Shown here one piece after another: positions 1-64,000 of a stretch of DNA of 64,000 nt. Origin of the DNA: Eledone cirrhosa (taxonomy: Eukaryota). Each line of letters opens with the position of its first letter. Position 1 is the stretch's first letter. Below the pieces are notes generated by a model that was given only the letters and a program-made list of their open reading frames with translations, had not been told where the DNA came from and searched no databases. A program made the translations under genes and the position numbers. The stretch is from NCBI GenBank assembly GCA_964016885.1, contig OZ024750.1, positions 49,352,001 through 49,416,000 of the forward strand, written 5' to 3'.

Positions 1-1100
1 CCAGGAAGACCATCTTGCTCTTCGATAATTCCACATGGATAAAAAGAGCTCCAGACGCTCTGTTCGACATTAGTATAGGTTCTACTGACTCAGCTGATGC
101 GATGGACCTCATTAGACAATTCACCTCCAAAAACTCACTGAAACGTTGGTGATGTGCTTGCTACCCTCAAAGGGTACAACCATACTAGTACGGACCAGGT
201 CCGTAAACACCTCATTCAATGCCTCCGAGATTTATGTTTCAAATTCACTCTACATAGAGCTCTCATCTATGTCAAAATGTTGTATGTAACACTAAATCTG
301 GAAATCAACTTGTACTACCCACTACAGGAAACCAAACGAGAATTTACAATATATCCACCGCTTTTCCAACCATCCAAGGAACATTACCAATAATTTAGTA
401 TAAATATCTGCCTCCGTATATCACGCTTGTCCGCAAATGAGATCTTGAAAGAACATTCGCTATACGACAACCAGGTCCTCAAAAAAGCGACTTAAAAGGG
501 GACATTGAAGGCCTTGAGGCACAACTCTCGGATCTAGCAGGCGACGCCACCGCTCACGGAACAAAACCTGGTTCAATCCTCCCCACAATACTGAGGTCGT
601 ATCACAAATTAGGAAGATCTTCCTCAGATTTCTTGACAAACACTTCCCAGCCCAACACCGCTACCATAATATCATCAACAGAAATACTGTTAAACTTTCG
701 TATACCAACCTTGCACAAAATATCGCTTCCTCTAACAACGCAAAATTCCTCTCTAAAAGAAATAACAACGATATTAGAGATGAGGAAACTAGGAAGTGTA
801 ACTGCCTCGATAGATCATCGCGCCCCCTCAACAATAAATGCCGAGAACGAAACGTGTCTACCTGTGAAACGTAAGAACAGAACATTCCAGCAATGCCTAC
901 TACATCGGTAGCATATTTGGGACCTCAAAGACAACCATATTACCTATCATATAAAATGTAGCCTAGTTTCCAAGGCAAAATCTTACGAGGGAGGACGCCG
1001 TCTGTGCAATTTGTGCTCGAAGGAAACGATCCACATTCTGTTTGCCAATATCAATTATTTAACAAACAAGATGAACTCGTTACCTTGTGTAAACACATAA
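1..1100 (+). mobile_element. Decayed Penelope-like retroelement (Naiad-like), RT C-terminal half plus GIY-YIG remnants
   Basis: Frame from base 3 reads RKTILLFDNSTWIKRAPDALFDISIGSTDSADAMDL (FDxxMGSxD motif). Later fragments WFNPPHN (~570), RKCNCLDRSSRPLNNKC (~790), LCNLCSKE (~1000), NKQDELVTLCKH (~1060). Many frameshifts; runs off the window start. Confidence 0.8.
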
Positions 1101-1910
1101 TATATAGGACATATCTTACATCCAAATCCGCTCACGACCCAGGTGGGTAGATAAGGATTTTAATATCCTTCCCACTTACACATTAACATAGAGAAAGCCC
1201 TAAGCATCCTTAGCTAGAAACATACTATTTTCATTATTGTAAACAATTAGTCAAAGATCCTTAGGCAAAAATAGAATATTTTCTTTTCATGCATATTGCC
1301 CTATAGGACCAGCCGAATAGATAGCTATGACACATGCACAGCTCTATTACTCACAGCTTAAGCACGGGGCACAAATTTAACCGCAGCCTTTCCTGTACTT
1401 CCGCAATAGCACGCCTCGTATATAGAGTAAATGTGTACTATCATATAAACATATATTAGGCAAGTGCGTACAAACTATAACGTTAGAATTGTTAGAGGAA
1501 GCTATCAGCAAGCATTCAATTCTATTACTTCCTTTGGCTAAGATATTGCGATGGTCTTAATATACCTGTTATAAATACACCTTAAGGCATTTCTCCTATA
1601 AAACAGAAATCCATAATACTATAGACTCTAACCAAACTTACAATAGCACGAGAAACGAAATATCTAGAACCATCTTTAAGATTAATAGTAGATTTATTGG
1701 TGTTTGAACTAAGTAAATTAGTCAAGAGGTGCTCTTCCCAGGCCATTCTGCAATTGATAACTAGATTTCTCTACGAGGAGGGGAAATTGAAATAAATTAT
1801 GAATGCTTAGCTTTTTAGTAAATTGTAAAGAAGAAGCAAATTAAACAACACATACATACAATACGCCATTCTCTTTGACTTAAATACGCTGAAATTGAAA
1901 TATCTCTCAT

Positions 1911-2075
1911 CGGTGGTGCGGCTCGCTGAAAACAAATTCTGACATTACTAACATAATAATCATGACAATCCTCGCTTCCACCCTAAGGCACAAGGCCAGC
2001 AATACTCACAGTACAGAAAATAACTGACCTCAATAGTAGTCAGTTGTACCTGTGGTATTAATACTACAAAAAATG
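1911..2075 (+). repeat. Inverted copy of the 5' region (5085-5372, minus the SINE) of the adjacent minus-strand PLE
   Basis: tcgctgaaaacaaattctgacattactaacataataatcatgacaatcctcgcttcc...cacaaggccagcaata matches the reverse complement of 5330-5372 joined to 5085-5208. Confidence 0.8.
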
Positions 2076-2389
2076 ACTGCCAGACTTTGGAAGTGAGCTG
2101 TGGGAAGCGTAAATAGGGACAGAAAAACATATAAATATAAATTCAGGCACACATATAGAGAACATAAGAACAAACGGAAAAAAAGAATGTACATAAATAT
2201 AACGGTACGTATACATACGGAGACCAGGGAACAAATAATCAAAGGATATAAATCAAGGACCCTCAAACATTCCAGGCGTGCATAAAAGCTATCCAGATTT
2301 CACATGACGCTGGAGTCGTTGTGTGACAACGTCCGACTCTCACGGTCAAGCTTTGCACTGGCCCTCAACTAGTACAACAATGTTGTTAA

Positions 2390-2790
2390 TCAGTACAATC
2401 TGCTGAACAGGTTACTCCTTTTATTCATAACTTGTGTTCCCCTCTCGATTATCTGCATAATCTCGGTGATACATATATTGCAAGCGTCATGTCCACCTCC
2501 TCTGTAGGGTTGAGCTGAGGCAACCTTGGACAACGACGAGGTATATCCCATGTACTCATGTTGGAGACGCCACACCAGTTCGGAGAGGGTGGTGGTGTTT
2601 TTCTTATCGACTCTCCTAAAGGTGAGGCAGTGATAGTACCAGCGATCCTAAAATGTATTAGCCGTGGCTCCGATATAGGTGAAACTTTGGCTATTGGTAC
2701 TCACACTACATTCGTAGACTAAGCTACTGCCAGGGCATTTGCCTTCCGGGGGGGGGGGGGGGTACCGCAGTTTCTACAATTACAGCTCGA
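2390..2790 (-). pseudogene. PLE GIY-YIG endonuclease, disrupted
   Basis: Minus strand reads SSCNCRNC..EGKCPGSSLVYECSVSTNSQSFTYIGATANTF*DRWYYH...LSELVWRL...ACNICITE...MNKRSNLFS. Confidence 0.85.
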
Positions 2791-3333
2791 AGAGGGTTTG
2801 TCTCTCGGATTACCAGATCGCGCTATATGATTCCTTGTTCGTTCACGATTCATAACGTTACCATCGGAGGAAGAGATATTTGTGTTGCTAGCCTAATCCT
2901 GATCACTGCCCACCGGTGTTGCGGACGTTTTTCAATCTACTTCGGTTTATTTTGTGCTAGCTTTCTAGCTGTGGAGTAGGACAGTTTATTTGTGCGCCTC
3001 TTGAAAATGGCGTGGTACCTATGCTATTTATGGAAGTGCTTATACAAGGGCCCGAAGAATGAGGGTGAGAGGTTGCTTTGTAAACTGGCGCAGAAGGGTG
3101 TGTTAAACCATACGACATTGCGGGAATGGATTCGCCTCCTGTTGTGGTTCCCAGCCCCTCCACCCGTTCTCTCCGAGTACGCGCTACGCAGTTGCTGTGG
3201 GCACCTGGAAAAGCCACACACCTCGGTTCGTCGTGCCCGTTGGGTTTGCAATGCCGATGAGAGCACTCCGAGCTGTGTGGTCCCCGTTCGTACTGTCCAC
3301 GCTCACCCTCAGGCCCACACATGCCTCGCGCAG

Positions 3334-4122
3334 CTAAAACACACCGGCCTCCTCGTTTTCCATTGTAGGCAGAGTTCGGTTCCTGCTTAATAAGTTTTGA
3401 TTTACAGTTCCTCTAGAATTAGTTTGCAGTGTGGCTCCAGGGATGAGTATTGCACTCCCAGCCGGATTGGTCCCACCGTTTGTTCCTTGCGATGAGGTAC
3501 TGTCAGCGGTTACGCTATTCTTTCGATTGGGTATATATTTAATTTTCTCCTTGTAACCTGCACTATTTAGGGCATTATTATAATAGCTAACTACGTTGTT
3601 GAAGGTTTCCTGGTTAGCTGACAGAAATGATATCCTAAGGCATACGCTATTAACTATGGCCCCCTTGACTGACCTGGGATGGTTGGAATTAGTATTTACG
3701 TACTTGAGGCACTCATTCGGCTTGTGGTACGGGTAGTAGAGGCCGGATTCTAGATTGAGGGTAACGTCCAGGAAGTTGACACTCTTTCTATTATTTTCTA
3801 TGTCTATGCTGAAAACCAAATTTTTGAAGAATCTAATTAAGCCTTTTATAATCCTATTTACCATGCTGTTGCTGTGGTTCAGTAGCATAAACAGAGCATG
3901 GTCGCGGTATATTCCACCGTCTAACGCTGGGATCTTGATTGTCAAGTTCCTGAGGATGTAGAGGCCCACCAGGTCAGTAACCTGCGCCGAGTCGCTCGAT
4001 CCCATCTTGATGTCAAATTGCCCGACCACTCTCTCCTTGTCCAAACCTATTAGTGTCTTCCTGGCAGTATGAATGATGTTAATTTCATCCCGACTTAAAT
4101 CTATATGGCTGCGTGAAAACAT
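3334..4122 (-). pseudogene. PLE reverse transcriptase core (catalytic YRDD mutated to YRDH)
   Basis: FDIKMGSSDSAQVTDLVGLYIL, GGIYRDHAL, VNFLDVTLNL, YYPYHKPN, YVNTNSNHP, ALNSAGY motifs. Confidence 0.9.
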
Positions 4123-5208
4123 AAGCGCCTTGTTAAGTACTACCGGGGAGATAGACGCATAAGAGTTCCATATATCTAGTTGTATAAACTTAGTCTTACG
4201 TTTGTTCTACAGGCCGTTAAACCATTCGATCACGTCCCCCGTTCTGGACCATTGCTGTAATTTAATCTTTTTAAAAGTGCTGGTATGATTCTGTCCGTAT
4301 TCCTTTGCTTATACACCCGATGCCAGACGTTGGTGGTATTATATGTCTGACTGGGAGTTCCGTTCCGAAGTTCAGTTTGTGATATTTCAGCAGTATACGG
4401 TGTTCTCTGAGTTGCTAGCGCTCGGTCCTATTAGCAATATTGAGTTTATTTACTATGCTATTCTTCTGTCTGTTGATTTCGTTAAGGTTAGCCTGCGAAC
4501 TTTTCCTGTAATTTCTTCGAAGTTCCTTTAGTATTAGTCTTCTATATATTGCTGTGACCATGTTGTAGAGGTTACCCGTTTTATCCGCATAAACGAGTAT
4601 TCCGTCCGAGCGTTTAAGTGTAGAAATTATATTCACTAGTTTCCTGAGGTGAGGCTGCTCCTTAGATGGGATCCTATTGAAGCTAACGCCCGAAATAATA
4701 TTGGCCATCTCTTTCTCAAAACCCTCCATAAGTTTGTTTTGGGGAGAGTTTTTTCAAGATTTAAAACCGAAAGTAGAGTTCGGTTTGCCAGTGTTTACAT
4801 CTTTGGTAGGGGTTTAGCTATCGTAATGGAAGGCCTTCCACCACATTCTGCGTATAAACGAGTCCGTTTTAAGGATCAGCTGTCAAGTGTACACCTTTTT
4901 GCTGGGTAAAGGAATGTCCTTCAGTTACTCGGAGATGTTAAATGATTGCAGCATATTTTCAGCTGCTTAGTCTCAAAGTGCTGGAGCCATATGTGTTCCG
5001 AAGAGATTATTTTGGTAAAAACTGGAGCAAGAAGGAGAAAGCTCTCAACATTCGTAGCTTTTAGTTACGATGGATATTTTTATATTATTGATAGTATTAA
5101 TACCATTGTAGTTACAACTGACTGCTATTGTGGTTAGTTATTTTCAGCACCGTGATTATTGCTGTCCTTGTGTTTTAGAGCGGAAGCGAAGATTGTCATG
5201 ATCATTAT

Positions 5209-5333
5209 GGTCTGAGTTCAAATCCCGCCGAGGTTAACTTTGCTTTTCATCCTTACAGGGTCGATAACATAAAGTACCAGTAATACACTGGTATAATTGC
5301 TGGCCTTGTGCCAAAAGTAGAAACAATTATTAT
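5209..5333 (+). mobile_element. 5'-truncated tRNA-derived SINE (family A) inserted in the PLE 5' region
   Basis: B box gagttcaaatcc, body ...gtcgataacataaagtaccag, tail gctggccttgtgccaaaagtagaaacaattat. Absent from the uninterrupted inverted copy at 1911-2075; attatg on both sides. Same family at 7503, 20356, 52929, 56297. Confidence 0.85.
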
Positions 5334-5989
5334 GTTAGTAATGTCAGAACTTGTTTTCAGCGACCCCAACCACCAAGTCTTTTTGTTGTCGTCGTTTGCC
5401 GTGGTGGGTTCATTGGTGGTGTTGTTATTGTTGCTGGTGTTACCGCTGTCTGGCTCTCTGGTAATGGGTAATCACTGCCATTGACTGGCTACTAATATCA
5501 CTGGTACCACCACTACTGCAACGATCGGGGTGGGTGATGTGTGGTGTTATTGTTGTTGTTGTTGTTTATGTGCTGATGGGGAAAGATGCCATCAAGTCTG
5601 TGTATCGACCTACCTGAGAATTCCTTTTATTGCTGTGGCTGTTGTTATCGTTGTTGTTGTCAGTGCGGGGGGGGGGGGGGGGTGATGTCACTACCACTAC
5701 TACGACAAATTGAGGCGATGTTTGTCCGTGTTTGCTGTTGTTATCGTTGTAGTTGTTGTTGTTGTTGGTGTTGGTGTTGTTTTTGTTGTTGTTGTTGTAG
5801 CTGTTTACTGTAGCTGTTGCTACGGGGTTGTTGTCAGCGGGGTAATATTATCACTACGACTGCTGCAGCTATGGTAGGCGACGTTGCACGTTCTACCTGG
5901 AGTTGCGACCGGTAGATAATATTAGCAATTGGAAAGACCAACGGAAACATTGTTTCTTCGGTCCGATTTAACGAAAGTCAATCGATGCT

Positions 5990-6032
<43 letters not shown>

Positions 6033-6346
6033 ATAGATTCTAAAACAACATCATGTTCTTTTTTTAAACGCTGCCTTCAGTTTACCAAAATAAAACTAAA
6101 ACATGTCAGACAACTAGGTAAGAAATGTTCAGAGTCCAATATCCCTATAGAGAAATGTACATATTTACATCCGTTCTTTTAAAATATCTATATAATAATA
6201 TAATAGAGAAACCAATGCTTTCTCTAAAAATGGAATAGCTATAGATTAGAATCAATTCAGTTCATTGATATCATAATCAGGTCACATTAGAAGCTACAGA
6301 GCGAATTATTGTAATATAATGAGTGTGTAAACAGGTCCCACTGCTA

Positions 6347-6379
<33 letters not shown>

Positions 6380-6381
6380 GT

Positions 6382-7500
6382 ATAAATAAATTAGACACTT
6401 ATCAAAGTTGTGTTCAAATCATTTTAATAGCTGACAATCGTTTCTTTCAAACTCTCGGTTGGACACATCGGAGCAATATCAATGTTTGAACATGTACCTA
6501 ACCTCCTATTCAACTGAACAATAATATAGATACATATAGATTGATGTTGTGAGCAACGGTTTCGTGTTTTCAGGGTGGAATGCATGTTACATATATTTTA
6601 CGAGAATTGTACAAACATTTAAATTCAAATTAAAAGCACAGAGTGGAATACATGCAAGAGAATAGTCTAATAATTAAAGGGGCATTGAGAAAGGAGCTTT
6701 GAGAAAGTGTAGACAGTGTACATGCGTTAGTCATATATATGAGAAGGAAATAAGCAAAGTTATTATGCATATATAGATAAATAAATACTGTATGTTAAGC
6801 AAATATGTTAATGTATTAAAATCTATTGTGAATGTAGTATGTTGATAGTTTTTGAATGTGTGTGTGTTGAGAAAAACAAAGTTATTGCAGTCTCTTCCAT
6901 TACATATGTTGAATTATATTTTAGTTAAAGTTCATATTGAATGTTTAAGTTAGTTAAAGCAATGGATTGTAAATTAGTCTTATTGTATTCTTATGCATGG
7001 ACAATAGTTGTTCAACAGGTAGATTTTCCAACGGTTAATTTCCGGAAGTAAGTAAGGGGAGCTAATGCGTAAGAGGAGGTAACTAGCTAATTAAATTCAG
7101 TTATTTAAATTATTTTCTCTAATACACATTATAATGTGATGCAATTAAATCTCTATTACATAATACTATATATTTATACTTGATTTTAAATACAGTGTAT
7201 CTAACTATAATACATTAAAGGTCCCTTTAGATTGTTATCTCTTCATTACTGGACAAGCTATATGTTATGGAAAATTGCATAGCTGTTTATATATCCAGAT
7301 AGATATATCATTTGTGTAATAATATGCATTATTGTGTTAAAAGTTAATCCCTTATAATCCCTTATAAACAATGCTATTACATTATATATTTAATTATAAA
7401 TGTATATATACTTTACTATTATTATATTGTGTTACTGTTATATAATAATTTAAATATTTAATTATATAATTATAAATGTAAATATATATAGTTTATTATT
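6382..7500 (-). mobile_element. PLE 3' UTR and pseudo-LTR with degenerate CCGA-type hammerhead (6429-6475)
   Basis: Minus strand tgct-CCGATGT-gtccaaccgagagtttgaaa-GAAA-cgatt-GTC-agct. Related copies at 22752-23080 and 52680-52920. Abuts (TA)n. Confidence 0.65.
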
Positions 7501-7502
7501 CA

Positions 7503-7553
7503 GTAATGTACTGGATAATTGCTGGCCTTGTGCCTAAAGTAGAAACAATTATT
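7503..7553 (+). mobile_element. SINE family A 3' tail fragment
   Basis: taattgctggccttgtgcctaaagtagaaacaattatt, same tail as 5209-5333. Confidence 0.75.
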
Positions 7554-7588
7554 ATATATTACATTAAATGTCTCACCATATTAAATAA

Positions 7589-7790
7589 CTTAACGGTTGG
7601 AGCTTCCTGGATAATATCCAGGAAGCTCCAACCGTTAAGGTTGTCTTTTTCCGGGTATGTCAATACTGATTTTAAAAAAAATCTGTATTTTATCTGATGA
7701 AAGCGCACCATAATTTGCCTTGGTTGCCCTTGAAATATATATAATAAAATAAATATGGTTTTATAAATATAGTTTCCATTTATATATATA
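7589..7790 (+). mobile_element. Short non-autonomous PLE pseudo-LTR with a 5' perfect hairpin (7589-7639) and HHR
   Basis: cttaacggttggagcttcctggata-a-tatccaggaagctccaaccgttaag (25 bp arms). The 3' part is homologous to 24762-25068, 43748-44052 and 53273-53345. Confidence 0.75.
7688..7749 (+). ncRNA. Minimal type I hammerhead ribozyme
   Basis: ttttat-CTGATGA-aagcgcacca..tggttgccctt-GAAA-tatat-ATA-ataaaa. Confidence 0.7.
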
Positions 7791-7794
7791 TATA

Positions 7795-8097
7795 TCTTAT
7801 GATAGCGAAGGACAGAACAGAGGAGAGGCACGAAACAAAGAAAATAATCCACAGTCACTGAAAAGGCACATAATATGTGACGAAAGAACTTAGACAATAT
7901 ATGAACAACCGCCCGGTTGTGGAATCAACGAACCAAACGGAAATTTAAAAAACAATTTTTAATTTATAATAAATTGGAGTGAAAGCTACTGGTGCCTGTG
8001 TTCCTTATTGGCAACATGACTCTCCGAAAGTATAATAACATCGGTTTCAACACACGTTTTCAGATAAAGAATCTTGCTAAACAAAGTCAGAAACGAT
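7795..8097 (+). mobile_element. Solo 3' end/pseudo-LTR of the Nematis-like PLE family, including 3' extension
   Basis: Homologous to 43310-43622: cagtcactgaaaaggcacataatatgtgacgaaagaacttagac ... atcggtttcaacacacgttttcagataaagaat. Confidence 0.82.
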
Positions 8098-8115
8098 ATA
8101 TATACACCCCCCCCC

Positions 8116-8167
<52 letters not shown>

Positions 8168-8599
8168 ATATATATGTGTGTGTATATACGTATGTATATT
8201 TATATAATGCAAACGTATTTGGCCTTCTTCAAAAAAATATTGATTACAAGAATCTGCCAATATCTATTTAGCATTGTAAATGTCCATTTTAAAATAGAAC
8301 GTTATTACATTTGACAACGGTAGTGTGAAGCTCTTAAGGTTAATTGTGAGGTATTTACAAAATTAGTAAACTTTTATTTTTAAGTTATTTTGATGCGTGG
8401 TACTAGAAATGTACCGACAAGTTATAACATTTAAACAATGCTCTTGACAGAGAGAACATATGATACAGGCAGAAGCTGGTGTACGCCCACATAAAGGTAT
8501 ACTTGTAAAAAACACACATATACACACTTATACAGTTTCCCACACTCATATCAACAAAGTTCAATAACAGGCTTCAATAACTGGCTTTAATCTGGCTAT

Positions 8600-8855
8600 G
8601 TGTTGTTTTCCTGAGCAAGACACTTTATTTCACATCGCTCCAGTTCACTTAGATGTATTAATGGGCTGCAGCTTCACACGTCTTTCAGCCTTAGCCTATC
8701 CCTTGGGCAACAAGGATGGCATGGAGTGGGGAGATTGGTATCTATGAGTAACTGCTGGTCTTGTACAAACAAACTTGACCGGACTTGTGATTACGAGGGC
8801 AAACTTCTAGCTCCAAATCACATGGACATTCCTGACCGACGGGATCTTTACACAT
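8600..8855 (+). mobile_element. SINE family B body fragment
   Basis: cctgagcaagacactttatttcacatcgctccag, shared with 10442-10565 (minus) and 45525-45575. Confidence 0.6.
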
Positions 8856-8894
8856 TACAAATATATCTATATCTATACTGTCTATATATATTTA

Positions 8895-9220
8895 TTTTGC
8901 AAGGTTTTTTATATGAAATCGTGTGTCGAAACAAATATTGTTATACTTGGGGAGGGTCATATTGTTCTAATAACATTGCCAGAAATAATAACATAACACA
9001 CTCACTGTTTGTTTGGTTTTCGATTCGGCATCTTTTATATCTCCATAGTTAATTTATTTGGCAATCAATGTCTATCATTGTCTCACCATCGGCTAAAAAT
9101 ACAGGTATAAATATAAATATAAATAAATTAAGTATTGAGATATAAAAGATAGAAAAGCGAAAACCAACAAAACAGTGAGTGTGTTCTGTTATTATTTCTG
9201 GCAATATTATTACAATATCT
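8895..9220 (-). mobile_element. Fold-back pseudo-LTR remnant (Nematis-like subfamily)
   Basis: About 8960-9060 is inverted at about 9121-9218 (attgccagaaataataac..cactcactgttt / aaacagtgagtg..gttattatttctggcaat). Left end matches 53468-53690. Confidence 0.7.
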
Positions 9221-9241
9221 TTCTCTCTATAAATATTTGGA

Positions 9242-9301
<60 letters not shown>

Positions 9302-10441
9302 CAATTCAAGAACATTGAAACTGCTACCTTTTCCTTTGGAAAATATATTACTTCACTTATATTGAATAAAGATTCCACTAGTGTCTGACAGTGCTATGTA
9401 CGACTTCATAAAACCCCTATTTTAATGCAAATCTTCATAGGCGTGGGCGACTGTATTGTTACATATAATACAGTAGGTTGTGTGTGTGTTTGTATTTATC
9501 TCTATCTGTGTAAGTATGTCAGTATGTGTGTGTGTGAGTGTGTGTATATGAGTGTGTGTGTGTGTATATTAATTGTTATGCATCTTACTCATTGTATTAT
9601 TTAAATATTTAATTACGGCCTTTATTAAACTAAATTAAATTTATATATTCATGCGGAACGTGACACAAATCATATATTCAAATTCTCATAATGTTGTACA
9701 TATTTGTTTCTTTATATCTTAAAGGAATCGGAAAAAATGAAGCTGGAATGAGAATAGGAAGTGCTATCGCATTTTCAGCAAATATTAATAGCTTATGGGA
9801 AGTAAAATTCAGTGAAACGGAGTATGATATATGAGAAATATGGAATGCATTTGAATGAATTCTCAAATTATTATCAGCGAATAATTTTCTAATATTCATT
9901 ATACATCATTGATTCATTTTACAAATATACTGATGTAGGAAAAACAACCACATTCAGACTCTATTATGTCTCAGATAATGAATTACATAAGTGTATTATA
10001 TTGATACTTTCCATATATGCTTGAATGTTTACCAACATTTATATAAATATTCACAATGAAATGTTCATTATACGGATTAAAGACAAATCAACAATATTAC
10101 AAAACCATTTTCGAAACAATGGAATGTATTTTGTAAAACATTTCCGCATCTTTTCTATAAAACAAACTAATATGTTCTAAAAGAGCAAGCTAGACTGTCT
10201 AGATATGGTTTTCACTTCGCATACACGTGTTTTCTGGTTCTGTCCAAGTGCATGGCGATTACGACAAGTGTCTTCTACTATAGACTCGGGTTGTAAGATT
10301 ACCGTTGTTTATATACCTATACACACACACACACATACACACACATATAGAGCAACGATCGACTTTCGTCAAATCGGACCGAGGGAACAATGTTTCCGTT
10401 GGTCTTTCCAATTGCTAATACTATCTATCGGTCGCAACTCC

Positions 10442-10565
10442 AGGTAGAAGGAGCAACGTGAAATAAAGTGTCTTGCTCAAGGACATAACGCTTCGCTTGG
10501 TCCAGGAATCGAACTCACAACCTTACGATTGCGAATCCAATTCTCTAACCACTCAGCCACACGCC
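10442..10565 (-). mobile_element. tRNA-derived SINE family B, 5' half
   Basis: Minus strand ggcgtgtggctgagtggttag (A box) ... gagttcgattcc (B box) ... gtccttgagcaagacactttatttcacgttgctcc. Confidence 0.85.
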
Positions 10566-10569
10566 TTCA

Positions 10570-10659
<90 letters not shown>

Positions 10660-11211
10660 TATGTATCTGTGTATATGTGTATAATCAGTTGGCTCCTACA
10701 CCAGTGATCCGATCATGATTAAACTTTACACATATGTTAAGCTAATATTCCGAAACAGAACTGGCTAATTGGATTTCAATACAAATCAATAAAGGATCCT
10801 GGGGACAGCTTTACAATGCAGGATGAAAGAGAAGACGTTTTCGTGAGAGAGGGGGAAGAACAGTTACTACTACTCTATGTTAAACCCTCCCTCCCAATTC
10901 TCCATTTCCAATCTCCCACAATTCAGTCCTTCAAAACGAAGCAATAGCTAATTTGTTTATTTTTTCTTCATTCTGTAGAGAAAGAGAGAGAGGCGGGATA
11001 AGAGAGAAAGAGCGGTGATTAGAGAGGAATATATATAGAGAGAGAGTATGAGAGAGAGAACGAGAAAAAGAGCCAAAGAAAGCGAGAGAGAGAGGGGAGG
11101 GGCAGATTATGGAAGAGAGAGAAAGGAAACAGAAAAAGGATAATTAACTTTCATTTATTTATTCGATAAACTCTTCTTAACTCCCACATTTCTTAACGTT
11201 ATTTCTCTTTC

Positions 11212-12142
11212 GATTTTGCTCGCGCAGAGTCTTGTAGGGCAACAAATCAGTTGCTCAGTTGGGTTACAAAGGTTTTGTAAGTCTCAGGATTGGTATTCAG
11301 AACTGCCCAGTTGTAAGGAGTAGCATTTGCAGATTTCTCTTTATCCACTCGGAGACCTAATCGTATCTTAGCCGAGACAATGCGATGATCCGAGTCAACA
11401 CCAACAAATGAGTCATATGCTCTGCAGTTTTTTGCGCTGTTCTTCCATTTTCGATTGATTATGATATAATCCAGTTCTGTCTTGTCGCCATTTGGAGATT
11501 TGTGTGTCCACCGCTGGCCTGGTCTTTTTTGGAATATGGCGTTGAGACATCGTACATTGTTCTCACACAAGTAATCTTTTAGCATACAACTGTTTCTATT
11601 GGTTTGTGAGTGGTATGAGAATTTGAATCCATCAAGCTGTCCAAGACGCGCGTTGAAGTCTCCGCCAATGATGAGAACATTATGTTTCGGGATTTGTCCA
11701 GTGAGTGATGTTAGTTCCATGTAAAACCTCTCTACTTCGGCCATGTCACATACATTTGTGGGACTATAGCAAGAGATTACAGTGGTTTTAGGGTTCCCGT
11801 TAAACGTAGCTATCATTATCCTTGATGTTATCATTTCAACACTCGCAAGTGCATCATAGGCTCGCGGGCTGAAAAGCATTCCAACTCCACCATTTGCTGC
11901 ATTCATGTTGTTTTTCCAAGCTGAGCAGGTTATCAGCCTCCAATTGCCAAATATTTGCTCCTTTGTTACAAGCTCTTCATGTATAAACCGGTGCTCCTGA
12001 AGACGGATAACATCATGGTTGGTCGCCCCTGCTGAAGCAATCAGTTCAGGGATTTTATAGTCTTTCCGGAGTGTTTGAACATTGAGTGTACCAGCTAAGA
12101 TGTCTTTCTTTCCGTGTACAAGTCGGGTTGGTTTCTTTCTCC
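11212..12142 (-). mobile_element. RTE-clade LINE, 5' part (AP endonuclease), inverted relative to its RT half
   Basis: ILAGTLNVQTL, QEHR, GGVGMLFS, SCYSPTN, IIGGDFNA, ELDYIII, DSDHRIV are APE motifs; ORF 11247-11906. Confidence 0.92.
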
Positions 12143-12310
12143 GTTAGATATATGTGTGTATGTAGAAAGTTGTTCAACTTTTTCCTCTCTCTAAAGTTAA
12201 GTACGGTGATAAACACACCCACACACACGCTCACCTGTCTCTAATTTAAGAGTGCTGATACACACGCAGGTGTGCACACACCCTCGCCCACATACACACA
12301 GAGTCTCATT

Positions 12311-14282
12311 CTCCGACAAATTCTACATTTAACCACTTTCAAATGGCTTTCAAAGAGGCAGCGGCCGTCAACATCCCTTTAAAACCCAATGTTAAAAAGC
12401 GAAAACCCTGGGAAACAGAGAGGATGCGCCAAAAGCGCAAAGAATTGCGAAAAGCTGCAGAATTGAAAGACACTCAACAATCTCCAGAAAACATCAGTAA
12501 CTTCAGTGCTGCTTGTACAGCACTGAAAAGTGAGTATGAAATACTGCAAGCAGAATACATGCAGAGAAAGATCAATCATATCTCGAGTACTGTCAGCAAT
12601 CAGAAGTCTGCAGAAGCCTGGAAAACTGTCAATGAAATTAGTGGCAGAAAAAGTGGTGACAGAGCCAAACTGAAAGCCTCCAGCCCAGACGAACGTTTAA
12701 AACTGTGACAACAACATTTTCAGAACCTACTTGGCAAAGCACCACAGATAATCGAAGAAGAAATAATACCCGTTTTTACAGAGGGAACACCAAATACAGA
12801 AAGGTCCTTTCACTATGGAGGAACTACAGAAGGCAGCGAAAAGTATTGGTAACGGAAAAGCGTGCGGACTCGACGAGATCCCAGCTGAAGTGTGGAAGGT
12901 ACCTGCATTTTACCCAATCCTACTAGAGTTGTGTAATGGTGTCTATAATCACGACCCTATAGACAAATGGATTGAGGGATGTATACTCCCTTTTTTTCCC
13001 AAAAAGGGTGATCTTGGAATGGTTAAAAACTACCGTGCATAACACTAATGGCAATTGCCGCAAAGATATACAATCTCATGGTGTTTGACAGAATAAGACC
13101 TGTTATTGACCCCTTGCTGAGAAAAGACCAAAATGGCTTCCGCACCAACAAATCAACATCAGGGCAAATACTTACTATTCAGCGTATCTTGGAAGGTGTA
13201 AAAGCCCAAAACCTCATAGCAACTCTCCTGTTTATTGAATTTTCAAAAGCATTCGATTCCATCCATCGTGGGAGGATGAGAGAGATACTTATAACCTAGG
13301 GCTTGCCAAGGGAAACAGTAAATACCATCATGATGTTATATAAAAACACCCGCGCAGTGGTGCGCTCACCTGATGAAGATACCAACTTCTTTGACATCGT
13401 TGCAGGAGTACCCCAAGGGGATACTCTTGCACCATATATTTTTATCATCTGCCTCGACTATGTATTGACAAAAGCCCTGGACGAAAACTTAGCGTTTGGT
13501 TTCACTCTCACAAAGCGAAAGTGTAGACGCCATGCAGCTCAGAAAAACACCGGTTTTCGTTGACTACCTTAAAGATGCACCATCACTACTTCACAGCATC
13601 GAATCAGTTGCAAAGGAAATCGGACTCTATGTCAACGCAGGCAAAACATAATATATTTGCCTGAACCAAGACTCCTCAGTTGGTATGCGGCGATATAATC
13701 AAGCAAGTTGACGACTTCAAATAACTGGGTAGCTATATCGCCTCCACTGAACATGATGTTAACATCAGACTGGAAAAAGCCTGGGGAGCATTGAATGCAA
13801 TGGAAAAGATATGGAAATCAAACCTGCCGCCAAACTGAAAAGGAATTTCTGCAGATCTGCTGTGGAATATGTGCCTTTTTATGGCTTTGTCACCTGGACG
13901 CTAACGTCAAAACTGGAGAAAAAGGTAGACGGAGCATACACGCGTATGCTCCGGGCGGCTTTAAACGTGTCTTGGAGGGAACACCCAACAAATGAGGATC
14001 TCTATGGCAATATACCACCTTTCAGCAGGTCAATACGTGGATAGAGACTCAGATTTGCTGGCCACAGTTGGTGCAGCAAGGAATAAATAGCAGGTGATGT
14101 GTTGTTATGGAGTCCATCTCATGGAGCAAGAAACGCTGGTCGTCACAAGAAGACATACGTCAAGTAACTTGAGGACGATACTGGATGCACTGCGGAAGAA
14201 CTGGCAGACGCTAGGAGAGACAGAGATGGATGGAGGAAACGTGTCGTAGAAAGCCGAGCAAGCTCGACCTGATGATGTTGAT
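12311..14282 (+). mobile_element. RTE-clade LINE, 3' part (reverse transcriptase, disrupted) with (TGA)n tail
   Basis: KACGLDEIPAE, PKKGDL..NYR, QNGFR, EFSKAFDSI, GVPQGDTLAPYIF, RMLRAALNVSW; ends gcaagctcgacctgatgatgttga. Confidence 0.93.
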
Positions 14283-14397
14283 TTCTCGTTCTCTCTCTCT
14301 TTCACAAAAGTCGTAATGGGACACTGTGTGTATGTGGGCGAGGGTGTGTGCACACCTGCGTATGTGTCAGCACTATTAAATTAGAGACAAGTGAGTG

Positions 14398-14650
14398 TGT
14401 GTGGGTGTGTTTATCACCGTACTTAACTTTAAATTTAGAGAGAGGAAAAAGTTGAACAACTTTCTACACACACACATATATCTAACCTAAGAATGGTGAG
14501 ACAAACACACACTGACACACACAGACACACACATACATATATATATATATATATGTGTGTGTGTGTATGTGTTTGTGTCACCGTTCTTAGGTTTGACTTT
14601 TTCCTCACTTTAAATATATAGTTAAGTACGGTGATAAAAACACCCACCTA
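14398..14650. repeat. Imperfect palindromic (MITE-like) element centred on a (CA)/(TA)/(TG) tract
   Basis: gtgggtgtgtttatcaccgtacttaact..gaggaaaaagt..aacctaagaatggtga mirrored by tcaccgttcttaggtt..actttttcctc..agttaagtacggtgataaaaacacccac. Confidence 0.7.
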
Positions 14651-14682
14651 CACACATACACACACACATATATATATATATA

Positions 14683-15729
14683 TTGTCTAATGCCATGTGC
14701 GTTTTTCACTGGTAGTTGACTCCTCTGCCGCCAGGAAAAAACTCGTTGATAACGTAAACCTCCGTTCCACTTGCTCTAGTAGGCTTTTATATTTATATGT
14801 GAGCTGATAGAGTACAGTCTAAGGATTTACAGAAACCCATGAAGCTAGATTTAACACCTTTCTAGTGGGTCCGGGTATGATTTTACATTCATTTAAATTA
14901 TTGACGTATTGTTTTATTGATATTTTTTATCTGTTTGGCCCGAATCTTCCTTTATCGATTTTAAATCGTATGGTTGATTGTAGACTTGTTCTATATGTGA
15001 CGGTATTTTAACGATAGTTATAGCTCTGATTCATCTGAATTATTGAGCCCTCTGCCGCTCATATCGAATTTCGTTTATCGTGAACTCGTGCGCCGATTTT
15101 TCGATACTCGATCTTTCTAATATATTTAGCTCTGGACATAGCTATCCACCAGTTAATTTTATTGCTCATTTTTTGTCGATTCTATTGAGTGATGAATAGC
15201 TTTTGTTTTATTTTAACATGTCTATTGAGCACTCTAATTCGATATGTGTATTTCCACATTCACTCGAATTGTTTTCGCGGATATAGGGGTCATCTCCCTT
15301 GTCTAATGCCATGTGCGTTTTTCACTGGTAGTTGACTCCTCTGCCGCCAGGAAAAAACTCGTTGATAACGTAAACCTCCGTTCCACTTGCTCTAGTAGGC
15401 TTTTATATTTATATGTGAGCTGATAGAGTACAGTCTAAGGATTTACAGAAACCCATGAAGCTAGATTTAACACCTTTCTAGTGGGTCCGGGTATGATTTT
15501 ACATTCATTTAAATTATTGACGTATTGTTTTATTGATATTTTTTATCTGTTTGGCCCGAATCTTCCTTTATCGATTTTAAATCGTATGGTTGATTGTAGA
15601 CTTGTTCTATATGTGACGGTATTTTAACGATAGTTATAGCTCTGATTCATCTGAATTATTGAGCCCTCTGCCGCTCATATCGAATTTCGTTTATCGTGAA
15701 CTCGTGCGCCGATTTTTCGATACTCGATC

Positions 15730-15740
<11 letters not shown>
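14683..15740. repeat. Partial tandem duplication, period 616 bp (14683-15124 = 15299-15740), flanked by (TA)n
   Basis: Both copies begin ttgtctaatgccatgtgcg and appear identical over about 440 bp. Confidence 0.92.
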
Positions 15741-15762
<22 letters not shown>

Positions 15763-15933
15763 GTGTGTGTAGTAGTGGCGCCCACACACATTATTAGCTA
15801 TTTGAAAAGATGATGGATTTCGCAACTGACTGCACCAGGGTTCCTGTTCCTCAGGGAACCGCACTATATGGAGGACAAGGAGTTCTGGGGCACGAGAGTG
15901 AGATCCATCATCTCGACAGTAGTCGAAGAATGA

Positions 15934-15967
<34 letters not shown>

Positions 15968-15971
<4 letters not shown>

Positions 15972-18020
15972 AAATGAAAATCCGAAGGCATGGTAAAATT
16001 CCAATCATTTAATCACCACACATGTTTCAATAAGAGATAGATCGATTGTGAAGCCACGATCAATTATCACTGATGCATCGGTGAAAATGAATTGTCTTCA
16101 AATTTCTTGATATGAGGGAGAAAAAAACAATGTTACCTCACATAATTAATTCCCTCATATGGAGACACACCAGTCAGTCAGAGACGAGGCGACTGCTATT
16201 AGCTTAAAATTGAGGTCACAAAAGTTTTCAGACTTCCATCGCTGCAAAAGACGCTGGACATCGAAACAAATCCGTAGGGATGCAGTCAGTCACCGTTAGA
16301 AGTGAGTGGATACACACACACTCCACACCCGCATACATCGGCTCGAGGTCAAAGAAAAATAAAAATAAACATAAAAATAAATGCATATACACACTCACAG
16401 TATTAAACCCGCAGAATTAGCGTGGGTGGGCACACATACACCCCAACACTCACCGAAGCGACATTCGAGAAAAAGCATATATAAGAATGTACCAACACAG
16501 CAATCACCGAAAAGTTAGTTCGTAAAGCAACAGAAATTATGTCGGTCAAATCTCAATTTGACGATGTAAATCGGAAATGTTAAGTTAACCAACGCTACAC
16601 ACATACACACAGACACAAGCGCGTGCGCGCAAGTAAGTTCAGTTCAGTGTTCTGCTCTACGTGTAAAGATCCAATTGTAACATCAATATCTTCAAGTGTG
16701 TGTTATGGTAAAAGGTGTACACACATCCGAATCAGCAAAAAAATGGAAGTCTGGGTATATACACATCCATGTGAAGAGCTCAATTTGACGATGTAGATTG
16801 GAAATATTGGGTTAATCAACGCTACACACATACACACACACACACACACGTGCGTGCGTGCAATTAAGTTCAGTTCAGTGTTCTGCTATATGCGAATACA
16901 TCCAATTGTAACATCCATATCTTCAAGTGTGTGTTATGGCAATAGGTATACACGCATCCGAATCGTCCCCCCCCCCCACCCAAACAAGGGGGGGGGGGAT
17001 ATCTGGGTATATACACATCCATGTGAAGAGCAAGCATTCAGCTCATGCCGAACTACTCATTGTATACCGTGTATATACCCGGATACCCTTCCCCCTTTTT
17101 TGGACGATTACGATGTGTGTATACCTTTTACCATAACACACACTTGAAGATATGGATGTTACAATTGGATCTTTACACGTAGAGCAGAACACTGAACTGA
17201 ACTTACTTGTGCGCACGCGCTTGTGTCTGTGTGTATGTGTGTAGCGTTGGTTGACTTAACATTTCCGATATACATCGTCAAATTGAGATTTGACCGACAT
17301 AATTTCTGTTGCTTTACGAACTAACTTTTCGGTGATTGCTGTGTTGGTACATTCTTATATATGCTTTTTCTCGAATGTCGCTTCGGTGAGTGTTGGGGTG
17401 TATGTGTGCCCATCCACGCTAATTTTGCGGGTTTAATACTGTGTTGTTGTGTGTATATGTATTTATTTTTATGTTTATTTTTATTTTTATTTGACCTCGA
17501 GGCGATGTATGCGGGTGTGGAGTGTGTGTGTATCCACTTACTTCTAACTGTGACTGACTGCATTCCTACGGGTTTGTTTCGATGTCCAGCGTCTTTTGCA
17601 GCGATGGAAGTCTGAAAACTTTTGTGACCTCAATTTTAAGCTAATAGCAGTCGCCTCGTCTCTGACTGACTGGTGTGTCTCCATATGAGGGAATGAATTA
17701 TGTGAGGTAACATCGTTTTTTCTCCCTCATATCAACAAATTTGAAGACAATTCATTTTCAACTGATGAGATCAGTGATAATTGATCGTGGCATCACAATC
17801 GATCTATCTCTTATTGAAACATGTGTCGTGATTAAATGATTGGAATTTTACCTTGCCTTCGGATTTTCATTTTGATACTTATACTCCGTTTTAAATCATC
17901 TAGCTGTTCCCTCGAATGGAATTGGAGATATACAAAAGCGTTGAGAACTTAATATTGCTAAAATAGAGTTATTGGATCTTTTTACACAACCAATATTGCA
18001 CCTTACTATATAACAACTAT
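15968..18020 (+). mobile_element. Non-coding fold-back PLE end: about 800 bp inverted arms (15968-16765 / 17068-17876) plus 3' extension
   Basis: atcaaaatgaaaatccgaagg... versus ...ccttcggattttcattttgat. HHR near the outer end of each arm; internal tandem duplication (about 16550-16780 / 16780-17030); flanked by (TA)n. Confidence 0.85.
17757..17831 (+). ncRNA. Hammerhead ribozyme with long stem II insert
   Basis: CTGATGA (17762) ... GAAA (17816)-catgt-GTC-gtga; mirrored degenerate copy at about 16013-16085 on the minus strand. Confidence 0.6.
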
Positions 18021-18139
18021 ATATATATGTGGGGGGGGGGGTATGTGTGTGTGTGTGTGTGTGTAGACACATTCTTCAACGCTTCCTCTCTCTAAAGTTA
18101 ATGATATATATATTACAAACAAACCCTAGGAAAATCCGT

Positions 18140-18515
18140 GAATTTGTTTTGCAAGGATGTTGATATGAAATCATGCGTTGAAACACATATTTTTATATTT
18201 GGGGAGGGTCGTGTTGGCAAAAATAATAATAAAACACACCCACTGTTTGGTTTGGTTTTCAATTCAGTTAAGTATATCTATATATTTTTATAAATAATTT
18301 AGCTGGCACCAAAAGGCAAAAATACTTATAGAAACACGATGGGAGGAAATCAATGAAGATATCACAGAAAAATTGTGTGTGACGAAGAAACTTTCAGAAA
18401 TGTATATCTATATTTATAAGTTTAACGGTTGGTCAATCAATGATAGTCATTGATTGCCAGCTAAATTATTATGTTGGCAATATTCGGACAACATGACCCT
18501 CCCCATATATAACAG
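18140..18515. mobile_element. Rearranged inverted pseudo-LTR remnants (Nematis-like subfamily)
   Basis: tatatttggggagggtcgtgttg at left and caacatgaccctccccatatataaca at right; degenerate HHR atgaaga-tatcaca..tgtgtgac-gaag in the middle. Confidence 0.6.
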
Positions 18516-18539
18516 TACCTGGAAAAATCTCCAGCAATG

Positions 18540-19120
18540 AATCTATCTGACCGATCTTTGAATTTAGTATCAACCAACACCATCCAATAGTGGTCAACCT
18601 CGCAGTCCATCTATAAAATGGGCAGAGAGTGTATTTCAGTGAGACCACTGCTCTTCAGTTGACATAAGCACCACCTGCTAGAAGTTGCAACATTGTCAGG
18701 AACATTTGTTTCTGACAATTGTTTCATTCCCAGAATACCTCTGAAGACAACTGGTTTGCTATTTGAATTTCAAAGACAACAATTTCCTATCAGACTCAGT
18801 TTTGCCATAACCATCAATACATCTCAATGGCAATCATTGAAAGTCGTTGGGTTGAACCTGGGAGAAATCTGTCCTTTCACATGGTCAAATATATGTTTGT
18901 ACAACAAGGGTTGGAAATCCTGAGTGTCTCTTCATTGAGGCACCACTAGAGCAAAACCATGAAGTTGTTCATCCAGAGACTTTGGAATGAGCAATATCGT
19001 AATTTCTTCTTCAATGACAATAAATACTATTTCTATAGTTTGTAAGGAATTCTGAACGTGCTTATTTAATGTATAGCTTTACATTGGAAGAACATACAGA
19101 CAATCCTGGGTACCTCGCTA
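18540..19120 (+). mobile_element. Internally deleted Helitron remnant (RepHel linker and PIF1 helicase C-terminus)
   Basis: HHPIVVNLAVHL*NGQRVYF (18575-18640), then FIPRIPL..FEFQRQQFPIRLSFAITINTSQWQSLKVVGLNL..SHGQ and VVHPETLE*. Confidence 0.82.
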
Positions 19121-19489
19121 TGTACAGTAGTATAAGTGAGATATGTTTATGGTAGCAAGCTCGACCTGTTAGAAATAGCAGCCAAATGTCTTTCAAATCA
19201 CAGTCTACTGTCTCATGTATTTATATATGTATGTATGAACCAAAAAGGAAAGGTTGTATGTGACACCTCTATCTACTAGAAATATTAGCAAAATCTATTT
19301 CAAATCACAGCGAACAGTCTTACACACATACACACACACACGTATGAGTGTGTAAATATGTCATGGAAGCCACTATAACTGTTGGTGTACCTAAAATAAA
19401 TAGAAAACAAATCTCGCTCTAACAAGATCCTACTGCCATACAGCTAAAATTTGTTGAAAGCTACTGTGTAAAAATGTTAATTAACCCAT

Positions 19490-19720
19490 GCGCTTCCACA
19501 CTTTGGGCCAAGGAGGGTAAACTCTCCTTATATCAACTGCTCTCTGACAGTCTTGTTGTTGAGATCATAGCCATAGAGACTTCTGGTGTCCTTGGCACCA
19601 GGGCTATCTCGCAACTCACCACCATCGGCACAGAGTTGGCTAACCACAGGGGTGAGACTCGCAAATCGGAAAGGATTTTCCAGCACGTTTCCCTTACCAT
19701 TCTCTATTCAAAGCATTAGG
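19490..19720 (+). mobile_element. CRE/R2-group non-LTR retrotransposon 3' remnant (restriction-like endonuclease C-terminus)
   Basis: EGKLSLYQLLSDSLVVEIIAIETSGVLGTRAISQLTTIGTELANHRGETRKSERIFQHVSLTI fits the K..KY..L....P.AIET.G..G..A...L..IG..L....G..R....L.QR.S..I pattern. Confidence 0.7.
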
Positions 19721-20355
19721 GCTGCCGGGCGGCCAGCACGTGGGCACCTCTTTGCTGATAATAGTGAGTGATGGGGAAATCGGGAGAGATGGAGGCAGTG
19801 ACAGTGTGAGTTTGATTTCTTGTGTATATGTATATATTTACCACACTTACACACATCTAAATAAACTTTCCTGAAGTGCAGAAATGAGTAAATAAATTAT
19901 TTATTCATTCTTAAACAAATGGTATTTTTTTTTTATTTCATTTCATTTATGCTTTTAAAATAATCATCACATTTTGTTTGAATTTCATATAAAAAAAAAA
20001 CAGGATAAATACAATCTAAATTTATTTTTTTGGTCATATCCTTTTCATTGACATCATACCTAATGATTCTTCATGTCCTAAACATTATATATGCTGACTG
20101 TAATAGGAAGCAGTTTTAGAAAATCGCCACTGGACAAAACTAATAATATTTTTATCTACATGATTTGCTTTAAACAAACGACAATAAATATTCTGCCCTA
20201 ATTCCTACTTTAGTAAAAATTCAGCAATCATATTTCAATGGTCAAATATTGTACATTTAACAAAATACCCGGAAATCACTGGGTAGCTCAGTTAGTGTAT
20301 ATATATATATATATTGTTAAAAATACAGATATAAATATATATATATATTTATATT

Positions 20356-20539
20356 TGGTTCTACTTTAGGCACAAGGCCAGCAATTACCCAGTTCATTAG
20401 TGGTACTTTATTTTATCGACCCCGTAAGGATGAAAGGCAAAGTCAACCTCGGCGGGATTTGAACTCAGATCGTAAAGGGACGTAACTATGCTGGAAAGCA
20501 TGGCGTCCGACCCTCTACCGATACTGCCAATCCACCGCC
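20356..20539 (-). mobile_element. Full-length tRNA-derived SINE family A with 53 bp target-site duplication
   Basis: Minus strand ggcggtggattggcagtatcggtag (A box) ... gagttcaaatcccgcc (B box) ... tail. 20303-20355 is identical to 20541-20593. Confidence 0.9.
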
Positions 20540-20834
20540 AATATATATATATTGTTAAAAATACAGATATAAATATATATATATATTTATATTGTCTATC
20601 AAAGTGCTTTGGTCACTCGTCACACTTCTGTGACATCATCAGTGGTACAATAATATTGTATTGTAGTTGACTGAAACAATATTAAATGCGTTTTACTCAA
20701 GAACACCTACAACCACCGCTCTATCCAGATAATACATGCCTTGCGATTGTGTTTACAGCACATTAACTATGACGACACTTCTTCAGAAATGTATATTGTT
20801 TGCAATATTAATATATATATATATATATATATAT

Positions 20835-21000
20835 AACGAAGGAAATGTGGTAAGGAACCAGGTGGACCATAACGCACCAAAGTACTCAATACTTAGGGTA
20901 GTAGAGTGGGTAATAGGAACAAGTAAGACCCCGTCGGCTGAGCCAGAATTAGCCGTCGAAACGGCTTGAGCTCAGTCGTCGGGGTCTTACTGGTTCCTAT
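20835..21000 (-). mobile_element. Mini fold-back PLE end (half-hammerhead family), copy with a partly deleted arm
   Basis: Homologous to 52141-52335 and 62078-62266; flanked by (TA)n. Confidence 0.8.
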
Positions 21001-21153
21001 ATATATATATACGTGAGAAAAATCACAGACCCTCCATCTCAACTCACCTTTTGAAAAGCAGAAGAACTGCGAAACCGGTAAAGGAACCAAATAAATATAT
21101 ATATTTTAAAAAAAAATAAGACTCCAGCTGCATTTTCGATTTCATCTCTTTTT

Positions 21154-21240
<87 letters not shown>

Positions 21241-21244
<4 letters not shown>

Positions 21245-21664
21245 TTCAAAATATAAACACAATAGATATTCTTGTGATCAAGTATGTTTTATTATACATA
21301 TTTCAGAGGTACTGAGTTAACTTCAACAGTACGTCCTCATCAGATACAATAGAATGATGCATGACATACCCTGACATAGTCTATGGGTATGATTCAGTCA
21401 AGGTAGTACCATGACTGAATCTTAACCATCTACTATATCAGGGTATGTCATGCATCATCTTATTTTATCTGATGAGGACGTACTGTTGAATTTAACTCAG
21501 TACCTCCGATATATGTATAATAAAATATACTTGATCACAAGAATATCTATTTTGTTAATATTTTGAATTAATATTAATAACTCCGGAAAACAATATATCT
21601 TGAGTGCATCCAATCTATTGTAAAACTCATTCTTTCATTTATTTATTGAACCTTGTTTAACCTT

Positions 21665-21667
<3 letters not shown>
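21241..21667 (+). mobile_element. 331 bp palindrome (21241-21571, centre 21406) with an HHR in each arm, plus 3' extension
   Basis: ttaattcaaa... / ...tttgaattaa symmetric about ggta-g-tacc; (TA)n on both sides. Confidence 0.88.
21287..21348 (-). ncRNA. Minimal type I hammerhead ribozyme (intact core)
   Basis: tat-CTGATGA-ggacgtactgttgaagttaactcagtacctct-GAAA-tatgt-ATA-ata. The mirror copy at 21463-21524 (+) has GATA in place of GAAA. Confidence 0.7.
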
Positions 21668-21712
<45 letters not shown>

Positions 21713-22207
21713 TTCATGTGTATATGAGTGTCTAATGGAACCTATATATGTGACTATACTTAAACCTAAATAAGAAAACTTTATTAAATTTTACATTCAT
21801 ACGAAATTGCAAAATTGCAAACTTCTCTACGACATTGTGGTAAAGGAAATAGTACTTTAGTTTTCTATTCAATATCTAATATAATGCAAATTTTGTGATT
21901 ACTTGAAAATTTAGAAAATGTTATTTGAAAACAAAAACATAACAATTATGTTAAATAATTCTTATTAAATAATTTATTTTACGGATATTTTCCGAAAGTT
22001 TGAAATTATCATTTTCTGTTTTATAAGTGCACCTACATTTCCAAGTGATTTCATTTTTATTTGAAAAGTATTTCATAAGAACACTTATTCAGCAGGAAAC
22101 AACTCATAGCAATGAAGCTATATATCCAATTCATAGCTCGAATCTATAATATACAACTTTATTTAGCATTTATTAGACTTGTGTATATATAAATCTCTCT
22201 CACTCAA

Positions 22208-22445
<238 letters not shown>

Positions 22446-22655
22446 CAATATGTTGAAAAGGTAACACACCAGAGAGAGATATAGAGTGCACTATCAATAA
22501 AACAGGGAAAAAACAACCAGTGTATGGAATCTATAACCTATGAAAGGCAGACTATACCTTTTCAACATATTGTGTTTTAAAGAGCTCAGGATTTCTTCTC
22601 CTTTGAGCACATTATTTACAGGGAATGGCGAGGGCCTATGGCTCCGTTAATTTAT

Positions 22656-23080
<425 letters not shown>

Positions 23081-23370
23081 GACATTTGCAATTTTGAAAA
23101 TAGAATATATTTTCACGAGCTCTGACAGTTTAGCAGATGAACAGTGAGCTGTACTGATGAAGGGTGATACACAGAAACATTAGTGCCGGCGGTTCTGGCC
23201 GCATGCCGACACAGGAGCAAGAATGAAGTGTTCATTCTACTGACAAGGCTATAACATTGAGGCTTGTTTGCAAAATTGCAAACGAATCGAAAGTTATTAT
23301 TAATATTTGAAAAACTCAGATTACATTTATCGTATTCAGCCATGTAGAGAACATTTTTTTTTATATATAT

Positions 23371-23644
<274 letters not shown>

Positions 23645-24097
23645 GCGTGTAGGTGTGTGTGTGTGTACATCTATACCAGTTGGCTCTTCAGCGTTAGTGG
23701 CCACATGTAACCAAGTACAACATGTGCATGGTCGGGTCTTCATAGAGTAAACCGGTAACCCCACCATAATTGGTTGGTGGGTGTGTGTGGAGTGGACTCT
23801 TTGGCGAATGAAAAACAAAACTTGTCAAATAGCTGAGGCACATAGGAGTCTCAACCGACATCAAATAAAACATTTTTTAGAGGAGCAATCGACTGAGGGA
23901 CTTGTAATCTTCATTCAGACATGTCTCTAGAAGAAGATCACTGTGATATAAAACATGCGACTTAGTTTCCATCCAATGATGGAGACCATTTCTAATATTT
24001 GGGAAAATGATTTCAATGTTCAGAGAGTACGATTGGCTCTGTGTATAGCCTTTACTCACTTAAAACAACTTCCAGGAGAGGAATCGCGTGATATATG

Positions 24098-24201
<104 letters not shown>

Positions 24202-24212
24202 CTGTATATATC

Positions 24213-24263
<51 letters not shown>

Positions 24264-24273
24264 CTGTGTGTAG

Positions 24274-24322
<49 letters not shown>

Positions 24323-24661
24323 TGTGTGTGCGTGTGTGTATAAAATAATGAAAAAAGACAGAAGTCAGAGGTAGGTAGTAAATTAGTTCATTGTTTTCCG
24401 ATCGTTTCTAGTGTCGACAAGCATGGCAATTGTTAGGCAATAACTAATTCTAGACTGGAAAATTCCTGCTCTATCGTCGGTATTACTCTGTACCCTGGGC
24501 AGATCTTCTTCGAGGAAACCTTAGGTGGTGGTCACCTACTTCAAACAATATGGTCACACTGCCTAATCATACTGCAACCATCTTTCCAAGGACCGATTGA
24601 GATCTAAGAACGTTATCAGCACAACCACAACCAGGGAGAATACGATATGTATATATATATA

Positions 24662-25068
24662 AACAATGAGTTATTTGGTTTGTTGATTATTCAACAAAGT
24701 CAATTTACAAAAGCTTAGAAGCACTCAACGAAATATATCCGAAGTATCATTAATATCAAATAATATTAATAAATGGAAAATATATTTATAAAACCATATT
24801 TATGTTATTATATGTATTTCAATGGTACTAATATTTGAGTAAGCTTTCGTCAGATAAAATACAATAATTGGTGTAAAGATAGTGACATATCTTCATGTGA
24901 ACTTCCTGTTATAAGTTCATTGAACTTATAACATGAAGTTAACATGAAGATATGTCCCTATTATTATATTTTATGTGATGAAAGTGTACAAAAATATTAG
25001 TACCATTGAAAGACGTATAATAAATAAATATGGTTTTATAAAGATATTTTCCATTTATTAATATTAGT
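24662..25068 (-). mobile_element. Fold-back pseudo-LTR palindrome (24762-25068, centre about 24918) with HHR in each arm and extension on the left
   Basis: Minus-strand HHR 24805-24859 ttttat-CTGACGA-..-GAAA-tacat-ATA-ataa; plus copy has GTGATGA. Centre ttataagttca-t-tgaacttataa. Confidence 0.82.
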
Positions 25069-25684
25069 CTGTATATATATATACATATATATATGCATAT
25101 ATATATATTTAAAAGAATAGAGGTGTAACACACGAGTTGTGATATATTGGTAAAAGGAAAAGAAAATGCTGACAAATTGTTCCCAGTGAAAAATAGTTTA
25201 ATTAGGAATATGTAAAAATTAGTAATAAGTATTGGTTAGTATTCAGTTTTAGTTTTAAGTTTTTACCGGTTGCGCATTTATAATGCTTTTCAAAAATCAT
25301 TTTGAGATAGAGCGCCCGTGATGTTTGGTCTGATCTGATCAGTTTTGGAAATTCTACCTGTTTTATGTGAAAAAAGTGCTCCAGAGGTATTAAAATAATT
25401 TTCGCGCCAATTCGTGTTGCAAACATTCCTGTGGGCAAAACAATTTTGATTGGTCGTTTGAGGTCCCGTGAATGTTAAACATTGATTTTGCGCCAAATGT
25501 AGGTTTGTCGAAGAGTGTCATTTTCGCCTGATTGAGAAGTCACTGAAAAATAAGTCTTTTAAGACAAATATGTGTGTGTGTGTAGTAAAGAGGTACATTT
25601 TTGTGATAATCATCATTAGGGATGTGTGTGTGAATTGCAGTCATGTTGAAAGGTCAACAGTTCATATATATATATATATATATT

Positions 25685-26431
25685 CATTATGAAGAGAGAA
25701 GAAACATTTAGATATAATTGGTAATAAAATGCATCATACCTAAACTGCACTTAGATTCCTCGACTACGTAGTTTCGTGGCATAAACAAAAACAATACATC
25801 TTAAAGATATAGTCCTTTCGAGGTCTGCCGACTTATCAAGAGGATACCTCATTTTACTAGCTTTAAGAACGCGTCTACACGACGTGTTGAAAGAATCCCA
25901 AAAGGCGGAGGGGGAGATAGTCACGCGATATAACGGTCGAGAAACAGAGCTAAGCCTCTTATAACCCCGAAGAAAATACCACGGAGGCGGAGGGTGTATT
26001 TATATCGAAGCCGTAGAAGAGGTGGTGAAGGGGGAGAGAAGTATGAGTAATGGCAGCTTTCCAGCAGTCACCACACTTCAAAGATTACTCGACCAGAGGG
26101 AGTTATAAACAATATATTTAGAAACACACAGATACATGCGGACACACACATATACATGAATGCATCCACACCCAACCGTGAGTTAATGGTGCCAACCTTA
26201 CCGATGTTGCTCAATGAATAACTGGGACAGACCAATCCAGTTGAACTAGACTGAACCAGTATCAGAGTTAAAAATACATTATGAAGAGAGAAGAAACATT
26301 TAGATATAATTGGTAATAAAATGTATCATACCTAAACTGCTCCTAGATTCCTCGACTACGTAGTTTCGTGGCATAAACAAAAACAATACATCATAAAGAT
26401 ATAGAGTCCTTGCGAGGTCTGCCGACTTATC

Positions 26432-26432
<1 letters not shown>
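25685..26432 (-). mobile_element. Non-autonomous PLE-like element with direct pseudo-LTRs (25685-25838 / 26277-26432)
   Basis: About 155 bp direct repeats, period 592. Minus strand cctc-TTGATAA-gtcggca...tgccac-GAAA-ctacgtag-TC-gagg is HHR-like with palindromic stem III; (TA)n on both sides. Confidence 0.75.
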
Positions 26433-26462
<30 letters not shown>

Positions 26463-26510
26463 ACAAACAAAGAGGAGGCTGGACTGGTGTAAATCCTTGA
26501 AAGGTTTATT

Positions 26511-26568
26511 ATACTATGATCGTTTCAATGACCGGGTTCCATATGAATCCGGTGATATCATCAGGTAT
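26511..26568 (-). ncRNA. Type I hammerhead ribozyme in Neptune-like pseudo-LTR
   Basis: atac-CTGATGA-tatcaccggattcatatggaacccggtcatt-GAAA-cgatc-ATA-gtat. Confidence 0.72.
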
Positions 26569-27886
26569 TGGAATATAACAAAGGAATATGTAAAGAACCA
26601 TGGGTCCGAAAAATCAGTGACAGAGACAAAGAGAACGACTGACCAACTAGCTGCCTTCAACTAGGCCAGTCGCCCTCAAGGTGATGGCAACTGAATCTAC
26701 TAATGTCCATCTGGAGAGGGGCGAAGGCTTATAATGCACTACCACCTCTCCGTCAAAATGAAAGGAAGAAAGAAAAAAAAGGAGGAAAGAAGTCACGCCG
26801 ACTTCTCTCTTTATTTGGGTATTTATTTTGTAGCATTTTAGAGAATGTTATGACAAACAAAAGATAATGGTCAAGAGAAATGGGATGGGGGGAATTGTTC
26901 TGGTTCTGTGAATATGGCAGGTTGTTTTTTTTTCATATATGAGTGAGGTTTGGTTGGTTGATGCAGTCACGGGAATAAGCACATCAGCTTTCGCGTCAGT
27001 TTGTTTGAATTTCCTTGAATTTCTTTTTACTAATAAAGTGGCTCAAGAAGACTTTTTTTAATAAACGTTATTTGATTGGTTATAAATGAAATTATGACTG
27101 TCACGTGAACAAGTTCCTTAAATATCGCGCTCGTATCTGGGAATTTATTTTGTAGCTTTTTAGAGAATGGTATGACAAACAAAAGATAATGGTCAAGAGA
27201 AATAGGATGGGAGAATTGTTTTGGTTCAGTGAATAAGGTTGGTTCGCTGGGGTGTCAGAATTCAGACTTTCTATTGAAATAAAGAAAGTAGAGATATGTA
27301 TGTTTAGTTGTGTGCTAGCGTCTGTTTGTATGTGTGTGGGTGTGTATGTGTATAGGAATATGATTCTATTAGTTGAAATGGAGGAGGGAGTTGTGTGGGT
27401 GTATGGGTGTTACATGCGTGTGTGTGTGGGAGTATGTTAAGATGGAGAGAATATATATATTGTGTGTATGTGTGTAGGAAAGTGATTCAGTTAGTAGAAA
27501 TGGGGGAGGGAGTTGTGTGTGTGGGGGTCATGTGTGTGTGTATGGGTGTTATGTGTGTGTGGGAGTATGGTTAGCATGTTAATATTAACAGAATATATAT
27601 ATTGTGTGTGTGTGTGTGTGTGTGTGTTTAGGAAAATGTTTCCGTTAGTGGAAATATTTTTGAATGAACATATTTTCCTTACTTATTCGTATTTCTTCTG
27701 TTGTAGTGTCAGCGTAAACGTATGTTAAGGTTTATTTAGTTCGGGTTTTTATTTTCTAAAGTAGCAGGTGTTATGTGTGTGTGTAAGTGTATGTTTGGAT
27801 GGTTAACATGTTAAGGTGTTGACATAATGTATATTAAACCATATTTAATGCTGGTCTATATTTTTGAATAAACATATTTTCCTTAT

Positions 27887-28921
27887 TTATTCGTATCGTA
27901 TATGTTCTGTTGCATTGTCAGCGCAAAGGTAAAATGGGAAGACTTGGAATTTGGGTGTGCATATCTCTAGATGTGTGCTTAGTGGTATCTGTCTCGTGGG
28001 TGGATCTCGTAATTGTTGGCGATGAACTGTCATTCTGTTTCTGAGTGCGAGAATAGTTTGTCCTATATAATCTTCATTGCATCCTTTACATTTAATGGCA
28101 TAAAGTAGATTATATGATGAGCAAGTGAAGTGATTTTTTGCAGCAACATTGTGTCCTGATTGAAATGTATACATGTTGCCTTCAATGAGGTGAGAGCAGG
28201 TTCCACAATTAGAGCGACCACATTTTTTGATACTTGGTTGTGGGTTTGTGGTAGGTAATTTGGCATTGGTGAGTAATGTTTTCAGTGATTTCGGTTGTCT
28301 TTTGCTTTTGATTATTTTGTGTGTTTCAGGGGCTTTTTTCATTCTTGGGTCTTGTTTTAATAGTGGGATGTTCTTGTGAATAGTATTGTAAGCTTCCGCA
28401 TTTCTTGGGTTGTGTGTTGAGATATATGATAGAATATTGGAAGTACCTTGAATTTGTTTCTGATTTCGTACTTCATGAATGCCTATTGCTTTAGCTCTTT
28501 CTATTCCATTATTTATTAGTAATGGTGGGTACTTTCTTTCGAGTAGAATTTCCTTTAATTCTTGAAGTCTTTTATTTCGCGTTTCATAATTGGAGACTAT
28601 TATGCAAATTCTTCTTGCTAGGTTAAAAGTAATGTTCGTCTCCGTTTGCGTTGGATGGTTGGAGGTGAATAGCAGGTATTGTTTGGAATCTGTTGGTTTG
28701 TAGTGTATGTCAGTTTCAATATTTGTGTCTTTTTTTAAGATGAAGATGTCCAGAAATGGGAGTTGATCTTGGATGTATTCCATTGTGAATTGGATGTGGT
28801 TATTGATGCCGTTAATTAAATTTTTGAAATCATTCCGTTGGTCGAGTGTGTGGGACCAAAGAATGAGACAATCATCCATGTAGCGTTTCCAATTCTCTGG
28901 TAAATATTTATGGATATTCAA
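27887..28921 (-). pseudogene. PLE RT thumb, Cys-rich linker and GIY-YIG endonuclease (longest open piece, 344 aa)
   Basis: WKRYMDDC, LPFLDI, HYKPTDSKQYL, CGRSNCGTC, FTCSSYNLLYAIKCKGCNEDYIGQT, RNRMTVHR. Confidence 0.92.
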
Positions 28922-30130
28922 TCCGTATTTTGATTTGGACTGTTATTATATCTGGACTTCTAAGTATGTCATGACTAAGTTGGCATAAGTTGAAGCGGCT
29001 TTTGTACGCATCGCAGTCCCCGATATTTGCTTGTAGGTACGGCCATCGAAATCAAAAAGGTTTTTCTGTAAGATACATTTTCATGAAGCTTTTTTCTATT
29101 CTGCCTGGTATCTCATTGGGATATTTCTCTAGCCAGAATCCTATTGCTTCTAGTCCGTATTGGTGTGGCATCGTTGTGTAGAGATTCACTACATCGAAAT
29201 ACACAATAATAGTGTCGTTGTTGACATGTTGGGGAGGTGGTTTAAGAGGTCCAGATCGTCTCTTACAAGGTCTGGTATGTGTTTGAGAATTGGTTTTTGT
29301 AGTATGTCTATAAAGTTGCTCAGTCTGTGTGTTTCACATTGTGGGCCCGCTACAATTGGTCTTAATTCAAGGTCTGTGGGCATTGTGTATTCACGCAGAC
29401 TGAGGTGGATTGTTTACAGGCATCGTTAATTATGTTACACTTGTGGATCTTCGGAAGTCCGTAAAGGTTGCTGGTTTTGGATTCAAAATGTGTTAAATAA
29501 TCACGTTCCTTTTTAGTTAAGTTTTCCTGGTATCGACAAATCAGTGTGTTTAATCTGGTCATTCTTTTTGATTGCTGGTTGTTGTTTTACTCTTTCATAG
29601 TAATTAGTATTTTGTAAGACAGAGAACATAGCATGTTTATATTTTTCAGCCTCCATAATGACAACAGTACTTCCCTTGTCCGCTTCCTTAATTATAATGT
29701 CCGTATTGTTTTTTAGTTCATGGATAATCTCCCTTTCCCTTCGACTCGTGTTGGGTTTCGGTTTAGGTTGCGGTAGTTCATGGTATGGGAAAATAGTTAT
29801 GTAGTCACAAAATTTGTCCAGAACTCTATTTCTACCTTTTGTTGGGTTGTAGCTGCTTTTATTCCGTACAAATGATTGGCCGTTATTCTCCTTGTCAAAG
29901 AATTTTTTCGTGAGACGTAATTTTCTACAGAAGTGTGAGCTATCGTCATTTATCTCGTTGAGGTTAGAGTATTGTGGTGTTGGTATGAACTTCAGTCCTT
30001 TGGAGAGAATTTTAACTAGTTGGGCTGAGAGGTTTGTATTTGAAAGGTTAATTATGTTCGGTTTTTCAAAATCGGTGTGTATCATCGGGTGTCGTGTGTC
30101 CTACACACACACAGACACATATACATATGA

Positions 30131-30178
<48 letters not shown>

Positions 30179-30179
<1 letters not shown>

Positions 30180-32230
30180 ATGAAATATAAGAATCAAAGA
30201 ACTGTTCAAAACATTTTTGTGCTTACAACTGTTTCCTCCAAACCGAGGTTTGGATTCTTCGGAGCAATTTATTAATGAATGGACAGTTATATGACCCCCT
30301 TTTCACCCAAGAGACATACAGAGATATAATTCGCACATCCACTCGTTCAAAAAGCACAGCCTAGCCAACTCCACCTCACTATCTAGCTACATACACTATC
30401 TAAAAACTAAAAATAAACCATACACACTCAAATGGGAAGTGATAGGCAGCGCGACTTCGTACGAGCCACCTAATACATTTTGTAACCTCTGTATACTAGA
30501 GACCCACAATATTATCTTCTCTAACCGTAACCTACTTAACAAAAAATCGGAGGTGTTCGCAACTTGCCAACACCGCTTCAGACATTCCTTCCAAAACTTT
30601 AAGCCCAATATATAGCAATGTCGGTATTGAACCAAACACCACATCTAGCATCAAACACCAGGGGCACACCTTACACCACATACCCAACACTAACTGATCT
30701 AATATAACACAAACAACGACATCCCTCTGGAACCCTTCGCAGCGAGAATCCCCATTTATACCTCTACGTTAGGCCTGACAACATCCACCCACTTGAACTG
30801 CACTACACCGCTCTATAGGTAATTTAAGCATGAATTGATTGGCTTGGTAGTGTTGTGCGGAGGAAGTGCCCTCCTTGGACGGATGAAAAACGATTTAATC
30901 TAGTAACGCTGTTGAGCAGTAGGACCAGGACGCTGAGTGCAGAGAATGAATGTATTGCAACTGGCGTGCGGGTTGTACATATATGGATGATTTGATGGTC
31001 AGAGTGGGGTCATGAGGACTGCGGATTGACCTCTGGTCGGCCCTGGTGATGATTATCTTTCGACATCCAATGTAGCAAGCGATGACCCAGAACTCACCAG
31101 AGATCATTGTGTGTTGAAGTGATTCTGAAATCACCGCGCCTGGTCCTATGAGTAGACTACAACCACAGAGATCATTAATTTAGAATCCTCGCTCATCATC
31201 TATAATATTCATTTGTGGCACCCTACGATGGGGGTTAATCCACCATAATAATACGAACACCTTCAGCACAACTTAATAGACTACTCTATAGTTAAAACAC
31301 TTTATGCTTTAGACATTTTTTGGAAGCTGCGCATAACCATAGAAATTAGGGTCTATATTGAGACACATTTCAATAGCTAGGAATAGAAACCTCGGAGTTA
31401 CCTCCCCTCATGCATTAACTCCCCTTAGCCACACACACACTTCCGGGTAGTATTCAATGTCGATTCTCGAAAAGTAACAGCCTCCTGTATTGAACTAAAG
31501 AACATCAGACTACGATTCTCTAACTGGATTGTCAAACGCTCAATATCGAATTGTCGTGGATTATGTGAGGGGGCATATAATCTGAAAAATACAGTCCAAT
31601 GCCCATAAAAATGTCGAAGTACATGAAGTCCATATGATCCCTTCGCGGTGCATTTCCAATACTTTTAATATTTTTAATGCTTGCACTATTTTTAATGCTT
31701 ATATCATTTCTCCACACACAGACTATAACAATCATATAAAGAATTTGCCACCAGATCAACCAACCTAACACTCTTGTTTACCTAACTAAGTTCTTCTACT
31801 ACACGTAACTCTCTGCCACACTATATGAACAAGACGCACGTGCTTGCCACACATATAACATTTGCACTATATAACCGCTTATTTTCATGTTGTATTTTAA
31901 CCTGTATTTTTGATTTTTGATTGTACCTTTTAATATGAATGTAATCTCTAAGTGTGTATTGCCACTCTAAATGCTGTAATGAATGTTGACCCACAGTATT
32001 TGCATATGTATCTGTATGTCTCTTGGGTGAAAAGGAGGTCATATAACTGTCCATTCATTAATAAATTGCTCCGAAGAATCCAAACCTCGGTTTGGAGGAA
32101 ACAGTTGTAAGCAGAAAAATGTTTTGAACAGTTCTTTGATTCTTATATTTCATATAACTGCTCTGTAACTCATCTGATACTTTTACATTGAGCTACTTAA
32201 CTTACTGGTAATAAGGTAGTAATATATTAC
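30179..32230 (+). mobile_element. 5'-truncated Naiad-like PLE with inverted pseudo-LTR (30179-30325 / 32007-32154)
   Basis: About 30350-30615 reads STSLSSYIHYLK..LKWEVIGSATSYEPPNTFCNLCILETHNII..LLNKKSEVFATCQHR (GIY-YIG C-terminus). About 147 bp terminal inverted repeats each carry an HHR. Confidence 0.88.
32066..32113 (+). ncRNA. Hammerhead ribozyme, CCGAAGA core variant
   Basis: tgct-CCGAAGA-atccaaacc-tc-ggtttggag-GAAA-cagtt-GTA-agca; same motif in the mirror arm at about 30221-30268. Confidence 0.7.
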
Positions 32231-32318
32231 TGCCTACCACTATTTAGGGTTTGTATTAAAAAATACATATAACTGCAAAATGTTTTTGTATTTACATAAC
32301 CATAAATAGTATAATTAA

Positions 32319-32354
<36 letters not shown>

Positions 32355-32875
32355 TTATATACCCACCTACATACATAATCCTGTGTGTGTGACCATGTTT
32401 GCGCATGAGTGTTTCTCTCTTATTTGTATATATAACAAATTCATGTACACACGAGTGTACACTAAGACGATGTGAGCATATCACTATCGATGCATCATCT
32501 GTATATCAGAATATGGTTACATCGATCCATCTATTTGAATATTATCTATGATTAAATTATGAAGTATTATCGATTATTTAATATAATTTTATTGATTGAC
32601 TTGATTTGTCTAGTGAAGTCTCGTCTTATGAAGGATAGACATATATGTATATTTGCGCATTATATAGCGGTAATATATATCTTGAGGTTTGTAAAAGAAT
32701 TGCGTTAACTTATATGAACACTAAATATTGCCGTACGGAATTTTACACACATACACACAAGTGTATATTAATATGTATTTGATATGTGTATATGTATAAT
32801 AATGCATATTCTAGGATATAAGTACAGCCGTAAGATCGTCGGACTACACGCTCGTGTGTGTGTGTGGTCGACCAT

Positions 32876-33180
<305 letters not shown>

Positions 33181-33605
33181 AAATGTATATGTTCCTGCAT
33201 GTAATTAAAACACATAGGGACATAAATATAGTCCGACCGTATGCTAGTGTGGTTCAATGGCAGGCTAATAAATTAACAAGCCAGAACATATAAAATCAGG
33301 GAGTGTCCACCTTGCTCTCTGTCTTTGCACACGGTACTAGACAAAATTGTTTCATCATTCATTAATTCTCATTCTGAGGCAACTTTGTTTGGCGCCAGTT
33401 TGTAATTTGAACTCAGCAATTTTATATTCTCTGAGAGAGAAATCCTTCTGACAATGATCTCTTTCTCAATGTAAATCCGCTTGGATTATCTATTTGTTTG
33501 GGAACTGAAACCGCGGTAAGGGCAAATTTAGTAAGTACAGTGAATTTTTTGGAATCTTTATTTTTTATGTATTTTTTAATATATCTTCTGTGTTTACACT
33601 TCCTG

Positions 33606-34180
<575 letters not shown>

Positions 34181-34349
34181 ACATTAGAGAAAATAGAGAT
34201 AAAAAGTATATCCACATATAGAAAAGACGCATTGACTTTTGCCATCTTCGTATCTGCTTTCTCATAATAATGTATATAGTGAAGGCGTTCAGTAGGCTAC
34301 CTGCAGGAAGTTTGAAACAGAATTTGGCAAGCCACCGGCCGCTACGTAG

Positions 34350-34620
34350 ACATGTTGACCATTGTAAAACAAAGCAACTTGAGATGGTATGGGGACGTTA
34401 CAAGATCTTCAGGGCCTGCAATGAATGTACTCTAAGGACGAGTACAATGAGAGCTGAAGAGAGTCAAACATGGAAAGAGATGGGAGGATAACATCCCGGA
34501 ATTGACAGTCATGAAACTGGGTGCAACCATGAGGGAGGCGGAGAAATGAGAGGAATGGAAGGAGCTGGTTGGGAGGTCATCAGGAATGGAAAACTAGTGG
34601 ACCATTGGGGCGCCACAGAT
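34350..34620 (+). mobile_element. RTE LINE 3' fragment
   Basis: LRWYGDV, gagatgggaggataacatcccggaat, gaggaatgga; homologous to 44700-44940. Confidence 0.7.
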
Positions 34621-34936
34621 GACCTTCAAATATATATATATGATAATGGCTGCATCCTCGTTATCATATATGGCCATTGCACGGTATCCAATTATTAATA
34701 TTTATTAATTATAACGTGCAATGCCTGTACGTGAAGTTATTTTTTAAAGTGAGGAGAGACTGTGCACTGAGCCAATCCCACTCTCTGAGTGACAGTAGCT
34801 ATAATCCGAAAAGAAGAAAATACCAACAGCATCGGTAACTACTGAGCTGCAGGTTTTATGTCGGAGTTATACCAGTTTACTGAGTTGCCTCCTCCTAGAA
34901 GAATGCACTGACAAAGTATAGGTGTCCTTCACTCCC

Positions 34937-34967
<31 letters not shown>

Positions 34968-34974
34968 TAGATAG

Positions 34975-35026
<52 letters not shown>

Positions 35027-35225
35027 GTGTGTGTGTGTGCGTGTGTATTTATGTGTGTGGGTGTATGTGGGCGCGTGTGTACGTATACGTGTTTGTGTAT
35101 ATATGTATATATATATGTATATGTATATGGGATTTGCACCGAGAGGCACAGGTTGCCCATAGATATACATACCCACACACAGGCGCACACATACATACCC
35201 CCCCCCCCCCATATATATATATATA

Positions 35226-35581
35226 ACGAATTTCAGTGTCAAAGGACACTGAAATTCGTTTGTTTAATTTCATATGATTCCAGTTCCTCAGTGAAATAAC
35301 AACCCAACCAGGAACTGGGCATATCAGAGTATTGACAAAGTTAAACACCTCAACAACATGTGTACTCGTCTCTACCACGCTAATTCGGACTGCCTGAAGA
35401 GGTCACAGCCAAAGATGGCGGTCAGCGAAATATATATAGCAGTAATAAACGAAGCCAAATTTTAAACATTTAACTTATTTATTTTATTTTACATTACTCC
35501 GGAGTAACCAAACCAACTTGCGCACTTCGTTGAGTACTCCATTCTTCATACTGGGGTGTTGGTATACAACCAACATATACT

Positions 35582-35585
<4 letters not shown>
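35226..35585 (+). mobile_element. Solo PLE pseudo-LTR with 5' terminal hairpin (35226-35261) and HHR
   Basis: aacgaatttcagtgtc-aaag-gacactgaaattcgtt immediately after (TA)n; HHR at 35389; ends in (TA)n. Confidence 0.7.
35389..35443 (+). ncRNA. Type I hammerhead ribozyme
   Basis: actgc-CTGAAGA-ggtcacagccaaagatggcggtcagc-GAAA-tatat-ATA-gcagt; perfect 5 bp stem I. Confidence 0.75.
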
Positions 35586-35648
<63 letters not shown>

Positions 35649-38194
35649 TATACGCGTGTATATGCATGTTTATATATATGTATCTAGTGTGTATGTGTTT
35701 TGTGTGTGCGTGTGTTAGTATGAGTCCATAAAATATGAAAGAAGACAAACGCAATCTCAACTTCAGTTCACAAAAATAATTGCTATATTATTTCTAGGCA
35801 ATATTCTATACGTCATATTTCCAACATTTTACAGACCAGAAAAACCAGAGAATCTTAATTGTCATAGTTTTCTCTGACAATAAATATTGAAAACCTTACA
35901 AATTTCACTTCATAACGTGCTGTCACTCATCGTTTTGGAAATGCCATACATATTGTCATGCCCATGACTCCGATACCGACCGTTCTTTTGCATTCATTTG
36001 GCTTCTTTAATTATTTACTTGAGTCACACATATGTGTACACCATTCAGTGTAAATTATCCTACATTTACTTAGTAGAGGCCTATATTAAAGCACATACAA
36101 TATGTTTCAGTATATAAAAGACACATTTTTGCTATGGTTATTTTAAGCTAGGATATTGTATATTTATTATAAATAAACATATTGCCCCTTGTTTCGAATA
36201 TGCCTCTAATGTGAATCACGCTATTCTAGTGCTACTCTTTTACTCTTCTAATCTTTTACCTGTTGCAGCCATCCGGCTGAGACCATGCTGGAGCACCTAA
36301 TTTGTTTAGTGGATCTTTTCATACTGTTTCGAAAAATGTTGCGAAATTCGATGAAAGCTATAATACCTTATATAGTTGCTCATGCTATTAACATTTATCC
36401 GAATTTCTTTCTTATATTTGGTGAAATAATTCAAATAATATTTTCTGCATTTTCTCAAATAATTATAACATTTACGGATGTTTCCCCTCCCTATGTAATG
36501 ATATCTGTATAGCTTTTTTTTATATTATTCGTACATCTTGGTTATTTATTCTTGAACATATTGAATATGTCTATTTATATAATCCATTTAGGTTAATCTT
36601 GAAAAATGTTAGCATCAGTTTTGAATATATAATCTGTTGAACGTTTTCCGTGTTTTTTTTTTATGGTGTGAAAACGAGATAAAATTGTGAAGAGCCCTCG
36701 CATGGTTCTTTTTCTTGACGATACAAAAAATATTTTTTTCAATATGAAATGAATTCCTCACAATGCAGGTAAATATAGTAATAATCGAGCAATATAAATA
36801 ATAGGTGAATAATTTATTTAAACTATTCCTAGAGACGAAAAATACTGGTCAGAATTGTTCAGCTATTTATCATAGTGAACGACAAAGAATATAGACACCT
36901 GTGTAGTGACGACTTCATTTCAAAAATACTTTAGACTGACACAGTTTTGTTGAGTAATGGTTATGCAATTGCCTTTTTGTTATTTTATGAAATTCTACAA
37001 TTAGTAGAGCTCTGAAAAATATAGAAGAATTCGAATAAGATGAATTATATCTAACTACTCAGTAAATGATAAGTAAAATATGAGGAATATGAATAAGGAT
37101 AACCGTTACAGGTGTAAAAATTTGAAGCAACTCCAATCAAGTTTCTATTCTTTTTCAATATGAATTTTGCTACGATTTCTTTGCGAAAATATGCTACGCA
37201 ATACGTTTACCTTACTTTACCTGTACTTATGTTTGAGTGTTTAAGTGTTTTTGTTGTTTTGGAATTATGATGACACGTCAGCAAATTTAGTGAACACGTA
37301 TTGTATGGGAAAAACCGGTAACATTATTTTCTTTATAAAACTGCATTTTTATAATTCCTGAATTTTTATGATTTCCGTTTTCTATATATAAATATGTATT
37401 TGTTAATAGGTACATATTTAATCGCTATTATATTGCTATGGAAATCGGAATTTGAAATCGCGAGATATACAAAAGTAATAATTATATTTGAATGAAAATG
37501 CAATGCGAAAGTAGAAATGTAGTTTATTTCTATAAGAGTTGAGAAATATGAAGTTATCACATTTAAGATGAGCTATCATCATTCAACATTAACAAGTTGC
37601 CTTTCGATCAACATCACTACTTATATTACAAGTTTCTTTCCTGCCATTGCAAATACTGGTTTGTCAGATGTCATGATTGATGGTCTCTGTAGATTAGAAA
37701 TGTTTTCTTCTCTATATATTCCTTTTCTTAGAATTGTATTCTCTCTCCAGAGTTGAAGGTTTATGTATATGACTCTGTATATGAGGTTGTGTTCGTTTGC
37801 GTGTGTATGTTTGTGTGGGTGTGTGTGGGTGTGTGTGTATATGCATGTGTGTGTATGTATGTGTGTGTGTGCGTACTTCATTTTTCTCTTGTATCAACAC
37901 CTTTCGATCTATTTTGCCTTTATTTGTAGAATAAATTGACTGCAGTATTGGTAGTAAAGTTTTACAACGCAATAACAAAGATCAACATTGAATACAAATA
38001 CTTATATATTCAATAATATTTTTCCTATGAGATTCAGCTATATTCTGTACCGCAGTTTGACTCCTAAACATTATTTGTTCATAGAATTATTGGATGCCAT
38101 ACTTTTTCTTCCATATCTCTTAATTTATAAAAGAAGTCATAGGAATTGCTTCTTACAAATACATTAAACCATTCTTTCCAGCAGACTTAGAGAA

Positions 38195-38825
38195 GTGCGG
38201 CTGGCTGAGTGTTCCAGAGATATGTCTATGTTTGGCATAGATCTCAAGGATATTCAGTTTAACAAATTGTGGAGCAAGTCTGGCTGAGTGTCCCAGAGAT
38301 ACGTCTATGTTTGGGATAGATCTCAGGGAGATTCAGTTTAACAAACTTTGTAAAAGGGTGGCTGAGTGTTTCAAAGATACGTCTATCTTTGGCGTAGGTC
38401 ACAGGGAGATTCAGTTTAACTAATAGTGTAACAAGGCTGGCTGAGTGTTCCAGAGATACGTCTATCTTTGGCGTAAGTCTCAGGGAGATTCAGTTTAACA
38501 AATTGTGGTGCAAGTCTGGCTGAGTGTTCCAGAGATACGTCTATGTTTAGGATAGATCTCAGGGAGATTCAGTTTAACAAATTTTGTAAAAGGGTGGCTG
38601 AGTGTTTCAAAGATACGTCTACCTTTGGCGTAGGTCAAAGGGAGATTCAGTTTAACTAATAGTGTAACAAGGCTGGCTGAGTGTTCCAGAGATACGTCTA
38701 TCTTTGGCGTAAGTCTCAGGGAGATTCAGTTTAACAAATTGTGGAACAAGGCTGGCTAAGTGTTCCAGAGATATTTGTCGTAGATCTCAGGGAGATTCAG
38801 ACTGATAAATCGTGTAATAAAGCGT
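38195..38825. repeat. Minisatellite, 8 units of 78-79 bp with a 236 bp 3-mer higher-order repeat
   Basis: ggctgagt starts at 38203, 38282, 38360, 38439, 38518, 38596, 38675, 38754. Followed by SINE-B sequence ggagcaacgtgaaataaa at about 38870. Confidence 0.92.
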
Positions 38826-39780
38826 GTATCATAATTGCAACCTATTTTTATCAGTTCCTATGCCTGGCTGGAGCAACGTGAAATAAATTGCTTTGCTCTC
38901 CGACAGAAGCGCTGTCGATAGTCCTATTTACAAGCGTAAGGCCCTGACCCAAACTTCCTAAACACAAACCACAGATTCACAGGGTGAGCTGAAACCATAA
39001 CAACCATACAATCTTTTGCAAGTGTACATATCATCACAGAGGTATAAAATAGATCCTATACTATCCTGCAACTGGAAACAGTTGCAGTGGGTCAACGTTT
39101 TTTAATTAAACGCATTAATTATTCGTTCATTTAAAGGTAATATTTATACATAATTACGAATCTCTGTCACTGGACGTTTCCAGCTGTTTTCGATTTACAC
39201 ATGCATTTGATTGATTGTCATCGGTGCGCACCCTTTAACCTTTAACGCACTTGACCTTTGTGGTAGGTGATACAGAGTGTCATGCCACAATGAAGTAATA
39301 ATTATTTACATATAGTCAAATATTCATAGAAAACTATAATGCAATTACTACTGCATAACGCCTCGAGATGAGCACAAATATGTATTAAGTGACAAATTAG
39401 ATAATAATTATCTGTCACGTACATAATGATTAATAAATATCCAATATATCATCCAGTTGTTCATATAATACGCAATATCATCCCCCCCCCCCTACGTTGT
39501 TAATGGTTGGTTAACTCAATTCACCTTCAACCAGCAACAGTTTTCCCGTCAGTAGCGTCATGGAGGAAATGTTAATTTGTAAAGGCCTAATAGATATTAT
39601 GAATGTGTTATAGTATTTAATTATATGTAATTTGACTTTCTCACGCACACTCAATCACGCAATACGTACACACAATATATTTGGTCGTGCATATGCACGT
39701 AGAGGTTATATAGATCTGTAATCATATGTATAAACATAAACATATATATATATATATATAAGATATATATATATAAACGG

Positions 39781-39837
<57 letters not shown>

Positions 39838-39981
39838 ATACTTTGGGACGGTCATGTTACCAATAAGAAACACACGCACCATGCTTTCACTTCAATTTAT
39901 TACAATAGATTGATAAATTTAGGAATATATAAATTTCCGGTTGGTTGGTTGGTTCCACAGCCAGATGATTGTTCATATATG

Positions 39982-40024
39982 GTCAAAGTACTTTCGTCAC
40001 ACATTCTGTGACTTCTTCAGTGAC
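39982..40024 (-). ncRNA. Minimal hammerhead ribozyme (inverted arm)
   Basis: gtca-CTGAAGA-agtcacagaatgtgtgac-GAAA-gtac-TT-tgac. Confidence 0.7.
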
Positions 40025-41769
40025 TGGGGATTATTTTCTTTGTGTTTGTGCCTCTCCTTTGTTCTGTCCTACGCCATCTTGTTTGTGTGTGTGTTGTGTG
40101 ATTAGTTTGCGCATGTGTTACATCTGGGTGTATGTGTGTGGTTATATTTGTTTATTTATTTGTTTATTTACATGTTACTGGTTGGTTGTTTGTTCTATGT
40201 GCGTGTGTGTTTTCATTTTGTCCTTAATTGTAAGTTGTGATGTTGCTGTTCCATTCATGTTTTCTATTTAATTCTGGTTGGAGTTCATTTATGTGTATTG
40301 CCTCTGTGATTTGTCTAAACATTGCGTATTTTCTGTGTGTAGATTCTATTTTTATTTCTATGTTCTCTAATTTACCCTTATGTGCTATTTTAGCATGTTG
40401 GTAGAGCACAAATGATTATTTACTATCTTGAAGCTCTCGCCAGTGTTCATTTATCCGTTCCCCTACAATACGAGCTGTCTCACCTATGTACACTATATTC
40501 TAATCTCTACATTGTCATTCAGTACAACTTATGCTATATACTACATTTCTAGTTTTACAGTTAATATGGGAGCTTAATTTACAGATTATACATTACTTAT
40601 CTATACAGGGAGGTCTTTGAAAAGGGTATGTATTGCTAATAAGTGTTTTTTATAGAGGTACCTGGTCTTTATACTATCTTAATATTGAGTTTATGTTTAT
40701 CTAGTGCCCTTCTAAATTTGTAAGCTAATTCACCTCTAGGGGTTGTATCGATGATCATTACACTCTGGTATGTATTGCTATCATACCATGAGTTTATTCT
40801 ATTAACCTTATTCCTAGTTCTTTCTATTCTATTCTAAAATTTGCTCCTATACAAGGGGTAGGTCCCATTTATGTCATTATTTACCATTGTTTCCATTTGG
40901 TTCTGGCGCCTCTATATACTCTTATTTGATCTCTCCGATTGTAACCAGAGAACTGCATACGGTGGATGAAGTGTTGTATGTGTCTCTCTAGTTCTTTGTG
41001 GTTGCACATGCGGGACACGTTTTTCATCACCCGTACCAAATCCGCAATTAGTATGTTCATTTTGGTATGTTCCGAAACAGCTGACTTTCGGTGGATCAGA
41101 TATTTGGAAGTCATGGGTTTGGCATAATGGAATGGAGGATTGTTTTTTTGTTATTAATGGTATCTAACCAGAGCTCTGTCTCTAGTACAGATAATCGATG
41201 GTTGGGGTGTTTGCTTGGGTAGTCTATAGTAACTCTAATACTCTGGTGGATGGAGTTAGCTATTTGCTGGATGCTTTCCATGGTGTTTTTCTCTAATTCC
41301 TGACGGTTCTCTAGTGGGGGTGTTTTTACTACGATGTATATATCATCAACGTAGCGGGAGTACATTATCAGGGTTAAGGGATTGCTGTCTTCTAATTGTT
41401 CTTTAAGTTTAAGTTTAAGTCTACTGTCCCAATGTGACAGCATGGAGGACCTCCTCAGCAGAATGCGCGACAGTAACCGATCTAGGGACCTAACAAACTG
41501 CATAATAGGTAGTATGGATGTTGTGTCCCTGTATCCATCTATTGACGTGGATTTTGCTGTGGAGAAATGCGTAGAAATGATCAGTGAGAGCAATGTTGAA
41601 TTCCGTGGGATTGATACCAGTGAGCTGGGACTCCTACTTAAACTTACCTATAGTAATACTTATCTAGATACATATGGCCTTAGCAACCTATGCCCTACAA
41701 GATAGCAAGAGGCAGACCACATACCATTACCTCAATGGCCAAAAAAACCCACACAGATAGAAGGAACGG

Positions 41770-42522
41770 GTGGACCAGAGCCATACGGACCCCGAAAACC
41801 ACGATCAACTAAATAAAATGATTGCACATGCGGTGGGGGCCAGCATAAAATTAACGCTTACTGACCATATGTTCAAATTTAATAGAAAAACATATGCCCA
41901 GCAGGAGGGAGTAGCCATTGGTGTTAGCATTGCAGGTGACATAGCTAAACTATTCATGGTATGGTGGGACAATAGACTTAAACTTAAACTTAAAGAACAA
42001 TTAGAAGACAGAAACCCCTTAACCCTGATAATGTACTCCCGCTACGTTGATGATATATACATCGTAGTAAAAACACCCCAACTAGAGAACAGTCAGGAAT
42101 TAGAGAAAAACACCATGGAAAGCATCCAGCATATAGCTAACTCCATCCACCAGAGTATTAGAGTTACTATAGACTACTCAAGCAAACACCCCAACCATCG
42201 ATTACCTGCATTAGACACAGAGCTCTGGTTAGATACCATTAATAACAAAAAAACAAATCCTCCATTCCATTATGCCAAACCCATGACTTCCAAATATCTG
42301 ATCCACCGAAACTCAGCTGTTTCGGACCATACCAAAATTAACATACTGATTGCGGACTTGGTACGGGTGATGAGAAACATGTCCCGCATGTGTAACCCCA
42401 AAGAACTAGAGAGACACATACAACACTTCATCCACTGTATGCAGTTCTCTGGTTACAATCGGAGAGATGAAATCAGAGTATATAGAGGAGCCAGCAGCAA
42501 ATGGGAAAAAAATGGTAAATAA
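41770..42522 (+). pseudogene. PLE reverse transcriptase fragment
   Basis: FKFNRKTYAQQEG.AIG, RYVDD, LPALDTELW, YAKPM, QFSGY motifs; frameshifted at both ends. Confidence 0.9.
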
Positions 42523-43370
42523 TAACACAAATGGGACCTACCCCTTGTATAGGAGCACATTTTGGAATAGAATAGAACAAATTAGGAATAAAGTTAATAG
42601 AATAAACTCATGGTATGATAGCAATAAATACCAGAGTGTAATGATCATCGATACAACCCCTAGAGGTGAATTAGCTTACACATTTAGAAGGGCCCTAGAT
42701 AAACATAAACTCAATATTAAGATAGTAGGAAGACCAGGTACCTCCATAAAAACACTAATTAGCAATACATACCCTTTTCAAAGACCTGCCTGTATAGATA
42801 AGTAATGTATAATCTGTAAATTAAGCCCCCATATTAACTGTAAAACTAGAAATGTAGTATATAGCATAAGGTGTACTGAATGACAATGTAGAGATAAGAA
42901 TATAGTCTACATAGGTGAGACAGCTCGTAGTATAGGGGAACGGAAAAATGAACACTGGCGAGACATTCAAGATAGTAAATAATCATCTGTACTCAACCAA
43001 CATGCTAAAATAGCACATAAGGGTAAATTAGAGAACATAGAAATAAAAATAGAATCTACACACAGAAAAGACGCAAAGTTTAGACAAATAACAGTGGCAA
43101 TAACATAAATGAACTCCAACCAAAATTAAATAGAAAACATGAATGGAACAGTAACACCACAACTTACAATTAAGGACAAAATGAAAACACACACGCACAT
43201 AGAACAAACAACTAACCAGTAACTTGTAAATAAACAAATAAACAAACAAATATAAACACACAGACAACCGGATGTAACACATGCTCAAACTAAGCACACA
43301 ACACACACAAACACAAGATGGCGTAGGACAGAACAAAGGAGAGGCACAAAAACAAAGAAAAGAATCCCCA

Positions 43371-43413
43371 GTCACTGAAGAGGTCACATAATGTGTGACG
43401 AAAGATCTTTGAC
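43371..43413 (+). ncRNA. Minimal hammerhead ribozyme
   Basis: gtca-CTGAAGA-ggtcacataatgtgtgac-GAAA-gatc-TT-tgac. Confidence 0.7.
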
Positions 43414-43621
43414 AATATATAAACAATCATCTGGTTTCGGAACCAACCAACCAACCGGAAATTTATAAATTCCTAAATTTATAAATTGATTATAATAAAT
43501 TGAAGTGAAAGCAACTGGTGCGTGTGTTTCTTATTGGCAACATGACCCTCCATAAGTATAACAATATCGGTTTCAACACACGTTTTCAGATAAAGAATAT
43601 TACTAAACAAATTCAGAAACG

Positions 43622-43661
<40 letters not shown>

Positions 43662-43664
<3 letters not shown>

Positions 43665-44049
43665 AAAGTTCTATTTAAATTGTTGGGATACAACAAGCAA
43701 ATAATTTTATAACTGATATAAAGCACTCGACAAATATTTGGAGTAGATATACGATATTAATAAATGGAAACTATATTTATAAAACCATATTTATTTCATT
43801 ATATATATTTCAAGGATACCAAGTTAAATTATGGTATGCCTTCATTAGACAAAATACAATATATAACAGTTTTATAAATAGACATTGACGTACCCTTTTA
43901 AAAAGTGACCGTTGCTTTTGGAGGCCATCAGGATATCATATATTGTATTTTATCTGATGAAGGCATACCATAATTTAACTTGGTATCCTTGAAATATATA
44001 TAATGAAATAAATATGGTGTTATAAATATAGTTTCCATTTATTAATATC

Positions 44050-44052
<3 letters not shown>
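43662..44052 (-). mobile_element. Fold-back pseudo-LTR element: inverted arms 43748-43862 / 43939-44054, extension on the left
   Basis: atacgatattaataaatggaaactatatttata... mirrored; HHR in both arms (minus-strand copy has CTAATGA). Confidence 0.85.
43946..44010 (+). ncRNA. Minimal type I hammerhead ribozyme
   Basis: tattttat-CTGATGA-aggcatacca-taatttaact-tggtatcctt-GAAA-tatat-ATA-atgaaata. Confidence 0.75.
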
Positions 44053-44108
<56 letters not shown>

Positions 44109-44298
44109 CCATGAACACAGATATTTTTGTGAGTTGCTATCAAATGCCGCTAGGTTTTAGTTTCTATTCATTAGCTAAGATGATATTCAATTAGATAGTA
44201 TTTTGTCGGCGTAGGTCAGTTGGTGCAATCATAATGGCTGGTTGTTTTTTTTCATGTGCCGATTACTTTTGATGGAAAAATAATGAACAATGAAAGTG

Positions 44299-44386
<88 letters not shown>

Positions 44387-44534
44387 GTGAATGGAAATTT
44401 AAGAAAGGTTCATAAATAGCAGGAGAAAATTTGTGAATGTGTGTATTTGTGTTTGTTTCTTCTCCTTGAATTTATCTGTGTATGTGTTCCATTTTGTGTA
44501 TGTATTTTAGTTTGCATATTGTTTCTGTGTCTGT

Positions 44535-44990
44535 ATATTACCGTATGAAGTGAAACATGGACAATAACTGCTATGGAAAGAAGTATATGCTATTGAGATG
44601 AGATACTTCAGAAAGCTCCTTGACATCACCTTCAGAGACTGCATGACCAATGAGGAGGTGCGAAACAGAATTGTCAAGTCAACGGGCCCTACAAAAACTT
44701 TCTGACTATTGTAATGAAACGCAAATTGAAATGGTATGGGTATCTGACAATATCTTCTGTGCTTGCGAAGCCGGTTATGCAGGGAACAGTACAAGAGGAA
44801 GGAAGAGAGGCGGACACAGACGGAGATGGGAGGACAAAATCCCGGAATGGAAAGGCATGAGGCTGGGTACAACCATGAGAAATGTGGAGAGGCGAAAGGA
44901 ATGGAATGAGCTGATTGCCTGGTCATTTGTTGTGCCCCAACATTCCACCCGACTACAGCACAGTTGAGATGAAGTGAGATATTACCGTAT
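44535..44990 (+). mobile_element. 5'-truncated RTE LINE with 12 bp TSD (atattaccgtat)
   Basis: ETWTIT..IEMRYFRKLLDI, KLKWYG, RGRKRGGHRRRWEDKIPEW; TSD at 44535-44546 and 44979-44990. Confidence 0.85.
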
Positions 44991-45454
44991 ACTTCCAGTC
45001 AAACCTATCCTATGTATGTTGGATTTCCGTTAGTTCCGACGACCGGTCTTCCAATTATTTTACCACAGGATCAGTTAATGACATTAATGGGCAAGTATCG
45101 TTTCTTTCCATGGGCAGGTGTATCCTTAACGAATTTCTCAAAGCGAAGCAGTGTGACTCTATTTGACAAATTCGGTCATTTGTATCGCCATACGACGGGA
45201 TCAAAATGAAATAATGGAGTCTTGCCCAATGACATAACGCGTCGCATGGAATCGGACTAACAATAACGATCGTAACCCGAAAACTTCTAACCACTTAGCC
45301 AGGCACATTCACAAACAAATCCAACACTAAATGTTAATGTTAATGATAACATCTTCTGGAGTAAGGGAGTACAAAATACAATAAATGGCTGCTCCGAGGA
45401 AAATATTTAACAGCAATTCATTCAATGTTAAACAGCTGCTGCATGTTAAAGCGA

Positions 45455-45575
45455 TGAGAGTGTGGTGATTAGAGTTTATAGTGTTCGGCTAGTGAGCTTA
45501 ATGTAATATTTCACTCAGTACTTTTTGTCCTTGAGCAAGACAATTTATTTCTTACTTTATTTCACATTGCTCCAT
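45455..45575 (+). mobile_element. Decayed SINE family B (a second head fragment lies on the minus strand at about 45230-45305)
   Basis: gtccttgagcaagacaatttatttc...cacattgctcc. Confidence 0.55.
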
Positions 45576-45749
45576 GAGTTGTACTTGTATCTCAGAATGC
45601 CAAATTTGAGGCACCTTCTTTCACGCCGAATTTCCCTGAGAACAGAGTTCAGTGGACATTTGCATTTGGAACGACTATCCACTTGTCCGTTTGTTTTACG
45701 AGCAAACTCTTACGTCGCTCGAACTTAAGATCCGTGACTTTCTGTGTCC

Positions 45750-45832
<83 letters not shown>

Positions 45833-48590
45833 TCTCTCTCTCCCTCTCTCTATATCTATACATCTATCTATCTATCTATATATATATCTCTCTCTCTATT
45901 TATCCATCTCCCCCCCTCTCTATTTCTCTCTTTCTCTCTCTCTCCCGCTCTCCCTCTCTTTCTCTCTATGTCAGTGTTTCTTTATAATACTATTCACAAC
46001 GGGATCTACACTAGAAGTAAATGACAAACGTTAATTTCGTTTGTGTTAAGAGACTACACAATAGGAACAATGATGAAAAAATAAGACGATTGCTTGTTTG
46101 CATGTTAAATGATTGTTGAGCGTAAGATTATTTGTTTATCTGCTTCGGCAAGTCCAATAACTGTTCTATGAAAAACTATTTTTCTCCGTCTCTGTTACTG
46201 CAAGTGGGTTAGAGAGAATATCACCGACAACACTACTCCACCATTACTTCATCGAATATACTTACTATCCTTCTTATTAACCTTCTTATTATTATTAACA
46301 TCATCATCATTATTATCATCACAACCGTCATCGTAATCAGCAGTAGTAATAGTAGTTGTTTTTTAGTAGGTTCTAATACAAACTTAAGTTTGAGCTACGG
46401 CAAATGAGATTTGCTCTAAGATATCATGACATATTTATAATGTAGAAAGAGTATCTTATTACTAGAAAGAAAATAGTCTAACGCTGCATATATATTGTGG
46501 CAATGTGTATATCTGCATTACTTATTGGAAAGAAAAAGAAACAAACGAAACTGATGGAAAAAGACAGGAGGCGTGTGCGACTGAACACCACATTATGGAT
46601 CCTATGGAAAATTTGTCGTGAACAGAGAATATTAAAATATTTCTCTGATGGACACTTGATACGTAATGGAATTAGTAATGGTGGCGTTGTCAAACAAGGC
46701 GTGTCCTAACATATAATTCTGGTGAATGCGATTCATCTGCGGGTCAGGACTTATTCCAAATTCCGAGAAGGATAGAGAGATAGAAAGAAAAGGGAAGAAT
46801 CGATCTGAGAACTGAATTGATATTTTAATCAGAGATATCGAAAGGATAAAAAGAAAATTTGGCGCCGGATGTATTTCTACTTAAATTGCTGAGCCTCGTA
46901 TCGAATGCCACAAAACGTTCTATCAAATACAGAAACAATTCTACCAATTCACTGCTTAACATATAAAATACCATATCCAAATATAAACCAGTGAAGAATG
47001 ATAACAATCTTCTGCCAGCAACTTTAGTATTCTGCTTGAGTGGACGCAAGCATGGCAACAGGTTTATGAGGTTTTAGGATGCAAATTGTTTGCTGACTGA
47101 TAGCGAAATTATCCCTGTTATGGTACGAAAATGTGATGTGTCAGCATATTTTTGTATCATGCCATATTCATAAAGGCAGACGATAGTAACTATGACACCG
47201 ACGAAAACAGGTATGATGACACCTGGGGTATATAAGCCCTAATAACTTGGCATTCCGCCCTATCAGGTTTCAACAGCCGACGTCGGCTTTAGCAGTCCTG
47301 GTTATCTGGTTCTTACCACAGGTCAGAGATAAATCTCCACATTCACAATCTATTTCTCTGTACTAGATATTACTGACAAATACATCTACGTCTAAATACA
47401 ACGATTTGGTCTAAATACAACCTAAATGGTCTCCCTCCCTGAAATATGTATCAAACTGATATGTATGTCTAACTTTTCCATATTCCGTTTACAGGTTTCA
47501 TCGAATTCATTGTCAAGAAATAAACGTAAAATGTCAGTATTGTTTCATTGTTGATGTGTATCCAGTCCTTGGAGAAATCCCGTCCCCACATCAATCTCAC
47601 ACTATCAATATCGATCATTTGAACTCTAGAGCAACAAATGACGATCACGCCGACCAACAGTTCGAACAAATCCAATAAACCAAAATTGACAAAAAATTAT
47701 ACCTCTAATTTAATTGTCTAGTTGAGTAGATATTGTGTCACCTTCATCCGATTCAACAAATGATGTCTCTTTTTAAATTATTTCTGAAAGGCATATTCGA
47801 TATATTATTGTACTTTGGAAAAGTCATATTGTTAATTAAAACACTTGCCCTGTTTAATGTTCATTTAGGCTTTAATATTAAACAGGTAATTAATTCATCT
47901 AACTAATAATTAACTTGACAAAGTTCTTTGGTCACACGCTGTCATTATACTTCGTCTTAACTTTCTTGAATTTGCCTCCATCATTTCCATATAGTTTGTT
48001 AATAACACAACTGCCACATAAATTATTTTCAAAAGACTATGTATTTAACTAATTCAAAAAGAAAAACTTCATAAATAAGTATTTGCACCTACGTAAAAGG
48101 AGAAATGGAAAAACATATATATATAAAATGTAAAACAATATTTCAATATTTTAAACGTCTATTCAATTACAAGAAATATGTAATCAACTTTAAGAAATAC
48201 AAACGGAAAATGACGAAAACTACGTTAAAATGTATCATAAATAACTTTGTTTAAGGTAAACATTAATATTTGGCTTCAAAGCAGTAATATTTATTTAAAT
48301 ATTTCACACATATCTATTCTATTTCATTGTTTAAAACTTAAGACAGAAGTATATGTCTAACTCCCAATAAACTATAGTAAATCACCTGTTTTTTTATGTA
48401 ATATTTCTTCCATACGTATTGTCAAATGATGTGTGATAACTTACGATTAAGACACATGAAAAAAACACTTTAGCTGTCTCTGTACTTGTCAAAATGCAGT
48501 CAAAAGAAACCCAAAACATGTCAGATGTATTAATCTTGTTGGACAAAAGAAAATAATATTGATATCTGATTCATATTTCTTTCTTCGCAG

Positions 48591-48638
48591 GAAACACTAT
48601 ATGATGTCTTGGAGTATTTAAGGACTCGTAAATCATGA
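48591..48638 (+). other. Possible terminal coding exon of an unidentified host gene (ETLYDVLEYLRTRKS*)
   Basis: Strong acceptor-like site ctgat..tttctttcttcgcag|G in non-repetitive DNA, followed by 15 open codons. No upstream exon identified. Confidence 0.2.
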
Positions 48639-49653
48639 TGGAGTCATAAGGATGTTGTCAGGATATACGGGAATTATTTTAAAATCTAGTGGAAACTACC
48701 CTTTCTTTACGTCAGAAAACAGAAGATTTCTCCCCTCCCAGAGAAAGAGAAAAGGAGAGGGAGAGGAGAAACCAAACCGAAATACGAAGGAAGAATTAAC
48801 ACAAGTACCTGTGTGAATCAAAAGCAAAGCTGACGTCTGTAGGATTTCATTTCAGAACGCAGGAAACCAGAACGAATCCCACAAAACATTCTCTCGGACG
48901 CTCTGGTGATTCTGCCAATCCACAGATGTTCTGTCTTTATAAAAAGTTTTAAAATATATTTAGCAATGTGTACACCTAAACAAGAGAAGTAATACAATAT
49001 AAAAAAAAAATTTAGTTAAAACATTTGCCTTTCGGTCTTTCAGAGTCAATTTTAAAAAGTACATATCAAGTACTAGCGTCGATTCCGCTATGTTCCTTTC
49101 GCATTTCTCTCTCACACCTCCACCGAAAATGAAGTCGGCTGCATGCAGAGCTGGGGAGATGATGGGCTCTACTGGGTTTCAAATGTCCTACGTGGCAGTA
49201 GGACTCTGTTAGGAGTTACAATTCCATACATATCTGAGTTCAAACATGCACTTTGGAGAAACAGTTCAGTTTAGACAGGGGTATTTCGCAAGTGATCGAC
49301 AGAATGTAAACAATGAAATCGGCATATATACATTTATACATACATAGGTACATACACACATGCAGACATACATACACACACATACACTCATACATACATA
49401 CATGTTGATTTTTTTACTTCTAGCCAGAAGAGAGTCAGAACTTCATTAAACATTGCACGATCATGTGCACGCAGGTGACCTTTTAGACCCGTTTTTATTG
49501 TGCAGGCACTTTCAGTGTATGACATTTTAAATATCTGTCTCATGGCAATACCTGCTGGGTGGTATCTTCATGCATCCTTCCATGTCTGGTTAGTGCACTA
49601 CCTAACTTTCAAATTAAGCCACACTCACTAGAAATGTAGCATAGACGGTAGAA

Positions 49654-50280
49654 CTACCTCACAAGTGATTCGATCTCTCTCTCTGGGTTGTGTGCGTTTA
49701 GAGGTTTGACAAATTCAGCTATTGATAAAAGAAATCGGCCACATATATTACACCTCAATTCCTGCAGGATTTTTATAGGCATTGCAAATGTGTCTCGCTT
49801 ACGGTGTGAACCCTTCGAAACATAATGCTCCACTCGCTCATATATGATGATTAGTCTCCATAGTGTACGTCTTTCAGTCAGTCTCTCCCAATTCCCCACA
49901 TACATCTTTTATAACCTACTTAAACCACTTCTTTGTGGCACACATTGTAGAGGAAATGCTGTTAATATTGGACACTTTTTTCCAACGAATGCACTCTTTC
50001 GGCTAAATATTGATATAACAAAGACAAAAGTCATGAACACATCATCAGTTTGGGAAGAGTATGTGGAGGCAGACATTTTCGTGAGAGAAAAAACATTTGA
50101 GGTGGTGGACAGCTTTGTGTATTTCGGAAGAAGAATTTGTAGATAGGGTACTCTCAAAGTTGAAATCGATCAAACAACTGCAAAAGCAATTTTGCCTTCG
50201 GGAAGCCTAAGAAGTGAGTCTGATCAAATCGGCGTTTCACGAGAGACACACAGCTCAGCATGGTAACCGATGCACCCTGA
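49654..50280. mobile_element. Old RTE LINE fragments in opposite orientations
   Basis: Plus strand: LFRLNIDITKTKVMN..FEVVDSFVYFGR..EID...KA. Minus strand 49654-49905: NWERLTERRTLWR..CNICGR..LNAH (C-terminal zinc finger-like). Confidence 0.65.
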
Positions 50281-50512
50281 ACATCAAATGGTCATCTGGT
50301 ACACCTGATGCTGCTATCCTTGAGAAAGCGGGCAAGTACCAATATTCAGAAGAGGATTATAACCGGACATTTTGGGCTGTATAATCGGGTATTATATAAT
50401 CACTCCTTCCCTCTGTGTCATTGTTATTTTCTAATCTGTTTTTTTTTCTGTCTGTGTGTCTGCGTTTTTGGTTGGGTTTTCAGGAGCGTTTTGGTAAAAC
50501 GTATAGCATGTG

Positions 50513-50604
<92 letters not shown>

Positions 50605-51024
50605 GTGTTGCATTTGTTTCGGTTAGGGTTGTTTCTTTTATTGAATTTAACATTTGTCTATCTCAGATAAGCATTCTAGCATATTTACCTTTCTATATGT
50701 GGCGTATGTTGGTGGTAACTCTAGGACGGACCATTCGTGAGGAAGTACCGTCGACCTCACGTATATATTTGTGTTGTTAATGTTGAACTCACTTCTCAGT
50801 GGGACGCCCTCCGACAAAAAGACACATATAACACAAGTAACCATCTAGTGACAATTAAATAGATGTATAGATAAAAAAAAAATGAATAAATGTATTTAAA
50901 AATGTAATAATGAAAACAAACAGGAAGAAACCCGGATACAACGCCTGCGCAGCCCTAGTACACAACTCACAAAATCAAGATAGTATATCACAGTACAAAA
51001 AAATAGAGAAAATAACAACAAAAG

Positions 51025-51202
51025 TAGCCCCTGTGGAGGTCTCAGAGCGTGTGAGGAAATAACTTATTTGACAATCAACAACAAAACAACCATCTGGTTA
51101 TTAAACTAATCGATTGTAAATTTAAATAATAAACTGGAGCTAATAACATGAGATGCGTGTGATTTTTGTTGGCAGCATGACCCACCCAAAGTGTAACTAT
51201 AT
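51025..51202 (+). mobile_element. Diverged pseudo-LTR of Nematis-like PLE
   Basis: ctgtggaggtctcagagcgtgtgaggaaa (decayed HHR) ... ttggcagcatgacccacccaaagtgtaac, homologous to 43370-43563. Confidence 0.6.
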
Positions 51203-51237
51203 ATCTGTAGAGAGAGAGGGAGACATACATACATACA

Positions 51238-51355
<118 letters not shown>

Positions 51356-51506
51356 TATATATAAATAAATATATATATATATATATATATACATGTTAGT
51401 ACAGATTATAATGTGAGCAAAAATCGCTGCTTTCACTCTATTCCAGGATCTTCTGAAATTCCTTATTGAGCCAACTTCGGATTTAGATCATCACAATTAT
51501 TATTAC

Positions 51507-51594
<88 letters not shown>

Positions 51595-52010
51595 TGCGTG
51601 TGTGTGTGTGCGTGTGTGTGTGTGTGTGTGTGTGCGTGTGTGTATATATATTGGATCGAAGTGACTATTGTCATATATATAAATTTTATTGGAATATTAC
51701 AAACGCTTTGATATCGATCAGCTAAGGGTGGTTTCATAATGTCGGGACCGCTAACTTCCTCCACATCTGGAGTTTATATGTGCAAAGACACACACAGCCC
51801 AGCAAGAGTCACGCCTTGTGAGTTCTTTGAACGGTGAAGAGCCAGTATCAGTAGATACACACTTAGATACACATCAGTAGATACACACGCATGCGCGCTC
51901 ACATACCGACAGAACGCTTATGTGAGCCTCTATGTGAGATTGTGTGCGCTTATTATTATTTGTTTCCTTCCTTAACTTACTTTTACTCCTGTACTCCACC
52001 TGTCTGAACT

Positions 52011-52044
52011 TTCCTGATAAAGGACTAATGTCCGAAACGTCGTA
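52011..52044 (+). ncRNA. Hammerhead-like motif, degenerate
   Basis: CTGATAA-aggac-taat-gtcc-GAAA-cgtc; stem II is good but stem I is poor. Confidence 0.4.
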
Positions 52045-52140
52045 TCCTGCTTCACTTCCATGAAATCTGACCCTATTATAACTGTGTAATATTTCCTCCT
52101 GTGTTTTGTTAGTTCATCTTTCAAGTATATATATATATAT

Positions 52141-52333
52141 ATAGGAACAAGTAAGACCCCGACGGCTGAGCTCAAGCCGTTTCGACGGCTAATTCTGTAC
52201 AGAATTAGCCGTCGAAACGGCTTGAGCTCAGCCGTCGGGGTCTTACTTGTTCCTATTACCCACTCTACTACCCTAAGTATTGAGTACTTTGGTGCGTTAT
52301 GGTCCACGTGGCTCCTTACCACATTTCCTTCGT

Positions 52334-52335
<2 letters not shown>
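52141..52335 (+). mobile_element. Mini fold-back element: perfect 116 bp palindrome (52141-52256) plus about 78 bp tail
   Basis: Centre ctgt|acag. Each arm carries the HHR 3' half GAAA-cggct-tgagctc-agccg-TC-ggggtc; (TA)n flanks. Confidence 0.9.
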
Positions 52336-52430
<95 letters not shown>

Positions 52431-52486
52431 GGAGAAATGGAGAGAGAGATGGAGAGAGAGAGAGAGGGAGAGAGAGAGAGAGAGAG

Positions 52487-52643
52487 AAAGATTCAGTACC
52501 CCGAAGGCAGAGCTCAAGCCGTTTAAACGGCTTGAGCTCTGCCATCGGGGTGCTGAATCTTTTCCTATTACCGACTCTACGAACCTAAGTATCGAGTACT
52601 CTGGCGCGTTATGGTCCACCTGGTTCCTTATCACACTTCCTTC

Positions 52644-52646
<3 letters not shown>
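52487..52646 (+). mobile_element. Mini fold-back element, diverged subfamily, centre gttt|aaac
   Basis: aagattcagtaccccgaaggcagagctcaagccgttt-aaacggcttgagctctgccatcggggtgctgaatctt plus the homologous tail. Confidence 0.85.
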
Positions 52647-52679
<33 letters not shown>

Positions 52680-52682
<3 letters not shown>

Positions 52683-52920
52683 ATGTTTGCACATATAATT
52701 ACCCTCCTATTCAACTGAACATTAATATCGATACATATGAATTGATGTTGTGAGCAACAGTTTCGTATTTACAGGGTGCAATGGATGTGACATATATTTT
52801 ACGAGAATGTACAATAACTGTACAAACATTCAGGTTCAAATTCAGATTAATATCAAGATTAAAATCAAAAGCACGGTGTGGAATACATGCAATAGTTAAA
52901 ACAAGGGAATAGTCCAAATA
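52680..52920 (-). mobile_element. PLE 3' UTR fragment (same family as 6382-7500)
   Basis: tcaatgtttg..cctcctattcaactgaac..attgatgttgtgagcaac matches 6478-6670. Confidence 0.7.
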
Positions 52921-52928
52921 TTATATAT

Positions 52929-53024
52929 TGAGGTTGACTTTGCCTTTCATCCTTACGGGGTCAATAAAATAAAGTACCAGTAATGCACTGGTTAATTGCT
53001 GGCCTTGTGCCAAAAAGTAGAAAC

Positions 53025-53030
<6 letters not shown>
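52929..53030 (+). mobile_element. SINE family A 3' half
   Basis: gaggttgactttgcctttcatccttacggggtcaataaaataaagtaccag...gtagaaacaattat. Confidence 0.85.
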
Positions 53031-53086
<56 letters not shown>

Positions 53087-53228
53087 ACACACAGACGTAG
53101 ATATTTATATATATATATACGACGAACCTGTGGTTAGTTTCCTATTACTATATATTACTGAAACTATTTTAGTCAAAAATAATTTTCAAAATATTTGCCC
53201 ATGGAGCCACTTATTGAGACTTAACTAG

Positions 53229-53272
<44 letters not shown>

Positions 53273-53275
<3 letters not shown>

Positions 53276-53345
53276 ATATTAACAAATGGAAACTATATTT
53301 AGAAAACCATATTTATTTTATTATACATATTTCAAGGGCCACCAA
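53273..53345 (-). mobile_element. Pseudo-LTR fragment truncated inside HHR stem II
   Basis: aatattaacaaatggaaactatatttagaaaaccatatttattttattatacatatttcaagggccaccaag matches 43754-43823 and stops in the stem II loop. Confidence 0.65.
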
Positions 53346-53377
53346 GCTATATAACCTCTGCATACCTCTCTCTCTCA

Positions 53378-53467
<90 letters not shown>

Positions 53468-53469
<2 letters not shown>

Positions 53470-55830
53470 TTTGCGAGGTTTTAGATATGAAATCGTGTGT
53501 CGAAACAAATAGTGTTATACTTGGGGAGGGTCATATTTTTGTAATAATATTGCCAGAATTAATAACAGAACACACTAACTGTTTGGTTGATTTTCGCTTC
53601 TGTATTTTTTATATCAGCTAATTTATTCGGTCCTTAATGTTACCATTGACTGACCAACGGTCAAAATACTGGTATAATATAGATACAAATATATACATAT
53701 AGTCTAACAAAGCTCTTTCGTTGCACATCTGCAACATCGTCAGTGGTGATATTATGTTTCCTCCTGTTGTATTGTATGACTACGCCATCTTTATTTAATC
53801 TGTTTATTTATTTGTGTCTTCTTCTCTGCGCATGTGTTTGCGTGTGTGTATAATGTTCGATGTGTGTTCTCGTTTGGGTGACTGTGTTTTGGTTATTGTA
53901 TTCTATCTTAGTTTACCAGTGTGTGTTTATATGGGTTTGTTGTTATTGTGCTTCTGTATATATTTATTTATTTATTTATATTTCACTTAGGTCAGTATTG
54001 TTTGTTTGTGTGTTGTTATTCCATTCATTTTTTCTGTTTAGCTTTTGCATTCTAAGTTGTATTTCACTGGCCTCTCTGATTTGCCAATCTGCTGTGTCAT
54101 TTATCTGTTTAGATATTATTTTAATTTCTATGTTGTCTATGTTACCGTTGTGTTATGGTGTGGCGTGTTCGTATAGTACTGAACCGTTTTTCTAACTTTT
54201 ACTTCCCCACAGTGTTGGTCTATCCTTTCTCCTATTCTACGAGCTCTCTCTCCTATGTATGCTGTTGTAATGTTTCTGCAAGTACCCTCTGTACATCTTA
54301 TGCTATAGACTACGTTCTAGATTTACAGTTTATCGTGGTGTTTACTTTACATATAATACATTTTCTATCAGTACAGCGGGTTTTCGTAAAGTGGTATGTT
54401 TTGCTGATCAGGGATTTTATGGTTGTTCCTGGCTTTTTTACCACCGTAATCTTTAAGTGGGTATTTCTCAGGGCCTTTCTACATTGGTTAGCTAATTTCC
54501 CTCCAGGGGTAGCGACCACAAACATGACACTCTGGTATCTCTGGTTGTCGTACGATGAGGTGGCTTTCGCTCTCTTATGTTTAGTCCTATCTAAGCTATT
54601 CCATGATTTGCGCCTGTATAATGGGCACATTCCTTTCATGTCCAGTTCTATGAGGGTCTTATACTTCTCCGTGGCTCCTTCGTATACTCTGATTCAGTCT
54701 CTTTGGTTGTAGCCAGAAAACTGCATGCGGTTTATGAAGTATTAGATGTATTTCCATTTCTGTTGGGTCGCACATGCGGGACACGTTCTTCGTCACTCGT
54801 ACCAAGTCTGCGATCAGAATATTAAACTTAGCACTACTGGACATTGCTGAGTTTTTGAGTATCAGGTATTTGGTGGCCATGGGTTTAGCAGTAGTGTGAG
54901 TGGAGAATTTGGGCTCTCTCATCTATAGTGTTAATCCGGAGTTTCGTGTGTTATACAGGTAGTCTATTGTTAGGGTGTTTGGAAGGGTAGTCGATAGTTA
55001 CAGTTATATTCTGGTGCATGGAATTAACTATCTGCTGGATGATTTCCATTGTCCTACATTCTAAATCATACTTGTTAGTACTCTCTTGAGTGTATGTCCT
55101 TATTAATATATTGATGTCGTCTACGTAACGAGAGTACATGATCGGGTCTATGGATCTCTCATCAAGGAGATATTTGAGTCTCCTTTCCCACCATACCATA
55201 AAAAGGTTGGCAACGTCACCAGCTATGCTGACGCCAATGGCTTCTCCCTCATTTAGGGTGTAGATCTTCTCGTTGAATTTGAATATGTGGCACTTTAGGT
55301 TAGTTTTAATACTAGCCCCTATTGCATGTGCAATCATTTTTCTTACTTGATCATTGTTTCAGCCGGTCCGTATGGCTTTGGTCCGCCCAATCCGCCTTCC
55401 CATGGGAGTCTTTTTTGACATTAAGGTTATTGTGGGGAGTCTACCTCTTATGGGTCTACTGGGGCAGGAACGGCTAAGGTCATGGCTGTCTAGGTAGTCA
55501 GTGTCATCAGCAAGTCTAAGGAGGAGGCCCAGTTCGTCTGTGTCGACGTCGCAGAACTCCACCTCACTATCATTGATCATCTCCACACATGTTTCCACTG
55601 CAAAAAAAAAACAAACTTAATGGGTGGGTATAGTGATACCACGTCCATACTACCTATTATTCAGTTGGATAGGTTTTTGTTTTTGTTGCATTCACTGATT
55701 CTGCTGAGGAGGTCCTCTCTACCATCACATACTTTTGGAGACATCTTGTTTATGGGGTGTATAACCATTGAGAGGAAGTAGGAGATCCTGTAGTTGCTAC
55801 GATATATGCTTCGCATACAGGTCTTATAAT
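53468..55830 (-). mobile_element. Second 5'-truncated Nematis-like PLE, decayed
   Basis: ORFs 55359-55598, 54951-55337 (GEAIGVSIAGDVANLFMVWWE, YSRYVDDI), 54659-54922, 54310-54639 (CTDRKCIICK..NCKSR), then VVYSIRCTEGTC..AYIGE. Pseudo-LTR with HHR-like ctgacga..gaaagagctt near 53705-53745. Confidence 0.9.
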
Positions 55831-55857
55831 GCCCAGGTAACATCAACAATATTCGTA

Positions 55858-56706
55858 TGACAGACGTAGCATTACCGGCAGAATGTATCAAAGACCACAC
55901 AATAAATATTTATGGGAACACTTTAATCAGTGAACAAGAACAACAGGTTCAACCGCTCACACCAACATTTGCTATCTACAAAGAGATTAATCCAATCGAG
56001 TGCAAAACAGAACTGGAAAAGTGTTACACAAAAATACGCTGGAATGCGATATAAACAACAACAACTATACGGACAACAACAACAATAATAATGATAATAG
56101 TAATATAAACGATATCTCTGAGTATAGAAATAATAACTATAAAAGTAATAGTCATAACAATAACAATAGCAGGACAGTGAGAAATAGTAATAATAATAAT
56201 GGTAATAACATTAACGATAGACAGAACAACAACAACACCCACAATAATAATAATATAAACATTAACGACAGACACAACAACAACAACCACAGAAGTAATA
56301 ATTGTTTCTACTTTTGGCACAAGGCCAGCAAATAACCAGTGTATTACTGGTACTTTATTTTATCGACCCCGTAAGGACGAAAGGCAAAGTTAACCTCGGC
56401 GGGATTAATAATGGAAATAATACGAGTAACAACAACAACAGACACATTAGTAATAATAGAAATAATACGTGTAGGAACATTAATTATAAACACAACAAGA
56501 AAAATATTTTCGCATTCCAACGTATTTTTGTGAAACACTTTTCCACTTTTCCAGCTCCGTTTTGCACACGATTGGATTAATCTTTTTGTAGATAGCAAAT
56601 GTTGGTCTGAGCTGTAGAACATGTTGTTCTTGTTCATTGATTAATGTGTTCCCATAAATATTTATTGTGTGGTATTTGGTAAATTCTGCCGGTAATGCTA
56701 CATCTG
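55858..56706. repeat. Inverted pair of PLE N-terminal coding fragments (55858-56050 / 56508-56706) around an (AAC/AAT)n tract and a SINE
   Basis: Both encode DVALPAE..K.HTINIYGNTLI.EQEQ.V..L.PTFAIYK.INPI.CKTELEK on opposite strands. Confidence 0.8.
56297..56405 (-). mobile_element. SINE family A 3' half
   Basis: taattgtttctacttttggcacaaggccagc...ggtactttattttatcgaccccgtaagg..aaaggcaaagttaacctcggcgggatt. Confidence 0.85.
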
Positions 56707-56709
56707 TCA

Positions 56710-58115
<1,406 letters not shown>

Positions 58116-58123
58116 ATATACTG

Positions 58124-58192
<69 letters not shown>

Positions 58193-58594
58193 ATATCCGG
58201 GGGAGATGTCTCCTTAGCCTTTGTCAAGGCAGAATTCTAGGAGAAAGAAAACTCTGATATAACACCTGCAACCCTGCTGGTTTCCAATGATGTTGACTTG
58301 TTATTCTTTTTGGTAAATATCATCTTGGTTAAGAGAGTGGGACTGGCTGTGTGCAGTGCCTTTGCTCACTATAAAAGCTTCACGGCACAGGCATTGCTTT
58401 ATATCTGGAGATCTCTCTGCACTTGTAGTTACATGGTACCATGGGCCCAGCACTATGTGTCAATAATTGTCACAAGTGTAGTGTTTGTACCAGAGTTTTC
58501 AAGTCGCTGGCTGGACTAGAAAGTCGCACTCGTTCAGCGCATCGGTAGGGGTTCTCCTACATGGATATAAAGTAGTGGCCGTACTCGAAAACGA

Positions 58595-58661
<67 letters not shown>

Positions 58662-59054
58662 CATAAATATGCAAGCTAAATGCTATAAGTTGGTAATAGA
58701 ACAACTGTATCGCGTTCAGCAATATACAGCTTAGATGTGGTTTATCCAGAGTAGCGCGAAGTATACTTTTCGGTACTTATCAGAGCTCACTACTACTCCT
58801 GTTTGCTGAAAATTATGTGTGTTGGATTCTTATAGAATTCCAGTAAAATGTAGGAATCAGAATTCTCGCAGTTTATCTCTCCTGTTTGCTGAACATTTAA
58901 ATATGTGACATTATCTCTATTTTAAAATAATAGCGTATAGTCTTCAAAATGTGTTTAATTAAGCATACAATGTATTGCAAAATACACTATATATACATAC
59001 ATATATATATCGCTATTTCAGAGGACCAATTCTAATATATATATATATATATAC

Positions 59055-60560
59055 AACATATAAAACAATCACATTTTAGTTTAATAATAGAATTAACTGC
59101 TGACAACTGTTTCTTCTAGACGAATGTCTGGAATCATCGGTGGATACAGAATGTTTAAAAAGTAATTATAAGGCTAGTCTTCAGAACATTGATAAAAAAT
59201 GATACATAACTATTGACAGTGCGAGTGACATCATATTTAAAAGCAGGAGTTACTATGCTCTGCTTCCTTACTCCTAAAATAATATATAAAAATAATTAAA
59301 TAGCTGACAACAGTGTCCACGACACTAATTATAAATCCCTAACTAGGTATTCATAATTTAACATATTTTACTCAATCTGAATAATTAGCTATAACAAATA
59401 ACTTTTATATATAAATGATGAATAATCAATAATAATTTGTAATTTATAAATCTTAATTTATAACACCATTTAATGTATGATAATTTTTAATAGATAATAA
59501 TCAATAATTTAGTATAATAAAACAAACTTCCTATATTGTCAGCAATTGCCAACCTTCAAACGTCCTTAATTACCTCCCTTTGTTATTAACTCCCCTTATG
59601 AATATCGTTCCCCGTACTTTTTATATTCATAACTTTAAAACAATTTAACGGCATTGTTGTCATTAGACTTCGTCTAATAACTCTTAATATAACTCGCACG
59701 TAAAGCAAAGTGAACTATTTCTAGATAGAAAATGTAAAGATAGGAATGCATAGTATACTATATTTCCTATATTAACATGGCTGTTACACAGTGGAATTAT
59801 TTTTTACTAAACACATTTTTAAATTCTACACATCTCAAACACATTACAGCTAAAGTTAAAAAAACATTCCATGTACAATATATTTGCTTTACACCCAACA
59901 TATACATGTATACACGAACGCTAATATAAAAATTCTTAAATGATACTTACCTATCTCATTGACGTATGTTTTTTTACATTATACATTACACAACATTTAT
60001 TCGTTTTATTCCTTTTATTTATTTTATCATTACATATTTCTTTATCATATTGCATGTCATGTTTAACATTGTTATCAGTATGTTTTAACATTCTGTATGA
60101 CATATACTTTATTTATTTATTTTATAACTCTTACCTCATGCATTTCTTTATTACATTTTGCATTATATAACCTTAATATAGCCTTCTTTTCAATGCTATG
60201 TTATATTTTATCTATCATCTCTAACACCTTTTAGCTTGGTATCTTTTGCACATGTATTACCTTAAAGAATATCTTTATATATAATATGCTTAATATTTCA
60301 CTTGTCACCATTGCTCCTGATACTGTGATATCTGTAACATAACATCTTTTTGTAAATCCTGCTTTTCTATATGATGTCATTCACTGTCAATAGTTAGTTT
60401 CTTTATCAATGTTCTGAAGACTAGCATTACAATTACTTGTTTAAACATTGTGTATGCTCCGATGATTCCAGACATTCGTCTGGAAGAAACAATTATCAGC
60501 AATTAAATGTATTAAACTAAATATATTTCATTTCCTACATTATACCCTATCGTATTATCT
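59055..60560 (+). mobile_element. Non-coding PLE 3' region with inverted pseudo-LTRs (59075-59250 / 60355-60522)
   Basis: Mirrored sequence with HHRs in both arms; (TA)n at left. Confidence 0.8.
60455..60501 (+). ncRNA. Hammerhead ribozyme, CCGATGA core variant
   Basis: tgct-CCGATGA-ttccagac-attc-gtctggaa-GAAA-caatt-ATC-agca; perfect 8 bp stem II. The mirror at about 59098-59144 has a GTC site. Confidence 0.75.
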
Positions 60561-60643
60561 TCACTTCTAATATAACTTCCAATTTATTAATTTATTAAAT
60601 TAAATAATACATATATGAATATATTTAATACTTTCATATTTAT

Positions 60644-60845
60644 ACCATCATATCTTTACCAACACCACAACTATTTTAACCACCAATACCATCATATATT
60701 TATATTTTTACCACCAACACCACAAGTATTTTAAACACCAATACCATCATATCTTTATATATTAACCAACAATACCACAACTATTTTAACCACAAATACC
60801 ATCATATATTTATATTTTAACCACCAACACCACAACTATTTTCAA
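60644..60845. repeat. Tandem repeat, about 4 units of about 55 bp
   Basis: ataccatcatatatttatattttaaccaccaacaccacaactatttt repeated. Confidence 0.85.
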
Positions 60846-61479
60846 CAATCATATTATGTTCCTTTTCTTCGCACACAACATATTTTTATCTATTTTTTAT
60901 CATCTTCGCTATGAACTATTTATTATTATTCATTTATTATCAATACTTTTTTTTTCTCACTATTTTCTTTTTCTTTATCTTTTTTCTTTATTCTTTTTCT
61001 TCTTCTTTCTTTTCTTCTTCTTTGTTTTCTTATTCTTTCTTTCTTTCTCTTTTTTTTCACCCAATCTTTTTCTTTTTTTGTTTTTTTTCTTTTTCTTTCT
61101 TTGTTAATATGTTGCAATTTGAATTTGCAAACGCTGTGTATAATTTTAAACAGTTTTTCCGATGATTTGGTTAAGCATACATCGTATTTAAAATTGAGTG
61201 AAACAACTTCAAGTGATTAGCAATTTTAAGACAATTTAACCAATGAAACAATTGTTAATACTGTAAATAAAACACTTTTTTTACTGTTGACGATATTGTT
61301 CTTCACTCTTTCACTATTATTTCTCCAAGAATAACTTACATAAGAACTCCCGAGAACTTATATACTCGCTACCTAAGGAAACCTCTTCTTCAGTCAAAGA
61401 ACGCCGTACGCTAAAACTATCCACAATACGGAGTATTCACAGCCTCTAACTGGATTACATATGACGATAACTTGTTATC

Positions 61480-61605
<126 letters not shown>

Positions 61606-62046
61606 GTTGTACCTAGCTGCTATTTTAGTAGTTTAACATACAACAAGTCAATAATATTCCCGCTTTCACTAGACGTCCAGTTCACGTGTAGATCATTTTA
61701 AAGGCCCACTCGATCGTTCAATAGCTGGCAGTTGCCGGTGTATTTGCTTGGTATGGGACTGTAAGTACTATGTAATGGAAATAGCTTTCTGAAGAGCCGA
61801 TCTTTCCATTGGAAGTCCTTTGGATTTCCACTCATTTGTGAGGCGAAACTGTCGGTAAAACCAATTTGGACAGGTGAATTTAAATTGTATTTTAATTTAA
61901 TTTAAAAGAATGTTTAATATTTACTTGTTCCGCTCATCTCAATTTTGTATTTCTGGTGTCTCAAATTAATACCATTGAACAACAACAGTATTATAGACAA
62001 CCTATATATTTCCGTGGGTACTTAGTACCTGTGGGGATATTAATCT

Positions 62047-62077
<31 letters not shown>

Positions 62078-62079
<2 letters not shown>

Positions 62080-62262
62080 ACGATGGAAATGTGGTATGGA
62101 ACCAGGTGGACCATAACACACCAAAGTACTCAATACTTAGTGTAGTAGAGTGGGTAATAGGAACGAGTAGGACCCCGACGGTTGAGCTCAAGCCGTTTCG
62201 ACGGCTAATTCAGAATTAGCCGTCGAAACGGCTTGAGCTCAGGCGTCGGGGTCCTACTCGTT

Positions 62263-62298
<36 letters not shown>

Positions 62299-62335
62299 AA
62301 CGAGTAGGACCCGACGCCTGAGCTCAAGCCGTTTC
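62078..62335 (-). mobile_element. Mini fold-back element (palindrome about 62157-62266, centre aattc-a-gaatt), plus an extra arm fragment at 62294-62334
   Basis: Homologous to 52141-52335; both arms share the variants gagtaggacccc / ggggtcctactc. Confidence 0.88.
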
Positions 62336-62922
62336 TTTTTTTAAATGCATATAATGTTACCTTTTTACACCAACGTTTGCAAATTTCTGTCTTATATGTT
62401 TCTACACTTGATATGGCTTTCTATAATAATAGTACTAAACACTGTTTTTCTGGACACCTTTAGAAATAACCAGCTACTATAATAGCCCTAATAACTTGTC
62501 TGTTACACTGTACTACTTTGACCCCTCTAACTAAATTTTGTCCGAACAACACCACTAGAAGAATCTACTTCCCAGCCAACCTTAGCATGCCTCATTAAGC
62601 TAACTGCTTCCAAAACATTCTCTCTTCACAATCTCTACTAGTCTGACAGTCTTAAACCCTAAGACTCCCTCCACCTTACTCACTTCCCTCTTCCCCTTCT
62701 CATCCTACCTCATTCTTTATCTTTTATCTAGTGTATAAAATATTTTCATATCATTCTAATACAAAGGTCTGATGACATGGTGTGTTGGCTTACAGTGTAC
62801 TTTCGGTTTTTGATAATATTTGTGTATTATTCAAGTAGCGAGGTATAGGTAACTCATACACTATAGAAACAATTGTTACCTAATAAATTCTATATACCCG
62901 CATTTCCATTTCGTAAATTTTT

Positions 62923-62966
<44 letters not shown>

Positions 62967-63404
62967 CATATATGTGTATGTGTACGTGTGTGTGCGAATG
63001 TGTGTATGCGTGCGTGTGCTCGTATATGTTTATATGGAGTATGTGTGTATGTAATATATAGAAACATTCTATTGAAAACATCCTTTCCAATAGGAAAGCT
63101 TTGTGCGTCTGAACAGAAAGAGTGATGAAAGATAACGGTAAAATCTATTTTTTTAAATGTATACAATAAATAGCCTGAAGGCAAATAATCAATTTAGATC
63201 CTACGTTAGAACCATGCGTTAGAGTTAGATTATATTCCCTAACAGATTTAAGAAAATAAAGTATATTTGGTTTCCCATCAGCCCCTAAAAGGAACCGTTA
63301 TTCAAATTGCAAGCAGGGAAACACATTTTTTTTTATTGCTGATACTGTTTCTGTCGCAGCATCTGACGGAAGGACCAACGTGATAAACAACATTTTAATC
63401 ACGA

Positions 63405-63601
63405 ACGCACTCTGCTAGCTGCCCAGCTATCGAACTTATGTCCTAATGTTCGTGAGTCCACCATTCTGTCGGCTACCCAGCTATCGAAACTATGTCCTTA
63501 TTATCGTGAGCCAGCCCTCTGTCAGCTGCCCAGATATCGAACATATGTCCTAATTATTGTGAGTCCAGCACTCTGTCAACTGCCCAGCTATCGAACTTAT
63601 G
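63405..63601. repeat. Tandem repeat, about 3.7 units of about 54 bp
   Basis: cccagctatcga at about 63422, 63476, 63529, 63583. Confidence 0.85.
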
Positions 63602-64000
63602 TTTTAACATTCTGTATGACATATACTTTATTTATTTATTTTATAACTCTTACCTCATGCATTTCTTTATTACATTTTGCATTATATAACCTTAATATAG
63701 CCTTCTTTTCAATGCTATGTTATATTTTATCTATCATCTCTAACACCTTTTTAGCTTGGTACCTTTTGCACATGTATTACCTTAAAGAATATCTTTATAT
63801 ATAATATGCTTAATATTTCACTTGTCACTATTGCTCCTGATACTGTGATATCTGTAACATAACATCTTTTTGTAAATCCTGCTTTTCTATATGATGTCAT
63901 TCACTGTCAATAGTTAGTTTCTTTATCAATGTTCTGAAGACTAGCATTACAATTACTTGTTTAAACATTGTGTATGCTCCGATGATTCCAGACATTCGTC
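63599..64000 (+). mobile_element. Near-identical duplicate of 60080-60480 (PLE 3' UTR into the HHR), running off the window end
   Basis: atgttttaacattctgtatgacatatac ... tgctccgatgattccagacattcgtc with only a few differences. Confidence 0.92.

Follow-up and report, generated by a model that had tools for sequence, protein, structure and literature searches.

What process gives rise to a short sequence that is its own reverse complement, holds half of a ribozyme in each arm and bears a tail on one side only? The question is raised by positions 52141-52335 of the window, the whole stretch of 64,000 nucleotides analysed here. The 116 bp at 52141-52256 equal their own reverse complement (maximal arm 58), a 79-bp tail adjoins them and both flanks are (TA)n, which confirmed the perfect palindrome with a tail in microsatellite DNA that a sequence-only reading had described. 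The further copies which that reading had placed at 20835, 52487 and 62078, with differing centres, were all present (Table 1). Its microsatellite setting held for the (TA)n of the focal copy, but the left end of the copy at 52487 adjoins a (GA)n tract and not (TA)n. The four copies it had counted are real, but a fifth, tail-less half copy had been overlooked.

Table 1. Features of the focal palindrome and its copies in the window. Parent positions are relative to the A (0) of YAGT(C/A)CAG.
Feature	Position	Strand	Remarks
Tail-less inverted arm	52141..52198	-	Outer end meets (TA)n at the inner fixed site GTTCC/TAT (parent +57..+60)
Centre GTAC, 4-nt self-complementary word	52197..52200	.	Parent +1..+4, one base behind the putative transcription start (0)
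Sense arm	52199..52256	+	Loop II 3' part, stem II 3' strand, GAAA, stem III, cut site, stem I 3' strand
Stem II 3' strand	52206..52213	+	Parent +10..+17; partner strand (parent -34) absent
GAAA half of catalytic core	52214..52217	+	Parent +18..+21
GUC triplet and stem I 3' strand	52234..52241	+	Predicted cut 52236/52237 (parent +40/+41); micro-palindromes end there
Tail between two fixed ends	52257..52335	+	Meets (TA)n at the outer fixed site TCGT/TAT (parent about +138..+141)
Second copy	20835..21000	-	Tail-less arm reaches +3, tail arm from near +30; tail-less arm longer
Older-subfamily copy	52487..52646	+	Both arms stop at +19 within GAAA
Fourth copy	62078..62267	-	Centre at +5/+6
Fifth, tail-less half copy	62294..62335	+	(TA)n tract common to it and the fourth copy

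The window is dense in fragments of Hydra-like, Neptune-like and LINE elements. A large inverted Penelope-type insertion at 39741-43662, with arms of about 1.7 kb and reverse transcriptase (RT) fragments, has a minimal hammerhead in each arm, at 40020 (-) and 43375 (+). Further minimal hammerhead motifs are found at 53743 (-) and at 52014-52045, the latter with a C3.A8 core and 100 nt upstream of the focal palindrome. Fragments of other Hydra-like and Neptune-like ORFs and of an APE-type LINE are located at 56683-57234 (+), 3337-4206 (-), 27890-30100 (-) and 11250-12143 (-).

The Penelope-like parent and its hammerhead

A Penelope-like parent with the complete hammerhead fold upstream of the arm had been predicted and was found. 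Among the 30 best matches, six continued upstream. The parent encodes a single ORF, RT followed by a GIY-YIG endonuclease, which is continuous with the arm, and in the parent the sequence of the tail continues to the start of this ORF. Such continuation is rare, with 151 matches of a 21-mer genome-wide. One copy (L031) is a partial tandem consisting of repeat, 90 nt, ORF, 1.4 kb and repeat. The motifs FDIESYY, YRDDG and VIYQC..YIGLT were read from the translation of a 682-aa frame, and in other copies the frames reach about 800 aa. The parent ORF had no match when its sequence was searched against Pfam and PDB; 1,205 homologues were found. The protein carries the Hydra-type motifs RWR, SDKTG, CNCPDRSSC, CNLC and CKH, and the target is (TA)n. 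By these motifs, set against the clade description in the available part of PMC8557442, the parent is probably a Hydra-clade Penelope-like element; the Neptune clade, considered first, was replaced by this assignment. Pseudo-LTRs formed by a partial tandem, an inverted 5' copy and a one-end tail were seen in L031, L276, L277 and L279.

The arm corresponds to only the 3' half of a hammerhead, as had been claimed, and this half matches the hammerhead fold of the parent. On the 5' side of the parent, stem I and the core lie at -44, the stem II 5' strand at -34 and a TATA-like box at -30; on the 3' side follow the stem II 3' strand at +10..+17, GAAA at +18 and GUC at +38..+40. The type I topology (three stems, core, GAAA and NUH cut site) was present in both the minimum-energy and the centroid folds of the parent, with a fold z-score of -0.46. 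Rfam scans of the window and the parent gave no hammerhead, and the matches in the window were hairpin-type miRNA models, all below their cut-offs. The expected CUGANGA core was not the one encountered: the parent has UUGA(U/G)AA or CUGAGAA (TTGAGAA, TTGATAA and CTGAGAA in DNA). Two subfamilies were distinguished, TCTT with U3:A8 in 28 of 29 long copies and TCCT with a C3.A8 mismatch in 10 of 15. U3:A8 is a known hammerhead core variant according to the available part of PMC4209133.

In L031 the leader between 0 and the start codon lies at 5832-6070 (minus strand numbering), and in its predicted fold the 3' half of the ribozyme pairs with the sequence immediately preceding the AUG. This modelled fold may occupy the half ribozyme or form a binding site for the protein. 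Tandem or chimeric structures were observed in L168, L274, L183, L201, L208, L188 and L273, in which the upstream unit stops at +231..+255, at the ORF start. These copies suggest a short RNA that has its 3' ends at +231..+255 and onto which template jumps can be made. In L274, units of about 274 bp lacking the 5' core form an array, and L168 is likewise a tandem array without this core half. A non-LTR retrozyme, composed of tandem units each with a complete hammerhead, was rejected for the mini elements, which are inverted and have half a ribozyme.

Positions at which the arms end

The tail 35-mer gave 19,505 exact matches in the 3.0-Gb genome and the reversed control gave 0, so the palindrome family is not a product of chance. 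Genome-wide, 11,199 arms were joined to TATATA at the inner fixed site; both figures are lower bounds on the copy number, and the palindromes number in tens of thousands of copies. A sample of 95 tail copies was drawn from the 90 of these 19,505 places that came first in the list (first 31 Mb of contig C1), arm length being ignored in the choice. Sixty of these were short one-tail palindromes, in 48 of which the outer end of the tail-less arm lay on one and the same base. When arm lengths were compared (>3 nt), the tail-less arm was longer in 19, the tail arm was longer in 14 and the arms were level in 27. The outer ends fell at two fixed sites ~80 nt apart (+57..+60 and about +138..+141). Palindromes with a tail on both arms exist too (L018, L029).

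Arm ends were placed for 205 arms from loci unselected for arm length. A wall was apparent in loop II, with 113 ends in -5..+6 (the -4 and -3 bins being inflated by chance pairing at the centres), compared to 9 in -59..-6 and 14 further upstream; the remainder comprised 50 in +7..+39 (including 14 at +15..+21) and 19 at +40..+43. The wall surrounds an Initiator-like YAGT, 30 nt behind the TATA-like box, both named after the usual Initiator and TATA consensus sequences. The box is poorly kept (TATTCAAATA, TATTCATATA in 12/42). The same wall is also the 5' end of the downstream unit at four head-to-tail junctions (L181, L183, L201 and L208), where there is no fold-back. Against the wall as an end counts that 15 of 20 placeable full-length-side copies extend past it. 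The pyrimidine of the parent at -1 was found in 14,561 arms genome-wide, and 41 of the first 100 continue into the parent (hand count), hence the ribozyme is no barrier. Many arms hold 1-4 bases 5' of 0, or extra T runs. The centres of L079, L131 and L007 have long A or T runs beside TTTAG at -3..+1, as though the enzyme stuttered where its template ends. The YAG words near 0 were also considered as a 3' splice site, but this reading was rejected, as the arms retain the AG and have no upstream exon in common.

A second family, B, is represented in the window by short palindromes in (TA)n at 43744-44058, 21238-21574, 24761-25066 and 7684-7795. Each arm has a complete CUGAUGA-type hammerhead, the centres lie 5' of the ribozyme and there are two fixed 3' ends about 87 nt apart. 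Out of 30 arms, 13 were long, 11 had their start at 0..+19 relative to a TCACT that precedes the core by about 88 nt, and 6 started further 3'. The wall tracks the Initiator-like word and not the ribozyme. The junctions of family B gave 262 matches; once long-arm mutants and templated bases had been removed, a hand count of the first 100 yielded ~16 untemplated G, 3-4 A and 8-10 T. In 11 long copies of family B, no parent ORF was found.

The sequence-only reading had proposed that RT stalls in stem II of the hammerhead and that the cDNA snaps back on this hairpin. Its expectation that the centres relate to the ribozyme was borne out insofar as they are strongly non-random and most fall in the stem II/loop II interval; no pile-up occurs at the base of stem II. 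A snap-back should keep the stem II 5' strand and the loop at the centre, which was the case in 1 of 60 palindromes, and a stall should peak at the 3' base of the stem, at +15..+21, where few ends lie in comparison with -5..+6. The distribution of the ends and the scarcity of stem II 5' strands thus rule against this reading. The joins of L082, L150 and L121 do use stem II and III repeats as microhomology, which speaks in its favour, but the occurrence of the wall at head-to-tail joints, an extra G on both arms (see below) and the folding of family B 5' of its whole ribozyme make it very improbable.

A purine differing from the parent at -1 was found in 3,183 arms genome-wide and was G in 87 of the first 100 (hand count); 43 of these G arms, versus 13 A, were not explicable by the partner arm. 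Five fetched solo copies read (TA)n-G-AGTCC. Both arms reached 0 with a non-parent purine at 340 loci genome-wide, and by hand count of the first 50 the G was on both arms in 45 and on one in 5, A being on both in none. A single A or T stood between the arms in 29 of the same 50 (hand count); its orientation was mixed and gives no order of events. The extra G on both arms is likely a copy of the RNA cap, as an extra 5' G has been interpreted for L1 and SVA in the available part of PMC2912911. Position +5 served as control with 860 matches. By hand count, 28 point mutants were dropped from the first 100, leaving 72 junctions with 27 untemplated G, 23 templated G and 22 A. The G excess at 0 relative to +5 is a modest difference (Fisher p 0.023 on hand counts), and as +5 is also G-rich, part of the excess may come from a minor start or from a tendency that the enzyme shows generally. 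From these junctions we infer that the major RNA 5' end would be a capped transcription start inside loop II.

A minor class ends elsewhere. Very short palindromes, here called micro-palindromes, were found at 369 loci by pattern search, and 19 of 19 fetched were whole insertions with the tail. The first 50 were classified by hand. Both arms ended at +41 around one A/T in 9, around longer inserts in 9 and bluntly in 11, whereas 6 were blurred by CpG decay, 7 represented +40 ends or microhomology and 8 were other. No A/T spacer at +42, +39, +38 or +37 was present in these 50 (hand count). Genome-wide, the +41 class with an A/T spacer was represented by 47 copies of the TCTT subfamily (U3:A8) and 7 of TCCT, against a background of 50 TCTT and 65 TCCT arms in a neutral sample. 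The centres of this class appear to be set by the ribozyme, at its cut site, and the +41 ends together with the core bias of 47 versus 7 suggest that the hammerhead is cleaved in vivo. Alternatively, these ends could stem from stalling at the base of stem III, which +41 adjoins, or from later deletion at the word CCCCGGGG. The 11 blunt centres and the 7 of type CCCCG-W-CGGGG among the 50 fit microhomology or a +40 end, and the subfamilies may differ beyond the core. Stem III is alike in both subfamilies, however, in spite of the skewed numbers, and the untemplated spacers and the jumps from +41 into ORF sequence in L260 and L273 indicate a free end. Stalling or deletion is an unlikely explanation, with some weight left to it for part of this class. 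The palindrome centre likely marks the 5' end of an RNA, namely the transcription start or, less often, the ribozyme cut site.

Formation of the palindromes

That both arms stem from one RNA is supported by two sets of counts. Arms with an A before +41 numbered 426; by hand count of the first 100, 37 were point mutants, 13 abutted flank, 4 abutted the ORF and 46 had an inverted partner. In 42 of these 46 (hand count) the partner stopped at or before the cut, compared to 3 of 60 in the general set. Also the subfamily tags agreed between the arms in 72 of 77 palindromes.

We assign a probability of about 0.7 to the palindromes being formed by two target-primed reverse transcriptions of one RNA, which run off at its 5' end and are joined head-to-head. 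The course of events may be depicted as follows: The enzyme would nick both strands of the (TA)n target, and priming would take place at both of the start sites between which the tail lies. Both cDNAs would be copied from the same RNA to its 5' end, which would imply strand displacement, and their 3' ends would be united either through microhomology or through an end-to-end template jump that adds one untemplated base. In the focal copy the two ends would join through GTAC at +1..+4. Long arms would result from priming at the 3' copy of the repeat. Because the element's own start would lie inside loop II, these RNAs would be devoid of the 5' half of the core, and so would the palindromes. Cleavage would require a read-through RNA, the cut product of which would give the minor class.

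In one alternative, a single cDNA that has run off at the RNA 5' end copies itself after folding back or being sealed into a hairpin there, with the second strand halting at the inner TAT by target pairing. The concordance of the arms in tags and in end position would follow from it directly, a single self-copied cDNA would also explain the chimeric junction that the arms of L273 have in common, and self-priming was proposed earlier from palindromic junctions (PMC3846280, as far as available). An extra G per arm and no more than 0-1 unpaired bases at the centre leave no loop for folding back, however, and the 19 palindromes with the longer tail-less arm would need a later deletion. The inner end lies on one base in most palindromes and also on a solo arm (L272), and in another element two RT starts account for the tail in vitro (available part of PMC11167929). 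Folding back is for these reasons rather improbable. Twin priming on two separate RNAs in a dimer, with the ends joined by host repair, gains some support from the 5 of 77 palindromes with discordant tags and from short arms that have long partners, but it leaves the stop of nearly all partners of cut-site arms at or before the cut, rare in the general set, without a reason, and it is quite improbable.

A DNA transposon of MITE type, with its TA target duplication hidden in the microsatellite, would be short, palindromic, very abundant and situated in TA, as these elements are. It was rejected and is hardly credible, given that the tail lies outside one arm, whose inverted repeat is therefore not at the end of the element, that the centres vary per copy and that the sequence is continuous with the ORF of an RT-encoding parent. 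The wider proposition, for which we would offer even odds, is that twin target-primed copying of a single RNA from two fixed starts, with run-off and an end-to-end jump between the cDNA ends, is the general route to one-tail inverted repeats of Penelope-like elements, and that the hammerhead would cut in vivo, on read-through RNA only as the element's own start splits the ribozyme, the cut RNA still serving as template.

Comparison with known systems

All comparisons in this section refer to the available parts of the cited sources. The formation of one-tail inverted repeats and hammerhead cutting in vivo were stated there as open (PMC8557442, PMC4209133, PMC11167929). The tens of thousands of young junctions provide base-level evidence on both questions, with exact positions and a natural pair of core variants. 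Should the account be true, palindrome centres would be a DNA-only readout of the start site and of ribozyme activity for any such family, and a Penelope origin may apply to many of the short palindromic repeats now classed as MITE-like. In the literature searched, as far as available, no paper mapped palindrome centres to a capped start or a ribozyme cut; the supplements of PMC8557442 may list the family, and older reviews may bear on the model.

The Hydra clade (Craig et al. 2021, PMC8557442) has in common with the parent a C-terminal GIY-YIG, an RWK-like motif, DKT, a CxCX5C linker and CxxC/CxH, as well as (TA)n targets, a hammerhead in the repeat, an inverted 5'-truncated copy and a one-end tail. 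The parent differs in a unit of about 3.8 kb versus under 3 kb, a tail of about 80 versus 30-40 nt, a non-canonical core and the huge class of 120-200 bp palindromes with centres at two defined points. In Poseidon PAc (Frangieh et al. 2024, PMC11167929) two RT starts likewise bound the tail, the target is AT-rich with both strands cut and the ribozyme lies just upstream; a predicted dimer was also reported. No RNA reads ending at the ribozyme cut were reported in that study, the ribozyme was dispensable in vitro and the inverted arm was not addressed. Here, in contrast, genomic copies end at the cut site, and the two putative starts have TAT in common with the target.

The minimal Penelope hammerheads and animal retrozymes (PMC4209133; bioRxiv 10.64898/2026.07.22.740005) resemble the ribozyme described here in type I fold, U3:A8 variant, palindromic loop III and opposite-strand pairs close together. 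The long loop II of the parent, with the putative start in it, and a stem III of 6-7 bp set it apart from these hammerheads, and the half ribozyme and inverted rather than tandem arrangement set the mini elements apart from retrozymes. With L1 twin priming and R2 end-to-end template jumping (PMC2912911) the proposed route shares two target ends that prime on one RNA, an extra 5' G and a jump at the template 5' end. The cDNAs of L1 cover different parts of the RNA, whereas here the same stretch would be copied from two fixed starts, yielding a one-tail palindrome.

The sequence-only reading was not aware of an earlier description, but one-tail inverted repeats with self-priming as their proposed cause are already found in PMC3846280. 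That head-to-head self-priming model for Penelope (Arkhipova et al. 2013) also has palindromic junctions, a tail and a TATA plus Initiator-like motif in the repeat, but it requires an antisense template, while the present junctions agree with two rounds of copying from a capped sense template. One-tail inverted repeats, palindromic junctions, the self-priming hypothesis, hammerheads in the repeats and two RT starts are thus already in print. The architecture is known; the junction evidence suggests a new account of how the structure forms.
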